Of a stretch of 64,000 nucleotides of DNA, positions 1-64,000 are shown in pieces. The DNA lies in contig CAVTCR010000052.1 in NCBI GenBank assembly GCA_963733195.1, positions 1-64,000 of the forward strand, given 5' to 3'. The notes beneath the pieces were generated by a model, which was not told where the DNA came from, did not search any database, and saw only the letters and a list, made by a program, of their open reading frames with translations. The position numbers were made by a program, and so were the translations under genes. The DNA is from an uncultured delta proteobacterium. GTDB lineage: Bacteria > Desulfobacterota > Binatia > Bin18. Numbering within the stretch: position 1 is the first letter of the stretch; every line of letters starts with the position of its first letter.

Positions 1-25
1 TCTAAGTTCGCTTCTGTCCACACTC

Positions 26-733
26 CTATAACATCTCACAAAACCGACTCATAAACTCTCGTGCTAAGGTGTTCATTCGTTTCGCACGAGTTGTGATGTC
101 CTGCTCGATCGCTGCCGGATCGATGTACGATCGCACGGTTGAAAGCTCGCCGGCGAACGCCTGCAGCCACGTCTGGATCATCTCGGCTGTGACTTCAAGA
201 TGAAACAATACCGCATACACACATTGACCGATGCGAAAAGCTTGATGGGGATATAATTTTGAATTGGCGAGTGAGACGGCTCCTGGCGGCAACGAGAAAA
301 TATCACCATGCCATTCAAATGCTTCAAAAGTTTGTGGAAACGATTGCCACAATGGGTCTTGAGACGCAGCTGTACTGAGAGTGATCGGATACCAGCCAAT
401 CTCTTTACGACCACCGGGCTTCACTTCTGCTCCGGCAGCTTTGGCAACAAGTTGTGAACCTAAACAGACACCTAAAGTCGGCATATCGCGTTGAATCGCG
501 GCTTTGAGCAAGGCGTCTTCCTGACGCAACCACGGGTACTGATCTTCTTCATACACGCCCATTGGTCCGCCCATGGCGATGACCCCGCTGTACGCCGAAA
601 GGTCTGACGGGTATGCGTCACCATTCGCGCCACAGATGGTGACGGTCGCTATGTTGCGTTCACGTAATACGTCAAGAAAGATTCCCGGAGTTTCACACCA
701 ATAGTGTTGGAGAATAAGAATGGGCTTTGGCAT
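26..733 (-). CDS. Type 1 glutamine amidotransferase (GMP synthase-like)
   Basis: GGPMGVYE, LGVCLGSQL nucleophile elbow, WHGD, FHLE; ATG at 733 preferred over 814. Confidence 0.9.
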   Translation of the reverse strand: MPKPILILQHYWCETPGIFLDVLRERNIATVTICGANGDAYPSDLSAYSGVIAMGGPMGVYEEDQYPWLRQEDALLKAAIQRDMPTLGVCLGSQLVAKAAGAEVKPGGRKEIGWYPITLSTAASQDPLWQSFPQTFEAFEWHGDIFSLPPGAVSLANSKLYPHQAFRIGQCVYAVLFHLEVTAEMIQTWLQAFAGELSTVRSYIDPAAIEQDITTRAKRMNTLAREFMSRFCEML

Positions 734-855
734 GAAAACGGTATTAGCGAGGCGGAGGAGGAATGGCAATCGCGGCAGTTCCTGCGCCTTGCTCCTTGCC
801 CACCGGGTCCGCATACGCTATGTGAATCCATCTTGACTGTACTGACAAAGGAGCA

Positions 856-1572
856 ATGACCGTGAGCGGCATGCGCATTGACTTCCATACTCACACCACA
901 CGCGGCAGCGCCGATAGTAACCTCGATGCTTTTGCGATGATCGATCAAGCGCAGAAGGTCGGACTTGAGGGGCTGTGCATTACTGAACATGATAACGCTT
1001 GGGATGATCCCAAGATCGATGAATACGCCAACGAACACGGAGTGACGCTATTCCGTGGCATCGAAGTGACGACCGAATGGGGGCACGTCGGCGCCTTCGG
1101 TTTGAAGCAATACATCGGTGGCATCTACAAGGTGAAAGAGCTGCGCCGAGTCGTCAACGATGTTGGCGGCTTTCTCATTGCTAACCATCCGTATCGTTAT
1201 AAACTTGATCCGCGCTTTCAGTTTATCCACAAAACACCGGCGATTGATGCCAATGACCCGAACTCCGGCGCCAACGCGTTAGAGGTGTTGCAGTATGTGG
1301 ATGAGATTGAAGTGGTGAACGCTGCTTGTTCTGACCAAGAAAATTTGTATGCACTCTCTGTTGCCCATCATCTGGGGCGCAAAGGAATTGGTGGCAGCGA
1401 TAGTCACTCGGCGAACTCGCTTGGCGCAGCTGTGACAGTGTTCGAACGTCGCGTCTCTACCGTGCGCGAGTTAATCGATGAGCTGAAAGCCGGACGTTAC
1501 TATCCTGGGCATGGATTGCACGTCGGGCAGTTTCGCGCGTTTACGAACAATGAGGATACAGGAAACGGATAA
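856..1572 (+). CDS. PHP domain metallophosphoesterase
   Basis: DFHTHT, ITEHD, NHPY, GGSDSH motifs; AAGGAG RBS. Confidence 0.9.
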   Translation: MTVSGMRIDFHTHTTRGSADSNLDAFAMIDQAQKVGLEGLCITEHDNAWDDPKIDEYANEHGVTLFRGIEVTTEWGHVGAFGLKQYIGGIYKVKELRRVVNDVGGFLIANHPYRYKLDPRFQFIHKTPAIDANDPNSGANALEVLQYVDEIEVVNAACSDQENLYALSVAHHLGRKGIGGSDSHSANSLGAAVTVFERRVSTVRELIDELKAGRYYPGHGLHVGQFRAFTNNEDTGNG

Positions 1573-1650
1573 GGGATAACGGAAGAAAAGGTCTTTTCTA
1601 TCCTCTCTTTTTTCCCTTTCTCCTTTATCCCTTATCCCGTTCCCCTGTAT
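1556..1650. repeat. Inverted repeat built from GGATAA(G) heptamers
   Basis: atacaggaaacggataagggataa (1556-1579) vs ttatcccttatcccgttcccctgtat (1625-1650). Confidence 0.75.
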
Positions 1651-1687
1651 GATCCCGTTGTTGACTCTTCCCATTCCCTCCCTGACA

Positions 1688-2488
1688 ATGCCACTCATGA
1701 CAGTCGCAAAAGCGCTCACAATTGCCGGCTCTGACAGTGGTGGTGGCGCAGGAATTCAGGCTGATCTGAAGACTTTCATGGCCCTTGGCGTGTATGGCAC
1801 GAGCGTCATCACGGCGGTCACTGCGCAGAATACACTAGGTGTCCAAGGTGTAGTCGAACTTCCGTCTGAGTTCGTTGCGCAGCAGTTCGATAGCGTGCTG
1901 TCGGATATTGGCACCCACGCAGCCAAGACCGGCATGCTTTCTTCTATTCCGCTCGTACAGACAGTGAGCCAGAAAATCCAAGAGTATAAGCTACAGAAAC
2001 TGGTGGTTGATCCAGTGATGGTAGCGAAAGGTGGGCACCCCCTCCTGCGCGAGGAAGCGCGGAGAGTTCTTGCTGAGACGTTATTGCCGCTCGCACTGGT
2101 AGTGACTCCTAACCTACACGAAGCCGGATTGCTCGCCGGTATGGAAGTACACAACCGGACCGAAATGGAAGAAGCGGCACGCCGGATCAAAGCCCTCGGG
2201 CCGCGGTATGTCGTGGTGAAAGGCGGGCACCTTGAAACTGAAGCGTGTGACATACTGTTCGACGGGCGCGAGTTTCGTGCGTATGAGGCTATCAAGCTCG
2301 AGACAATTTGCACTCATGGTGCCGGATGTACGTTTTCTGCGGCGATCACTGCTGCGCTGGCGAAAGGACAAGAAGTCCAAGATGCCGTAGCAACCGCGAA
2401 AATGTTTGTCACCAAAGCGATGGCTGCTGGTATTCTCATTGGGGCAGGCCATGCTCCGCTGAATCACCGTGCTGGCTTCATGCCGTAG
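1688..2488 (+). CDS. thiD: Hydroxymethylpyrimidine/phosphomethylpyrimidine kinase
   Basis: IAGSDSGGGAGIQADLKT, DPVMVAKGG, TPNLHEA, THGAGCTFSAA. Confidence 0.95.
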   Translation: MPLMTVAKALTIAGSDSGGGAGIQADLKTFMALGVYGTSVITAVTAQNTLGVQGVVELPSEFVAQQFDSVLSDIGTHAAKTGMLSSIPLVQTVSQKIQEYKLQKLVVDPVMVAKGGHPLLREEARRVLAETLLPLALVVTPNLHEAGLLAGMEVHNRTEMEEAARRIKALGPRYVVVKGGHLETEACDILFDGREFRAYEAIKLETICTHGAGCTFSAAITAALAKGQEVQDAVATAKMFVTKAMAAGILIGAGHAPLNHRAGFMP

Positions 2489-2588
2489 CTTCTTCCGATT
2501 TTTCCCTGATATTTCACAGTTTTTTCACACTCCGCGCCTTGTAGGCAGAGTACGCCTCAGCTATGATGCCTGCGCCAATCGAGACCCT

Positions 2589-5042
2589 ATGGAGCGGACC
2601 TCTAAAAGCAGTAGTGCACTGAAGCGGGCTACGTCTCAGTCGCGGACGAAGACGGTAGCACCTCCACGTCAGCCTTCACGTCGCGGTCACAGTCTGCGTT
2701 TGTTAGAGGACATTGGGACGCTCATCGGCCATTCGCACGATCTACAAGAGACCCTTGAAGACATTACTCAGACCATTGCCGAGCGGATGGGCACTGAAGT
2801 GTGCTCCCTCTATCTCTACGACTCAAAAGAGCGGCGCCTGACCTTGTGGGCAACGACTGGTTTGGATCGCACGGCAGTGGGTAACGTCAGTATGAATATC
2901 GACGAAGGACTGAGCGGTCTGGTGATTGAGAAGATGGAGCCGGTGGCGGTTACCGATGCCATGACGCATCCGCGCAACAAGTATTTTCCTGAGACCGGCG
3001 AAGAACGATTTCATTCCTTTCTCGGACTCCCGATCGTCGAGAAGAACAGCCCTTTAGGTGTCCTTGTCATCCAAAGTCGCAACCGACGTCACTTCTCTCG
3101 GACGGAGATTCGTTTGTTGAAAGCGATCTCGACGCAAGTGAGCCATAATATCGTACAGGCGCGACTACTCGAGACCCTCAAAAGTAAAGAACAAGAGCGG
3201 GAAGAAGCGCACCGACGCATGGTCGATGCGATTAAGCGGCTGCGGGTGTATGAACGTGAGCGAGAAGAGGAAAGTTCTGCGCAGAGTCGTAGTGGGCGGA
3301 CACGCCTCTCTGGGATTGGGGCATCGCCCGGCTTTGGTATTGGTCACGTTCATCTGGTCCATCCCCACATTCAGCTTGAAACGCTGACCGAACGCCCAAT
3401 CGATGATCCCGAGGAAGAACTGCAACGTTTGTACGATGCCGTACAACGCTCGCTTGCAGAGATTAAGGCGCTCAAGGAGCAAGTACATACGCGGTTACCG
3501 GAAATCGATCTCGTGATCTTTGATGCACATACGATGATGATCGAAGATCCTGGTTTCCTCGGAAAAATTGAAGGGTTGATTCGGGAAAGTGACGCCGCGG
3601 AGATTGCCGTTAAGAAGGTAAGCGAAGAGTACATCGAGGCACTGGAGCGAGCAGAAAACCAACTCTTGCGAGAACGCACGATAGATATTCGCGACGTGAG
3701 TCAGCGTCTCTTACGTCACTTGTTAGGCCTCGAAGAGAAGGAGCGACCAAGTAGTGAAAGTGTGATTTTGTTTGCCGATGAACTTACGCTTTCTGATCTC
3801 TGCATGGTTGATCCAGAGAGACTGAAGGGCGTTGTTCTGGGGAGTGGCGGCGCAACGTCGCACGCTTCGATTCTGGCAAAATCGTTTGAAATTCCCACTG
3901 TCGTTGGGGTCGAGCATGCAGAGTTGGTGCAAGAAGATGACGTTGTCATTGTCGATGGCAACTCCGGTGTCGTGTACGTAAATCCGGGAGTGGAAGTCTT
4001 GCGGGAGTACCAGCAACTCGATCGCGAGTATCGCGCATTTAACCGCGACCTCGAAGGGATTCATGACCTGCCGGCCGAGACGCGAGATGGGATGCGTGTG
4101 GTGCTGGACGCGAATGTTGGGTTGCTGATCGATGTGACCTTCGCCCAACGGCACGGTGCAGAAGGCATCGGGCTCTATCGTACTGAGATTCCCTTTCTCA
4201 CATACCGTGACTTTCCGAGCGAAGAAGAACAATTTGATCTCTACCGGCGGGTCTTGAGTAAGATGGAGGGAAAGCCGGTTACTCTTCGTACCCTTGATTT
4301 AGGACCGGACAAATATCCTGCCTATATGCGATTGCCGCGGGAACAAAATCCCTATCTCGGCTGGCGCTCGATCCGCATCTCGCTCGAGAAAGAAGATATC
4401 TTTAAGGTGCAACTGCGTGCGATCTTGCGGGTTAGTGTGCATGGCCCAGTGCGATTACTGCTCCCTATGATTTCCAGTGTTGAAGAGATCTTTCAAGTCA
4501 AGAAACTTTTAACTGAGGTCAAAGCAGAGCTCCGTGAAGAAGGGATTGCATTTGATCCGTGGATGCCGATCGGCGTGATGGTCGAAGTTCCTGCTGCTGT
4601 CTGGTTGGCTGATCGTCTAATCCAGGAAGTCGATTTCTTCAGTATTGGGACCAACGATTTGATTCAGTATCTCTTGGCTGTGGATCGTGATAATCGCAAA
4701 GTGGCATCACTGTACGAGCCGCTACATCCCGCGGTTCTGCAAGCGATCTCCTGGACAGTGCAAGCGGCAAAGCGTGCCGGGCGCCGGGTAAGCATGTGCG
4801 GTGAAATGGCGGCAGATCCACTGTGCACGATGGTGCTACTAGGGATGGGACTTGATGAACTGAGTATGGAACCCTTCTTTGTGCCGGTGATCAAACGCGT
4901 GATACGTTCGTTGTCGTATGCTGATGCGCAACGCTTGACCCAAGAAGTGTTGCGTATGGAAACCGTACAAGAGGTGAAAGGGCGACTATTCGGGGAACTG
5001 AAAAAACTCGGTATGATTGAACTGGTGGAAATGTATCACTAA
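2589..5042 (+). CDS. ptsP: GAF-domain PEP-protein phosphotransferase (enzyme I-Ntr)
   Basis: N-terminal GAF, GGATSHASILA phospho-His, GLYRTE, SIGTNDLIQY, CGEMA. Confidence 0.92.
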   Translation: MERTSKSSSALKRATSQSRTKTVAPPRQPSRRGHSLRLLEDIGTLIGHSHDLQETLEDITQTIAERMGTEVCSLYLYDSKERRLTLWATTGLDRTAVGNVSMNIDEGLSGLVIEKMEPVAVTDAMTHPRNKYFPETGEERFHSFLGLPIVEKNSPLGVLVIQSRNRRHFSRTEIRLLKAISTQVSHNIVQARLLETLKSKEQEREEAHRRMVDAIKRLRVYEREREEESSAQSRSGRTRLSGIGASPGFGIGHVHLVHPHIQLETLTERPIDDPEEELQRLYDAVQRSLAEIKALKEQVHTRLPEIDLVIFDAHTMMIEDPGFLGKIEGLIRESDAAEIAVKKVSEEYIEALERAENQLLRERTIDIRDVSQRLLRHLLGLEEKERPSSESVILFADELTLSDLCMVDPERLKGVVLGSGGATSHASILAKSFEIPTVVGVEHAELVQEDDVVIVDGNSGVVYVNPGVEVLREYQQLDREYRAFNRDLEGIHDLPAETRDGMRVVLDANVGLLIDVTFAQRHGAEGIGLYRTEIPFLTYRDFPSEEEQFDLYRRVLSKMEGKPVTLRTLDLGPDKYPAYMRLPREQNPYLGWRSIRISLEKEDIFKVQLRAILRVSVHGPVRLLLPMISSVEEIFQVKKLLTEVKAELREEGIAFDPWMPIGVMVEVPAAVWLADRLIQEVDFFSIGTNDLIQYLLAVDRDNRKVASLYEPLHPAVLQAISWTVQAAKRAGRRVSMCGEMAADPLCTMVLLGMGLDELSMEPFFVPVIKRVIRSLSYADAQRLTQEVLRMETVQEVKGRLFGELKKLGMIELVEMYH

Positions 5043-5122
5043 TGATTTTGGCGTGATTTTATTGACATTTGTGCATACGGCAAGTACAAAAAGTTGGGTT
5101 TTGCGAGAGGAAACAGGTAACA

Positions 5123-6982
5123 ATGGCAATAGCAGGTAACAAGACTGTACAAGCTAAAGGCTGGCGAGCGTGGTGGGAAGAAGCTCAGGCGCTAACGAAA
5201 ATCGGCGCTACGTACTCCAATACTGCGAGTGATACTACAACCCCCTTGCCGGCGATTCGTCAGGTGAGCCGGGAAGCAACGCCGTGCCGTACGATACGCG
5301 TCTATTTCATCAAGCCATCGAAGTATGACACCGACGGATACGTCCTTCGCTTCTGGAAAGGGGTGCTCCCGAACAACACCCTCACGGCGCTCGCGGCATT
5401 GAATGAGCAATATAATCGCCTCCGTGCCGCAAAGAACATCTTTGTTGAAACCATCCTCTGGGACGAAATTGTCGAAGGTGCGATCAATGCTGACACCATT
5501 CAAGCGATCAAGGACAAAGGCAAGGAAGATGGCGTTGAGGTGCTCATCGGCATGGCAGGCGTCCAAACCAACCAATACCCGCGCGGACGTGATCTGGCGT
5601 TGCAGTTTGTTGCCGCCGGCTTCACGGTACTTATGGGTGGTTTTCACGTAAGTGGCTACCCTGATTCGTGTACGTTTCTTAATAGCTGCGGAGTGACGAC
5701 AGTCGCCGGTGAAGCTGAGAATACTTGGGTGCAAATCCTTGATGATTATCTCAATGGTGAACTGCAGCCACATTACAGTGTCACAAGTGGTATTCGTGCC
5801 AAAACCGGCACAGGGGAGATCATCGTCCCGGAAATCACGGATGTGCAGTTGCCGGCGATTGACGATCGCTATCTCACGCAGTTTGCCAACACCACAATGA
5901 CGACGCTCGATACCTCGCGTGGCTGTCCGTTTACCTGTTCCTATTGCAGTGTGAAGAACGTCATGGGTCGCACGATGCGGGCGCGGGACTCGCAGTCCGC
6001 TGTCGACTGGATCCGTGATGCTGCTGATAACCATGGTATTGATACGCTTTTTCTCGTCGATGACGATTTTTTCCGTAGTCCACAATGGGAACCCGTTCTC
6101 CTTGGTATGGCGGAACTGCGGCGCCAAGGACGAAACATCAACTTTATGATGCAGGTGGATATCGATGCTGGTGGGTATGCCGATCTCCGCCCCGGTGAGG
6201 TGGACAGCAGCAAGCATCAACGGAGCCGCCGCTTTGTCGAGCTTGTCAAGGAAGCAGGTGGATACTGCGCCTTCGTCGGCTTTGAATCGTTCAATCCACT
6301 CAACTTGATGGCGGCCACGAAGTTTCAGAACACCGACCGTCGAGGTGAGCGTAATCTTGAACTGTCGGAAGCGAAGCATCGGGTGTTGGAGAAATATCGC
6401 CGTGTGGTGGACAACTGGCATAATGCCGGGATTGCGGTCCATTGCGGCTACATGATTGGGTTTCCCTATGACACTCCTGAGAGTGGACGTGAGGCTGCGC
6501 TTGATCTCATTGAGGTCGGCGTTGACCTTGCGTCGTTTTTCATTGTGACGCCGCTGCCGGGAACAGAGGATCACATCAAGGCGGTTGAAGAAGGAAAGAT
6601 CACAGACTGGGACTTTAACTGGTATGATTCCGATCACGTCGTGTCTCAGCATCCGACGATGACGGCGGACGAGACTCTCAAAGCTTATCGCGATGCCTAC
6701 CGGACGTTCTACTCGCCGTGGCGAATGTTGAAGAACACTGCGACGTTTTCCGGTGGCCGTGGCTTAAACTGGGAAGCGCGTGACAGCATGAGCCGTGAGT
6801 TCTTGTATTGGGGTTATAGCTATCGCCGTGGTCGTCACCCGATGTTAGGCGGCCTGTGGAAGATGTATGATGAAAAGACCAAGCGTCAGGTGATTACTGA
6901 TGACGAAGCACGCGCACTATACCTTCCCCAGTCGTACGGGAAGAATGTCACTGAAGCCCCGGTACTGACGATCGCCCAGTGA
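5123..6982 (+). CDS. Radical SAM protein, B12-binding/BchE-like superfamily
   Basis: SRGCPFTCSYC (CxxxCxxC), VDDDF, GFES, TPLPGT. Confidence 0.85.
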   Translation: MAIAGNKTVQAKGWRAWWEEAQALTKIGATYSNTASDTTTPLPAIRQVSREATPCRTIRVYFIKPSKYDTDGYVLRFWKGVLPNNTLTALAALNEQYNRLRAAKNIFVETILWDEIVEGAINADTIQAIKDKGKEDGVEVLIGMAGVQTNQYPRGRDLALQFVAAGFTVLMGGFHVSGYPDSCTFLNSCGVTTVAGEAENTWVQILDDYLNGELQPHYSVTSGIRAKTGTGEIIVPEITDVQLPAIDDRYLTQFANTTMTTLDTSRGCPFTCSYCSVKNVMGRTMRARDSQSAVDWIRDAADNHGIDTLFLVDDDFFRSPQWEPVLLGMAELRRQGRNINFMMQVDIDAGGYADLRPGEVDSSKHQRSRRFVELVKEAGGYCAFVGFESFNPLNLMAATKFQNTDRRGERNLELSEAKHRVLEKYRRVVDNWHNAGIAVHCGYMIGFPYDTPESGREAALDLIEVGVDLASFFIVTPLPGTEDHIKAVEEGKITDWDFNWYDSDHVVSQHPTMTADETLKAYRDAYRTFYSPWRMLKNTATFSGGRGLNWEARDSMSREFLYWGYSYRRGRHPMLGGLWKMYDEKTKRQVITDDEARALYLPQSYGKNVTEAPVLTIAQ

Positions 6983-7188
6983 ATTTACGGAGATACGCGC
7001 GAAAAAAATACCCGCCCTTCACCTGAACTTTCCTGTTAGAAGCTGGCGAGGATCTCAACGAAGAGGAGGACTGGAAGACGACGAGGATGTGATCGATGAT
7101 GGTTGAGAGGAAGAGCAGGCCGGATGCGAGGCATGCTCGTTTGGTGGATTAACACAGGAATCATTTTTCGGAGAAGGAGGTTGGTGTT

Positions 7189-7476
7189 ATGACGAAATCA
7201 GAAATGGTGAAGAAGCTTGCAGAAACATGGGGTGGGTTGTCCAATCGGCAGGCGAACGATCAGTTGGATCAGTTAGTAGATTTCATCACCAAAACGGTGA
7301 AGAAAGACAAAGAACTGAAAATTCCCAATTTGGGTACGTTCCGCTTGCGTCAGTTGAAAGCACGTATCGGGCGTAACCCGCAGACCGGTGAGCCGCTCAA
7401 GATTCCAGCACGCAAGAAAGTGGGCTTCTCGGCTGCAAAAGTGTTCAAGGAGTCAATCCTCGGCGTGAAGAAGTAA
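7189..7476 (+). CDS. hup: HU family DNA-binding protein
   Basis: MTKSE..., LGTF, RIGRNPQTGEPLKIPARK; AAGGAGG RBS. Confidence 0.93.
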   Translation: MTKSEMVKKLAETWGGLSNRQANDQLDQLVDFITKTVKKDKELKIPNLGTFRLRQLKARIGRNPQTGEPLKIPARKKVGFSAAKVFKESILGVKK

Positions 7477-7477
7477 C

Positions 7478-7606
7478 TAGGTGTTGGGAGCCAGGGGGCG
7501 GGGATCGGTTTCTTCATCCCGTCCCCTCCCACGTTGTTTTTCGGCCTTTGTTCTGCTGTCTTTTCGCTCGTTTCTTTCCAACCCCTAGCCCCCAGTCCCT
7601 AGCCTC
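7478..7606. repeat. CCCTAGC/CCCCAGT heptamer inverted element with internal GC hairpin (terminator-like)
   Basis: taggtgttgggagccagggg ... ccaacccctagcccccagtccctagcc; ggggcggggat/atcccgtcccc stem followed by T tract. Confidence 0.6.
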
Positions 7607-7607
7607 T

Positions 7608-8273
7608 ATGAGCTACTCCGTCAAAGAAATCTTCTACACGCTCCAAGGAGAGGGCGCGAATGTTGGTCGCCCAGCGGTTTTCTGTCGCTTCGCCGGATGC
7701 AACTTATGGTCTGGACGTGAGGAAGATCGATCGAGTGCGGTGTGCCGCTTCTGCGATACCGATTTCGTTGGCACTGACGGGCCTGGAGGCGGAAAATTTC
7801 AAACAGCAGACGAACTGGCCGCTGCCGTTGCGGCGACGTGGCCGTTTCCCCCGTCGGGCTGTGCTGCCCCTCCTGATCGTATTCGCGAGCAACCGTTGGT
7901 TGTCTGCACTGGCGGTGAGCCGCTGCTTCAACTCGACGAGGCTCTGGTCGTGGCTTTTCGCGACTACGGTTTTACTGTTGCCATAGAAACCAACGGTACG
8001 CAGATGCCACCCCGCGGTGTGGATTGGGTGTGTGTCAGTCCAAAGGCTGGAGCAGAGTTAGTGTTGCGAACGGGGAATGAGCTGAAGCTCGTGTATCCCC
8101 AGCCAGGAGCAGAGCCGGAACGGTTTATCGACCTCGATTTTCAGCATTTTTTCTTACAACCCATGGATGGGCCGGAACGGCAACGTAACACACAGCGTGC
8201 TGTCTCGTATTGCTTAGCTCATCCGCAATGGAGGATCAGTCTGCAAACGCATAAGCTGTTGGGGATTCCGTAA
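7608..8273 (+). CDS. queE: 7-carboxy-7-deazaguanine synthase (Cx14CxxC type)
   Basis: EIFYTLQGEG, RFAGCNLW..CRFCDTDF, TGGEPLLQ, SLQTHK. Confidence 0.95.
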   Translation: MSYSVKEIFYTLQGEGANVGRPAVFCRFAGCNLWSGREEDRSSAVCRFCDTDFVGTDGPGGGKFQTADELAAAVAATWPFPPSGCAAPPDRIREQPLVVCTGGEPLLQLDEALVVAFRDYGFTVAIETNGTQMPPRGVDWVCVSPKAGAELVLRTGNELKLVYPQPGAEPERFIDLDFQHFFLQPMDGPERQRNTQRAVSYCLAHPQWRISLQTHKLLGIP

Positions 8274-8341
8274 TCTCTTCTGAAGCGTTCAAGTGACAGT
8301 TCCGGTGCTTACCTCTTAGTCAGTTTAGAGGAGGTCTACAC

Positions 8342-9091
8342 ATGCGTTTACTCGACAAAGTAGCAGTGATTACTGGTGGCAGTCGCGGGATCGGTCGGGC
8401 TGTGGCGCTCGCGTTCGCTCGCGAAGGTGCGTTGGTTGCTGTGGTTGGTGCACATGATCCTACGGCATTGATACATGTCGCAGGTGAGGTTTCCACTTAT
8501 GGTCACGCGGCGCTTGCACTCACTGCTGACGTGGCACAACGAGCACAAGTCGAGCAGATGGTACAACAGGTTCTGGAGCGATGGGGCCGACTTGATATCT
8601 TAGTCAATAATGCAGGGATTATTCATCCGAAGCGACTGGAGGAGATCGGTGACGCACAGTGGCAGGAGACCCTTGCTGTCCATTTGACGGGAACGTTTCA
8701 GTGCATTCAAGCGGTGGTGCCGGTGATGAAAGCGCAGGGTGGGGGAAAGATCATTAATGTGGCCGCACCGTCTGCGCTGCGGGGATCGTTTGGCGTTGCA
8801 GATTATGCCGCTGCAAAAGGCGGCATCATCGCTTTGACGCGAAACGCTGCAAGTGAACTCAAGGCGTATAACATTCAAGTGAACTGCATTTCGCCGGTTG
8901 CTGAGACACGTATGACCGAGGCACTATTTGCTTTTCGTCGTCAGCATCTGAGTGAATCAGTAGCGACATTCGGTAATGCCAAACGAGCGGAACCAGAAGT
9001 GGTTGCACCTGCGTTTGTCTTTTTTGCCTGTGCCGATGCCGATTACATCTCGGGCCAGATCCTTGCCGTCGATGGTGGACTGACGGCTTGA
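8342..9091 (+). CDS. SDR family oxidoreductase (FabG-like)
   Basis: TGGSRGIG, NNAG, YAAAK, VDGG. Confidence 0.92.
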   Translation: MRLLDKVAVITGGSRGIGRAVALAFAREGALVAVVGAHDPTALIHVAGEVSTYGHAALALTADVAQRAQVEQMVQQVLERWGRLDILVNNAGIIHPKRLEEIGDAQWQETLAVHLTGTFQCIQAVVPVMKAQGGGKIINVAAPSALRGSFGVADYAAAKGGIIALTRNAASELKAYNIQVNCISPVAETRMTEALFAFRRQHLSESVATFGNAKRAEPEVVAPAFVFFACADADYISGQILAVDGGLTA

Positions 9092-9136
9092 GAGGATAGC
9101 GTAAAAAGAGCATAGTGCACGGAAAAGGAGCCAGCC

Positions 9137-9589
9137 ATGATTCACCCCAAGAAAGTCGGCCACGTGGTGTTAAAGGTGCGGGATCTGCAGAAAGCGGAGC
9201 AGTTTTACACTGAGGTTTTGGGCTTTACCGTAGTGACACGGCTGAAACGTCCTGCTGGGGTATTCTTCACTCTGGGTGAACAGCATCATGATCTTGCAGT
9301 GTTGGCAGTCCCCCCGGACGCTGATCCCGTTACCGACCGGCAAGTCGGTCTGCATCATGTTGCCCTGCAAGTCGAAAACTTTGCCGCGCTTCAGGAATGC
9401 TACCGACAACTGAAAGCCCACGACGTGAAAATTACCGCCACTATTGACCACTTCATCACTAAAAGTATCTATTTTCTTGACCCAGAAGGAAACCAGCTCG
9501 AACTCTATTGCGATGAAGGAGAAGACGGGCTCGAACGGATCAAGAGAGGAGATGCCGCCGCGTTTGCTCCGCTTAATCTTGATGCCTGA
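9137..9589 (+). CDS. VOC/glyoxalase family protein
   Basis: GHVVLKV, GLHHVAL, YFLDPEGNQLE. Confidence 0.9.
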   Translation: MIHPKKVGHVVLKVRDLQKAEQFYTEVLGFTVVTRLKRPAGVFFTLGEQHHDLAVLAVPPDADPVTDRQVGLHHVALQVENFAALQECYRQLKAHDVKITATIDHFITKSIYFLDPEGNQLELYCDEGEDGLERIKRGDAAAFAPLNLDA

Positions 9590-9717
9590 TAAAGTGGCCG
9601 ACGCGTGGCGGCGTAGGCGGCGCGTCGGGTTGCGAGCATAAAAAGATTGAGCAGCTATCTGCTTCCACCGCACCAGAGGATAGAGATCAGTGGAATTGCG
9701 TGCTGGAGTGAACAGGG

Positions 9718-9745
9718 GAGACGAGGGGCTTAAGCCCTTCGTTTC
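9718..9745. terminator. Hairpin between convergent VOC and REase genes
   Basis: gagacgaggggc-ttaa-gcccttcgtttc. Confidence 0.55.
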
Positions 9746-9787
9746 TGAAGCTATTGCTTTACTTAGGACAAGAGGCAGCTCTCATTT

Positions 9788-10549
9788 TTACGAGCGGCGC
9801 TGGATCCGGAGAAAGGCTGCAACATGCCCTTGCAAGGCGGCCACATACCGGCGGAAGGTAAGAGCTTCGGCTGGCTCGGTAATTTTCGTTTGTGTCTCTT
9901 TCGTCGAAAGAACAAAACACGCTGTAGTATAGAGGCGCTCCAGCACAAAACGCTGGCACAGGATTTCGGCTCGCTTGCTATAGGGCGCGCCCACGAACAC
10001 GGGGTCGACTTTGAAATGGGGTTCGTAATTCTTGACCGGTGTATGGACCCGCGGTTCATCTCGCAGCAGGAAAAAGTAGCCTAAGAATGGCGCCGGGCCT
10101 GCGCCAAAACGTCCTTCTCGGAAGGCAGTCCAGATATCTGTGGCGTTGCCAATCGCCTCTTCAGCACGATTGTTTAAATTGTTCCCATATGAGCCGCCAA
10201 TGGACTTGAACTCCAGCGCCATCACGAGCTGTCGATCGGATACGACTACGAGGTCCCATTTTTTTGTGGAACGATAATATCCCGGAAGCTCTAGTTGTGA
10301 AGAAGGTCTTCTAGCATCCTCGGGGAGCAGTTCGATCGGGGAATGGGTTTTTATATCAGCGGCATTGATTTCGGCCTCGATCAAGATGTCCTTCACCAAC
10401 AGCTCTAACGCCCCCATGTGCTCGCCCCCGGTGACGTCGCCACGGTCGCCGGCATCGATTCGTCCTGCCTCCTGTTGTTTTTCTCGCTGTCGGAGTCGCC
10501 CCGTCCACACATACTGCACGGCATCCCGAAAACGGACTTCAATATCCAC
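9788..10549 (-). CDS. PaeR7I/XhoI-family type II restriction endonuclease
   Basis: VTGGEHM, LPGYYRSTKKWDLVV, LEFKS, GNNLNNRAEEAIG; GTG at 10549 after GGAGG, overlapping the MTase end. Confidence 0.88.
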   Translation of the reverse strand: MDIEVRFRDAVQYVWTGRLRQREKQQEAGRIDAGDRGDVTGGEHMGALELLVKDILIEAEINAADIKTHSPIELLPEDARRPSSQLELPGYYRSTKKWDLVVVSDRQLVMALEFKSIGGSYGNNLNNRAEEAIGNATDIWTAFREGRFGAGPAPFLGYFFLLRDEPRVHTPVKNYEPHFKVDPVFVGAPYSKRAEILCQRFVLERLYTTACFVLSTKETQTKITEPAEALTFRRYVAALQGHVAAFLRIQRRS

Positions 10550-12224
10550 CCTCCGCCTCCATCTCCACCGGGTCAACGTGATAGAGCTGATGTGCCACCT
10601 CGGTCGCATGTTGCCGATCCCGCTCCCGGAACGCTCGCACGAGCTGCCTTATGTGATCAGGCATTATGCTATTCCGATCCGGCAATCTGACCCGCCGGAG
10701 GTATTGCGCCTGAAACCGTAGGTATCCACCCCGCATACGAACCCCGTAGGCGTCAATGAATAGTTGTCCCATGTCAGAAAGGAGTAACGCGCCTAGCACT
10801 TCAAGGTCCCACACATCTGACTGAATGAAATAGAGGTTATGATGTGGATATGTCGTCCCAAAGTCGAGCACGGGGTTGAAGCGGTCGGTAATGTCATGGA
10901 TGTAGAGCTTTGGTTTCGTAAGTAGCGAATGATTCACCCGGTCAATGGTACGATACCAACTCTGTGGGTTCTTTTGCGCTGTGTGTCGTCGTGACAGTGC
11001 GTCCCGATGATGAGCGAAATACGCCTGCAGACGCGGGTAGTCTTTGGATTTTACAAGCCCCTCCCGATCCCAAGGATCAATCAAATAATGGCCCGACCAT
11101 TGAAGGCGGCCTGGAGCAATGTCCATAGCCATTGCCAACGGCAGGAGCCGAGAGTGTTCAACGATGGTAGGGTCCTTTGTGATGAAGACATCATCGCATC
11201 CTGTTGCGACGCCGATGCCAACCCTAATCTGATGTCGCTCCGACTCCAAGGGGGCAAATTGGGTCTCAAGTCGTCTAAGAAGCGCTAACCGTTTCGGAGA
11301 CCCGCACGGCCACGGGGCCACACCTGAAAACCAACCGTCGATCGGAGCTGCTGAAAAACCATCAGAAGAGGTGAAGGCCTCACCCTTAGCCGCAGCTCGT
11401 ACAACGCTAGTTAGTGCATCCATGTCAATTGCTTCTATTGCGGCGCGTGTCCTGGCAACAACAGTCCTGCCCTGTTTCGCGCGCCGTAGTATCGTGAGAG
11501 CTGGGTAGGCGCTGACATCGACTGCAAAAGCACCCGCGTCGTGCATTTCGACGATAAGGTCGACGCTAAATTCGCTTGTCACCAACCGTCGCAACTCCGT
11601 TCCGTACTGGTTGCGCATCCACCGATCAGCGCAGATGAAGGCGCACACACCGTTCGGCTTGAGCAAGCGGAGGGAGGCCTCGAAAAAAGCGACATACAAA
11701 TCGGCTCGCCCCCGCATGGTCGGATAGAGGTCACGATAGAACCGTATGGTCTCAACTGGCATATCTTCCAAACGCACATACGGCGGGTTTCCAAATACGT
11801 AATCCGCCACAGGTAACCGTGACGCTTCGCATAGAAAGTCGCCAATGCGAATCCAGTGATTTGCTAAATCCACGGCCGTTCCTATAGGCACGCTCATGGA
11901 TTGCAGGGCGGAGACGATAGCACTGCGCGCCGTCTGTGCGCTCTGAGCGTTGATCTCATAAGCCAGGATGGAATTTCGGCAATCAGATAGGGGGCGGTTT
12001 TGCCTTCGGCACGAAGCAACGACACGGCGCACCATCTCGACCAGAAAGGCGCCTTCTCCAGCCGCAGGCTCCAACGCCACACTATCAACAAGATTTCTGC
12101 AAGAGAAGTACGCTGAGAGATCCAAGAGCAGGTCTACCACCTGCGGCTTCGTGTAGACGGCTCCTTTCCGCTCTGAGGTAAGGTAAGAGGAGGCTTCCCC
12201 CGGAAATAGCAATGATTGCTGCAT
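10539..12224 (-). CDS. N6-adenine DNA methyltransferase (M.PaeR7I/Eco57I-TaqI-like)
   Basis: GAVYT, LEPAAGEGAF, GNPPY, ADLYVAFFE, RFQAQYLRR. Confidence 0.92.
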   Translation of the reverse strand: MQQSLLFPGEASSYLTSERKGAVYTKPQVVDLLLDLSAYFSCRNLVDSVALEPAAGEGAFLVEMVRRVVASCRRQNRPLSDCRNSILAYEINAQSAQTARSAIVSALQSMSVPIGTAVDLANHWIRIGDFLCEASRLPVADYVFGNPPYVRLEDMPVETIRFYRDLYPTMRGRADLYVAFFEASLRLLKPNGVCAFICADRWMRNQYGTELRRLVTSEFSVDLIVEMHDAGAFAVDVSAYPALTILRRAKQGRTVVARTRAAIEAIDMDALTSVVRAAAKGEAFTSSDGFSAAPIDGWFSGVAPWPCGSPKRLALLRRLETQFAPLESERHQIRVGIGVATGCDDVFITKDPTIVEHSRLLPLAMAMDIAPGRLQWSGHYLIDPWDREGLVKSKDYPRLQAYFAHHRDALSRRHTAQKNPQSWYRTIDRVNHSLLTKPKLYIHDITDRFNPVLDFGTTYPHHNLYFIQSDVWDLEVLGALLLSDMGQLFIDAYGVRMRGGYLRFQAQYLRRVRLPDRNSIMPDHIRQLVRAFRERDRQHATEVAHQLYHVDPVEMEAEGGY

Positions 12225-12316
12225 GATTTCCTACGCTGTCCCGCGTTCGCTGAACAATTACAGCAAACCTACTTCTACTACAACGCTGCGGCCGCCATCG
12301 CAACGTGAGTGTCATC

Positions 12317-12375
12317 GCCCGGATGCAATCCGGGATTCCTGTCCCTGGATTTTGTAACAAGCTATTCAGGCTACG
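12317..12375. repeat. Degenerate GTAG-type REP doublet
   Basis: gcccggatgcaatccggga ... attcaggctacg, same family as 45585 and 50216. Confidence 0.65.
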
Positions 12376-12431
12376 TCTGCCTCACTACCTGTTGGGCAAT
12401 GCTGCGTTTTTTCTCAACCTATATTACTGTT

Positions 12432-13018
12432 TCAGCTCGGAGAGTCTGTTACTAAACGTGCGACATCGCATGTCATAACCATCAGGTCGCGTGTACGTCC
12501 CACACGGTCAATGACAAAGTCACGTAGCAACGCCTCTTGCTCAAATCCGTAACGCTTGACGGTGGCAATGGCTCCCTGCTGATCCGGTGTCATGTGTGCG
12601 ACGATCTTGCGTAACCCCATCTCGCGGGCAATGGCGAAGATCTCTGCCGCAAGTATTCGCCCTAAACCCCTCGAGCGATATTGCGGCCCGACTTGAACCC
12701 GGAGCTCGCCGAGATGTCGCTGCCAGGTGACTTCGTTATGATGCATGCTGGCATAGCCCACGACCTCTTGCTCGTCGCTCGGCAAGCACAGTGACCGTCA
12801 GCCCTGCTTTGATATTCTGCCCCCAGAGCATCACGACAAACGCTTTGGTGATATCGGTACGCAGAAACAGTAAGTCATCCTCAGGTAATGATCGTGCAAA
12901 AGTGACGATCCGGTGGCTATCTGCAGGTGTCATCAAGCGCAAATTGAAGGTAGTGTTGCTTTCGAGGGAAACGGTGCGTGGGTATGGGCGTTGAATCTTG
13001 ACGTTGTCCTTCTTCCAT
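12432..13018 (-). CDS. GNAT family acetyltransferase (frameshifted in assembly)
   Basis: ORF pieces 12736-12942 and 12432-12785; YRSRGLG motif A; AAGGAG RBS before ATG 13018. Confidence 0.75.
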
Positions 13019-13119
13019 ACAGGCTCCTTTTGCCGTGAGATTGTATTCCTACCTCTTGTATTCTGGAAAAATCAAGGGAACGATTGACAAAGATTCCCCG
13101 AGCCTTGAAAGTCAGTATT

Positions 13120-14340
13120 ATGAATCGTCCCCTCTTTGTTCTTGCCCTTGCACTCTTTGCCACCATGTTAGGCAATGGCATCGTCATGCCATTTATGCCG
13201 CTCTATGCGCAACAATTCAGCGCGAGTGGCGCCGTGATGGGCGCGTTGTTTGGGGCTCACTCTGCGGCTCGCACCTTCCTGTTGCCGTTCATCGGCCGTG
13301 CGTCTGACCGCCATGGTAGAAAAACGTTCCTGCTCGGCGGACTCCTTTTCTATACGATAACGTCGATTGCCTATCTTCTGGCCAACAGTCTGAGTGCGCT
13401 GTTTTTGGTCATGGCGCTGCAAGGCATCGCCACGGCAATGGTCCAGCCAGTTGCGTTGGCGTATGTCGCTGACCTTACTCCGAAAGGGAAGGAAGGTGCG
13501 TACGCTGGTTACGCGAACACTGCCTTTATGGCGGGAGTTGCTGGTGGTCCTATTCTTGGCGGGGTGATTAAAGACCTCTACAGCATGCAGGCGAGCTTTA
13601 TTTCGTTGGGGGTACTGAGTTTTCTGTCGTTGCTTTTGTTGTTCGTGTTTCTTCCGGAATCCCAACAGCACCACCACAGAGCTGCTGCCCAAGCAAGTGC
13701 GACTCCGTGGCGTGTGATTCTCTCGTCTCGGCCAATTCTTGGTGTCAGCTTTTTTCGTATTGTCTATGCGCTCGCCAATACGATCATCTGGGTGTTCGTT
13801 CCTCTACTGGTGTCGCATCTGTTGCCGTTGAGCACCACGCAAGTCGGCGCGTTAATCTCACTGAATGTTCTTATCAGCACGGTGCTTCAGCCCATATGTG
13901 GACGATTGGCAGATCGGGTGAACAAAAGCGTGCTCATTATCGTCGGTGGATCAGTGAGTGCCCTTGCGCTCACTGGTTTTCCGCTCGCATCGCATTTCTG
14001 GCATTTGCTGATCCTCAATGCGTTTATCGGTATTGGCTTCGGCATGTCGTATCCAGCGCACATCGCATTGGCAATGGAACACGCACCTAGCGCCAGTATG
14101 GGGGCAGTGATGAGCGTGTTGCTGACTGTTCATAGTCTGGCGATGACGGTCGCACCCCTCATCTTTGGCTTTATTGTCGATCACTATGCTTTGGGCAGTG
14201 TGTTTTATAGTGCGGGCCTGCTGAGCCTTATTGCCGTGGGCATCTGCTACGTGTTGACAAGCACGGCAGCAAATCCAGTACCGGAGAGTATCGTTGCTAC
14301 AGAAAAACAGACAGTGACAGGATCTACCGGACCAACGTGA
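13120..14340 (+). CDS. MFS transporter (DHA1-like)
   Basis: about 12 hydrophobic segments, GRASDRHGRK motif A, GRLADRV repeat. Confidence 0.92.
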   Translation: MNRPLFVLALALFATMLGNGIVMPFMPLYAQQFSASGAVMGALFGAHSAARTFLLPFIGRASDRHGRKTFLLGGLLFYTITSIAYLLANSLSALFLVMALQGIATAMVQPVALAYVADLTPKGKEGAYAGYANTAFMAGVAGGPILGGVIKDLYSMQASFISLGVLSFLSLLLLFVFLPESQQHHHRAAAQASATPWRVILSSRPILGVSFFRIVYALANTIIWVFVPLLVSHLLPLSTTQVGALISLNVLISTVLQPICGRLADRVNKSVLIIVGGSVSALALTGFPLASHFWHLLILNAFIGIGFGMSYPAHIALAMEHAPSASMGAVMSVLLTVHSLAMTVAPLIFGFIVDHYALGSVFYSAGLLSLIAVGICYVLTSTAANPVPESIVATEKQTVTGSTGPT

Positions 14341-14449
14341 TGGCGACAACGACACAGAGAGGAAGTGAGGTAATTGGCAGGCTTGCTCTGCTGTGGGCAA
14401 GGTGCTACGACGCGAGAAAGGTAACTTGTGTGATACAAAGGAGGGAGTT

Positions 14450-14899
14450 ATGAGCACACAGGCTTCACAGGAAGAAATGAAGACAAGCATTGCCCACTTT
14501 CGCGACCTCAAACCGATTGACTACGCCAGTTTTATCAAAAATTACAAACCAGATGGAACACAAGGCTATGCGTTGATTGGACGTGCAGGAAGGACCGAGC
14601 CTGCGATTACCGGAGAACATGGCTTCACCATGGCGGTGAACAAAGTGAGTCCAGGTAAAGGTGCCCCGTTACATAGCCACACCAAGCCGGAAGTGTTTGT
14701 AGTTCTGGCTGGGCAATGTACATTTTTCTGGGGCGAGAAGGGAGAACACGAGGTGACCCTTGGGCCGTGGGATACCATCTCTTTCCCTACTGGAACAATG
14801 GAGGGTTTCCGTAACGTCGGCTCGGAAGAAGCAACGCTCTTGGTCGTATTGAGCGGCTCAGAAGTTGGGGAAGTAAAATTTCAGAAGAATGCTGCCTGA
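14450..14899 (+). CDS. Cupin domain protein
   Basis: PLHSHTKPEVFVVL..G, DTISFPTG; GGAGG RBS. Confidence 0.85.
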   Translation: MSTQASQEEMKTSIAHFRDLKPIDYASFIKNYKPDGTQGYALIGRAGRTEPAITGEHGFTMAVNKVSPGKGAPLHSHTKPEVFVVLAGQCTFFWGEKGEHEVTLGPWDTISFPTGTMEGFRNVGSEEATLLVVLSGSEVGEVKFQKNAA

Positions 14900-15137
14900 G
14901 CGGTGAATGATCTGTCATACCATTCGGAGGGGCGGCCCCCGGCCCCTCCATTAATGGGTTGATGCTTTCCTCCCCCTTTTGTCTACTGCTCACGCGCGAT
15001 GCGCCAATACAGAGCAGCAGGCCAACAAATGCCGCACTGCCACAAATGATCCGTTCGAGCAGACCGAAGGACAACAGAAAGCCTGTCAACCCAATCGCAA
15101 GCAGCAGTAGTCCAACAACCGCGAGATAGATAATCAT
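14787..15137 (-). CDS. Small 2-TM hypothetical membrane protein (3' end uncertain, may stop near hairpin 14926-14949)
   Basis: two hydrophobic stretches at N-terminus; tail overlaps the cupin antisense. Confidence 0.45.
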   Translation of the reverse strand: MIIYLAVVGLLLLAIGLTGFLLSFGLLERIICGSAAFVGLLLCIGASRVSSRQKGEESINPLMEGPGAAPPNGMTDHSPLRQHSSEILLPQLLSRSIRPRALLLPSRRYGNPPLFQ

Positions 15138-15176
15138 AGCGATGGTAGCCTATAGATGCGTAGGGGCTTCGGCAAC

Positions 15177-16697
15177 TTACTTCCGATCTAATGCCCGGTA
15201 CTGAATCGCTTCGGCGAGATGCGAACCTTTAACATGCTCTTCTCCTGCGAGGTCAGCAATCGTGCGTGCAACTTTGAGGATGCGTGTGTAGGCACGTGCA
15301 CTAAGGCCCAAGCGTGACATCGCGTTTTCAAGGAGCTTCTCGCCAGTCGCATCAAGCTGGCAAAATTTACGAATATCGCGACTACTCATCTGTGCATTGC
15401 AGAAGATCGTTCGTCCGGAGAAGCGCTTGAGTTGTCCATCGCGCGCCTGATTAATCCGAATACGGATCGCACTGGAGTCCTCACTCGTAGTGCTCTGGCT
15501 GAGTTCCTTATACTTGACGGCCGGCACTTCGATCTGAATGTCGATGCGATCAAGTAGCGGGCCAGAGATCTTAGCTCGATAGCGCTGTACCTGTTGTGGT
15601 GCGCAGGTGCACTCGTGCTGAGTATCGCCAAGGAACCCGCACAGGCACGGGTTCATCGCACACACCAACATGATACTTGCCGGATAGGTAATAGAGCCGA
15701 CCGCACGTGAGATCGTGACTTTCGCGTCTTCCAGCGGCTGTCGCAATACTTCCAGGACGTTCTTGCGAAACTCGGGTAATTCGTCAAGGAATAACACTCC
15801 GTGATGAGCCAGTGACACTTCCCCTGGTTTCGGGATGGCACCGCCGCCAATCAACCCTGCATCAGAGATCGTATGGTGTGGAGCACGGAACGGACGAGTA
15901 GCGATTAACGCTTGTCCATCCATCAATCCTGCTACGCTGTGGACTTTAGTAGCTTCGATCGCTTCGGCCAGCGTCATATCAGGGAGGATTGTTGGTAACC
16001 GTCGTGCGAGCATGGTTTTTCCCGCTCCTGGCGGACCAACTAGCAGGACGTTATGTCCTCCGGCAGCTGCGACTTCGAGCGCACGCTTGACGTGCTCTTG
16101 GCCTTTGACGTCGTTGAAGTCAACTTCATAGCGAGAATGGGAAGCAAACAGCGTGTGCAAATCGACACGGGTGGGAGCGACAGGTTGTTCGTCATTGAGA
16201 AACACGAATGCTTCACTTAACGTAGCCACCCCGATGACGTCGATACCTTCAACAACCGCGGCTTCTGCGGCATTTTCGATCGGAACAATGAGCCCCTTCA
16301 AACCTTTCTCATGCGCCATGACCGCAAGTGGAAGAGCACCATGCACGGATTTGACTCGTCCGTCGAGGGACAATTCACCGAGCAGGGCATATTCGGCAAG
16401 GTGGTCTTTAGCGAGTATCCCTTCTGCTGCGAGAATACCGAGAGCGATCGGCAAATCGTACGCCGATCCTTCCTTCTTCAGATCAGCAGGCGCGAGGTTG
16501 ACCGTGATTTTGCGCGGAGGAAACTCGTAGCCGGAGTTCTTAATGGCAGAGCGTACACGATCTTTACTTTCCCGCACTGCACCTTCGGGAAGGCCGACAG
16601 TAGTGAACTGTGGTAATCCGAACGCGGCATCAACTTCGACTTCAACCAGAAGACCGTCAATTCCAACTAAAGCACCTGAGAGGATGGTGGCAAGCAT
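15177..16697 (-). CDS. comM: YifB/ComM family Mg-chelatase-like AAA+ ATPase
   Basis: [43 protein letters not shown]. Confidence 0.95.
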
Positions 16698-16739
16698 AAC
16701 CAGTGGTGCTAGCGAAAGTAGAGGGAAAAAGCAAGAAAG

Positions 16740-16806
16740 AGGCTATAGCTTTAGGCTGAAGGCTTTAGGGGAATTGCCTACCTTTTAGCCTGTAGCCTGA
16801 AGCCTT
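16740..16806. repeat. AGGCTGA/AGGCTTT short-repeat inverted element
   Basis: ggctatagctttaggctgaaggctttagg ... tagcctgtagcctgaagcct. Confidence 0.7.
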
Positions 16807-16868
16807 GCCCCAGTGATAAGGTGCGGACCGCAAGAAAACAAACTGACTACAGAGAAGGAGGGTTGATC

Positions 16869-17810
16869 ATGGCGCGATTAGGAATTGTCATTGCGAATTT
16901 TTCTGGTCTTTCATTTGCTGAGTTACAACAGCTCGCACGGGAAGCTGAGTCCGCTGGTTTTGAAGCCGTCTTTTCACCGGAGTTCATGAATGACTCGTTG
17001 GCCAACTGCCTGCTTATGGCGCAGGCAACCTCGAAGATTAAAGTAGGAACGTGGATAGCGAACATTTACCTGCGTCACCCGGCGCTGTGCGCACAGACTG
17101 CGGTCGCGATCGATGATGCATCAAGAGGCCGGTTAGTGCTCGGATTGGGTGTGAGTCACCGTCCACTCGTCGAAGGTGTCTACAAAGAGACGATGGATCA
17201 GCCTCGTGAGCTGCTTCGTAACTACATTTCGACGGTCCGTAATATTACTACCGGCAAGGGGTATCCGGACGCGCCGATGCCGCCACGTGCTGCAACCTAC
17301 AAAGTGCCGATCTACGTTGCTGCCTTAGCGTTGGGCACTGTCGAACTGTGTGGAGAATTAGCGGATGGTACGATGCTCTATTTGTTTCCCAAGAGTCGGA
17401 TGCCTAAAATCCTCAACGCCTTAGAACGCGGTGCGACGAAGGGTGGGCGGAAAGTCTCTGCGGTTGATATCACCACTGGCCTACCAGCGTGTATCAGTGA
17501 TGATCTCACTGCTGCTCGCACGACTGCCAAGAATAATCTTGCCTTCTATGGGAGACTGCCGTTCTATAACAAACTGTTCCACAATAGCGGATTCGTGCAG
17601 GAGGCTGCAGCGCTCGCCAAAGGCGACGCGACCGGTACCTCAGACCGTATGGCCGAAGAAGTATCACTCATCGGTCCACCCTCGCGTTGTCGCGAACAAC
17701 TCGCTGCATTCCGTGAAGCTGGAGTGCAACTGCCAATCATTTCGCCAGTTGCAGTCGGCAATCAGACCTATGCCCAGGCAGTGCGTAAGGCGATTGAGAC
17801 GTTCGCCTAA
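16869..17810 (+). CDS. LLM class flavin(F420)-dependent oxidoreductase
   Basis: KVGTWIANIYLRHPA, SRGRLVLGLGVSH, PIYVAA, ELADG. Confidence 0.88.
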   Translation: MARLGIVIANFSGLSFAELQQLAREAESAGFEAVFSPEFMNDSLANCLLMAQATSKIKVGTWIANIYLRHPALCAQTAVAIDDASRGRLVLGLGVSHRPLVEGVYKETMDQPRELLRNYISTVRNITTGKGYPDAPMPPRAATYKVPIYVAALALGTVELCGELADGTMLYLFPKSRMPKILNALERGATKGGRKVSAVDITTGLPACISDDLTAARTTAKNNLAFYGRLPFYNKLFHNSGFVQEAAALAKGDATGTSDRMAEEVSLIGPPSRCREQLAAFREAGVQLPIISPVAVGNQTYAQAVRKAIETFA

Positions 17811-17947
17811 TAGGGACTAGGGACTGGGGGTTAGGAGTTGGGAAGAAGAAAAAACAAAAGTCAAAGTGCGAAAGTCAAAAGTAAAAAAACAGCAGACTTG
17901 AAGGCTGTCCCTTTTTCCCCAGCCCCTAGCCCCCAACCCCCAACCCC
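17811..17947. repeat. Heptamer inverted element (TAGGGAC.../CCCCAAC) with nested AAAAGTC units
   Basis: tagggactagggactgggggttagg ... ccccagcccctagcccccaacccccaacccc. Confidence 0.75.
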
Positions 17948-19017
17948 TTCTTCGGAAGCTCCCACCGCTCGCCGATCGCCATCACCCGAACTGGATCGAG
18001 GCTACCGCCAGCGGCTGTGACGACGCGCCGTAGTTCGCGCGGTGGTTCGTCGATCGGTTCATCAGTAAGTTTGAACGTTCCCCAATGGCATGGCAGTAGC
18101 CATTTCGCGTCGAGATCTAAAAACGCTTGATAGGCCTCGGCTGGGTTTAGATGTTGGTAGCGCATCACCCAACGCGGTTCGTATGCACCGATGGGAAGCA
18201 TAGCGACATCGATCGGACCAAAGCGTTTGCCGATCTCTTTGAAGCCATGAAAGTAGCCGGTATCGCCGGCAAAGAAATACGTGCGTTCCCCAGACGAAAT
18301 CACCCACGCGCACCAGAGCGTCGAGTTTTGGCCATGCTCGATGCGTTGTGACCAGTGTTGTGACGGTACACAGGTGACTTGCCAGCGCCCGTGCTGAGCC
18401 GTTTGCCACCAGTTAAGCTCGATCACATTGTGAGGTCCGCGTTTACGAATCCATTCCCCTAAGCCCATGGGAACAAACCAGGTGACGGTAGCAGGCAGAG
18501 TTTTCACGGTGTAGGCATCAAGGTGGTCATAGTGGTTATGAGAAACCACTGCGAACGCAGAGCCGGGAATTGAGGAGATCGGTACCCCAGGTGGATGATA
18601 ACGTTTGGGAAGTAGCGCACGTGTATTGAATTGTGGATCGGTGAGAAAAACATCTTCATCGTCATGCACGACGAAAGTGGAATGACCGACCCAGGTGACT
18701 GATGCCGAATTTTCCGGTGTGGCAAACGAGGCGCCAGTGTTTTCCACCCGGGGCACGTCAGGCGGAACGCGTCGTTCTCCAGTGTACGCGCTTCGTGAGG
18801 TCCACCAGCGGAAAATTGTCGACCACTTCTTCTGCTGCGGATGCCACGGATTAAACCACGCTCCGGGTTCACCATGTGGCGCGTACAGCGAGGCGGTGTC
18901 GGTTGATAGGGGTGTGAGGGGACGGTCTGCAGGAACTGCGCAGGCAGCGACAATAAGACAGATCGCGAGAAGAACGAAGGGGCGAAAGGGTGAAGGGGTG
19001 AAAGGGTGAAGTCTCAC
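17926..19017 (-). CDS. MBL-fold metallohydrolase, NAPE-PLD/RomA-like, probable lipoprotein
   Basis: SHNHYDHLD, GDTG, PIGAYEPR, HWGTF; lipobox-like IVAAC. Confidence 0.9.
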   Translation of the reverse strand: MRLHPFTPSPFRPFVLLAICLIVAACAVPADRPLTPLSTDTASLYAPHGEPGAWFNPWHPQQKKWSTIFRWWTSRSAYTGERRVPPDVPRVENTGASFATPENSASVTWVGHSTFVVHDDEDVFLTDPQFNTRALLPKRYHPPGVPISSIPGSAFAVVSHNHYDHLDAYTVKTLPATVTWFVPMGLGEWIRKRGPHNVIELNWWQTAQHGRWQVTCVPSQHWSQRIEHGQNSTLWCAWVISSGERTYFFAGDTGYFHGFKEIGKRFGPIDVAMLPIGAYEPRWVMRYQHLNPAEAYQAFLDLDAKWLLPCHWGTFKLTDEPIDEPPRELRRVVTAAGGSLDPVRVMAIGERWELPKKGLGVGG

Positions 19018-19235
19018 AATAGTGAAGAATTAAGAGTGAAGAGTGAAGAATGCAAGAGGAGAACGAGAAGAATGAAAAATGAAGAGTGAAGAAGAAACAA
19101 GGCTATAGGCTTCAGGCTGAAGGCTGAAGAAAGGAAGCGTCCTTGATCCTCAGCTTTATATCCTTCTATTCCTTTTCCTTGCCTCTTTATTTCTTTGTTC
19201 TTTTCTTCCATTTCTCCATTTCCCGTTTCGCCTAT
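18975..19235. repeat. Mosaic of 7-8-mer tandem repeats (AAGGGTGA, GAGTGAA/GAATGAA, AGGCTGA)
   Basis: directly visible purine-rich then pyrimidine-rich tandem units. Confidence 0.75.
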
Positions 19236-19266
19236 GTTCTCCTTTCTCTTACGCTTTGCAAGCTGG

Positions 19267-19924
19267 CTAGCGTACAACAATTCCATGTCCCGAGAGAAAC
19301 CCATGATGCGTCGAATGTCCATGGGGAAAGAACAGCCCTCGTGAACGTCTACGTACACCAGGGAAGAAATGGGAGTGAGGCACCAATCGTCCTCGACGAA
19401 AACCATAGGGATAGTGAGAAACATACGGCACACCCCAATACGAAGCATAAGGGGAGAGGTACCCGTAATAGGGAATGCCCCAGGGCTCTCGTTCGACATA
19501 ACGGACTCCAGCTTCGGGTTGCTGCTGAATAATGATGGTCGGTGGTGAGGGTGATGGTTGGCGAACTGCTTGGAGTGTGGTTTTGAGTAATTCGTTCGTC
19601 ATCTCCATTTGCCGCTCCGCGGCTAGGAGCCCACGTTCAACGCCACGCTCATAGGCAGTTGTTGGTTCTGTTAGCAGTGGAGGAGGAGAAGCTGGCGCTG
19701 GATTCTCCGGCGCCAGCCTTTCCCGCAAGTTTTGAGGTGAACTGCTGAGCTGAAGTTCGGTGCACTTCCGGGACTGCTTCTGGATCGTTGCTCAAATGCA
19801 AGGCTCCACCTTCGCCCTTCCAGGCAAAAACTGTTGCGTGTACGACAGTGTTTGAAGAAATCAAGAATAAGCTGATTAGCAGTGCCACCGGTGACAAGAA
19901 GAGAAACAGGTTTATCATACCCAC
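19267..19924 (-). CDS. DUF4124-like secreted protein (frameshifted)
   Basis: signal peptide, VFAWKGEGGALHLSNDPEAVP, Pro/Tyr/Gly-rich tail; two ORF halves. Confidence 0.65.
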
Positions 19925-20036
19925 ACCTCATTGGTCACTTATGGTAAGCGAAAGCTGCTGACTGTCAACGTCGCTTTTCCTGATTGCAGATTGCTCGGAG
20001 ATACGCCACAATCCGCAATAAAATAAAGGAGGAATG

Positions 20037-21297
20037 ATGGCGCAAGAAACCAACGGCAAAAAGAAACTCCTCTCCGGGGATCAAAGTCATCGATTTCACC
20101 CAATATTTGGCCGGCCCTTCGGCAACGCGCATCCTGGCTGATTTAGGAGCCGATGTGGTGAAGATTGAACGTGCACCTGATGGTGATCTTGGGCGAAAAA
20201 TTCATATGGTCGACCCAGGAATCAGTGCGTTCTTCATCGCTGCCAGTGCCGGCAAGAAAAGTGTTGGGGTCGATTTCCGACACCCTAAGGCTTTAGAGAT
20301 CGTTCGTGACTTGGTCCGACAGTGTGATGTTGCTGTCGAGAATTATAGCCCGGGTATCATGGCGAAATATGGTCTCGATTATGAATCACTGAAGAAGGTC
20401 AACCCCCGCCTCATTATGTGCTCAGTGTCAGGGTATGGCCAAGATGGTCCGTATGCCAAGTTCACCAGCTTTGACATCATCGCCCAGGCACAGAGTGGTG
20501 TCATGTCTATGACTGGTGAACCTGACGGCCCACCTGAATATGTCGGTAACTATTTCGGTGATCCGAACGCTGGGATTCACGGTGCATTAGCGATATGTGC
20601 AGCGTTATTCTCACGGACGATGACCGGCGAAGGCCAGTACATTGACATCTCGCAACTTGAATCCTTGCTATATCTCGATTACATCAACGTTCCGCTCTAC
20701 ATGATGAGCGATGGTGCGATTCGTCCACATCGCTTTGGTGGCGACTTCTTCAACATCTGCCCATATGGCGTATACAAAGCCAAGAAAGGCTACATTGCCT
20801 TTGCCGTGGCCGAGCATCAATGGGCACCATTAGTGAAAGCGATGGGCATGCCGGAACTCGCAACCGATACACGATATGACACACAGAAGGCCCGCTGTGC
20901 TCGTCGTCCAGAGGTGGGAAAGTATATTGAAGATTGGTTGCAGACCTTTGCTGATGACGAAACTCCGCTCAAGATCTTGCTTGAGGCGCGCATTCCAGTC
21001 GCCCCAGTGCTCGATATTCCAGGAGCAGTTGCGCACCCACAGTTAGCTGCACGCGAGTTGTTCCAGACCTTGCCACATCCAATTCTCGGTTCGACGCCAG
21101 TGGCGAAATCGCCATTTCACATCTCAAACGCAACGGTAGAAATCCCCTTCCGCGCGCCGTTGTTTGGTGAACACAACGAGGAAATTCTCCAGAACCGCCT
21201 CGGCTACACACCCGAGCAGATCGCAGCGCTGTATCGTGATGGCATTCTTGTTCGTGAAGCGAAGGTGCAGGAGTTGAGAGAACAAGGGAAATTGTAA
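20037..21297 (+). CDS. CaiB/BaiF family III CoA-transferase (5' frameshift near 20075)
   Basis: AGPSATRILADLGADVVKIE, ENYSPG, SGYGQDGPY, APLFGEH. Confidence 0.92.
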
Positions 21298-21478
21298 CCT
21301 TACGCCGGATGGGCGCAAAGGCGAAATGGGGAACCTGGCGAAGAAGGCCGACCGGGAATTCAGGTTCACCAGTCGTTAGTAGCAATCAGATCGGGAGCAG
21401 ACGTAAAAACGATTCTCCCGCTCTGGAGGAGGACTAGAATCTGAGCGCAGCGACAGCAGCATGAGAGGAGACGGCCCA

Positions 21479-21778
21479 ATGGCAGCACAGCAAAGACCAG
21501 CAGTGATCATGGAAGAAGTGACCAATCCCGAAGAGCTTGCCAAAGCACGGGTACGGCGAGAACGGTTCGATCGCAACTGGGCGTGGTTTCAGGCCCACGT
21601 TCCGGAAATCTACTCCCAGCATCGTGGCAAATGCATTTGTATAGCTGGTGAGGAGTTATTTACCGCTGATACTCCCAAAGAGGCCATTGCGTTGGCTACT
21701 GCAACCCATCCCGAGGATGAAGGGCGATTCGTTCATTACATTCCTCGTGAGAAGGTCATACGGATTTATGCGTATTAA
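21479..21778 (+). CDS. DUF5678-like small protein
   Basis: WFQAH..IYSQHRGKCICIAGEELF pattern; overlaps next start. Confidence 0.6.
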   Translation: MAAQQRPAVIMEEVTNPEELAKARVRRERFDRNWAWFQAHVPEIYSQHRGKCICIAGEELFTADTPKEAIALATATHPEDEGRFVHYIPREKVIRIYAY

Positions 21779-22203
21779 CGGAGCGTGGGCGAGCGGTGAT
21801 AATGGGATCGTGCGCCCTGTCATCCAAGGGGAAGTTTTAGCCAGTAGTGGCCTATGGATATCGGCTCCCTTCCTGGTAGATACCTGGTGCTGATCAAACC
21901 GTGTTCAGTGCTTCGATTTTGGAGGATTTATCTCTTCAATCACGTACTGTCCCAGATCAGATCGGCGGAGTAGGTGGAATAGTCAAGTCTGTTCTGGTTG
22001 AGACCCAGATTCAGTTTTACCGCGAGACAGGCAATACGGTCGTCTTCCGTAGTCAGTATCGGGCGGTTACTGAAGTCGAGGCGCTCGATATCAGTGTGCT
22101 GGGGCGGGATATCATGGGCTTGTTCTCGGTAATAGTTGATCAGCCTGGGAATGTTGTCTGCTTGCTCGGGCAACGGCATCGATACACAATCGAACAGAGC
22201 TAA
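21768..22203 (+). CDS. Retropepsin-like (clan AA) aspartic protease, frameshifted at the DTG site
   Basis: RPVI, FLVDT(G)ADQT split by one base, SVLGRD. Confidence 0.7.
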
Positions 22204-22225
22204 TGGTTCTGAAGAGCACTGCACA

Positions 22226-24577
22226 ATGGCTGAAGGTCCTGCAGACGGAAACTCGCAAGCTGGCGGCGATCATGTTCACCGACATCGTCGGCTTTAGTCG
22301 TCAGATGGGCAGCGGATGAAGCCCGCATGTTGCGGCTGCTCGAAGTCCATAATCAGCTCATCCAACAAGCGGTGACTGTCCATCACGGCCATGTCATCAA
22401 AACTATCGGTGATGCCTTTTTAGTGGATTTTCCCTCGGTCGTCCATGCTGTGCAATGTGCGCAGGCGATTCACGCACAGTTGCGGACGCACAACGCCGAG
22501 AAAGAGAAGGCCGAGCAGATTCATGTGCGCATTGGCATTCACTCGGGGGATATCGTCCAGAGAGATGGTGATGTGTTTGGCGATGGCGTGAACATCGCGT
22601 CCCGGCTGCAAAGTCTCGCCGAGCCAGACACGATCTGCATCTCGGACATGGTCTATCGTGATGTGGCCAAGAAGGTGGACTTGGGCACGGTAGTGCCACT
22701 CGGCAAACCCAAGCTCAAGAACATCGCCGAACGGTTTCCGGTCTATGCTTTGTTGCCTGAAGCGCCGAAAGGCGTGCGGCAAAAACTGCAAGTCCAACGC
22801 TTGAAAGTTTTCCCGTAGGGTGGGCACTGCCCACCGAGCAGTAGCGGTGGGACTGCTGCTCGTAGCAGGGACCGCTCGTGAGTGTTCGCTATCTTCCCGT
22901 TCTTCTCCCTAACACCCAGCCCCTAGCCCCTAGCACCCAGTCCCTTCCTCTGCCCGATAAGCCCTCCATCGTCGTCCTGCCGTTCGACAACATGAGCAAC
23001 GATCCCGAGCAGGACTATTTCAGCAACGGCATCACCGAAGTCCTCACCACTGATCTCTCCCGCATTGCCAGTCTCTTCGTTATCGCCCGCAACACGGCGT
23101 TCACCTACAAGGGCAAGGCAGTGAACGTACAAGAGGTCGGGAAAGAACTGGGCGTGCGCTACGTGTTGGAAGGCAGTGTACAGAAAGCGAGCGATCAGGT
23201 GCGGATTGTGGCGCAGTTGATTGACACCACCACCGGAGGACATCTGTGGTCCCAGCGCTACGACCGTCCCCTCAAAGACATCTTTGCCCTGCAAGATGAG
23301 ATCGTGCAGAAGATCGTGACGACGTTGAATCTGCAGCTCACCTTGCAAGAGCAAGGGTACCTCGTGCGCAAACGCACGGACAACCTGGAGGCGTATGATA
23401 CCTTCCTGCGCGGGGCGGACTACTTTTACGCGTTCCACCAAAGAGGGCAATGCCCAGGCGCGGCAGATGTTTGAGAAAACCATCGAACTGGACCCGCAGT
23501 ATGCCGAGGCGTACGCGTGGCTGGGGTGGACCTACTTCATGTGCCTGGATCCAGCAATGGAGTCCAGACCCGCAGAATCTGCAGCGAGCCTTTGACATTG
23601 GAGCAAAAAGCGCTCGCCCTGGATGACACCTTACCGGAGCGCACATTCCTCTTAAGCTGGGTCTATACGTATCAAAGCCAAGTATGAGCCTGCCGTGGCC
23701 GCGGCCGAGCGGGCCATCGCCCTCGACCCCAATAATGCGGATGGTTAGCACGGCTGGCGAAGTCTTCAACCTCTTTGGGGAGAGGACGGCGGAAGCCATC
23801 GAGTTGATAGAGAAAGCGATACGGCTCAATCCTCGCTATCCGTCTTGGTTCGCATTCGACTCTCGGCTGGGCCTACAGCTTGGTGGGGCGCTATGAGGAG
23901 GCGATCGCTCGCCCAGAAACAAGCCCTGCTGCGCAACCCCAATTGGCTGTTTTCTCACATTGAGCTGTTTCTCAACTACCGGCTGCAGTGGTCCTCGCAA
24001 CTGAGTCAGGATCCCCAGACCCTGGACCGGGCGTTTGAGGCGGCGCAACGGATGGTCGCTCTGGATGCCGCCTCACCCTGGGGTCATCGTGGTATTGAGC
24101 GAGGCCTATCTGTGGAAAAAGCAGTACGAGCAGGCGAGCGCAGAGGCCGAGCGGACCCTCGCCCTCAATCCGAGCGATGGGCGGAATCTATGCAGAGTTG
24201 GCCGATATCCTGAGTTTTCTGGGGCGGTCAGAGGAAGCTCTCGGATTGGTCGAGAAGGCGCTGCGCCTCAATCCTCTGCTGCCGCCCAGGAATCTCCTCT
24301 ATTAGGTCATACGTATTACTGGCTGGGCGGACTGAGGAGGCCATTGCCGCGCTGAAGAAATCGCTCAATGGCAGCCCGGCTGATCTGGATGCTCACCTGC
24401 TCCTGGCTGCGGTCTACAGTGAACTCGGTCGAGACGCGGAAGCCCGAGCTGAAGCGGCAGAAGTGCTACGGATCAATCCCAGGTGGTCTCTAGAAGTGTG
24501 GGAAGAGAGTAGCGCCTAACAAAGATCCAGCGATGTTAGAGCGGTATTTGCTGCTCTGCGCAAGGCAGGGCTCATGA
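22226..24577 (+). CDS. Class III adenylate/guanylate cyclase - TolB-like - TPR protein (multiple frameshifts)
   Basis: RKLAAIMFTDIVG, RIGIHSGD, GDGVNIASRL, PDKPSIVVLPF, TPR fragments, ends LRKAGL. Confidence 0.85.
22814..22835. repeat. GTAG-type REP inside the cyclase gene
   Basis: cGTAG-ggtgggca-c-tgcccacc perfect 8-bp stem. Confidence 0.7.
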
Positions 24578-24652
24578 TGGAGAAATGAAAAATGGAGAAT
24601 GAGAATGCTGGAAGGCTGAAGCTATCAGGCTGAAGAGCTTAGGGAGAAGGCG

Positions 24653-24881
24653 GAAGAAGCCGAAGCATGGCTCTTCTCAAGGCGATCGAAATTGCTCGAC
24701 ATCAACAAGCAAAGTCCCTGGAACTGTGAGCAGTGCTGAGTTTGGCGCGTCTGTGGCAACAACAAGGCTAAGCACCATGCCGCACGCGAACATGTTGCCC
24801 ACTATCTATAACTGGTTCACCGAAGGGTTTGATACGAAGGATTTGCAAGAGGCGAAGGCATTGTTGGAAGCGTTAACCTAA
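24653..24881 (+). pseudogene. Orphan C-terminal fragment of cyclase-AAA-TPR family
   Basis: homologous to 49558-49768 ([19 protein letters not shown]); CGA>TGA at 24727. Confidence 0.85.
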
Positions 24882-25199
24882 AGCAGACCAACCTCATCCA
24901 AGAGCAAACTGCTGCCGAACTCTTTTTACACCCCATTTGACACTATCTCTCTGCATTTTGCATTCTTCTTAGGTTTGTAGTGCTGCTTGAGTTGATGGGT
25001 CGCTTTATATGGTGTTTGGTTGACTAACGCTTGTTTCTCTACGAGCACGTAACTTTGCTGTAACTTGAAGTTACAACTCTGCGTTACTAGCATTAGCGCT
25101 TGTAGCGCTTTATGATACAAAAGTGCATAGGTAGGAAACGAGATCGCTTTATCTTGACAAAGTAGTGTCTAAATTGATCGCCTCAAGCTTTCCCGTAGG

Positions 25200-25562
25200 A
25201 TGGGCACCGCCCGGACGGTGGTCGTGTGGCACTTGCAGCATGCCAGTATGGAGAACGCCATTAAGGAACATAAGAGTGGCTTTGGGTTGGAGAAGCTCCC
25301 GACGCAGAAGTTCCACGCCAACTGGGCCTACCTCCTCATCGGCCAACTGGCCTTTAATCTGGTGGCGTGGTTCAAGCGCTTAGTGTTGCCCTCTTCCTAT
25401 CAGCGGGTGACCATTCGGACGATTCGTTACCACCTATGCAATCTCGCAGGCAAGCTCATCCATACTGCCCGCCGCGTTTTCCTGGTGATCTCTGACCATT
25501 ATCGCTACCAAGGGGTGTGGCGCTTCGCGATTGACCGCCTGGCTCACTTGCAGTTTGGCTAA
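25200..25562 (+). mobile_element. IS1380-family transposase C-terminal remnant
   Basis: MENAIKEHKSGFGL..F.ANWAYL..LAFNL..WFKRL..TIRY. Confidence 0.8.
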
Positions 25563-25905
25563 TGCTTATCCGTGGATTCAGGTTTCTGTACTTTTTCATA
25601 GTGTCTGTGTAACTTCTGGCGGGCATCAGGCTGTGCGAACTTCCACTCGACGGTCGTCTTTGCCTGATTCCTTCGCTTCGCCCACGCGAGCACTTCACCG
25701 CGTAACGTCTCAAGATCAGGAATCCGGCGATCCAAACATTGCTTCGAGAGCGCAGCAAATTCAATCTCCGCCATGTTGAGCTACGAGCCGTTCTTGGGGG
25801 TATAGTGCAGCGTAAACTGCTGCGCCAAGGCGAAGGCCTAAGCAGGCGGCAGGACCTCATAGAACGAGCCGGGGGTGTGCGTATTGAGATTATCCTGCAC
25901 GAGCG
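25559..25905 (-). mobile_element. IS630-family transposase C-terminal remnant with internal stop
   Basis: LVQDNLNTH, HYTPK, LNMAEIE, QCLDRRIP. Confidence 0.85.
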
Positions 25906-26091
25906 GATGGACTGCGCTTAATGCTTTTCGTCCTCCTTTGGTTAATATGACGGCTCGCTGTTTCGTCGGCATCCTTCCCTCTGATTTTTGACTTGCTTGG
26001 ACTCTGGACTTTGGACTATTCTTCTCTTGGATGCCGGGTGCACGAGCCGAGGTGGCTGACATAAAAAGCCGTGTTTACGGGAGGAATATGC

Positions 26092-27018
26092 TTATTCAGG
26101 AAACACGACTTTACCAGCCTCACGAACATTATACCCTCCCAGCGTCGCGGCTTTCTGCGCCAGTTCTTTCGATATCAACACTTGCAACAACGCCTGTACC
26201 GGTTTGGTGAAGTAATGGTCTTTGCGCACCACCAAATCAAACCGCTCTTCTACTAACGGGGAGAACGATAATCCCAACAACCGAGCTACTGCCTCGGCAG
26301 CGACTCCTACATCAGCCTGTCGTCGAAGGATCTGCAAGCCAACCTCCCAGTGCGTCCACACCTCGGTGTCGTATCCTTTGATCTGCTTCGCCTGTACTCT
26401 GGCAGTTTGCAGTTGCTGATCAATGAGCCATCGCACCCCAGATCCACGCTGACGATTGACGAAGCGCACTTTACGCCGTCGAAAGTCGGCGAATGAGGTA
26501 AAAGCTAACGCATCTGCACGCGATAAGAATCCCACACGACGATGCCACAACGTCACAGCGACAATAGTACCTTCCGCGAACTCTTGCGTAAGGAAAGGAG
26601 TATTGTACTTGCCAGTTTCAGAATCTCGGAGGTGGGTGAGCGCAATATGTGCTTTTCCCTGTTTCAAGGCTTCCAAGCCACCAAAGCTGCCCAGGTTGGT
26701 CGTGTACACGAGATACTCTGGAAAGTGAAAGCGCGCGAGTTCAAACAAAGCCGCAAGCAGGAGGTCATCACTCCCCGCAATCAACAATCCGCGGTCGAGG
26801 CCAAATCGCTCCGCCACAGCCACGGGTCGAGTAGCGGCTGACGTCTTTGCTCGAGCGCTACGGTGTACCCACTCTTCCACCAAGCTCTGCGGAAACACCC
26901 ATTTCCCGGTTACGCGGGTACAAGGAATGCTGCCATTGCGAATCAAGCGATAGACCTGTTTTTCGTTGATTTGTAAGTACGCAGCTACTTCACGAGTGTT
27001 GAGTAGTGTCTCTGGCAT
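26092..27018 (-). CDS. Excisionase-type HTH + PBP-domain regulator (TaoR-like, tungstate/molybdate responsive)
   Basis: HTH_17 N-terminus; AGSDD, GSFGGL, FVNRQRGSGVR, EERFDL; divergent from tupA. Confidence 0.88.
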   Translation of the reverse strand: MPETLLNTREVAAYLQINEKQVYRLIRNGSIPCTRVTGKWVFPQSLVEEWVHRSARAKTSAATRPVAVAERFGLDRGLLIAGSDDLLLAALFELARFHFPEYLVYTTNLGSFGGLEALKQGKAHIALTHLRDSETGKYNTPFLTQEFAEGTIVAVTLWHRRVGFLSRADALAFTSFADFRRRKVRFVNRQRGSGVRWLIDQQLQTARVQAKQIKGYDTEVWTHWEVGLQILRRQADVGVAAEAVARLLGLSFSPLVEERFDLVVRKDHYFTKPVQALLQVLISKELAQKAATLGGYNVREAGKVVFPE

Positions 27019-27038
27019 ATTCCTCCATTCAAGAAAAT

Positions 27039-27068
27039 AATAACAAAAAATAACATAAAACACCTTAA
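27039..27068. promoter_or_regulatory. 10-bp-phased direct repeats in the taoR-like/tupA intergenic region
   Basis: AATAACAAAA AATAACATAA AACACCTTAA upstream of TTGACA at 27093. Confidence 0.45.
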
Positions 27069-27151
27069 AAAAGGAAAATTATCCATATTTCGTTGACAAT
27101 ACTAGACTACACGTGGTAGCGACACTCCGCCTGCTCAAGAGTGGAGGTGAT

Positions 27152-28012
27152 ATGAAGCGATTGGTTGCTGCCAGTCTTTTTCTATGGATGGTGCTCTGGG
27201 CAACTGGGGTTTGTAGCCAGCCGGCTGCCTCACCTCAACAGGAAGTGATTTTTGCTACGACGACCAGTGTGCAGGATAGCGGCTTGCTGGATGTCATTGT
27301 TCCGATGTTCGAGAAAGACACTGGCTATCATGTCAAAGCCGTGGCTGTGGGAACTGGTCAGGCCTTGGCGATGGCTGGAAGAGGCGAGGCTGACGTCGCT
27401 TTGGCCCACGCGCCGGACACAGAAAAGAAGTATGTGACTGAAGGTTCATTGGTGAACCGCCGACTGATGATGCACAATACGTTTCTGCTGGCTGGTCCGT
27501 CTGCTGATCCTGCCAAGGTAAAAGGAACAAAGAAAGCAATCGCTGCACTCAGGAAAATCGCAGACACCAAGAGTACCTTCGTTTCCCGTGGTGATGACTC
27601 GGGAACGCACAAGTTGGAAATGAAACTGTGGGGAGAGACAGGCGTCAAGCCTGCGGGCGAATGGTACCTCGAAGCAGGGCAGGGCATGGGCAAGACGCTC
27701 GGCATCGCCGGAGAAAAGCAAGCGTATGTGATTTCCGACCGCGCGACCTACCTCGCATTTCAGAAAACTACGGGGCTGAACATTCTCCTCGAAGGCGATC
27801 CGGCTTTTCTCAACATCTACCATGTAATGGAAGTCAACTCGACGAAATTTCCCAAAGTGAATGCTGCCGGAGGAAAAGCTTTTGCTGACTTTCTCCTCTC
27901 AGCGAAAGTCCAGGAGGTGCTCAAGACCTTTGGGAAAGAGAAGTTCGGTGAGCCGCTCTTTTATCCGGATGCAGGGCGGACAGAAGAAGCGCTTCAAACA
28001 ATGAAGAATTAA
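27152..28012 (+). CDS. tupA: Tungstate ABC transporter substrate-binding protein
   Basis: signal peptide, ATTTSVQDSGLL, VGTGQAL, SRGDDSGTH, SDRATY. Confidence 0.93.
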   Translation: MKRLVAASLFLWMVLWATGVCSQPAASPQQEVIFATTTSVQDSGLLDVIVPMFEKDTGYHVKAVAVGTGQALAMAGRGEADVALAHAPDTEKKYVTEGSLVNRRLMMHNTFLLAGPSADPAKVKGTKKAIAALRKIADTKSTFVSRGDDSGTHKLEMKLWGETGVKPAGEWYLEAGQGMGKTLGIAGEKQAYVISDRATYLAFQKTTGLNILLEGDPAFLNIYHVMEVNSTKFPKVNAAGGKAFADFLLSAKVQEVLKTFGKEKFGEPLFYPDAGRTEEALQTMKN

Positions 28013-28188
28013 GAATGAAGAGTGAGACGTGAAGTGTGATGCATGGTGCGTGAAGAAAGGAATGAAATCATCGCCAGCAATCAAACGCTGATGACGGAGT
28101 CAAAGATTCCACCGTCAACCGCGTGCAGTTCGATCCCCTGTTCGCGTTCTAGAAGTGTTCGGCACTCGTGATGTAATGCGCCAATGGG

Positions 28189-28308
28189 TTCCTTCTCCCT
28201 GAGGGAGAAGGCCAGGATGAGGGGAACAAGTAGGAGATTTTTCCTGGGTTCCCTCACCCTAGCCTCCTCCGACTACGCGAAGGACAAGCTCTCCCGGAGG
28301 GAGAGGGA
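28189..28308. repeat. Inverted pair of CCCTCACCC..CTCTCCC/GGGAGAGGG REP-like palindromes
   Basis: ccttctccc-tga-gggagaagg...gagggga and ccctcacccta...ctctccc-gga-gggagaggga between convergent genes. Confidence 0.75.
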
Positions 28309-28323
28309 ATTACGAAAGACACT

Positions 28324-31175
28324 TTACGCAATCTGCGATTCCATACTCGCAGACTGGACCTGTTCGACTTTCACTGCACAAAACTTGAACTCGGGGATTT
28401 TGCCATACGGATCGAGCGCGTCATTGGTCAGTAAGTTTGCTGCCGCCTCGCGGAAATGGAAGGGAATGAAGACGCTGCCTTTCTGCGTACGTACCCCGAC
28501 ACGCGCTTTCAATACAATCGTCCCACGGCGAGAGCTGACGCGCACCATGTCACCGTCTTGAATGCCGAGCCTGTACAAGTCTTCTGGGTGGATTTCGACG
28601 AACGCTTCGGGTGCGATCGCATCAAGCGCTTTGGAGCGGCGTGTCATAGTGCCAGTATGCCAATGCTCTAGCACTCGACCAGTATTGAGCACTAACGGAT
28701 ATTCGTTGTCCGGCAGTTCATCCGCCGGAGCAAACTCGGCGGGAACAAACTTGCCTCTGCCGCTCGGGAAGTCGTCAGTAAAGATCACTGATTGTCCAGG
28801 TTTACCTGGGTCCGGGCACGGCCAGAGTTCTCCGATTGTCCCCATCTTGCCGTAGCTCAAGCCCGCCAGGTTTGGTGACAGCGCTGCTAGCTCAGTGAAG
28901 ACTTCTTCCGGCGAGTTGTAGCGCATAGGATAACCCATACGCGTAGAGATATCACAAATAATTTGCCAATCCGGACGAGCTTGTCCTGGTGAATCGATCG
29001 CTTTGCGGCCACGCTGCACCCGTCGATCAGTATTGGTGTAGGTACCGTCTTTTTCCGGGAAGCTCGACGCTGGGAGAATGACATCAGCAAATTCTGCCGT
29101 TTCGGTAAGGAAGATGTCTTGCACGACGAGAAACTCCAGGTTCGCAAGCGCCTTGCGCACTTTATTGATGTTGGGGTCACTGAGGAAGGGATTTTCTCCC
29201 ATCATGTACATGCCTTTGATAGTTCCATGCAAAGCACCGTGGGCAATCTCGACGACCGTGAGCCCTGGCTTTGGATCAAGCGTGACTCCCCAGGCCTTCT
29301 CAAATTTCTCGCGAATCTGTGGGTTATCCACTCGTTGGTAATCGGTATAGACCATCGGGATCAAGCCGGAATCTGATGCACCTTGGACATTATTCTGCCC
29401 TCGTAATGGATGCAGACCAGTACCAGGACGACCGATATTGCCGGTCATGAGGCAGAGAGAAATCAGACACCGTGCATTGTCCGTACCTGTCGTATGTTGG
29501 GAAATCCCCATGCCCCAAAAGATCATGGCGTTCTGCGCTTTCCCATAGACGCGCGCAATGGTGCGAATCTCTTCCGCGGGAACACCAGTGAGCTTTTCTA
29601 CGACCTCCGGGGTATACTGCTTGACCGTCTCCGCCAGCGCGGCGAAATTCTCCGTCCGCCGTTCAATAAATGTGGGATCGGTCATGCCTTCGTCGATGAT
29701 GACGTGCATGAGGCCATTGAGAAATGCAACGTCGGTTCCTGGTTTATATCTAACGTAGTATTGTGCATGATCGGCAAGGGTCGGGCGACGGGGATCAATC
29801 ACAATCAGTGTCGTTCCGCGCTCAGCAGCTTGTTTGAAGAATGTCGCTGCGACGGGATGATTCTCCGTGGTATTTGAGCCGATCACGAGTGCAACATCCG
29901 CATATTGAATATCGGCAAAGACATTTGAGACTGCCCCCGAACCGATGGTCTCTTGCAGCGCGGCAACCGAGGAGGCATGACACAGGCGTGTGCAATGGTC
30001 GACATTGTTGGTCCCGAATGCGGCGCGAATCAGCTTCTGGAACAGGTAAGCTTCTTCGTTCGAGCACTTGGCTGAGCCAAAGCCAGCGAGTGCTCCGGGA
30101 CCGTGTTGGTAGCGAATCCTCTTCAGCTTGCTGGCCACCAAGTGAAGCGCTTCTTCCCACGTGGCTTCACGGAAGGCGGGGAGGACTTCAGTATAATCCA
30201 CAATTCCACCGGGCTTCCGTTTCCATTGCCCATCTTCTCCTCGTACATCCTCGGACAACGGCCCTTTGGGATAGGATTCTGGCCGGCGAATCAACGGCAC
30301 CGTCAGGCGTTGCGGATGGAGGGCATAGTCAAAACCGTAACGGCCTTTCACGCACAGGCGTCCGTGGTTGACGGGACTTTCACGTCCACTGACTTGGACG
30401 ATCTTATTATCTTTGACATGATAGGTGATCGCGCAGCCGACACCGCAGTACGGACAGACTGAATCCACCGCTTTTGTCTCAGGCAGTGAGACGTTGATCG
30501 TTAATGGCTTGTTGAACAACGCACCCGTTGGACACACCGAAGCGCATTCGCCACACGAGACACAAGTGGATTTTCCCATCGGCAGGTTCAAATCGAAGCC
30601 AATATGGGCGTGCGCGCCTTTGCCGGTGCGACCAATCACGTCGTTGTTCTGGATCTCATCACAGCCACGGATACAACGGTCGCACAGGATGCACGCGTTG
30701 TGATCGACGGCAATGACTGGAGAGGAGGGATCGTGTCCATCTTCTGTGATCCGCGGTCGGAAACGAACTGAGACTTCTGTCCTTCCTCCTCAAGAAGGCC
30801 ATACCTTTCACCAAGCAACTCGAGTTCACAGTTGCCGTCCTTCTTATGTTTCACACAGGGAGTCGGGTGGTCTGCCAGCAGCAGTTCTGTGAGCATCTTG
30901 CGCGAGCGTTCGATTTTTTCGCTGTGCGTTTGGACTTCCATGCCAGCTTCAACCTGACGAATACAAGCGGCTTGCGCGACCCGTGCACCTTTGACATCGA
31001 CCGCGCACACTCGACAAACAGCAACAGGGTCAAGCCGCGGGTCATGACAAAGAACAGGGATTTCGATGCCTAGTCGTTGTGCTGCGTCCCAAATTGTCGT
31101 TCCGGCAGGAACACTCACTGTCTGGCCGTTGATTGTCAGAGTAATTAGTGTCTGTGTTGCGAGGAAAGTCGCCAT
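28324..31175 (-). CDS. fdhA: NAD-linked formate dehydrogenase alpha subunit, Cys type (frameshift near 30720)
   Basis: N-terminal 2Fe-2S, 2x4Fe-4S, CPYCGVGC, DHCTRLCHASS, LRGQNNVQG, PEFK. Confidence 0.93.
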
Positions 31176-31243
31176 AAGCAAGTCCTTTTCTTTCAATTAT
31201 CACGCAACTCGGATCACGTGGTACGTATTACGTGTTACGTGTC

Positions 31244-33045
31244 TCATAGTTGAGTGCTTTCTGTTTTTCCCGTGGAATGTAGTCCGTGTTCATCCCATCC
31301 TCGGGTTTTATAATACCCATCTATCATGACACGCAACTCAGTTTTCGTCAGCTCAATCCCTTGTCCTACTCCTGTTGGTAGAGGTGTCGCCGAGCAGTCG
31401 GGTCGGGAGCCAGTCATCTTGCGGCTGCCATCCCTGGCGGAGATTGAAGAGTTTCTTTGAGAATATTAACCCGTTCTCCGACCTGTTGGAGGTCCGATGC
31501 GGAAAAAGGCCAGCCCGTCACTTTGCTAAGAATCTCCGCGCTTTCAACATAGAAATCGGTAAAGCATTTGCGCAGGAATTTACAAACGATGAGCGAGTCT
31601 AAGACGGCAGAGAAATCTTCGGATGCGGCAACGAGCTCGCCACGCCGAGGGTCGGCCTGGAAACGATCCACTTGGCCGGAAAAATCGGCTTCATAGGCGC
31701 CTGAGCGATTGTGGCAAGCTCCACGCAGGCTCACTGCGAGACCCAAGGCCATCGTTTTCAAACTGCGCGGCTCATATCCAGGAAGCTCCATCCCTTTCAC
31801 GTGCATGGCAAGTTGTTCTGCTTCTCCACCGATAATCGAGGCTGCAGCACGGGAGCCTTCGGCAAGTAACGCACCAAGACCGGCGCGCTGACCGATTGCC
31901 TCAATGACTGTGAGAAACGCCTCTGCACTGCCAAAGCGCAAGCCGAGCCGTTGGGCGTCAGGAAGCAAATTCTTCTCGGCGCATTCCATCGCCCAGGCAA
32001 TCGTTCCGCCGGTACTAATGGTATCAAGGCCATACTTGTCACAGAGCTGCGCCGCGCGGAGGACAATCTGTGGGTCTTCGATGCCACACAACGGGCCGAG
32101 AGCAAAGAGCGTTTCATATTCCAGCCGCTGCGCTTTGCCGTCTTGCGTATTAAAAAGACGTTCACAACGAATGGTACAGGCAGCACAGCCGTGAGGGCGA
32201 TTTCCCGTTTCCTCCAGCAATTGTTCACCACTGAGGTTCTCAGCGTGTTCAAAAGTAGATTGTTGAAAGTTGCGGGTTGGTAAGACACCGAGTCGATTAA
32301 AGACCGCGAGATTCGCCACTGTTCCAATCTCGCGATATTTTGCCGTTACCGAACTCAGACTTTTGGTGCGCAAGGTATCAGCGATGCTCGCGACACCTTC
32401 GGGATCGGCCACACGCACACGATAAGAGCCACGCAGTGCGACGGCCTTGAGATTCTTGGCGCCCATGACCGCACCGGCGCCGCCGCGACCGGCATGGCGT
32501 TTTTCATTGCTGATAGTGGCAAAACGAACGCGGCGTTCCCCTGCGAGACCGATCGCGGCAATGCGGACCTCTTATCTCGTAATTCTGCGCGGATAGCGGC
32601 TTCTGTTTCTTGAGCGCTTTTCCCACAGCAGGAGAGCTGCGTCATGAAACACGACCGTATTCTCGGTAATGGCAAGATAGACAGGTGAGCTTGCCTTTCC
32701 GGAAATCACGATAGCGTCAAGCCGACAGCGTTTTAGTTCGAGCGCGAAGAAACTCGACGATAAGGAATCAGCGATAATGCCGGTTAAAGGCGAAGTGGTG
32801 ACGACTGCGAACTTCGCGGTCGTGGTCAGACCGGTATCCACTAACGGCGCGCTGGTAAAGATCAACGGATTTTCTGGCGCAAACGGATCAACTGCTGGAG
32901 GCGTGTAATCATACAGCAGCTTTGTGCCGAGTCCGACGCCGCCAAGGTATGACTGGAGGATTGCCGGGTCGAGAGCAAGCCACTGTGACGCGTGTGTCGT
33001 CAGATCGATATGAAGCAGGCGACCGTGAAATCCATGCATACTCAC
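31244..33045 (-). CDS. aor: Aldehyde:ferredoxin oxidoreductase family (tungsten), copy 1, frameshifted
   Basis: YLGGVGLG, SPLTG, MGAKNLKA, CAACTIRC, EYET, DKYGLD, RGACH, YY..RGWD. Confidence 0.88.
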
Positions 33046-33943
33046 CCTCCGGCGTCGCTGGAGAGAATGAGCAGATTATCGCCAGAGTGCAACTCGGAGT
33101 GAAAGTCGTTCGACAAAAACTGAGTACCGTTAAGGTTACAAGCGAACCCAGCGGCAAGAGAGCGCCGGTCGGGGGCAATGACCGTGTTGATGAGAGCCGG
33201 GGCGATGTCGGCAAGCGCACTGAGAGCATCACGGGTCGTGGCTCCCGGGGCAAGCGTCAGGGGAATCCGCGTCGCTTTTGCTTTCAGCCGAGCAACTCCG
33301 AAGAGTTCGACGACACAAGAAACCTTGTGGGAACGCTGCTGCCACAGGGCTAAGGCTGCCTCATAGTCGGCTGGGCTGTTCATGTTGCGGAAGCTCAAAC
33401 CTTCGGGATCGAATCGGCGGATGTCTTCAGCCGGGACTTCGTACGTACGGACTTTCTTATACAAGAACACAGGACGAAGCTCGTCCGTTGGAGTTGGTCC
33501 TGCAACAAAGGGACAACACTGCGACGATAGACTGCCTGCAATGGTTGCAGTCGCTCTTCCCAGAAGGGAACAACCACATCGTAGTTCTCAATCAACGAAA
33601 GAAAATAGGCAACTAGCGAAAGGTTGAGAAACGGGGCGTCGCACGAAGTGACAAAGCAGAACTCATAGGAGGCCGCACGGAGACCGTAAAGAATACCGCC
33701 CACGGGTCCTTGATAGGCTACCTCGTCATGAACCACAGTGACCGGCAAAGCCGGCAGTTCTTGCTCAGGTGCAGCTACGACCACAATGTCAGGAAAATAT
33801 TCTCGCAGTGTACGAACACTGTGCACGATCAGAGGCTCTCCGCCGAAGGGCAGTAGCGCCTTCGGTTGGCCCATACGCGAACTTTTTCCTCCTGTGAGGA
33901 TAATGGCGGAAGCCGGAGATTGGGGGCTCATAGGAGAACTCAA
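33042..33943 (-). CDS. mobA: MobA (Moco guanylyltransferase) - MoaD/ThiS fusion (one frameshift near 33480)
   Basis: LTGGKSSRMG, GPVGG, SCDAP; NMNSPADY in the same ORF as a ubiquitin-like domain ending DAGG. Confidence 0.85.
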
Positions 33944-33976
33944 TAGAGAAAAATAAAATGACTGCAGAAACTTGAG

Positions 33977-35713
33977 TCACCTCAACGAAAACACACGCCC
34001 TCTGGACAACGCTTTTGCGTCAAATGCAGCCATGACCTCATCTTTGAAATGCTTGAGGACTGAGGTAACGGGAAGAGGCGCTGCCTGTCCTAACCCACAG
34101 ATCGAGGTGAGTTGCATAGTTTCCGCGAGTTCACCGATCAGATCGATTTCTGTCGTCGTTGCCTGTCCATGTGTGGCGCGCTCAAGGATCTGCACGATCT
34201 TTTCACTACCAACGCGGCAGGGCACGCATTTACCACAGGATTCATTACGGAAGAACGTCACCACATTAAGGGCGGCGTCGAGCATGCAGGTTCCTTCCGC
34301 GAGCGCGACAACAGCGCCAGAACCGAGCATCGATCCCACTTGCGTCAACGCCTGAAAGTCGAGAGCAATGTTACTCATCGAAGCTGGAAGAAAGCCGGAC
34401 GAGGCTCCGCCAGGAGAGAAGGCTTTCAGCTTTCTGTTGCCATGAACTCCGCCGCCATACTGTCCAATGAATTCTTCGACAGACAAACCCAAGGGAACTT
34501 CATAGACCCCGGGTTTTACTACGTGACCACTGAGCCCCAGATATTTGAGACCGTTCTCATTGCGTCCTTGGCTTTTGAACCACGCGGCTCCACGTTTCAG
34601 AATGCCAGGAATCATGCACAGCGTTTCAACGTTATTGATCAGTGTCGGTTTCCCCCATAAGCCATGCGTGCCAGGAAACGGGGGTTTATTACGCGGCTCA
34701 GCGCGTTTCCCTTCAAGCGCTTCGAGAAGCGCAGTTTCTTCTCCACAAATATAACCGCCTGCGCTCACAAAGATTTCGACATTACAAGAGAAGTCTGAGT
34801 CGCCAATCTTTTCACCAACGAGCCCTGCTTTTCGCGCTTCGGTGATCGCGTTTTCTAGAACATGTTCCTGGTGTGGATATTCATGGCGGAGAAAAATGTA
34901 CGCTTGGCGCGCGCCGACAACGTAGGCAGCGAGGAGGATGCCTTCAAGCAGGAGATACGGAAAGTGCTCCATCAAAAACCGATCTTTGAAGGTGCCGGGT
35001 TCGCTCTCGTCTGCGTTGACAACGACATACTTCTGATCACCAGTTGCATTACGGACGATTTCCCATTTCAGCCCTGTAGGAAATCCGGCGCCGCCCATGC
35101 CACGCAAGTTGCTGTCTTTGAGCGTCTGAATGACTTGTGCAACATCGTGGGTAGACAGCAATTCTCGAAGAATGGAAAACCGGTCAGTAGGCTGGTCGTA
35201 GGGATCGATTGCATGGGTCGTTGATCCCTGCTGAATAAAGGAGGAGTCCGGGACTTTACCTTGGAGAAACGCCGTGAGTAGTGTCTCAAGTCGTTGGTCG
35301 TTTACTCCAGCATAGATGGTGTCGTTGATGGCAACCGCAGGCGCCTGGTCACAACGCCCAAGGCAAGAAACTGCGCCAGTCTCACAGCTAGTCTGTTTCG
35401 CCAAATGCCGCTTCGTTGTTGCAAGGGTTCGTTGGGCTCCGGCAATATGACAGGAGAGATCGGTACACACTTTCACATCGAGCTGTGGATGCGGGTGCAG
35501 TCGAAAATGCGGATAGAAGCTGGCGACTGCCTGTAACTTGTACAACGGCGTCGCGGTTCGTTGGGAAAACGCCTGTAATTCTGCCTCCGGTAGATAACCG
35601 AGACGATCCTGAATCGCTTTCAATTCACTGATGAGGTTCATCGAGGGCACTCTATCGCTAAAGGGTCCGTTGGGTCCATAGGGTCCAAAGAAGTCGTTCG
35701 TGTACGTTGCCAT
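33977..35713 (-). CDS. nuoF: Fused NuoE-NuoF (FdsG-FdsB-like) NADH-binding diaphorase subunit
   Basis: VASFY, CTDLSC..CLGRC; [34 protein letters not shown]. Confidence 0.92.
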   Translation of the reverse strand: MATYTNDFFGPYGPNGPFSDRVPSMNLISELKAIQDRLGYLPEAELQAFSQRTATPLYKLQAVASFYPHFRLHPHPQLDVKVCTDLSCHIAGAQRTLATTKRHLAKQTSCETGAVSCLGRCDQAPAVAINDTIYAGVNDQRLETLLTAFLQGKVPDSSFIQQGSTTHAIDPYDQPTDRFSILRELLSTHDVAQVIQTLKDSNLRGMGGAGFPTGLKWEIVRNATGDQKYVVVNADESEPGTFKDRFLMEHFPYLLLEGILLAAYVVGARQAYIFLRHEYPHQEHVLENAITEARKAGLVGEKIGDSDFSCNVEIFVSAGGYICGEETALLEALEGKRAEPRNKPPFPGTHGLWGKPTLINNVETLCMIPGILKRGAAWFKSQGRNENGLKYLGLSGHVVKPGVYEVPLGLSVEEFIGQYGGGVHGNRKLKAFSPGGASSGFLPASMSNIALDFQALTQVGSMLGSGAVVALAEGTCMLDAALNVVTFFRNESCGKCVPCRVGSEKIVQILERATHGQATTTEIDLIGELAETMQLTSICGLGQAAPLPVTSVLKHFKDEVMAAFDAKALSRGRVFSLR

Positions 35714-35827
35714 TCAGAGGGACACCTCGGCTCCGTCCTTGCCTTGACCCTCCTTTCTCGCTTCGTTAGTGTCCGCTAAGACGAAAGTCAATCCCAAAGC
35801 TCTTGAGACAGTGAGGAGGAAATTGTT

Positions 35828-37096
35828 TTGCCTCGTGCTTCGGCAGTTGTAGCTCCAGTCAAAGCGTTTTTCCGCGTTGTGACCTCAGCGGAGGCGCGTG
35901 CTCAATTGACTGCCTTTGCTCCGAAGACTCGTGTGGAAACCGTGCGGGTCGTTGAGGCGTACGGCCGAGTGCTAGCGAAAGCGTTAACCGCTCCGGTGGA
36001 TCTGCCACATTTCCACCGCACTAACATGGATGGCTATGCGGTGCGCGCCCAGGATACTTTCGGGGCCTCTCCGAGTATTCCTATGTATCTCAAGCTTGTG
36101 GGGACGGTAGAGATGGGGAAAGAGGCAAAACGTGCACTGAAAAAGGGTGAGACCATGCGCATTGCCACGGGCGGTATGTTACCTCCCGACGCAAACTCCA
36201 TGGTGATGGTCGAATACACGGAAGAGATGGGGGATGGAACCGTCGAAGTGCACCGCAGCGTCTCTCCTTGGGAAAATATCTTACGGATTGGTGAAGATAT
36301 CAAAAAAGGAGCCGCGGTTTTTCCGGCTGGGCGACGGCTCCGCGCACATGATGTAGGCGCCCTTACGGGGGTGGGGATTACTACCGTGCCGGTGTATCGT
36401 CGTCCCCTTGTGGCGCTGATTTCCACCGGAGATGAGATCGTGCCTCCTGAGCAAACTCCGAAACCAGGAGAAGTGAGAAATATCAATCAATACTCACTAC
36501 GTGCGATGATTCGCGAGGCTGGTGGAGAACCGCTTGACCTTGGCGTCGTGAAAGATGATCGCGCGACGTTCGAGAAGGCGATGGCTCAGGCGCTGAAAAA
36601 AGCTGATGTCGTCATGATTTCTGGTGGGAGTTCGGTCGGTATAAAAGACATGACTGTGGATGTACTTTGTTCCTTCTCGCGCTCGGAAATGTTCTTTCAT
36701 GGGATCTCGATTGCCCCTGGGAAACCGACGATTTTTGCCAAAGCTGAAGGAAAGCCGGTGATGGGGTTGCCTGGGCACCCGGTCTCGGCGCTCGTTGTTT
36801 TTGCGCTGTTTGGCGCACCGTTGATCCGCTTACTCGGTGGAGAGTCCGCGAGCACGGCCTTTGCGCCCCAGCATACGACGCGGGCAAAACTCGCGCAAAA
36901 TGTTGCCTCTGCGCCTGGACGCGAAGATTACGTGCGAGTTATTTTGGCACGAGAAAATGGAAGTTTACTTGCCCAACCCTTACCTGGTAAATCTGGCGCT
37001 GTCTTCAGTCTAGTGAAGGCTGACGGGATGGTGTGTATCCCTCACGATGAGGAGGGGAAGGAAGCCGGGGAGGAGGTCGAGGTGATTTTATTCTAG
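35828..37096 (+). CDS. moeA: Molybdopterin molybdo/tungsto-transferase
   Basis: MDGYAV, STGDE, SGGSSVG, PGKPT, LPGHP. Confidence 0.94.
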   Translation: MPRASAVVAPVKAFFRVVTSAEARAQLTAFAPKTRVETVRVVEAYGRVLAKALTAPVDLPHFHRTNMDGYAVRAQDTFGASPSIPMYLKLVGTVEMGKEAKRALKKGETMRIATGGMLPPDANSMVMVEYTEEMGDGTVEVHRSVSPWENILRIGEDIKKGAAVFPAGRRLRAHDVGALTGVGITTVPVYRRPLVALISTGDEIVPPEQTPKPGEVRNINQYSLRAMIREAGGEPLDLGVVKDDRATFEKAMAQALKKADVVMISGGSSVGIKDMTVDVLCSFSRSEMFFHGISIAPGKPTIFAKAEGKPVMGLPGHPVSALVVFALFGAPLIRLLGGESASTAFAPQHTTRAKLAQNVASAPGREDYVRVILARENGSLLAQPLPGKSGAVFSLVKADGMVCIPHDEEGKEAGEEVEVILF

Positions 37097-37194
37097 CAAT
37101 CTGAGGCTAAAGCCAAGGAAAATTTCTCTCTTTGGCGTTCCTCCTGGAGCGTCACGCTTACTTAATTTTTGTTCAAATTCGCGAGCCCTTTGCC

Positions 37195-39180
37195 ATGCAC
37201 GATCATCACGCTCCTGAACCTACATCCGCCCACGTCGAGCGCAAACGTTATCTAAAAAAGAAATCACTGCCTGAAGCGCTTGCCGTCTTTCTTGCCGCTG
37301 CTACGCCTCCTCATCGCGCGGAGCGGATTACCGTCGAAGAGACGCTGCATCGCACTATCGCCGAGCCGATCTTTGCTCTTCTCTCTGCACCCACACTACC
37401 ACGGAGCCGCCATGGATGGCATTGCCGTGCGAGCTGAGGACACGTTTGGCGCGAGTGAGTTTACCGCAGTGACGCTAACGTCGGCAGCTACCAGCGGGCG
37501 CAAAGCGAAACTCAACGGCGCGCACCCGGCTTTTCAATACGTGGATACCGGGAATCCGCTTCCTTCCTGGGCCAATGCGGTACATAATGATTGAGCGGGT
37601 GTTTAAGAAAAATGAGCAAGAGGTCGAGATTCGCGACGCCGCCACGCCGTGGCAACATGTCCGTTTAGTTGGTGAGGATATTGTCGCTACTGAGCCCTTG
37701 TTACCGCGTGGTCATAAGATACGACCCTATGACATTGGCGCGCTGCTTGCCGCGGGCCATACCCAGATTCCCGTCGTGGCGAAGCCGACCGTGGGCATTA
37801 TTCCTACCGGTTCAGAATTGATCGAACCCGGAGAAGCGCCGCGACCTGGGCGGATTATTGAGTTCAATTCCCGTGTTGTTGCGGCATTTACTGAAGAGTG
37901 GGGAGGTCTGCCTCGACGCCTCCCGCGAGTGGTCGATGATCTTCCGACCATCATCAAGGCGCTCAACCAGGCCGTGAAAGATCATGACATTGTCGTGATC
38001 ATTGCTGGCTCTTCGGCTGGTGAACATGACTTTACTGTGCATGCATTGGAGTCCTGCGGTGAAGTGTTAGTGCATGGCATCGATGTTATGCCCGGGAAAC
38101 CCGCGATTCTGGCGGTGAGCGAGGGAAAACCAGTGATTGGCCTCCCTGGGTATCCAGTGTCGGCGGTAGTGATCTGCCAGCAAATCCTGCGTCCTTTGAT
38201 TGCTCATTTCTTAGGTCGGACGGCTGAGGAACCACCGAAGGTCAAAGCCTTCCTGCCGCGCAAAATTCCCTCCCGTTTAGGGTTGGAGGAGTTTGTGCGC
38301 GTGAGTCTCGGTCAAGTCGGTGACCGCGTGATCGTCAATCCCCTCGGTCGCGGCGCGGGTGTGATCACCACGATGGTGAAGGCTGATGGCGTGCTGCGTA
38401 TCCCTTCACTTGATGAGGGGTTGAATGCTGGACAAGAGGTGGAGGTCGAACTCTTACGCCCTGCTGAAGAGATCGCCACCACGATTCTTTTTACCGGCAG
38501 TAATGACCTCACTATCGGTGTCCTTGACGACCAAGTACGCGCCCAGCATCCGGGTCTACGCATTTCAGCGAGCAGCATTGGTTCTCTTCGGCGGACTGAT
38601 TGCCCTCAAACGAGGCGAAGCTCACATCGTTGGTAGTCATCTGCTTGACCCTATTACTGGCGTTTACAATCTCCCGGACCTGAAAAAGCAACAGTTACGC
38701 TCGAAGGTTGTGTTGATGAACCTGGTCGTTCGGGAGCAGGGGCTGATTGTTCCTAAAGGGAATCCCAAAAAGATTCGGGGAATCAAAGACCTCACTCGTC
38801 CTGACGTTACCTTCATTAACCGCCAGCCCGGTGCTGGTACTCGAGTGCTGCTCGACTATAAGCTCGCCAAGCTGAAAATGAAGCCTCAACAGGTGCGCGG
38901 CTACGAGCGTGAAGAAGTGACGCATATGGCAGTAGCAGTTGCTGTCGCTAGCGGGCTAGCGGATACGGGGCTTGGCATCAAATCCGCCGCCAAAGCGTTG
39001 GGCTTAGATTTCGTCCCAGTCGAGCGGGAAGATTACGATCTCGTGTTTCTCAAGAATTTCTTCTCCAGTGAGATGGGCCAGAAGTTGGTGAGCGTCATTC
39101 GTTCCAAAGAGTTCAAACAAGCAGTCGCGCGACTTGACGGCTACGCTACTGCGAAGACGGGAACGATCAAAAAAATATAA
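37195..39180 (+). CDS. moeA: MoeA-PBP fusion (frameshifted)
   Basis: AMDGIAV, PTGSE, AGSSAG, PGKP, LPGYP; C-terminal GSND, NRQPGAGTR, EDYDL. Confidence 0.88.
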
Positions 39181-39189
39181 CCTTCACCC

Positions 39190-39729
39190 TCATGCCAGTT
39201 CCTTCGAACTTGGCGAGATAGCCGACACACATCGACGTATAAACAAATCTTCGGGTGAGTAATAAGGCGAGTCAAAGCTCTTGGCGTCGAGCGCCTCTAT
39301 CTGTGTTTGCTGCCGGGTGAGATAGTCACGACAGATAGTGAGTTGCGCCTCGATAAGCGCGTGGGTCTTTGTCGCACTCAAACGTCGGGCAAAATAGAGC
39401 TTCAGGAGAAAATCAAGGCGGACTTCGCGAATGCGCGCCACCGGACGATAGACCCAAGCGAGAAAAAGTTCCGCAGCCCCTGCGGTTAAGGAAAAGACCG
39501 TCCGTGGGGGTTGGGCACCCACGGTCTCGCGTTTGCCAGAGAGGAGCCCATGCTCCTGCAAATCCTTCAGAAAGCTATAGACCGTGCTGATATCTGCGGG
39601 CACGACTTGCCCTAAGTCGATGTCTAGTTTGAAATGCTGGGCGATCTCGTAGCCGTGCATAGATTGTTCGTGCAGCAGGCCAAGAATGGCATAGGCTGTG
39701 GGGGTTAGATTGACATGAAGAAGAGACAT
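39190..39729 (-). CDS. PadR family regulator (3' end possibly frameshifted)
   Basis: YAILGLL..MHGYEI, TVY..L, LLKLYF. Confidence 0.85.
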   Translation of the reverse strand: MSLLHVNLTPTAYAILGLLHEQSMHGYEIAQHFKLDIDLGQVVPADISTVYSFLKDLQEHGLLSGKRETVGAQPPRTVFSLTAGAAELFLAWVYRPVARIREVRLDFLLKLYFARRLSATKTHALIEAQLTICRDYLTRQQTQIEALDAKSFDSPYYSPEDLFIRRCVSAISPSSKELA

Positions 39730-39830
39730 CGCTATATCGACGCCCGAATAATTGGTAACGGAGTATAGGTGGACTGCTGAATCGTCAAGGACGGGAAAGG
39801 AGGAAGAGAGCGTGCTCATCATGTCGCGTA

Positions 39831-41449
39831 GTGGTAGCGGAGCGTAACGACGTGGAAACGCGCCGCCGGAGTGCTGTGGCTTTTTTCTCTTCCCTTCCAA
39901 TTGGCTTTGCGGGGGGACTGATTGGCCTGGGCGGGGCAGAATTTCGCCTGCCGGTGCTGGCTGGTCCTCTGGGCTACTCCCCGCATCAAGCCGTGCCACT
40001 CAATCTCGCCATTAGCCTTGTGACACTGCTGGTGGCGCTGGTGAGCCGGACGACGACACTGTCTCTTGTGCCTCTTGACTCTTTTCGCGCCAGCAATACT
40101 TGCGCTCATTATGGGTGCGGTGATCACGGCGTTTCTGGGAGTCACCTTTCTCCATCGTCTTTCGGAAGAGCGGCTCACTCGGGTGATTTTCTTCCTCCTC
40201 GCTAGTATTGGAGTAGCCTTATTCTCGAAGGCTTTTTGCCGCAGAACCTTCCAGGATTTCTGCCGTCTGCCTTACGTGGCGTGTAAGTGCAGGCCTCCTT
40301 TTTGGACTTGCGATCGGCTTCGTCAGTAGTCTTCTTGGGGTGGCAGGCGGGGAACTGATTATCCCGACGCTCGTCTTTGCGTTTGGGGCGGATATCAAAA
40401 CGGCAGGCACAGCAAGTCTCCTGATAGGTATGCCGACGGTATTGGTAGGAGTCCTGCGCTATGCAAGTCGCGGGGCTTTCACTGAACGGCGGCTTCTTCG
40501 CGAGACGGCGCTGCCTATGAGCGTTGGGTCACTCCTTGGCGCAACTGCTGGCGGCCTGCTTGTTGGCGTGATTCCAGCAGGGGTTCTTAAGGTTGTCCTG
40601 GGTATCATCCTCAACGGATCTGCCTTTCATATTTTCCACCGGAGAAAGGCGCTCAAGAGACAGAACGAATCTGAGCACGTACCTCAATTCTCTCCGGTAT
40701 CGCCTTCGGAGGTGCATCTTGCCACCACCACCAGCGTGCAGGACACATACCTGCTTGCTGCTGTGCTTCCGCTCTTTGAGCAAGAAAGCGGCTATCGGGT
40801 ACAGAACACTTGTGGTCGGAACTGGACGGGCACTGGCGCTAGCGAGACAGAGTGAGGCTGACCTCGTCTTTACTCACGCACCAGCAGCGGAGAAGTCTGC
40901 CCTTCTCGCAGGCACGGTGATGAACCGTCGCTTGGTGATGCACAATACCTTTCTGCTTGCTGGCCCAGCAGCGGACCCCGCTCAGACGAGAGGAAGTCTC
41001 ACCATCTCTGAAACCCTGGCAAAGATTGCCCAGGCACGCGCCTCTTTGTGTCCCGAGGTGATGAGTCCGGCACTCACCTCTTTGAAAAGCAGCTCTGGGA
41101 GCAGGCGGGCGTTACCCCAGCAGAGCCCTGGTATGTGACCACGAACCAAGGCATGGGGAACACGCTTGAGGTGGCGGGAAGAAAGCACACCTATGTGTTG
41201 ACTGACCGGGCAACCTACACCGCGTTTCAGCAGCGCGTAGGGCTGGTCATCCTGTTCGAAGGTGACTCAGAGTCATTAAATCCCTACCATGTGATGGAAG
41301 TCACTCCAACGCAGCGGCCTAGGGGCAATCCCTTGGGTGGAAAAGCCTTGGCGGATTTTTTTTCGACTCCGGTGCAGAACTTGCTTTCCACGTTTGGGGC
41401 GGAGCGGTTTGGCGAGCCCCTCTTTCATCCTGCTTGCCGAGGCGAGTGA
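39831..41449 (+). CDS. TSUP (TauE/SafE) permease fused to a TupA-like tungstate-binding domain (frameshifted)
   Basis: GGLIGLGGAEFRLP and GVAGGELIIP repeats; ORF 40340-40855 runs from TSUP TMs into LATTTSVQD; SRGDESGTH, TDRATY. Confidence 0.75.
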
Positions 41450-41505
41450 CGTTTCTAAGGAAGTTCTTGTTCGTCTTTTGCGGGCATGATAGACACTTGA
41501 GAAGA

Positions 41506-41535
41506 AATTCGTACTAATTCGTACCAATTCTTACT
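41506..41535. promoter_or_regulatory. Three tandem 10-bp repeats upstream of aor (candidate TaoR-type site)
   Basis: AATTCGTACT AATTCGTACC AATTCTTACT. Confidence 0.65.
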
Positions 41536-41566
41536 TCTGCAACGTTGTCTATGTAGGGAGGGCGTT

Positions 41567-43372
41567 ATGCAAGGCGCAACTGTTCTGCGTGTCAACCTGA
41601 GTACTGGCCAGATCCGCAAAGAAGCAGTGCCAGAGCAAATGATCAAAACCTTTATTGGCGGTCGTGGGGTGGGCAGCAAGCTGCTGATGGACAACATGGA
41701 CCCCAAGATCGACGCTCTTGATCCGCGCAATCCGCTCATTTTTGCCACTGGTCCGGTCACTGGAACCTATGCGCCGACTGGTGGCCGCTACATGGTCATT
41801 ACCAAGTCACCACTGACTGGAGCGATCGCTTGCTCGAACTCTGGTGGATATTGGGGACCCGCATTACGCTATGCGGGCTACGAATATCTGCTCCTTGAGG
41901 GCAAGGCGAAAGAACCCAGTTATCTCTACATCCATGATGACAAGGTCGAGATCCGCAGTGCCAAGCACCTTTGGGGCAAAATCGTCGACGACACAGAAAA
42001 CATGATTCGTGAAGAGACCCATCCTGAAGTGCGGGTCGCGTCGATCGGCCAAGGAGGTGAAAACCTCGCACGCACCGCCTGCGTCATGAACGATAAAGGA
42101 CGTGCCGCTGGTCGTTCCGGAGTCGGTGCGGTCATGGGCTCGAAGAACCTCAAAGCCGTCGCTGTCCTTGGCACCAAAGGGTTGAAGATTGCCAATCCTG
42201 CCGCATTTACGCAGGCGGTGTTGAAAGGCCGTGACAAGCTGGTGAAAGGTCCGACCACTGCCGGTCTCACCATGTTGGGTACGGCAGGCACGGTGTCCTA
42301 TATGAACATGGTCGGTATGTTGCCGACCAACAATTTCCAGATGGGCGTTTTTGCAGGGGCAGCGGCTGTCGATGGTACGGTCGTCAAGAAAGACTTCATG
42401 ACGCGTAACCGTGGCTGTCATAGCTGCATGATTCATTGTGGTCGGGTGACGAAAGTCACCGGACACGGCCAGTTTGACGGTCGAGGTGAAGGGCCGGAAT
42501 ACGAAACGATCTACGGCGTTGGCACGATCTGCGGCGTCGATAACCTCGCTGCTGTCATCAAAGCAAACTACTTGTGCAATGAGTATGGATTAGACACCCT
42601 CGAAGCCGGCATCTCTATTGGTACGGCGATCGAGTTGGCGGAGAAAGGCTATATCCCTGAGAGCGACATCGGCTTTCCGTTGAAATTCGGTGATGCTGAT
42701 GCCATGGTCAAGTTGCTCGAAGCCCAAGCCTTCCGCAAAGGTCCGATTGGTCACTGGCTGGCAGAAGGCGGGTTTCGTCTCGCGGAACACTACGGGCATC
42801 CAGAACTGTTCATGGGCTCGAAAAAGCAGGGTTTTGCCGCCTACGATCCGCGCGGCTCGATCGGTATGGGGCTGGCCTACGCCACCTCGAACCGTGGTGC
42901 CTGCCATCTGCGTGGCTATACCATTTCGCTTGAGCACTTCGGCAATCCCATCAAGCTGGACCCATTTACGATGAAAGACAAACCGTACTGGCTTACCATC
43001 CTGCAAAACACGACGTCGTTCGTCGATGCGTCGGGTATTTGCTTGTTCTCGACCTTTGACATGAGTCCTGGTGAAGATGTGACGGCGATGGTCAGTGAGT
43101 CGCTCGGGTACAATGTAGGCGGACCGGAGGAGATGCTCACAATTGGTGACCGCATTTGGAATCTAGAGCGCATGTTTAACAATGCGGCTGGATTGACTCG
43201 CGCGGATGACAGCCTGCCGCCGCGTATCACCAACGAGCCGTTGACCGAAGGACCGAGCAAGGGGCACGTCGTTGACCTGCCGCCCATGCTGGATGAGTAC
43301 TATCAACTGCGTGGCTGGGATACTCAAGGACGACCGACGAGCGATAAATTGCGCCAACTGGGGCTTGCGTAA
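41567..43372 (+). CDS. aor: Tungsten aldehyde oxidoreductase catalytic subunit (AorB-like)
   Basis: KSPLTG, GRSGVGAVMGSKNLKA, CHSCMIHC, GPEYET, RGACH, YYQLRGWD. Confidence 0.94.
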   Translation: MQGATVLRVNLSTGQIRKEAVPEQMIKTFIGGRGVGSKLLMDNMDPKIDALDPRNPLIFATGPVTGTYAPTGGRYMVITKSPLTGAIACSNSGGYWGPALRYAGYEYLLLEGKAKEPSYLYIHDDKVEIRSAKHLWGKIVDDTENMIREETHPEVRVASIGQGGENLARTACVMNDKGRAAGRSGVGAVMGSKNLKAVAVLGTKGLKIANPAAFTQAVLKGRDKLVKGPTTAGLTMLGTAGTVSYMNMVGMLPTNNFQMGVFAGAAAVDGTVVKKDFMTRNRGCHSCMIHCGRVTKVTGHGQFDGRGEGPEYETIYGVGTICGVDNLAAVIKANYLCNEYGLDTLEAGISIGTAIELAEKGYIPESDIGFPLKFGDADAMVKLLEAQAFRKGPIGHWLAEGGFRLAEHYGHPELFMGSKKQGFAAYDPRGSIGMGLAYATSNRGACHLRGYTISLEHFGNPIKLDPFTMKDKPYWLTILQNTTSFVDASGICLFSTFDMSPGEDVTAMVSESLGYNVGGPEEMLTIGDRIWNLERMFNNAAGLTRADDSLPPRITNEPLTEGPSKGHVVDLPPMLDEYYQLRGWDTQGRPTSDKLRQLGLA

Positions 43373-43385
43373 TAGGGGAGGGGAT

Positions 43386-43850
43386 ATGAAACAGATTGTT
43401 GTTCATCAAGAAAAGTGTACCGCCTGTCGTGAGTGTGAATTAGCCTGTTCGTTTTCTCACGAAGGCTCTTTCATTCCCACTCTTTCACGCATTCGGATTG
43501 CTGACTTCTATGAGGAGCAGTTCTATCAACCGATGGTGTGTGTGCATTGCGCCGATGCGCCGTGTGCGGCGGTGTGCCCGACTGTGGCAATCCAACGTCA
43601 AGCAGACGGGCAGATCAAGGTTATCGAAGACCGCTGTATTGGCTGCAAGATGTGCCTGCTTGCGTGCCCCTTCGGCGTGATGGGGTTCTCACCGGATAAA
43701 GGTGTGGCGCACAACTGTGATTTCTGCGACGGCGATCCGCAATGCGTACAGTTCTGTACTCCAGGGGCCTTGGAATTTGCTGATGTTGTGGCGGCGTCTG
43801 CTCCGGCGAGGCAAAAAGCGGCAGCCGCCCTAGGGTTGCCGCAGGCGTAA
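43386..43850 (+). CDS. 4x[4Fe-4S] ferredoxin subunit (AorA-like)
   Basis: CTACRECELAC, CVHC..PCAAVCP, CIGCKMCLLACP, CDFC..CVQFC. Confidence 0.92.
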   Translation: MKQIVVHQEKCTACRECELACSFSHEGSFIPTLSRIRIADFYEEQFYQPMVCVHCADAPCAAVCPTVAIQRQADGQIKVIEDRCIGCKMCLLACPFGVMGFSPDKGVAHNCDFCDGDPQCVQFCTPGALEFADVVAASAPARQKAAAALGLPQA

Positions 43851-44017
43851 CGCGTGGAAGTCTCGTGTAACGTGGTGCAAGTAGTGGAACGTGAAAGATC
43901 GGAAAGGAACGCCTGCTGGGTGAATTTCGAGGCTGTCGGGCATGACACGTTCATCGTAACACGCAGTATGCGACATGATGCCAACATCACGATCTGTGAT
44001 TGAATCGGAGGGGAAGC

Positions 44018-45272
44018 ATGGCCACGAAATATGTGCTCATTGGCAATAGCGCAGCCTCGTTAGCCGCAGTGGACGGTATCCGAAAATTCGACAAACAAGG
44101 CGAAATCACCATCATCAATCGCGAGACCGGTCCCGCGTACTCCCGCGTTGCTCTTCCCTACTATGTGGCAGGAGAGATGACGCTCGACGATCTCTTGATT
44201 CGTCAGAAACCTGATTACCAAAAGATTGGTGTCTCGCTGGTTGAAAAAGAGAACGTGAAGGCCATCAACCCATCCGCAAAGCAGGTCGAGTTAGAAAGCG
44301 GGAAGAAAGTCAGCTACGACAAGTTGCTGATCGGGACGGGTTCAGAGACGATCGTTCCGCCGATTCAGGGCCTTGCGCAGGTTCCGCATCACTATCTGTG
44401 GACACTTGATGACGCGATCGGCATGAAAAAAGCCACTGAGAAAGCAAAGACCGCAGTGGTGATCGGTGGTGGCTTCATTGGCATGCTTGCTGCCGAAGCT
44501 CTGCGGAAGTTAAAGATCAAACTGACGATTGTGGAGATGGCGCCGATTCTCCTGCCGCAGTTGCTTGATGAAGGAGCTGGCAAACTGTTCCTCAAGGCGG
44601 TTCGTGATGAAGGTGTGACGGTGCGGACTGGTTCGCTCGTGTCGGCGGTAGCACAGAAGAATGACGGTATCGAAGTCACGCTGAAGAATGGTGATACTTT
44701 TACCGTTGATATGGCTGTGGTGGCGACCGGTGTTCGTCCCCACGTCGGTTTCTTACAGAATGGCGCGGTCACTCTCAATAAAGGCGTGCTGGTGAACGAG
44801 TACCTACAGACGAATCATCCTGATATCTACGCGGCTGGTGATGTAGCCGAGACCAAAGATTTCTTGTCGGATGATCGTTCGATTTATGCGATCTGGCCAA
44901 CAGCGATTGATCAAGGACGGGCAGCAGGCACGAACATGGCCGGTAAGAAACAAGCCTACCCTGGCAGTCTTGGGATGAATGTCGTTGAGTTGTTCAATGT
45001 TACTCTGGCGCAGCTTGGGCGTTTCCGTGAAGGACCTGGGGACGACGTAAAAATGCTGTCCAAAGGGAGACGACGAGACGTATCGGAAAATTGTCGTTGA
45101 TAAGAACGGAACCCTGGTCGGTGCGGTTTATGTAGGGAACGAGAATGGCGTCGCGGAGATGGGTGTCATTCATAGTGCTATCAAGCGGCGTGAGAAGTGG
45201 CAGGGCTTCAAAGACGGACGTCCACCGCAGTTCACATACGGTGCAGTCATGCATAACGTGCCTCGGTATTAG
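44018..45272 (+). CDS. FAD/NAD-dependent oxidoreductase (AorC-like), frameshift near 45065
   Basis: IGNSAA, GTGS, IGGGFIG, ATGVRP, YAAGD. Confidence 0.88.
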
Positions 45273-45274
45273 TT

Positions 45275-45535
45275 ATGGCAGATACGCTTACTATTACCGT
45301 CAAGCTGTTTGCGACGTTGAAGAAATATCTTCCACCGGGGAAGGAAGAAGGAATCTCACTTACGTTACCGGCTGGCTCGACCGTTCTTGATGTCATTGAC
45401 GCGCTGAAAATCCCGCACGAGCAGGCCACTATGCTCGTGGCGGGAGATACCTACGTTGAGAAAACCACTCCCCTGACCGACGGGCTTCAGCTCAGCATCT
45501 TCCCGCCGCTTGCAGGGGGGCGAGACGCTGACTAA
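45275..45535 (+). CDS. moaD: MoaD/ThiS family sulfur carrier
   Basis: VKLFATL..., IFPPLAGG followed by RDAD. Confidence 0.85.
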   Translation: MADTLTITVKLFATLKKYLPPGKEEGISLTLPAGSTVLDVIDALKIPHEQATMLVAGDTYVEKTTPLTDGLQLSIFPPLAGGRDAD

Positions 45536-45584
45536 CTTCATCGACTGGTACTGCAAGCTGACGACTCGACTGTCAATCACTTCC

Positions 45585-45608
45585 AGTGCCGTAGCCCGGA
45601 TGAAATCC
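45585..45608 (+). repeat. GTAG REP left arm, direct repeat of 50216-50239
   Basis: agtgccgtagcccggatgaaatcc vs agtgccgtagcccagatgaaatcc (23/24). Confidence 0.85.
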
Positions 45609-45641
45609 GGGAATACTTTTCTTACCGCGAATCGTCCCATC

Positions 45642-46080
45642 TCACGCAGCGGGTTGCAGACTGACAATCAGTCGGTGGCCCACTGCTGCCAGAGCAGCCT
45701 CAATACGAGGAAGCTTCGATGGATGTCGCGGGTCTAATAACCGCCGCACTTCTTTTTCATCACACTGTAGCCGCTTCGCTAGTTCTGCCTTAGTAATCTG
45801 CGCATCTTGCAAGGCAATATACAGAGCCGCTTTCGCTGCCGTTTGCGCCGCTAACGGTACCGCACACTGACCTCGTTTGAGTCGAGAAGAGGGAGGGAAT
45901 AGATAACCCCGTGACAATCCGATTCGCGATCGCTTCTTCGAGGCAATCCGCAGCTTCGTGCCAAGCCTCTTCCTCAGTTTCTCCTTGCGTGATCGCTTCA
46001 GGAATGTCAACGAACGTAACTACAAAACCGCCATCCTTCGCGTCTGGGGTAAAAATCGCGGGATATACAAACTGTTCCAT
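45642..46080 (-). CDS. hicB: HicB family antitoxin (frameshifted), no hicA seen
   Basis: YPAIF..GGFVVTF.DIPEAITQGET; C-terminal HTH ELAKRL..EVRRLLDP. Confidence 0.85.
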
Positions 46081-46255
46081 AAATGAATTCATTTCCTGTC
46101 ACGATTCACTATAGCGGACATTTTTGTCCTGTTGTCAAGACAAGCATGCGAAGCCGAACGCTTCGGATGGCCCCCGATTTCCTACGTGCTCGTGTTCTCC
46201 TTGTGCGGACGCGACAAACTGCATATATAAATCGTTCAAGGAATGAGAACCGCGC

Positions 46256-49200
46256 ATGAAGTTTTCCGAAGTGGTATCGCAGACACTCGCATGGCTACAG
46301 CGCGAGGGACGGGTCTCGTATCGGGCGCTCAGATTAGAGTTTGACCTGAACGAGGACGTGCTTGACGCACTCAAGGAAGAAATCATCGAGGTTAAAGAAG
46401 CGGCGGTTGATAAAGACGGCAAAATGCTGGTCTGGACGGACGGAGAACCGAAGGGCGAAACGGCGAAAGGGGCAAAAGGCGAAACGGGAAAGGCAGCCGA
46501 AGTTGTCAGCTCTCAGTTATCAGTTGTCAGTCCTCAACCCCCAACCCCTAACACGCAGCCCCCAGCTGAACGTCGCCAACTGACGGTGATCTTCTGTGAT
46601 CTCGTCGATTCTACTGCACTCTCCGCTCGGCTCGATCCTGAAGAGTGGCGTGAGATCGTGCAAGCCTACCAAGCAGTGGGCGCCCACATTATCGAGCAGT
46701 ATGAGGGGCGGATTGCGCAGTATCTGGGTGATGGCCTCCTCGTCTACTTTGGCTATCCACCGCACACGAAGATGATGCACAACGGGCGGTGCGCTCCGGG
46801 TTAGCGATCGTGGAGGCCCTCCAACAGGCTCCACTTCTCCAACGACACGGCGTGCAGGTGCGGATCGGCATTCACACCGGTTTGGTCGTCGTGGGTGAAG
46901 TCGGCGGCGGCGCCAAACGCGAACAACTCGCTCTTGGTGATACCCCCAACATCGCGGCCCGCCTGCAAGGACTGGCCCACCCCAACACGGTTGTGATGAG
47001 CGACGCGACGCAGCAACTCGTGGCCGGACTGTTCGACTGCGACGACCTTGGCCTGCATCCCATCAAGGGCATCTCTGCGCCCGTGCAAGTGTACCAAGTG
47101 AGAGGTGAGAGTGGAGTCCGCAGTCGCTTGGAGGTCGCCAGCCGTCGCGGGTTGACTCCCTTGATCGGGCGTGAACACGAAGTGCAGCTCCTGCTCGACC
47201 GTTGGGAACAAGCCAAGACTGGTGCGGGGCAGGTCGTGCTGCTCAGTGGTGAGCCAGGCATCGGCAAATCCCGCTTGGTGCACCGCATGAAAGAGCAGGG
47301 GACAGCAGAGGGAGCTGCTCACATTGAGTTTCGCTGCTCCCCTTTCTCGCAGAACACTGCGTTTGCACCGGTGATCGAGCATCTGCAACGCCTGCTGCAG
47401 TTTGCGCGAGAGGATTCGCCCTGCCGTCAAGCTGGGGAAACTCCAACACACACTGAGCCAGTATCGCTTCCCTCAGACCGACACTCTGCCGCTGTTGGCG
47501 GCCTTGTTATCGCTTGCCCCATCCAGAAGGTGCTCCGCCGCTGACGTTCAGTCCCCAAAAGCAGAAACAGCGGACCGAAGAGGCGTTGGTGGCGTGGCTG
47601 ATGGAGGAAGCCGAACGGCAGGCGGTCGTGACTGTGTGGGAAGATCTCCACTGGGCTGATCCCTCCACGTTGGAGTTCCTTTCCCTCCTGCTCGATCAAG
47701 TCCCGACCACGCGGTTGTTCGTGGTGCTGACTGCGCGCCCAGAGTTCCAGTCGCCGTGGCCGAGCCGGGGCTATATGGATGACTCTCACTCTCAATCGCT
47801 TGCCACGCACGCAGGCTGCACTGATGGTGCAACAGGTAACGGGGGATAAGGCGGTACCAGCGGAGGTGTTGCAGCAGATTGTGGCCAAGACCGATGGGGT
47901 GCCATTGTTTATGGAAGAGTTGACCAAGATGGTCATAGAGTCTGGGTTGCTCAGAGAGACTGTAGGGTCGCTATGAGCTGACTGGCGCCCCTGCCATCCA
48001 TTGGCTATTCCCGCGACACTGCACGATTCCTTGATGGCGCGATTGGATCGGCTGGGACCAGCGAAAGAGATCGCCCAACTCGGCGCGACTCTCGGGCGGG
48101 AGTTTACGTATGAACTGCTCCATGCGGTCTCTCCGCTGGATGAAGTGACACTTACAGCACGGGCTGAAGCAGTTGGTGGAGGCGGAGCTGCTCTATCAGC
48201 GTGGGTTGCTGCCGCAGGCTCACTATCATCTTCAAGCATGCCCTCATTCAGGACACCGCTTATCAGTCATTGCTCAAGAGCACGCGGCAACAGTATCACC
48301 GACAGATTGCGCAGGTACTGGAGGCGCGGTTTCCTGAGACGATCGAGATCCAGCCGGAGCTGGTGGCTCATCATTACACCGAGGCTGGGCTGATCGAGCA
48401 GGCCATTCCCTACTGGCAGCAGGCAGGTGAACAGAGCCAGCCCAGCGCTCGGCTAATGTGGAAGCGATTAGCTCACCTCACCAGGGGGCTGGAAGTGCTG
48501 AAGGCCTTGCCGGACACTCCCGAGCGCATCCAGCAAGAACTCACTTTGCAAACTACCCTGGGGCTCGCACTGATCGCTGTTAAGGGCTATGCAGCCCCGG
48601 AAGTGGAAAAGTACCTATGCGCGGGCCCGGGAAGCTGTGCCAGCAGGTGGGGGAGACTCCTCAGCTCTTCTCCGCATTGTATGGACTGTGGTGGTTTTAT
48701 TTTGTCCGGCGGCAGAGTTACAGACAGCTCGTGAGCTGGCGGAGCAGCTGCCTGCAGTCTGGCTCAGAGCGTCCAATGATCCGGTGCTTCTCCTCGGCTG
48801 GCCCACCTGCGCTTGGGGCACACATTGTTCTGGCTTGGGAGAGTTTCCTCGCTGCTAGCGCGCAGCTTGAGCAAGGGATTAGCCCTTTACGATCCCCAGC
48901 TGCACTCCCAGACCCTGTCGCTATGGATGGGCCAGATCCGGGGTGGTGATGCCTATCCTATGCAGCCTGGTGCCTGTGGTACTCGTGGTTATCCAGACCA
49001 GGCCCTGACAGCGAAGCTAGAGGCGCTTACCCTGGCCGCGGGCTATATCTCATCCCTTTAGTCTGGCATGCGCCTTTAACTTTGCCGCCCGAGTTGCCCA
49101 TCATCTCCGCCGGGAGGGACAGCTAGCCCAAGAACGGGCAGAGGCAACGATTACTCTTTCGACTGAGCAGGGGTTTCCGTACTGGTTAGCGGAGGGAACC

Positions 49201-49836
49201 ATCCTGCGGGGCTGGGCACTGGCCGAGCAAGGGCAGGTAGAGGAGGGACTCAGACAACTGCCCAGGGGTCTAGCCGCATACGCGGGCTACCGGGGCAGAG
49301 TTGTGGCAGCTCATATTATCTTGCCCTGCTGGCAGAGGCGTATGGAAAAGTAGGACAAGTTGAAGAAGGGCTGGCTGAGTTGGCCGAGGCGCTGGCAGTC
49401 ATGTCCAAAAACTGGGGAGACAGCACTATGAGGCGAGCTGTATCGGCTGAAAGGCGAAGCTCACGCTAGCCAGACAAGGCTAAGGCACAGGCTGAAGTCT
49501 ACAGGTCGAAGCACATCAGAAGAATGGCCCTAGGCTCCTAACCCCCGATCCCCAAGAGAAGCCGAAGCGTGTTTTCTCAAGGCCATCGAGATTGCCCGGA
49601 AGCAGCAAGCGAAGTCGCTGGAACTGCGAGCGGTGATGAGCCTAAGCCGCCTGTGGCAACAACAGGGCAAGCAAGCCGAAGCTCACCAGATGTTATCAGA
49701 GATTTACAACTGGTTCACTGAAGGGTTTGATACGAAAGATTTGCAAGAGGCGAAGGCGCTGTTGGAAATACTAAAGGCAGCAGCCTCTAGCAAGATTGTC
49801 AGTCTAGAAGAGGTCCAATCTGTTGCCAAACAGTGA
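46256..49836 (+). CDS. Class III cyclase - AAA/STAND ATPase - TPR protein (many frameshifts)
   Basis: [54 protein letters not shown]. Confidence 0.88.
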
Positions 49837-49889
49837 ACGGTGATACCTGCATCGCACGAAGCTTAGAGGAAGAGGAGACAGAGGCGACT

Positions 49890-50159
49890 ATGTCCATCGG
49901 TTTAGGAGAAGCGGCAGAAGTGCTTGGGGTTTCCGTCAAGGAGTTGAAGAAGCGCAGTTTAGCTGCTTTGCTTGAGAAAGAACTCCGCTCACTCCGAGCG
50001 GAAATTCTTTCAGTTTGTCAGAAGTATGGGGTAGCTTCATGGGAAGGAATGAACGAGCTGATTATTGAGGACCAAGTTGAAGAAGGAAAAATCCTTGATG
50101 ATTTTCAGCGGGTGGACCATCTGACGGCGAAAGCAAAACGGATCGCTGCGTTGCTTTGA
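49890..50159 (+). CDS. Small helical hypothetical protein, antitoxin-like
   Basis: 89 aa, GAGG RBS, KYGV..W motif seen in small TA-associated proteins (inference). Confidence 0.6.
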   Translation: MSIGLGEAAEVLGVSVKELKKRSLAALLEKELRSLRAEILSVCQKYGVASWEGMNELIIEDQVEEGKILDDFQRVDHLTAKAKRIAALL

Positions 50160-50215
50160 GCAGAACGTAAAAATACCAACAAAAGAGGGGAAAACTCTAT
50201 CTTCGATGAAGCTTG

Positions 50216-50292
50216 AGTGCCGTAGCCCAGATGAAATCCTTGATCGCTTTTCTCTATGGTCCTGGATTCCACTACGCTCCATTCAGGTTACG
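50216..50292. repeat. GTAG REP doublet (degenerate)
   Basis: cgtagcccagatgaaatcc ... cctggattcc...attcaggttacg. Confidence 0.75.
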
Positions 50293-50360
50293 CAACTGGC
50301 TTGTTTCTTCTCTTTTCCTGTTGTAATTCCTCGAAGGACTGAAAAGAGGAAGTTGCGTGT

Positions 50361-50697
50361 ATGCATCCGCGTTCCAACTTTTGGTTAGAGCAGGATGGCA
50401 AAGTCGTTCTCAGTGAATGGCGCATTGCGCTCCTGGAAGCGGTAGAGCGAACTGGTTCCATCAATGCGGCTGCCGCAGAACAAGGTGTGCATTTTCGTGT
50501 TGCGTGGCGGAAACTGAAAGAGATGGAAGAAGGTCTTGGCGTGAAACTGACACAACGAGCAGTTGGCGGGAAACATGGCGGTGGAACCTCATCTGACGCC
50601 GGAAGGACGTGACTATGTTCGCCATTTCCACGAGTTTACCGCAGGGCTTAAAGGAATAGTGGATAAGCGGTTTAAGAAGGCCTTTACGCAAGAGTAA
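50361..50697 (+). CDS. modE: Short ModE-family regulator (HTH only, frameshift near 50590)
   Basis: LLEAVERTGSINAAA, AWRKLKEME, GGKHGGG.LT; no TOBE domains. Confidence 0.88.
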
Positions 50698-50710
50698 ATT
50701 TTTTTGTGAA

Positions 50711-50735
50711 TCGTTATGCTGAATGAACATAACGA
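50711..50735. promoter_or_regulatory. Candidate ModE box
   Basis: perfect IR TCGTTATG-N9-CATAACGA between modE and fdhD. Confidence 0.75.
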
Positions 50736-50775
50736 AAATAACTTACCTCCTACTGCCAGGGAAGAAGGGAAAAGC

Positions 50776-51639
50776 GTGCCTCCGTTTCAGCGGACAGAGG
50801 ACGAACGCCTCCGCCGCCGACAGATTGTCCAGGCTGATGTTCTTGCCATGCGGAACCGCGTTCGATTCGATCAGGCGGATTGGCTTGCTGCTGAAGAGCC
50901 TTTGGAAATCCGCGTATGCGGTCCCGATCAGGAAGCTATCAGTGTTGCCGTGACGATGCGAACGCCTGGCCATGATCATGAATTGGCTATCGGATTCCTT
51001 TATACGGAAGGGCTTGTCCGTTCTTGCAAAGAAATCGTTGCTATCGACTCTGGTCCTGCCCTCTTGCAAGAACAGCCTTGTAACATTGTCACTGTTCGCC
51101 TTTCTCATCTCTTTGATCCTGCGCCATTGAAGCGCAATTTTTACGCGACTTCGAGTTGTGGGATCTGTGGCAAAGCTTCACTCGAACAGATTGCTATCCA
51201 CTGCGCCCCTGTCGCTCCTGGCCCTGTGTTACCCGGCTCTATTCTCACTGGGCTTCCTCCTGTTCTCCGCCAAGCGCAGCAAGTTTTCGACCAGACTGGT
51301 GGGCTGCATGCTTCTGGCCTGTTCGACATGACCGGGCGACTTGTGTCGCTCAGGGAAGATGTTGGTCGCCATAATGCCGTTGATAAGTTGGTGGGGCAGG
51401 CGGTGTTGGCGGGCGAGACGCCTTTAAGCGAACGGGTGTTGCTTGTGTCCGGCCGGACGAGTTTCGAGATTATGCAAAAGGCCGCTATGGCGCGCGTCCC
51501 CATCGTCTGCGCGGTCTCTGCTCCGTCGAGCCTGGCAGTTGAGGTGGCGAAACGTTTCCGTATGACCTTGGTGGGTTTTCTCCGTGATCAGTCTTTCAAT
51601 GTGTACTCTCACCCGGAGCGGATTGCTCTCGGTAGTTGA
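50776..51639 (+). CDS. fdhD: Formate dehydrogenase accessory sulfurtransferase
   Basis: EEPLEI, TMRTPG, SSCGICGK, TGGLH, EDVGRHNAVDK; GTG 50776 after AAGGGA preferred. Confidence 0.94.
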   Translation: MPPFQRTEDERLRRRQIVQADVLAMRNRVRFDQADWLAAEEPLEIRVCGPDQEAISVAVTMRTPGHDHELAIGFLYTEGLVRSCKEIVAIDSGPALLQEQPCNIVTVRLSHLFDPAPLKRNFYATSSCGICGKASLEQIAIHCAPVAPGPVLPGSILTGLPPVLRQAQQVFDQTGGLHASGLFDMTGRLVSLREDVGRHNAVDKLVGQAVLAGETPLSERVLLVSGRTSFEIMQKAAMARVPIVCAVSAPSSLAVEVAKRFRMTLVGFLRDQSFNVYSHPERIALGS

Positions 51640-51656
51640 GAAGGAAAGGATCGATT

Positions 51657-53610
51657 ATGAAACGCTCTTATGTCCGACTCACTGAACCGCTCGTGCGTGA
51701 CAACGGACGCTTACGTCCCGCCAGTTGGGATGAGGCGCTGGCTCGCGCCGCGCAGGGTTTTCAGACTGCTATAGAAAAGCATGGACCGCGGACGTTCGGG
51801 CTGTTTAGCTGTTCAAAGGCGACGAACGAAACGAACTTCATGGCTCAGAAGTTTGCGCGCCTGGTGATCGGCAGTAACAATATCGATAGCTGTAACCGCA
51901 CTTGACACGCGCCCAGTGTCGCCGGTCTGGCGGCAGTTTTCGGTGCGGGGGGCGGTACCAGCTCCTATAAAGAGATCGAGGAGACCGACCTCACTATCTT
52001 GTGGGGGTCGAACGCGCGCGAGGCGCATCCGATCTTTTTTCACCATGTGCTGAAAGGGGTGCACAATGGCGCGCGGCTCTACGTCGTCGATCCGCGTCGC
52101 ACCAGTTCCGCGCAATGGGCCGATGTTTGGCTTGGGCTCGATGTCGGCACAGACATCGTACTGGCGAATGCTATGGGACGGGAGATTATCTCGGCAGGAC
52201 TGACGAATCAGACATTCATTTCCCGCGCCACGACGGGCTTTGATGAGTATCGCACCTGTGTGGAGAAGTACACGCTCGACTACGCGGAGCGCGAAACCGG
52301 TGTGTCCGCCGCCCTGATCCGTGAACTGGCGCATGCCTATGCTCGAGCTGACCGCGCCATGATCTGTTGGACGCTCGGCATTACCGAACATCACAACGCG
52401 GTGGATAACGTGCTGGCGCTCATCAATCTGGCGCTGCTTACCGGTCACGTGGGACGCTACGGCTCAGGGCTCAACCCGTTGCGCGGACAAAATAATGTGC
52501 AAGGCGGCGGTGACATGGGCGCTCTGCCGGACCGCCTTCCCGGGTTCCAGCAGGTCGAGGATGACACGTTGCGCGCCAAATTTGAGACGGTGTGGGGAAA
52601 GAAGATTCCCGCCAAACGCGGCTGGCATCTCAGCGATATGTTTGCGGCGATGGAACGGAAAGAACTCACGGCGCTGTACGTGATCGGGGAGAATCCTGCC
52701 CAATCAGAAGCCGACGTATCGCACGCCATGCATTTGCTCGAAGGGCTTGAGCACTTCGTCGTGCAGGATATTTTCCTCACGGCCACAGCTGAATTGGCTG
52801 ACGTGGTTTTCCCTGCATCAGCCGGTTGGTGTGAAGCGGAAGGAACCGTGACCAACAGTGAGCGGCGTGTACAGCGGGTACGCAAAGCGCTGAATCCCCC
52901 TGGTCAAGCCCGCGATGACATTACGATCATTTGTGACCTGGCCCGTCAGTTTGGTTACGAGTGGGGACAACCCACGGCGTCAGAGGTGTGGAACGAGGTG
53001 CGCCGCTTGAGCCCCAATCACACAGGCATGAGCTACGCGACGTCTCGAAGAACATGGCGGACTCCAGTGGCCGTGTTATGACGAGAATCATCCTGGGTCG
53101 CCATTGCTGCACGACCGTTTATGGGAAGAGCCGGTGCAAGGACCAAAAGCGCCGTTTCATGCAGTCGAGCATGACCCGCCGGTGGATCGACTGGACGACG
53201 ACTTTCCCATCCGTCTGACGACTGGTCGCCGTCTCGATTCCTACAATACTGGCGTGCAAACCGGAGGGTACAGTTCCCCACTGCGACGCGGAGAGACGCT
53301 CGATCTCTCGCCCGAAGATGGATTGCGGTACGACGTAAAAGATGGGGAACGAGTGCGGATCTCCTCACGCCGTGGTTCGATCATCGCGCCGGTGCGGTAC
53401 GATTCGTCCCTTCGTCCTGGTTTGGCGTTTATGACGATGCACTTTCCTGATGAGGTGGACACGAACCAGTTGACTATCGAAGCCCTTGACCCGAAGTCGG
53501 GGACGGCTGAATTCAAAGCGACAGCAATCCGCATTGAAAAGTTGGGACCCGTCGGAGTGCAACTGACTGCCCCTGGCGATAAGGCGTCGCTCATGGAGCA
53601 GCCTGACTGA
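51657..53610 (+). CDS. fdhA: Selenocysteine formate dehydrogenase catalytic subunit lacking the N-terminal Fe-S module (frameshift near 53040)
   Basis: in-frame TGA 51903 in DSCNRT-U-HAPSV; ORFs 51636 and 51999 share a frame; LRGQNNVQG; AEFK. Confidence 0.9.
51917..51935 (+). promoter_or_regulatory. Bacterial SECIS-like hairpin
   Basis: TGTCGCC-GGTCT-GGCGGCA, 11 nt after the UGA. Confidence 0.8.
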
Positions 53611-53640
53611 AAGACGATAGAGAGGCATTGAGAGACGAAA

Positions 53641-55485
53641 ATGGACCTGCGTTTACGTGAGACCCCGGCGAAACCAGAAGAGCAAGCAGCAGTTGATGCG
53701 GTGCTGGGCCCTCCAGAATCTGGCTGGACGGGTGGGATACGCAACATCACGAAAGACGGACGTGAGGCGCGTGGTGGTCACGAACTGCGTGCTCAACGAC
53801 ACTTGCTGCTGCCCGCGCTCCACGCAGTCCAAGATCGAATGGGATGGATCAGTCCTGACGCGCTCAACTACATTTGCCAACGTCTCAGCATTCCCCCTGC
53901 CGAGGCATATGGCGTGGCGAGCTTCTACGCGCTTTTTTCTTTGTCTCCACAGCCGCCAGTGGCAGTGCATGTGTGTGATGATATTGCTTGTCTTGCGAAT
54001 GGCGCCGAGAAGGTGTGCGCTGAGCTGGAACAGACGCTCGGTCCTGCTGGCGCTGCAAGCAAAAACGGTCAAGTCACCTGGCATCGCAGTCCATGTCTCG
54101 GCGTGTGCGAACGTGCGCCCGCAGCGCTTTGTCTAACCGCTGGTGCTTCAGCAAGAGTCAGGTGATCGCGCCCGCACGAGCGTCGGACATCGCTGCCGCC
54201 TTGAATGGTGGCTCGGCGTCGAACTTCTTCTCCGTGCCGGTTCCCCAGGCTGGTGACCCCAAGCTTCGCTTGCTCCGTCGCGTTGGCGTGGTCGATCCCA
54301 CAAGTATTGATTCCTACCGTGCGCACGGCGGGTATGCGGCGTTGCGAAAAGCTATCGAGATCGGCCCCGACGAGGTTATCCGCGAGGTCAACGACTCCAA
54401 GCTGCTCGGTCGTGGTGGGGCCGCGTTCCCCATGGGTCGCAAGTGGGAGGCGGTCGCCCGCGCTGCTGCGCGTCCACACTATCTGGTCTGCAACGCAGAC
54501 GAGTCTGAGCCCGGCACTTTTAAGGACCGTGTAGTAATGGAGGAAGATCCCTTCGCTTTACTGGAAGCAATGACGATCGCTGGATTCACAACGAGTTGTG
54601 AGCAAGGCTACATTTATATTCGTGGCGAATATCCACAGGCGACCAAGCGACTAGAGAACGCCATTGCGCAAGCACGCTCTCGCAGGTTTGCTGGGTGAGA
54701 ATGTAATGGGGCACGGATTCCGTTTCGATATTGAACTACGCCGTGGGGCTGGAGCCTACATCTGCGGAGAAGAAACAGCATTGCTGAATTCTATTGAAGG
54801 ATACCGTGGCGAGCCGCGCAACAAGCCGCCGTTTCCAGTGCAGGTCGGACTGTTCGGTAAGCCGACGGTTATCAATAACGTCGAAACTCTGGTGAACGTG
54901 CTCGATATCGTGCTGCATGGCGGTCCCGCTTTCGCAACGATCGGTACGCCAGGTTCTGTCGGGCCGAAACTTTTTTGTGTGTCTGGCTGTGTGACACGTC
55001 CCGGCGTGTATGAAGTTGAGTTTGGCATAACCCTGCGCCAGTTGTTGGAACTGGCAGGTGGAGTGCGGCACCAACGGCCGTTGCAGACTATCCTGCTTGG
55101 CGGAGCGGCTGGAGTGTTTGTCACTCCCGATCAACTCGATACGCCGCTGACATTTGAGGGAGTACGAGCGATTGGCGCTACGCTCGGTTCTGGCGTGGTC
55201 ATGGTCTTCGATGACTCAATCGATCTCAAGGCGATTCTGCTTCGCATCGCTGCCTTCTTCCGCGACGAGTCATGCGGCCAATGCGTCCCCTGTCGGGTTG
55301 GTACGGTGCGGCAAGAAGAATGGCTTCATCGCATGAAATCCGGGCGACTGCTGGGGCCTCTACAGAACGAGTTGACACTCCGTACGGAGATCGGCCAGGT
55401 CATGCGCGACGCATCGATTTGCGGCCTGGGGCAGACCGCCGCCAGCGCCATAGAGTCTGCCCTGACAAAACTGAAAATTTTTTAA
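53641..55485 (+). CDS. nuoF: NuoE-NuoF fusion (two apparent frameshifts)
   Basis: VASFY, CDDIAC..CLGVC; [26 protein letters not shown]. Confidence 0.85.
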
Positions 55486-55498
55486 CCGTGAGAAAACT

Positions 55499-56440
55499 AT
55501 GTCTGCTGTATCTCCAACGTCCGCGAAACGTGTTGTTGAGTTGACCATTGACGGAAAGCCCATCCGTGTTCCAGAAGGAACGACGCTTCTTGACGCGTGC
55601 CGTTCGCAAAATATCTCGACGCCTACGCTGTGTTACTTAGAGAATCTGACTCCAGTCAATGTGTGTCGAGTATGTGTGGTTGAAGTTGAAGGCTCGCGTG
55701 TGCTCGTGCCAGCGTGTTCGCGCAAGGCGGAGAATGGCATGGTCGTGCAAACGGATTCAGAGCGTGTACGTCTCAGTCGCCGTCTGGTTCTGGAGTTCCT
55801 CGCCTCGTCAGTAGACCTTTCGATTGCGCCGTCGGTGAAAGACTACATGCAACGGTACGATGCCCATCCTGAGCGGTTTGGTCCGGCCGCCGCAAGCGGA
55901 GAGCGAGATCATCGTCATGCTGGCCACCACCATGAGCCGGATGGAACCACTGCGGCCACCGTCGCACAGCCCGTGAAGATTGATAATGACCTGTACATTC
56001 GCGACTATTCCCGCTGCATCCTCTGTTATAAATGCGTGGAAGCCTGCGGGACCGATGCACAAAATACCTTTGCTATTGCTGTGGCTGGGCGGGGTTTCGA
56101 TGCTCGCATCTCTACCGAGTTTGCGACCCCGCTTCCTGACTCCGCCTGCGTGTATTGTGGCAATTGTATTGGCGTCTGTCCCACTGGAGCTTTGATGTTC
56201 CGTAGTGAGCACGAGCTGCGTCAGGCGAGTGCTTGGGATGAGGCCCAACAAACCCAGACCGACACCATCTGCCCATATTGTGGCGTAGGTTGCACGCTCA
56301 CCCTCCATGTCCAAGACAATCAGATAGTGAAAGTCACTTCACCTTTAGACCACGATGTAGGACACGGGCATTTATGCATTAAAGGACGATTTGGCTGGCA
56401 GTTCGTGCAGAACCGGCCAGACTCGACAAAACCATCATGA
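55499..56440 (+). CDS. 2Fe-2S/4Fe-4S FDH electron-transfer subunit carrying the Mo/W-proximal 4Fe-4S domain
   Basis: 2Fe-2S, CILCYKC, CVYCGNC, C-terminal CPYCGVGC...LCIKGRFG. Confidence 0.9.
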   Translation: MSAVSPTSAKRVVELTIDGKPIRVPEGTTLLDACRSQNISTPTLCYLENLTPVNVCRVCVVEVEGSRVLVPACSRKAENGMVVQTDSERVRLSRRLVLEFLASSVDLSIAPSVKDYMQRYDAHPERFGPAAASGERDHRHAGHHHEPDGTTAATVAQPVKIDNDLYIRDYSRCILCYKCVEACGTDAQNTFAIAVAGRGFDARISTEFATPLPDSACVYCGNCIGVCPTGALMFRSEHELRQASAWDEAQQTQTDTICPYCGVGCTLTLHVQDNQIVKVTSPLDHDVGHGHLCIKGRFGWQFVQNRPDSTKPS

Positions 56441-56685
56441 CGCGCACCGACTTCATTACTACTAGTGAGATTGCAACATATCTCCGCGTCAGCGAGCATC
56501 ACGTGTACCGTCTTGTGCACGAGCGAGGGCTACCAGGGAGACGTGTCAAGGGGCGATGGGTTTTTCGCCAAAGTCTTGTGGAGCAGTGGGTGTACAAACA
56601 TTTGCAATCCAGGAGCCTCGATCTCGTGCGATCAATTGAGGCAAGAAAAACCTTACGAGCCGTCTCCCATCGAGGCGATTCCTGA
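56437..56685 (+). CDS. Stand-alone excisionase-type HTH (HTH_17) protein
   Basis: T.EIATYL.V..VYRL...LPG.RV.G.W.F; ATGA overlap with upstream stop. Confidence 0.85.
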   Translation: MTRTDFITTSEIATYLRVSEHHVYRLVHERGLPGRRVKGRWVFRQSLVEQWVYKHLQSRSLDLVRSIEARKTLRAVSHRGDS

Positions 56686-56812
56686 AAATCCTGCGGCCTT
56701 GCTCGGATTGACGGGCGTGGAGAGTTGAAGGGGCTCCTCGCAATGACCCCTACTCTCGGGTTTGCAGATACGCTTTCAGCCAACGATCACAGGTTGATAA
56801 AGTTCTTCTTCT

Positions 56813-56837
56813 ACTATATGTCCGATCAGCATAACGA
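56813..56837. promoter_or_regulatory. Second ModE-like box upstream of coxS
   Basis: ACTATATG-N9-CATAACGA; right half identical to the 50711 box. Confidence 0.5.
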
Positions 56838-56954
56838 CCCACTTTGTGAAGTCTGACTGCCAAACTCCAGACATTGGAATCTACTGAAGCGCAGGTCGCT
56901 AATCACTCGTGAGCAAACCCAAGTCGACGAAAAACGGAAAACGCTACAGCGCGA

Positions 56955-57452
56955 ATGGAGAACAGGGTGACAAGGACAGTAACGATCTCAGTGAATGGCC
57001 AAGCGTATACGAATGAGGTTGAACCCCGTCTATTGCTCGTTCATTACTTGCGTGACGTTTTGAGCCTGACCGGCACACACGTCGGGTGTGAAACCAGCCT
57101 GTGTGGAGCATGTACTGTTATCCTCAACGGACAAGCAGTGAAGTCCTGTACCGTGCTGGCAGTGCAAGCCGATGGCGGTGAGGTTCTGACCGTTGAAGGA
57201 CTGGAAAAAGACGGAAAGCTGCATCCGTTGCAAGACGGTTTCTGGGAAGAGCACGGATTGCAGTGTGGATTCTGCACGCCTGGGATGATTATGGCTTCGT
57301 ATCAACTCTTGCAGCGACATCCCAATCCGACAGAAGAACAAATCCGTCACGGACTTGAAGGCAACCTGTGCCGCTGCACGGGGTATCAACATATTGTGAA
57401 GGCAGTGCAACATGCGGCGAAGACAATGCAAAATGCAAGAATGATGAATTGA
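56955..57452 (+). CDS. coxS: CoxS-like 2x[2Fe-2S] subunit
   Basis: [26 protein letters not shown]. Confidence 0.93.
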
Positions 57453-57528
57453 AGACAGAATTCCTTTTTCCATTTTCAATTTTGCATTCTTAATTTTTAA
57501 TTCTTCATTCTCGCGAAGCGAGGAAACT

Positions 57529-59885
57529 ATGCCAATTACCCCCAAGATGGTTGGAACACGTATCAAACGGCGCGAAGATCCCACGTCTCATTACCGGCCA
57601 GGCAACCTACACCGATGATCTGCAACTCACGGGAATGCTGTACATGAGTGTGCTGCGGAGCATCTACGCACACGCCAAGATCAACAGCATCGATACCAGC
57701 CAAGCCAAACAGCTTCCTGGTGTTGTCACCGTCTTGACTGCGCCGGATATCGCCGGCCAGACGGATGCCGTGCCCACTGCGGCTGAAGTCCCAGGGATGA
57801 AACGACCACATCATCCGCTCTTAGCCGAGGGCAAGGTCCGCTATGTTGGCGAACCAGTAGCGGTCGTTGTCGCTACCAGTCGCGCTATGTCGCACGTGAC
57901 GCGCTTGACTTGATTGACGTAGACTATGATCCGCTCGATGCCGTCGTTGATCCTGAGCGGGCTCTCGAAGCCGACGTACCTCTCCTGCACGAAGCATTCG
58001 GCGATAACATTGTCTTTCGTGTGGAACAAGCCTAACCCGGCAGTCGATCAAGCCCTGAAAGAGGCCGACGTCGTCGTCAAGTTACGAATCGTCCAGCAGC
58101 GCTTGATTCCCATGGCGATGGAACCGCGCGTGACTGTCGCGCAGTGGGACCGTGCCATGAAACACCTCACGGTCTGGTCTGCCACCCAAGCTCCTCATCT
58201 CATGCGTACGCAACTGGCAGAAGTGCTTCGCGTTCCCAGAACATCACGTACGAGTGATTGCTCCAGAAGTCGGCGGCGGGTTCGGCGCCAAACTCAACAT
58301 CTATCGAGAAGAGATTCTGGTCCCGTATCTCGCTATGAAATTGGGCAAACCGATCAAATGGACCCAGACGCGACGTGAGGATTTTGCTGCAACCATTCAC
58401 GGTCGTGGACAGGTGCAGTACATCGAGGCTGCAGCTAAGAAAGATGGAACTGTCACTGCCATCAAGGCGAAACTTATTTTCGATCTCGGTGCGTATCTCC
58501 AATTCTTCACTCCGATGATTCCCGGCTTCACCGGCCTGTTGATGAACGGGGCGTATAAAATCCCAGCCTTGAGTTTCGAGCAGATCGCCGTGTTTACCAA
58601 CAAAATGGCGACCGACGCCTACCGTGGTGCCGGTCGGCCTGAGGCTGCCTTTATTGCTGAGCGCGTGATGGACGCTGTCGCGACTGAACTGAAACTCGAC
58701 CCGGTTGAGGTGCGACGCAAGAACTTTATTCCTAAAGAGGCGTTCCCGTACACCAACCCGACAGGACTGGTGTATGACAGTGGCGACTATGAAGCGGCGC
58801 TCAACAAAGCCCTTCAGATGGTCGATTATGCCGCCTTACGCCAGGAACAAGCAGAGTTACGTACGCAAGGTCGTTACCTTGGTATTGGTATCGCCTCATA
58901 TATTGAAATCTGTGGCCTTGGCCCCTCCGTGTTGTTGCCGCCAAAACTCAAAGCCGGTGGGTGGGAAAGCTGCACAGTTCGCGTTGACCCGTCAGGCAAA
59001 GTAACCGTCCTGACCGGCATCTCTCCACACGGACAAGGCCAAGAAACGAGCTTCGCACAGATGGTTGCCGATGAACTTGGCGTCGATATCGATGATGTCG
59101 TCGTGCTTCATGGTGACACTGCACTGGTGCAATATGGCGTGGGCACGTTCGGCAGCCGTGGGATGGCACTGGGCGGAACCTCATTATTGATGTCACTGAA
59201 CAAAGTCAAAGACAAGGCGCGGAAGATCGCTAGTCACATGATGGAAGCGCCGCCTGAGAGTCTTGAGTTTGGCGACGGCAAGGTTTTTCTCAAGAATGAT
59301 GAAACCAAGGCCATTGCCTTTCAGCAGGTTGTCGAAGCTGCATACGGATTCAAAGCCGGTGTTCCGAACATCGAGCCCGGCCTGGAAGCGACCAGTTTCT
59401 ATGAGCCTTCTAACTGCTTGTTTCCTTTCGGTACCCACATCGCGGTAGTCGAAGTCGATGCCGAAACTGGGGACATCCAATTCCGCCGCTATATAGCGGT
59501 TGATGACTGCGGCAACATCATCAACCCGATGTTAGTCGAAGGGCAAGTACATGGCGGAATCGCGCAAGGAGTTGCGCAAGCGCTGTATGAAGAAGTGGTT
59601 TACGACGAAAACGGACAATTGCTGTCAGGTTCGCTGATGGATTATGCCGTGCCCAAAGCCGCGATGATGCCGTGGATGGAACTCGACAACACGGTCACTC
59701 CCACACCCGTGAACCCCCTTGGCGTGAAGGGCGTTGGCGAGGCTGGAACGATTGGTTCCACGCCAGCCGTGGTCAATGCCGTGCTTGATGCGCTTGCTCC
59801 GTTTGGGGTGAAGAATATCGACATGCCGCTACGACCAGAACGAGTGTGGCGAGCGATTCAAGAAGCTAAAGGAGGTCAGGCGTGA
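57529..59885 (+). CDS. coxL: Xanthine oxidase family molybdoprotein large subunit (CoxL form II-like), frameshifted
   Basis: VGGGFG, AYRGAGRPEA, HGQGQET, GQVHGG, KGVGEAG. Confidence 0.88.
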
Positions 59886-60847
59886 TTCCGGCAACATTTG
59901 CATACTACACTCCTCAGTCTGTGAACGAGGCTTTAACGTTGCTTGGTCAGTATGGCGACGATGCCAAGATTCTTGCCGGTGGTCACAGTTTGTTGCCCGC
60001 GCTCAAGCTCCGTCTCTCATCGGTTGGGCATCTGATCGATATTGGTCGCATTGCCGATCTTGCCTACATAAAGGAAGATCAAGGCAAGCTCTGTCTTGGA
60101 GCACGAACCAGCCACTATCAGGTGGAATCATCCTCCCTCGTACAACAGAAATCTCCACTACTTGCCGAGTGCGCGAGCAACATTGGTGATGTGCAAGTGC
60201 GCAATCGTGGAACGTTGGGCGGCAGTCTCGCTCATGCCGATCCCGCGGCGGATTATCCTGCGGCGATTCTCGCGTTAGAGGCAGAGATTCACGCCGTGAG
60301 TAATGGCGGAAAGCGGGTGATTAAAGCTGAGGATTTTTTCGTTGACATGCTTACCACTGCCCTCCAGGCAGGGGAGATCATTACTGAAGTCCGTATTACG
60401 CCTTCTGCCGCGAAAACCGGGAGCGTCTATCTCAAAGTGCCACAACCAGCGTCAGGCTTTGCTGTCGTCGGTGTTGCGGCCCTTGTCACGCTTGACGCGA
60501 GTGGCAAATGTGCCAAAGTCCGCGTCGGAGTCACCGGAGCAGCGGCCAAAGCATTTCGCGCCAAAGATACTGAAGCTGCGTTGACCGGAAAAACGCCAGA
60601 TGAAAAAACTTTGGCACAAGCGGCAGCGCAATCCACCAATGGCATCGACGCGAATGGGGATATTTTTGCTTCTGCCGAGTATCGTACTCATCTCGTGCAG
60701 GTGTACACCAAGCGAGCATTGGCGAAGGCGGTTGAAAGAGCAAAAGACGTAAAACTGCTACACAATCGTGATCACGCATTACGTAACGCGGGTGGCCTTA
60801 GCGTGTTGCATGTTACGCTGTTACGCTGTACATGTAGCGTTCTATGA
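59882..60847 (+). CDS. coxM: CoxM-like FAD subunit (C-terminus runs into a repeat patch; true end may be ~60755)
   Basis: AGGHSLLP, QVRNRGTLGGS, AEYR. Confidence 0.9.
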   Translation: MIPATFAYYTPQSVNEALTLLGQYGDDAKILAGGHSLLPALKLRLSSVGHLIDIGRIADLAYIKEDQGKLCLGARTSHYQVESSSLVQQKSPLLAECASNIGDVQVRNRGTLGGSLAHADPAADYPAAILALEAEIHAVSNGGKRVIKAEDFFVDMLTTALQAGEIITEVRITPSAAKTGSVYLKVPQPASGFAVVGVAALVTLDASGKCAKVRVGVTGAAAKAFRAKDTEAALTGKTPDEKTLAQAAAQSTNGIDANGDIFASAEYRTHLVQVYTKRALAKAVERAKDVKLLHNRDHALRNAGGLSVLHVTLLRCTCSVL

Positions 60848-61389
60848 AAATCAGTGGCACCCAAACATTTCCCGCTCCTCGTCAAAAAGTCTGGGAGTTT
60901 CTTATTGACCCACAACGTATAGCCAAGTGTATGCCGGGCTGTGAAAAGCTCGAAGCAGTGGGGGAAAATGAATATAGCAGTCAGATCAATGTTGGTCTAG
61001 CCGCCGTCAAAGGTGTCTACACCGGCAAAGTGAAGCTCGACGAGATGCAACCGCCGTCGCACTATAAAATGTTGATCGACGGCAAAGGCAAGCAAGGCTT
61101 CATCAAGGGCAGCGGTATGCTTGATCTTGAAGAGCAGAACGGACAGACGCTACTCAAGTACAGCGGTGACATTCAGGTCGGCGGTCCGCTTGCCAGTGTT
61201 GGGCAACGGATGATCGACGGTGCGGCCAAGATGATGATTGGCCAATTTTTCACAGCAATGGAGGCCGAGATCCAAGCCATGCCAGGAGAGGAGGTGCGGC
61301 AGGGCGCTGCCATCAATTTTTGGCGCTACCTCATCAAGATCATCCGAGAGTGGTTCACCTCGCTGTCGGGGAAAAAGACCACTTCATAA
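60844..61389 (+). CDS. coxG: CoxG / SRPBCC protein
   Basis: VWEFL.DP..CMPGC, GGPLASVGQRMI. Confidence 0.88.
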   Translation: MKISGTQTFPAPRQKVWEFLIDPQRIAKCMPGCEKLEAVGENEYSSQINVGLAAVKGVYTGKVKLDEMQPPSHYKMLIDGKGKQGFIKGSGMLDLEEQNGQTLLKYSGDIQVGGPLASVGQRMIDGAAKMMIGQFFTAMEAEIQAMPGEEVRQGAAINFWRYLIKIIREWFTSLSGKKTTS

Positions 61390-61399
61390 GCTTCACCTT

Positions 61400-61600
61400 G
61401 GGCGAAAAGGTGAAAAGGGACAAAGATGAAAAGGAACAGGGGAAATACGTATCTGCCCTTTCTCTGTTTCCCTGTTCTCCTTTTTTCGACTCCAGACTCC
61501 TAGACGCCTAGACTTTCCTAGACTGTTTTCTCCGTTTCGCCATTTCCCTTTTACTCCAAGTCTTATTCTTTTCCCCATTGACCCTTTTGCCCATTTATCC
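61400..61600. repeat. Mosaic 7-8-mer repeat patch
   Basis: aaaagg(t/g)ga units, gactcca/gactcct/gacgcct units, pyrimidine-rich inverse. Confidence 0.65.
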
Positions 61601-61602
61601 CA

Positions 61603-62301
61603 ATGGATCTTCTAGTCACCGGCACCAAGCACGCCTTCTGGCTACTTCTTTCCGGCGACCCTGAAGTCTGGCGGATCACTTTTCTTTCTCTCCAGATCTC
61701 ACTGACAGCTACACTTATTAGTTTGCTCGTCGGCATTCCGCTCGGAACACTCCTCGCACTGACTGAGTTTCCTGGCCGCCGTTTCGTGCTGAGCCTCGTC
61801 AACACAGGGATGAGTTTGCCGCCGGTAGTGGTCGGACTCTTTGTCACCATTTTTTTGTGGCGCAGTGGGCCGTTGGGCTTTCTCCGGCTGCTCTACACAC
61901 CAACAGCGATGGTACTTGCACAAGTCGTGATTGCTGCGCCGATCGTTACCGGCCTTACGGTAGCGGCAATCCAACAACTCAATCCGAAGCTACGCCTCCA
62001 AATTCTCGCGCTCGGCGCGTCACGGGCACAGCTGGTGTGGCTGTTGCTACGTGAGGCCCGGTTACCGTTGTTAGCTGCGGTGATGGCCGGATTTGGTGGC
62101 GTCATCTCCGAAATTGGCGCATCGATGATGGTTGGCGGCAACATTCTTGGTCACACCCGTGTCCTCACTACAGCAACTGTGATGGAAACCAGCAAGGGGA
62201 ATTTTGATATTGCCATTGCACTGAGTGTGATCCTCCTGTTGCTGATTTTCGCCGTGAATGCGCTGCTCACTTACATACAGCAACGACGACGACCACTGTA
62301 G
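61603..62301 (+). CDS. tupB: Tungstate ABC transporter permease
   Basis: LPPVVVGL, RSGPLG, SEIGASMMVGGNI, TRVLTTA. Confidence 0.92.
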   Translation: MDLLVTGTKHAFWLLLSGDPEVWRITFLSLQISLTATLISLLVGIPLGTLLALTEFPGRRFVLSLVNTGMSLPPVVVGLFVTIFLWRSGPLGFLRLLYTPTAMVLAQVVIAAPIVTGLTVAAIQQLNPKLRLQILALGASRAQLVWLLLREARLPLLAAVMAGFGGVISEIGASMMVGGNILGHTRVLTTATVMETSKGNFDIAIALSVILLLLIFAVNALLTYIQQRRRPL

Positions 62302-62314
62302 CGTAGACACGGCA

Positions 62315-62728
62315 CTATTGCTGCTTCTCCGCAGCTTCGAGCTGAGCAATGACCCGACGAATCTGTACGCGAGCGGCAACGTTCATACCAAGGACGTAGA
62401 CGGCTGTGCGTCCGATAGGAGTCAGCCCAAGAATGAATCCGTCATCCTCAAGACGAAAGTGTGTACTCCAGACGTCGGTGCGGGGATTGAAGAGTCGCGT
62501 CAATTCACCAGTGTCAGGGTCGATGCCGGAAAGATTCGGTCCCTTCTTGTTATTGCAGAGGTGACAAGCGAAGGCGAGGTTTTCCAGTTCATCAGGCCCG
62601 CGATGCTGTCGGGCAATGATATGTTCGATGTGAAAGGCGAAATCGGGATAATAACGTTGGTGAACTCTGCAATACTCACAACGACTTTCAGCTCGCTGGC
62701 GAACGAGTTGTTTGGTTTCGTCATCCAT
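62315..62728 (-). CDS. HNH endonuclease
   Basis: CEYC, HIEHII, NLAFACHLCN.KKG, LFNPR..W. Confidence 0.9.
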   Translation of the reverse strand: MDDETKQLVRQRAESRCEYCRVHQRYYPDFAFHIEHIIARQHRGPDELENLAFACHLCNNKKGPNLSGIDPDTGELTRLFNPRTDVWSTHFRLEDDGFILGLTPIGRTAVYVLGMNVAARVQIRRVIAQLEAAEKQQ

Positions 62729-62997
62729 TACGAGGTTCGTGAGCTGGAGGCACACGCGCGGGCCTTTAATCGCAGAAGCGCCACAAAGTCCATAAGCTCA
62801 ATGTAAGTGTCGTACTCTTTGGCTTCAGCGGCATTCAGCATGCCTTCATTGGCCTTTTCGGCCAACTCATCAAGCCGAGCCTGAAAGTCAGCGTGAGGTT
62901 CTGGGAGTTCCGCGAAATGCTGTGCCAACTCGGGGGTGAAGCCCCGCGTCAGATGATCAACAAATCGTTCAAGCGTGGTATCGATCGGCTGGTCCAT
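62728..62997 (-). CDS. Small antitoxin-like partner of the HNH gene
   Basis: Q.RLDEL.EKANEG.L...E..EY pattern; TAATG coupling. Confidence 0.7.
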   Translation of the reverse strand: MDQPIDTTLERFVDHLTRGFTPELAQHFAELPEPHADFQARLDELAEKANEGMLNAAEAKEYDTYIELMDFVALLRLKARACASSSRTS

Positions 62998-63145
62998 GGG
63001 ATTTGTCGTATCACGTCAGGATGGCAACAGTCAAAAGGGTTTCGATTCAGCGACGTCGCGTAATGGCGCGTGTCAGGTGACAAGAACACGTGCCCATACT
63101 AAAAGAAGACAGAGGAGCGGAAGTCAGTCAAAAGGAAGACGCGTC

Positions 63146-64000
63146 ATGACGTTCGATGAAGTGCTCGCCCAAGTCGAAGCCCTGCTACAGCAGGAGAAGC
63201 GGCTTTCCTACCGGGGCTTAAAGCGGCGGTTTGCGCTGGATGACGAGTATCTGGAAGACCTCAAGGAAGAACTCATCGGTGCCAAGCAGATCGCGACTGA
63301 TGAGGACGGTCGATTTCTGGTCTGGATAGGCGGAGGGGCGGAGGGGGAAACGGCGAAAAGGGGCGAAAGGGGAAAAAGCGAAGAAGACCAGTCGCAGACC
63401 TCCGGACATCTCGGACTCCGACGACCGAGTCCTGACCGCCGAACGGCGGCAGTTGACCGTGATGTTCTGTGACTTGGTGGATTCGACTGCGCTCTCTGCG
63501 CAACTCGATCCCGAAGAGCTACGCGAGGTCGTGCGCGCCTATCAAGAGACCTGTACCGAGGTGATCCGGCGCTACGACGGGCATATTGCCCAGCACTTGG
63601 GCGATGGCTTGTTGGTCTACTTCGGCTATCCCGTTGGCGCATGAAGACGATGCGGCCCGCGCCGTGCGGGCGGGGTTAGAAATTATTTCAGCGATTGCAA
63701 GAACAGGTTCCCTGTTCCCTCTCGCGGGAACAACAGGATAAGGGAACCAGGGTGAAGGCCAACTCCACAGTCCGCATCGGCATTCACACCGGATTAGTCG
63801 TCATTGGCGAGATCGGCAGCAGTGAGAAACGCGAAATCCTTGCTTTGGGCGAAACACCGAACATTGCCGCTCGGCTCCAGGGCTTGGCTGAACCTGACAC
63901 GGTGGTGCTCAGTGCGGTCACGCAGCGGTTGGTATCAGGCTTGTTTGAGTGCCGGGAGCTGGGACCACCAGACACTCAAAGGCATCTCTACCCCGCTGGC
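63146..64000 (+). CDS. Class III cyclase-(AAA-TPR) protein, 5' part, runs off the window, frameshifted
   Basis: [46 protein letters not shown]; paralog of 46256. Confidence 0.88.

Follow-up and report, generated by a model that had tools for sequence, protein, structure and literature searches.

The forward strand of the window (the whole 64,000-nucleotide stretch of DNA that was analyzed) encodes a permease of the TSUP (TauE/SafE) family that continues in frame into a complete tungstate-binding domain of the TupA type. This observation, made in an earlier note from the letters of the DNA, is confirmed, while the interpretation offered there is partly supported. The fusion has homologs in other sequences, the tungstate-binding residues are conserved in its TupA domain, and the TSUP clade to which it belongs is linked to molybdenum and tungsten (Mo/W) genes. 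We read the protein as an ATP-independent tungstate/molybdate permease whose TupA domain would lie in the cytoplasm and there sense or trap the anion, a reading to which we assign a probability of about one half. The parts of the gene, located by tblastn against intact homologs and by inspection of the DNA, are as follows.

39831-41449, plus strand: TSUP-TupA fusion gene, in six segments (frames 0/1/0/2/0/2)
39852, plus strand: likely GTG start codon, with GGAG before it at 39840-43
39852-40636, plus strand: TSUP (TauE/SafE, PF01925) permease part, from Pfam, hydropathy and motifs
40082-40085, plus strand: break 1, a T-run one T too long (frame 0 to 1)
40217-40218, plus strand: break 2, a C lost, GCC-CTT read as GCCTT (frame 1 to 0)
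40270-40271, plus strand: break 3, a C lost from GCC-CTT (frame 0 to 2)
40637-40717, plus strand: linker, basic HRRKALKRQ and a Pro/Ser-rich stretch, stop-free and without a hydrophobic segment
40718-41446, plus strand: TupA-type tungstate-binding domain (PBP_like_2), with ATTTS, HAP, SRGDESGTH and DRAT
40803, plus strand: break 4, one A too many (frame 2 to 0)
41041-41042, plus strand: break 5, a C lost from GCC-CTC (frame 0 to 2)
41447-41449, plus strand: stop codon of the fusion gene

The gene is interrupted by five single-base indels, two in the TupA part, to which the earlier note had confined itself, and three in the TSUP part. With an X placed at each break, the read-through yields 532 aa with no stop, 81.2% identical over 420 aa to P0001, an intact metagenomic homolog of the fusion, and 58.8% identical to P0002 over 527 aa. 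The junction lies within one open frame, as had been claimed: frame 2 stays open over 40217-40855 and runs from the last four TSUP helices through FHIFHRRKALKRQNESEHVPQFSPVSPSEVH into LATTTSVQDTYLL. The 171-aa ORF at 40340-40855 matches Pfam TauE with residues 1-112 (52 bits, cut-off 32.6) and positions 15-49 of the NCBIfam TupA model with residues 123-157, and the remaining pieces match TauE at 39831-40205 and 40066-40329 and PBP_like_2/TupA at 40593-41138 and 41048-41449. A stop codon at 40640-40710, which had been named as a finding that would refute the fusion, is absent from the stop-free linker, and an X2 contig spans 40649-40799 without an indel.

In the TSUP part, a hydropathy scan on its own gives eight hydrophobic segments, corresponding to two four-helix repeats, after the eight above-threshold cores were mapped by hand onto the eight segments of P0002. 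The repeat motifs read GGAEFRLP and AGGELIIP. The Pfam TauE model matches in two stretches, with 66.3 bits at 40295-40672 in the genome scan, and the fused homologs score between 94 and 106 bits.

The fused TupA domain begins at the position of the mature N terminus of periplasmic TupA. The linker holds no hydrophobic stretch, hence no signal peptide, which bears out the description of the domain as signal-less; it has no lipobox either, and tupB is 20 kb distant. According to the structural paper on D. alaskensis TupA, the tungstate-site residues are T9-11, S12, H59, R118, T124 and D170 (PMC5517513). All of these are invariant in four fused proteins, and the window read-through has the motifs in which they lie; the TupA motifs said to continue after the indels retain every named site residue there. 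Judged by these residues, the fused domain looks binding-competent. P0002 matches solved TupA structures across the entire mature domain, namely 3muq (2e-55), 3lr1 (4e-55) and 5my5 (7e-47), with alignments starting from chain residue 5-24. The fused domains score 99-169 bits against the NCBIfam equivalog NF041772, below its cut-off of 400 bits, but the cut-off does not discriminate here, since the free TupA of the window (189 bits) and P0217 (195 bits) also fall below it. The sequence DTYLL is present as reported, but its reading as a hint of altered affinity is not supported: the residues at D-x-x-L-L differ from one TupA to another, fused or free, and are not among the site residues listed above from the structural paper (PMC5517513).

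The five frameshifts are most likely assembly errors and not decay, because the rpoB and rpoC genes of the same genome are split too (rpoB over 3 frames, with 2 breaks in ~3.7 kb, and rpoC in at least 3 pieces) and because the extra A of break 4 is absent from a near-identical public contig. The window contains further split genes, which are NuoF-like, FDH-like, MoeA-PBP and XDH-like. The contigs usable for comparison are short ones from close relatives only; compared with near-identical public contigs in the corrected frames, the gene shows 15 differences, of which 9 are synonymous, and in the segment after break 4 this holds for 5 of 6. The gene looks real and its frameshifts look like noise from assembly, and we consider it very unlikely that the copy in this strain is a pseudogene in decay, left over from a fusion that once worked and carrying real frameshifts. 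Decay would account for the density of breaks, which at five in 1.6 kb exceeds that in rpoB and compares with none in the adjacent 1.8-kb aor gene, and for P0145, a closely related further fragment that also leaves the TupA frame; it would leave unexplained why essential rpoB and rpoC are broken as well, why every break is a single base, why 532 codons are free of stops in the correct frames, why most differences to near-identical contigs are synonymous and why the tungstate-site residues are all kept. Three of the five breaks consist of GCC-CT read as GCCT; across the genome GCCCT shows no depletion, its frequency being 1.73 per kb against 1.57 per kb for 30 kb of loci from relatives, so that no systematic error signature emerges. 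This and the absence of any public run with more than 0.10 of the sampled words of the locus count for decay.

A search for the TauE plus TupA architecture in other sequences, proposed at the outset, recovered intact fused homologs: six protein clusters (P0001, P0002, P0218, P0027, P0037 and P0113) have TauE followed by PBP_like_2. The fused form is rare. It was found in none of the best 80 of 510 genome hits and in none of 41 metagenome loci, and it is absent among the matches listed from 400 same-phylum genomes and from 40 relatives; the best 150 protein representatives, which are unsuited to counting fusions, are TSUP-only or fragments, barring P0145, P0113 and a few long proteins. Constraining the four tested fused proteins to one clade in the TSUP tree changed the likelihood by -64 lnL units (p-AU 0.007), and this tree rejects a single origin of the fusions. 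In the TupA-domain tree, no well-supported branch speaks against the fused state having arisen once. The two groups of fused domains differ in their closest free TupAs, which are P0217/P0219 and the window's own TupA (~70% identity) for one and the lipoproteins P0328/P0329 (50-54% identity) for the other. The fused domains sit on long branches, which could reflect a changed or relaxed function. Base composition gives no sign of foreign origin, with a GC content of 0.572 for the gene, 0.540 for the island and 0.539 for the genome.

The following features of the window bear on the surroundings of the fusion gene.

26092-27063, minus strand: TunR-like regulator (HTH_17 + PBP_like)
27113-28012: canonical secreted TupA with a signal peptide
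37280-39180, plus strand: MoeA-PBP_like fusion, the tungstate-type MoeA of the cytoplasm, broken here across three frames
39190-39729, minus strand: PadR-family regulator, divergent from the fusion, with homologs heading padR-modA-modB-TSUP operons
41567-43372, plus strand: aldehyde:ferredoxin oxidoreductase (aor, tungstoenzyme family), intact
43272-43850: Fer4 gene, after aor
44000-45100: FAD oxidoreductase gene, after the Fer4 gene
61603-62301, plus strand: TupB-like ABC permease, 89% identical to the TupA-adjacent TupB of a same-family genome

The window is rich in Mo- and W-type enzymes. The divergent padR upstream and the aor directly downstream, which starts 117 bases beyond the fusion gene, lie where they had been placed. 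As a conserved linkage, padR stands up, with a homolog of the window PadR in 10 of 80 related genome loci, whereas aor does not (0 of 80) and is specific to the window. A ModA-like gene lies within 8 kb in 26 of these 80 loci, a TOBE gene in 10, one or the other in 28, and a TunR-like gene in 5; 52 of the 80 have no Mo/W neighbor from the panel, and the 7 of them that were inspected have unrelated neighbors. Operons of the form padR-modA-modB-TSUP were observed, and 5 of 8 operons show modA-modB-TSUP with no nearby ABC ATPase (46 of 91 ORFs scanned), an arrangement in which TSUP might conceivably stand in for ModC, though modC may lie elsewhere. Among the metagenome loci, TSUP has a TupA gene divergently adjacent to it in one and a TunR-like gene so placed in another, and FdhD, MobA or MoCF_biosynth genes adjoin. 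The 63 longer homologs include 4 with TupA-type domains, 6 with ModA-type domains (one also with TOBE), 10 more with TOBE and 1 with an N-terminal ABC ATPase. Sulfur-assimilation genes were absent beside the 15 loci inspected with Pfam, apart from an opposite-strand rhodanese in one (L053). The gene context of the clade points to Mo/W and not to a sulfur oxyanion or organosulfonate, and, as far as domains and neighbors can tell, the relatives point to an undescribed tungstate/molybdate transporter group. An Rfam scan of the window and of five cyanobacterial TSUP loci turned up no riboswitch, of the Moco type or any other, the padR/TSUP intergenic region has no inverted repeat, and promoter and terminator scans gave results at chance level.

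The C terminus of the TSUP part, and with it the TupA domain, is probably on the cytoplasmic side, as suggested by the TOBE fusions, the ModA fusions and the charge bias of the loops. A C-terminal TOBE domain occupies the same position in all five of the sister TSUPs checked. To our knowledge, TOBE domains occur in cytoplasmic proteins only. The TOBE roles listed in PMC11980592 agree with this location. In the ModA fusions P0006 and P0012, a signal-peptide-like hydrophobic segment ending in G-C lies between TSUP and ModA, an additional helix for which an outward-facing C terminus would leave no need. Across 50 sequences the mean K+R count favors an N-in/C-in topology (9.1 vs 6.1), a modest bias, and the loop between helices 3 and 4 is basic though on the supposed outside. 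The opposite topology would make the TupA domain a tethered substrate-binding domain that captures tungstate outside and delivers it to the permease, giving a binding-protein-dependent secondary transporter akin to the fused binding domains of some ABC importers. We consider this unlikely. It would fit the ~70% identity of the fused domain to secreted TupAs and its start exactly at their mature N terminus, the resemblance of its Pro/Ser/Ala-rich linker to the N-terminal tether of free TupAs, and the free TupA or ModA genes that adjoin TSUP genes, and the small size of the charge bias leaves room for it; the TOBE domains and the extra helix of the ModA fusions argue against it, as do the basic tail right behind helix 8 and the group-B fusions, in which only ~8 residues separate helix 8 from TTTS.

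With the TupA domain inside, a secondary oxyanion permease of a distinct TSUP/TauE clade would handle tungstate and/or molybdate, and a high-affinity domain directly behind its last helix would be held at the inner mouth of the permease. As a sensor, the domain would bind incoming tungstate and close the permease once the cell has enough; as a trap, it would capture the anion and pass it to the neighboring MoeA-PBP for the tungsten cofactor of AOR. A second tungstate importer is not obviously needed, as the window also encodes a canonical TupA and TupB. The same architecture and topology could serve export, with the cytoplasmic TupA capturing excess tungstate/molybdate and feeding or opening an efflux path that protects molybdoenzymes. 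Named TauE/SafE members are described as exporters in PMC12227400, uptake in this genome is already provided for by TupA and TupB, and the many Mo- and W-type enzymes of the window use metals that are to be kept apart. We nevertheless think export improbable: members of the clade share operons with modA-modB(-modC), which serve uptake, and adjoin cofactor-synthesis genes, the TauE-family members studied experimentally import sulfate or increase the Mo content of yeast cells, and a picomolar binder would be saturated long before tungstate becomes toxic. We give still less credence to the idea that the TSUP part moves another anion (sulfate, sulfite or other) and that the Mo/W domains only tune it, for example by blocking molybdate/tungstate entry through a sulfate pathway. 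Known TSUP substrates are sulfur compounds and 52 of the 80 related loci have no Mo/W neighbor, as this idea would have it, but sulfur-assimilation neighbors are missing from the 15 inspected loci, save for the one rhodanese, and four Mo/W-related modules (TupA, ModA, TOBE and TunR-like) are fused to the TSUP part or adjacent to it.

Returning to uptake, a broader and more tentative version, which we hold somewhat less probable than the permease reading itself, is that the TSUP clade comprises unrecognized ATP-independent Mo/W transporters that have captured modules repeatedly (TupA at least twice, ModA and TOBE), with a picomolar TupA on the cytoplasmic face driving or gating uptake by trapping and handing the anion to the cofactor machinery, and the PadR acting as a Mo/W-responsive regulator. 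Free TupA is a picomolar binder (PMC5517513).

The closest analogues of the fused TupA domain may be the SBP-like regulatory domains of NrtC and CmpC. As described in PMC10945777 and PMC13287603, NrtC-CRD and CmpC-CRD, from cyanobacterial nitrate/bicarbonate ABC importers, are cytoplasmic, share ~30% identity with NrtA/CmpA and sense the intracellular anion to control transport. The window protein likewise has a domain homologous to a binding protein fused to a transporter, probably on the cytoplasmic side; the NrtC/CmpC domains are attached to an ABC ATPase and act via nucleotide-binding domains, whereas the window domain follows the last TSUP helix. The fused TupA is also much closer to free TupA (~70% in one group) than the NrtC/CmpC domains are to NrtA/CmpA. 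Work by Gerber et al. in 2008 is said to have described trans-inhibition through the TOBE domains of ModBC/ModC, in which a cytoplasmic C-terminal Mo/W-binding domain stops uptake once the anion is abundant. Like ModC, sister TSUPs carry TOBE at the transporter C terminus, while the window gene differs from ModBC/ModC in having a TupA fold instead of TOBE and no ATPase. By sequence, the domain appears to share its fold, together with TTTS, H59, R118, T124 and D170, with the TupA of TupABC from D. alaskensis and G. sulfurreducens (PDB 5my5, 3lr1); unlike that protein, it is signal-less, lies behind a permease and is encoded away from tupBC. Cytoplasmic use of a Mo/W-type PBP fold is shared with PBP-MoeA and TunR/TaoR, both types being encoded in the window, but these have PBP_like (PF12727) on an enzyme or DNA-binding domain, whereas the window protein has a true TupA-branch domain on a permease. 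PBP-MoeA (MoeA1) is held to be cytoplasmic and co-occurs with TupA.

The permease part resembles TSUP/TauE transporters such as TauE and SafE in its Pfam TauE fold and its two four-helix repeats, and the substrates of those transporters are small oxyanions. In this family, a P. fluorescens homolog complements sulfate uptake, and rice OsDISMO1 alters Mo distribution and raises Mo in yeast. The literature searched, whose coverage did not extend to the family survey of Shlykov et al. 2012, ties no prokaryotic TSUP/TauE member to Mo/W, reports none with a TupA domain and does not describe the TSUP-TupA architecture.

Prokaryotic W/Mo uptake is ascribed to three ABC systems, ModABC, WtpABC and TupABC, in PMC5517513 and PMC11733289. 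If our reading is right, a secondary-transporter family would add a fourth tungstate/molybdate uptake route, and the scoring of genomes for W/Mo use, for which the presence of tupA or modA is the proxy in PMC13328260 and PMC11980592, would change. A permease joined to a picomolar binder would also offer a compact single-gene system in which to study ATP-free capture of trace oxyanions. That TupA, ModA and TOBE modules were fused repeatedly and independently to a single TSUP clade is a lead open to direct testing, and the conservation of the PadR hints at a so far undescribed regulator for Mo/W in lineages in which no ModE was seen.

The fusion gene (39831-41449, forward strand) carries a TSUP permease (TauE, PF01925) joined in frame to a TupA-type tungstate-binding domain, in agreement with the earlier note. 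ORF reading found frame 2 of the window open over 40217-40855, encoding in order the last four TSUP helices, the basic stretch HRRKALKRQ, a Pro/Ser-rich linker and LATTTSVQDTYLL; in a 171-residue ORF, residues 1-112 match TauE (Pfam, 52 bits against a cut-off of 32.6) and residues 123-157 match positions 15-49 of the NCBIfam TupA model. Flanking ORFs hold further pieces of both domains, and tblastn with intact homologs, checked on the DNA, divides the gene into six coding segments in frames 0/1/0/2/0/2, separated by five single-base indels. The earlier note had recorded indels in the TupA half, where they are indeed present, and had missed three further breaks in the TSUP half.

Domain pieces and breaks of the fusion gene (forward strand)
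39831-40205, TauE piece in a flanking ORF (Pfam)
40066-40329, TauE piece in a flanking ORF (Pfam)
40593-41138, PBP_like_2/TupA piece in a flanking ORF (Pfam/NCBIfam)
41048-41449, PBP_like_2/TupA piece in a flanking ORF (Pfam/NCBIfam)
40082-40085, break 1, extra T in a run
40217-18, break 2, missing C
40270-71, break 3, missing C
40803, break 4, extra A
41041-42, break 5, missing C

Reading the six segments in turn, X marking every break, gives 532 residues and zero stops; this read-through shares 81.2% identity with the metagenomic homolog P0001 along all 420 residues aligned, and 58.8% with the full-length homolog P0002 along 527. The aor gene lies directly downstream, as previously described, starting 117 bases away, and no terminator-like site was found in between.

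That the gene is truly a pseudogene in the window's strain seems to us improbable. In favor of decay, the density of breaks, five in 1.6 kb, is above that in rpoB, the adjacent aor has none, and a genome-wide error signature was looked for in the window's genome and not found. A 186-residue ORF from another assembly of a close relative (P0145) holds the helix-8/linker/TTTS junction and break 4 in frame and then loses the TupA frame; its tail matches out-of-frame translations of the window gene, reflecting either a second noisy assembly or lineage decay. Against decay stand the stop-free read-through and the state of essential genes: rpoB is split over three frames (model positions 5-606, 601-1106 and 1092-1238) and rpoC into at least three pieces, one with an internal TGA (both at C71:133111-141235, on another contig of this genome). 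The gyrA gene of the genome is intact. In the window, the frame shifts twice in a NuoF-like gene, once in an FDH-like gene and twice in the gene for MoeA-PBP (MoeA fused to a PBP_like domain), and an XDH-like gene is split. Frameshifted genes in this genome are thus read in the light of its many single-base assembly indels. Short contigs of close relatives aligned to the window also speak against decay. In one of 151 bases, which differs at two further letters, the A at 40803 is missing, and its frame continues across break 4. No stop lies between 40640 and 40710, an interval flagged in the earlier note, and a relative contig spanning 40649-40799 (linker and TTTS) has neither indel nor stop. 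These contigs differ from the window by 15 substitutions, 9 of them synonymous in the corrected frames; past break 4, where frame 0 applies, five of six are third-position synonymous and the remaining one is an R-to-K exchange. No public sequencing run contains the fusion locus (best share of sampled words, 0.10).

Searching for longer proteins related to the junction piece gave 63, four of them with TauE and PBP_like_2, and further searching brought the fused homologs to six, all known from short metagenomic contigs; the fusion proposed earlier therefore recurs in other sequences.

Fused homologs
P0001, 433 residues, N-terminus cut by contig end, TauE and PBP_like_2
P0002, 545 residues, TauE and PBP_like_2
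P0027, 511 residues, TauE and PBP_like_2
P0037, 504 residues, TauE and PBP_like_2
P0218, fragment, from the further search
P0113, 498 residues, from the further search, by precomputed domains

TauE precedes PBP_like_2 in all five scanned with Pfam (all except P0113). The fusion is rare: it is absent from hits in species-representative genomes (the best 80 of 510), from 41 metagenome loci, from 40 close relatives and from the matches listed for 400 same-phylum genomes; free TupA is common in the phylum (250 of 401 genomes matched). Two groups are apparent. Group A (window, P0001, P0002, P0218) has linkers of 20-30 residues, and the free proteins nearest to its TupA parts are secreted TupAs (about 70%), the window's own among them; group B (P0027, P0037, P0113) has linkers of about 8 residues and is nearest to lipoprotein TupAs (50-54%). 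The groups stand apart in a 62-row TSUP tree, and a tree constrained to hold the four tested fused proteins as one clade is worse by 64 log-likelihood units (p-AU 0.007); the TupA tree by itself is compatible with a single origin of the fused state. A 455-residue metagenomic ORF, P0210, joins the N-terminal part of an aldehyde dehydrogenase to a TupA domain 95% identical to that of P0002; since its start falls mid-domain, the join was probably created in assembly or gene calling.

The C-terminal part of P0002 matches solved TupAs (E 2e-55, 3muq; 4e-55, 3lr1; 7e-47, 5my5) from near residue 5 of the mature chains. According to PMC5517513, the TupA of D. alaskensis binds tungstate with a Kd of 6 pM and molybdate with 6 nM, through T9-11, S12, H59, R118, T124 and D170. 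Four fused proteins show no variation at the site positions (T297-S300, H347, R407, T413 and D457 in P0002), and the site motifs are present in the window read-through, so that the fused domain looks able to bind tungstate. Both fused and free copies miss the NCBIfam TupA equivalog cut-off. The earlier suggestion that DTYLL in place of DSGLL hints at altered affinity is unsupported, because these positions vary in fused and free TupAs alike and are not among the site residues named in that source.

Several features suggest that the TupA domain would be cytoplasmic. All five sister TSUP proteins checked have TOBE domains at the same C-terminal position, and such domains occur in ABC ATPases and in cytoplasmic regulators and storage proteins (PMC11980592). 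In the ModA fusions P0006 and P0012, a basic stretch and a hydrophobic segment ending in G-C, resembling a lipoprotein signal, separate TSUP from ModA; with the C terminus of TSUP outside, such a segment would serve no purpose. Mean K+R counts over 50 TSUP sequences (9.1 vs 6.1) favor N-in/C-in, and the TupA fusions have no extra helix of this kind, consistent with the signal-less domain of the earlier note. A tethered binding domain outside the cell would fit the close resemblance to secreted TupAs and the start at their mature N terminus; the sister TOBE domains and the signal-like segment retained before ModA make this unlikely.

All functional statements on the gene rest on sequence and gene neighborhood. 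With the TupA domain inside, the permease would pass tungstate, perhaps molybdate, across the membrane without ATP, and the domain, with picomolar affinity, would sit at its exit. It could act as a sensor closing the pathway once loaded, by the same logic as TOBE in ModBC and the regulatory SBP-like domains that NrtC and CmpC carry; or as a trap, which would in effect make the entry of a scarce anion one-way and then hand the anion on. The neighbors, MoeA-PBP upstream (described in PMC11733289 as cytoplasmic and linked to TupA) and aor downstream, would fit the trap. An exporter seems an unlikely reading of the permease, and a substrate other than Mo/W under Mo/W regulation a still less likely one. 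The components are already familiar: TSUP transporters, TupA, cytoplasmic SBP-like sensors on ABC importers and TOBE trans-inhibition. TauE-family proteins move sulfate (PMC11535334) or, in rice, Mo (PMC12227400); the literature searched, mostly short of full text, yielded neither a prokaryotic TSUP tied to Mo/W nor a secondary transporter that carries a TupA domain. A Glu directly follows the G-x-x-G-G motif in 119 of 146 representative TSUP relatives and in both window repeats (GGAEFRLP, AGGELIIP); in an anion carrier, an acidic side chain within the membrane may be a hint of coupling to protons.

Domain content and gene neighborhood link this clade of TSUP proteins to Mo/W. Six of the 63 longer relatives have a ModA-type domain (one also TOBE), ten more a C-terminal TOBE domain and one an N-terminal ABC ATPase; one, labelled YqeB-family by its source, showed only TauE when scanned, and 41 are TSUP alone. 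For the TSUP genes behind those best 80 hits, which belong to named genomes of cyanobacteria, Chloroflexota, Blastocatellia and Rubrobacter, tblastn with a protein panel found within 8 kb a ModA-like gene at 26 loci, TOBE at 10 (either at 28), a homolog of the window PadR at 10 and a gene for a TunR-like regulator with a PBP_like domain at 5. TupA, AOR and MoeA were found at none, so that of the linkages proposed earlier padR recurs and aor does not. The link is not universal: 52 loci have no panel match, and seven of these, when inspected, had unrelated, variable neighbors. Pfam scanning of 46 of 91 ORFs at eight of the 80 loci gave the following operons.

Gene orders at TSUP loci (Pfam)
L060, L091, L087: padR-modA-modB-TSUP
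L053, L067: modA-modB-TSUP
L032: padR-modA-modB-modC-TSUP
L044: padR-TSUP-modA-modB-modC

Among the ORFs scanned, L053, L060, L067, L087 and L091 show no nearby ABC ATPase, and TSUP occupies the usual modC position; modC may lie elsewhere in these genomes. At metagenome locus L122 TupA is divergent from the adjoining TSUP, followed by FdhD and MobA; at L115 a TunR-like gene is divergent from TSUP, with a MoCF_biosynth gene downstream. Rfam found no riboswitch in the window or at five cyanobacterial TSUP loci. The window PadR (39190-39729, reverse strand) has homologs of 34-42% identity at L032, L044, L060, L081, L087, L091 and L097, heading padR-modA-modB(-modC)-TSUP operons in Chloroflexota-type genomes, and is a candidate Mo/W-responsive regulator; no description of such a PadR was found in the literature searched.

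The surrounding Mo/W island (26092-62301) shows no GC anomaly. It contains TunR-like and TupA genes, two AORs, FdhD, a MobA-like gene, an XDH/CODH-like set, two MoeA (one PBP-fused), two FDH-like catalytic subunits, both accompanied by NuoF-like partners, and a TupB standing alone; tupA (27 kb) lies far from tupB (61.6 kb), and the nearest ModC-like ATPase match is outside the window (C52:67892). Close upstream of the tunR-tupA pair there is a fragment, from the C-terminal end, of a DDE transposase (DDE_Tnp_1_4; 25200-25559, forward strand). The second AOR gene (31417-33045, reverse strand) is interrupted by an in-frame TAA around 32572, not by a frameshift; either an erroneous substitution or a genuine nonsense codon could account for it.
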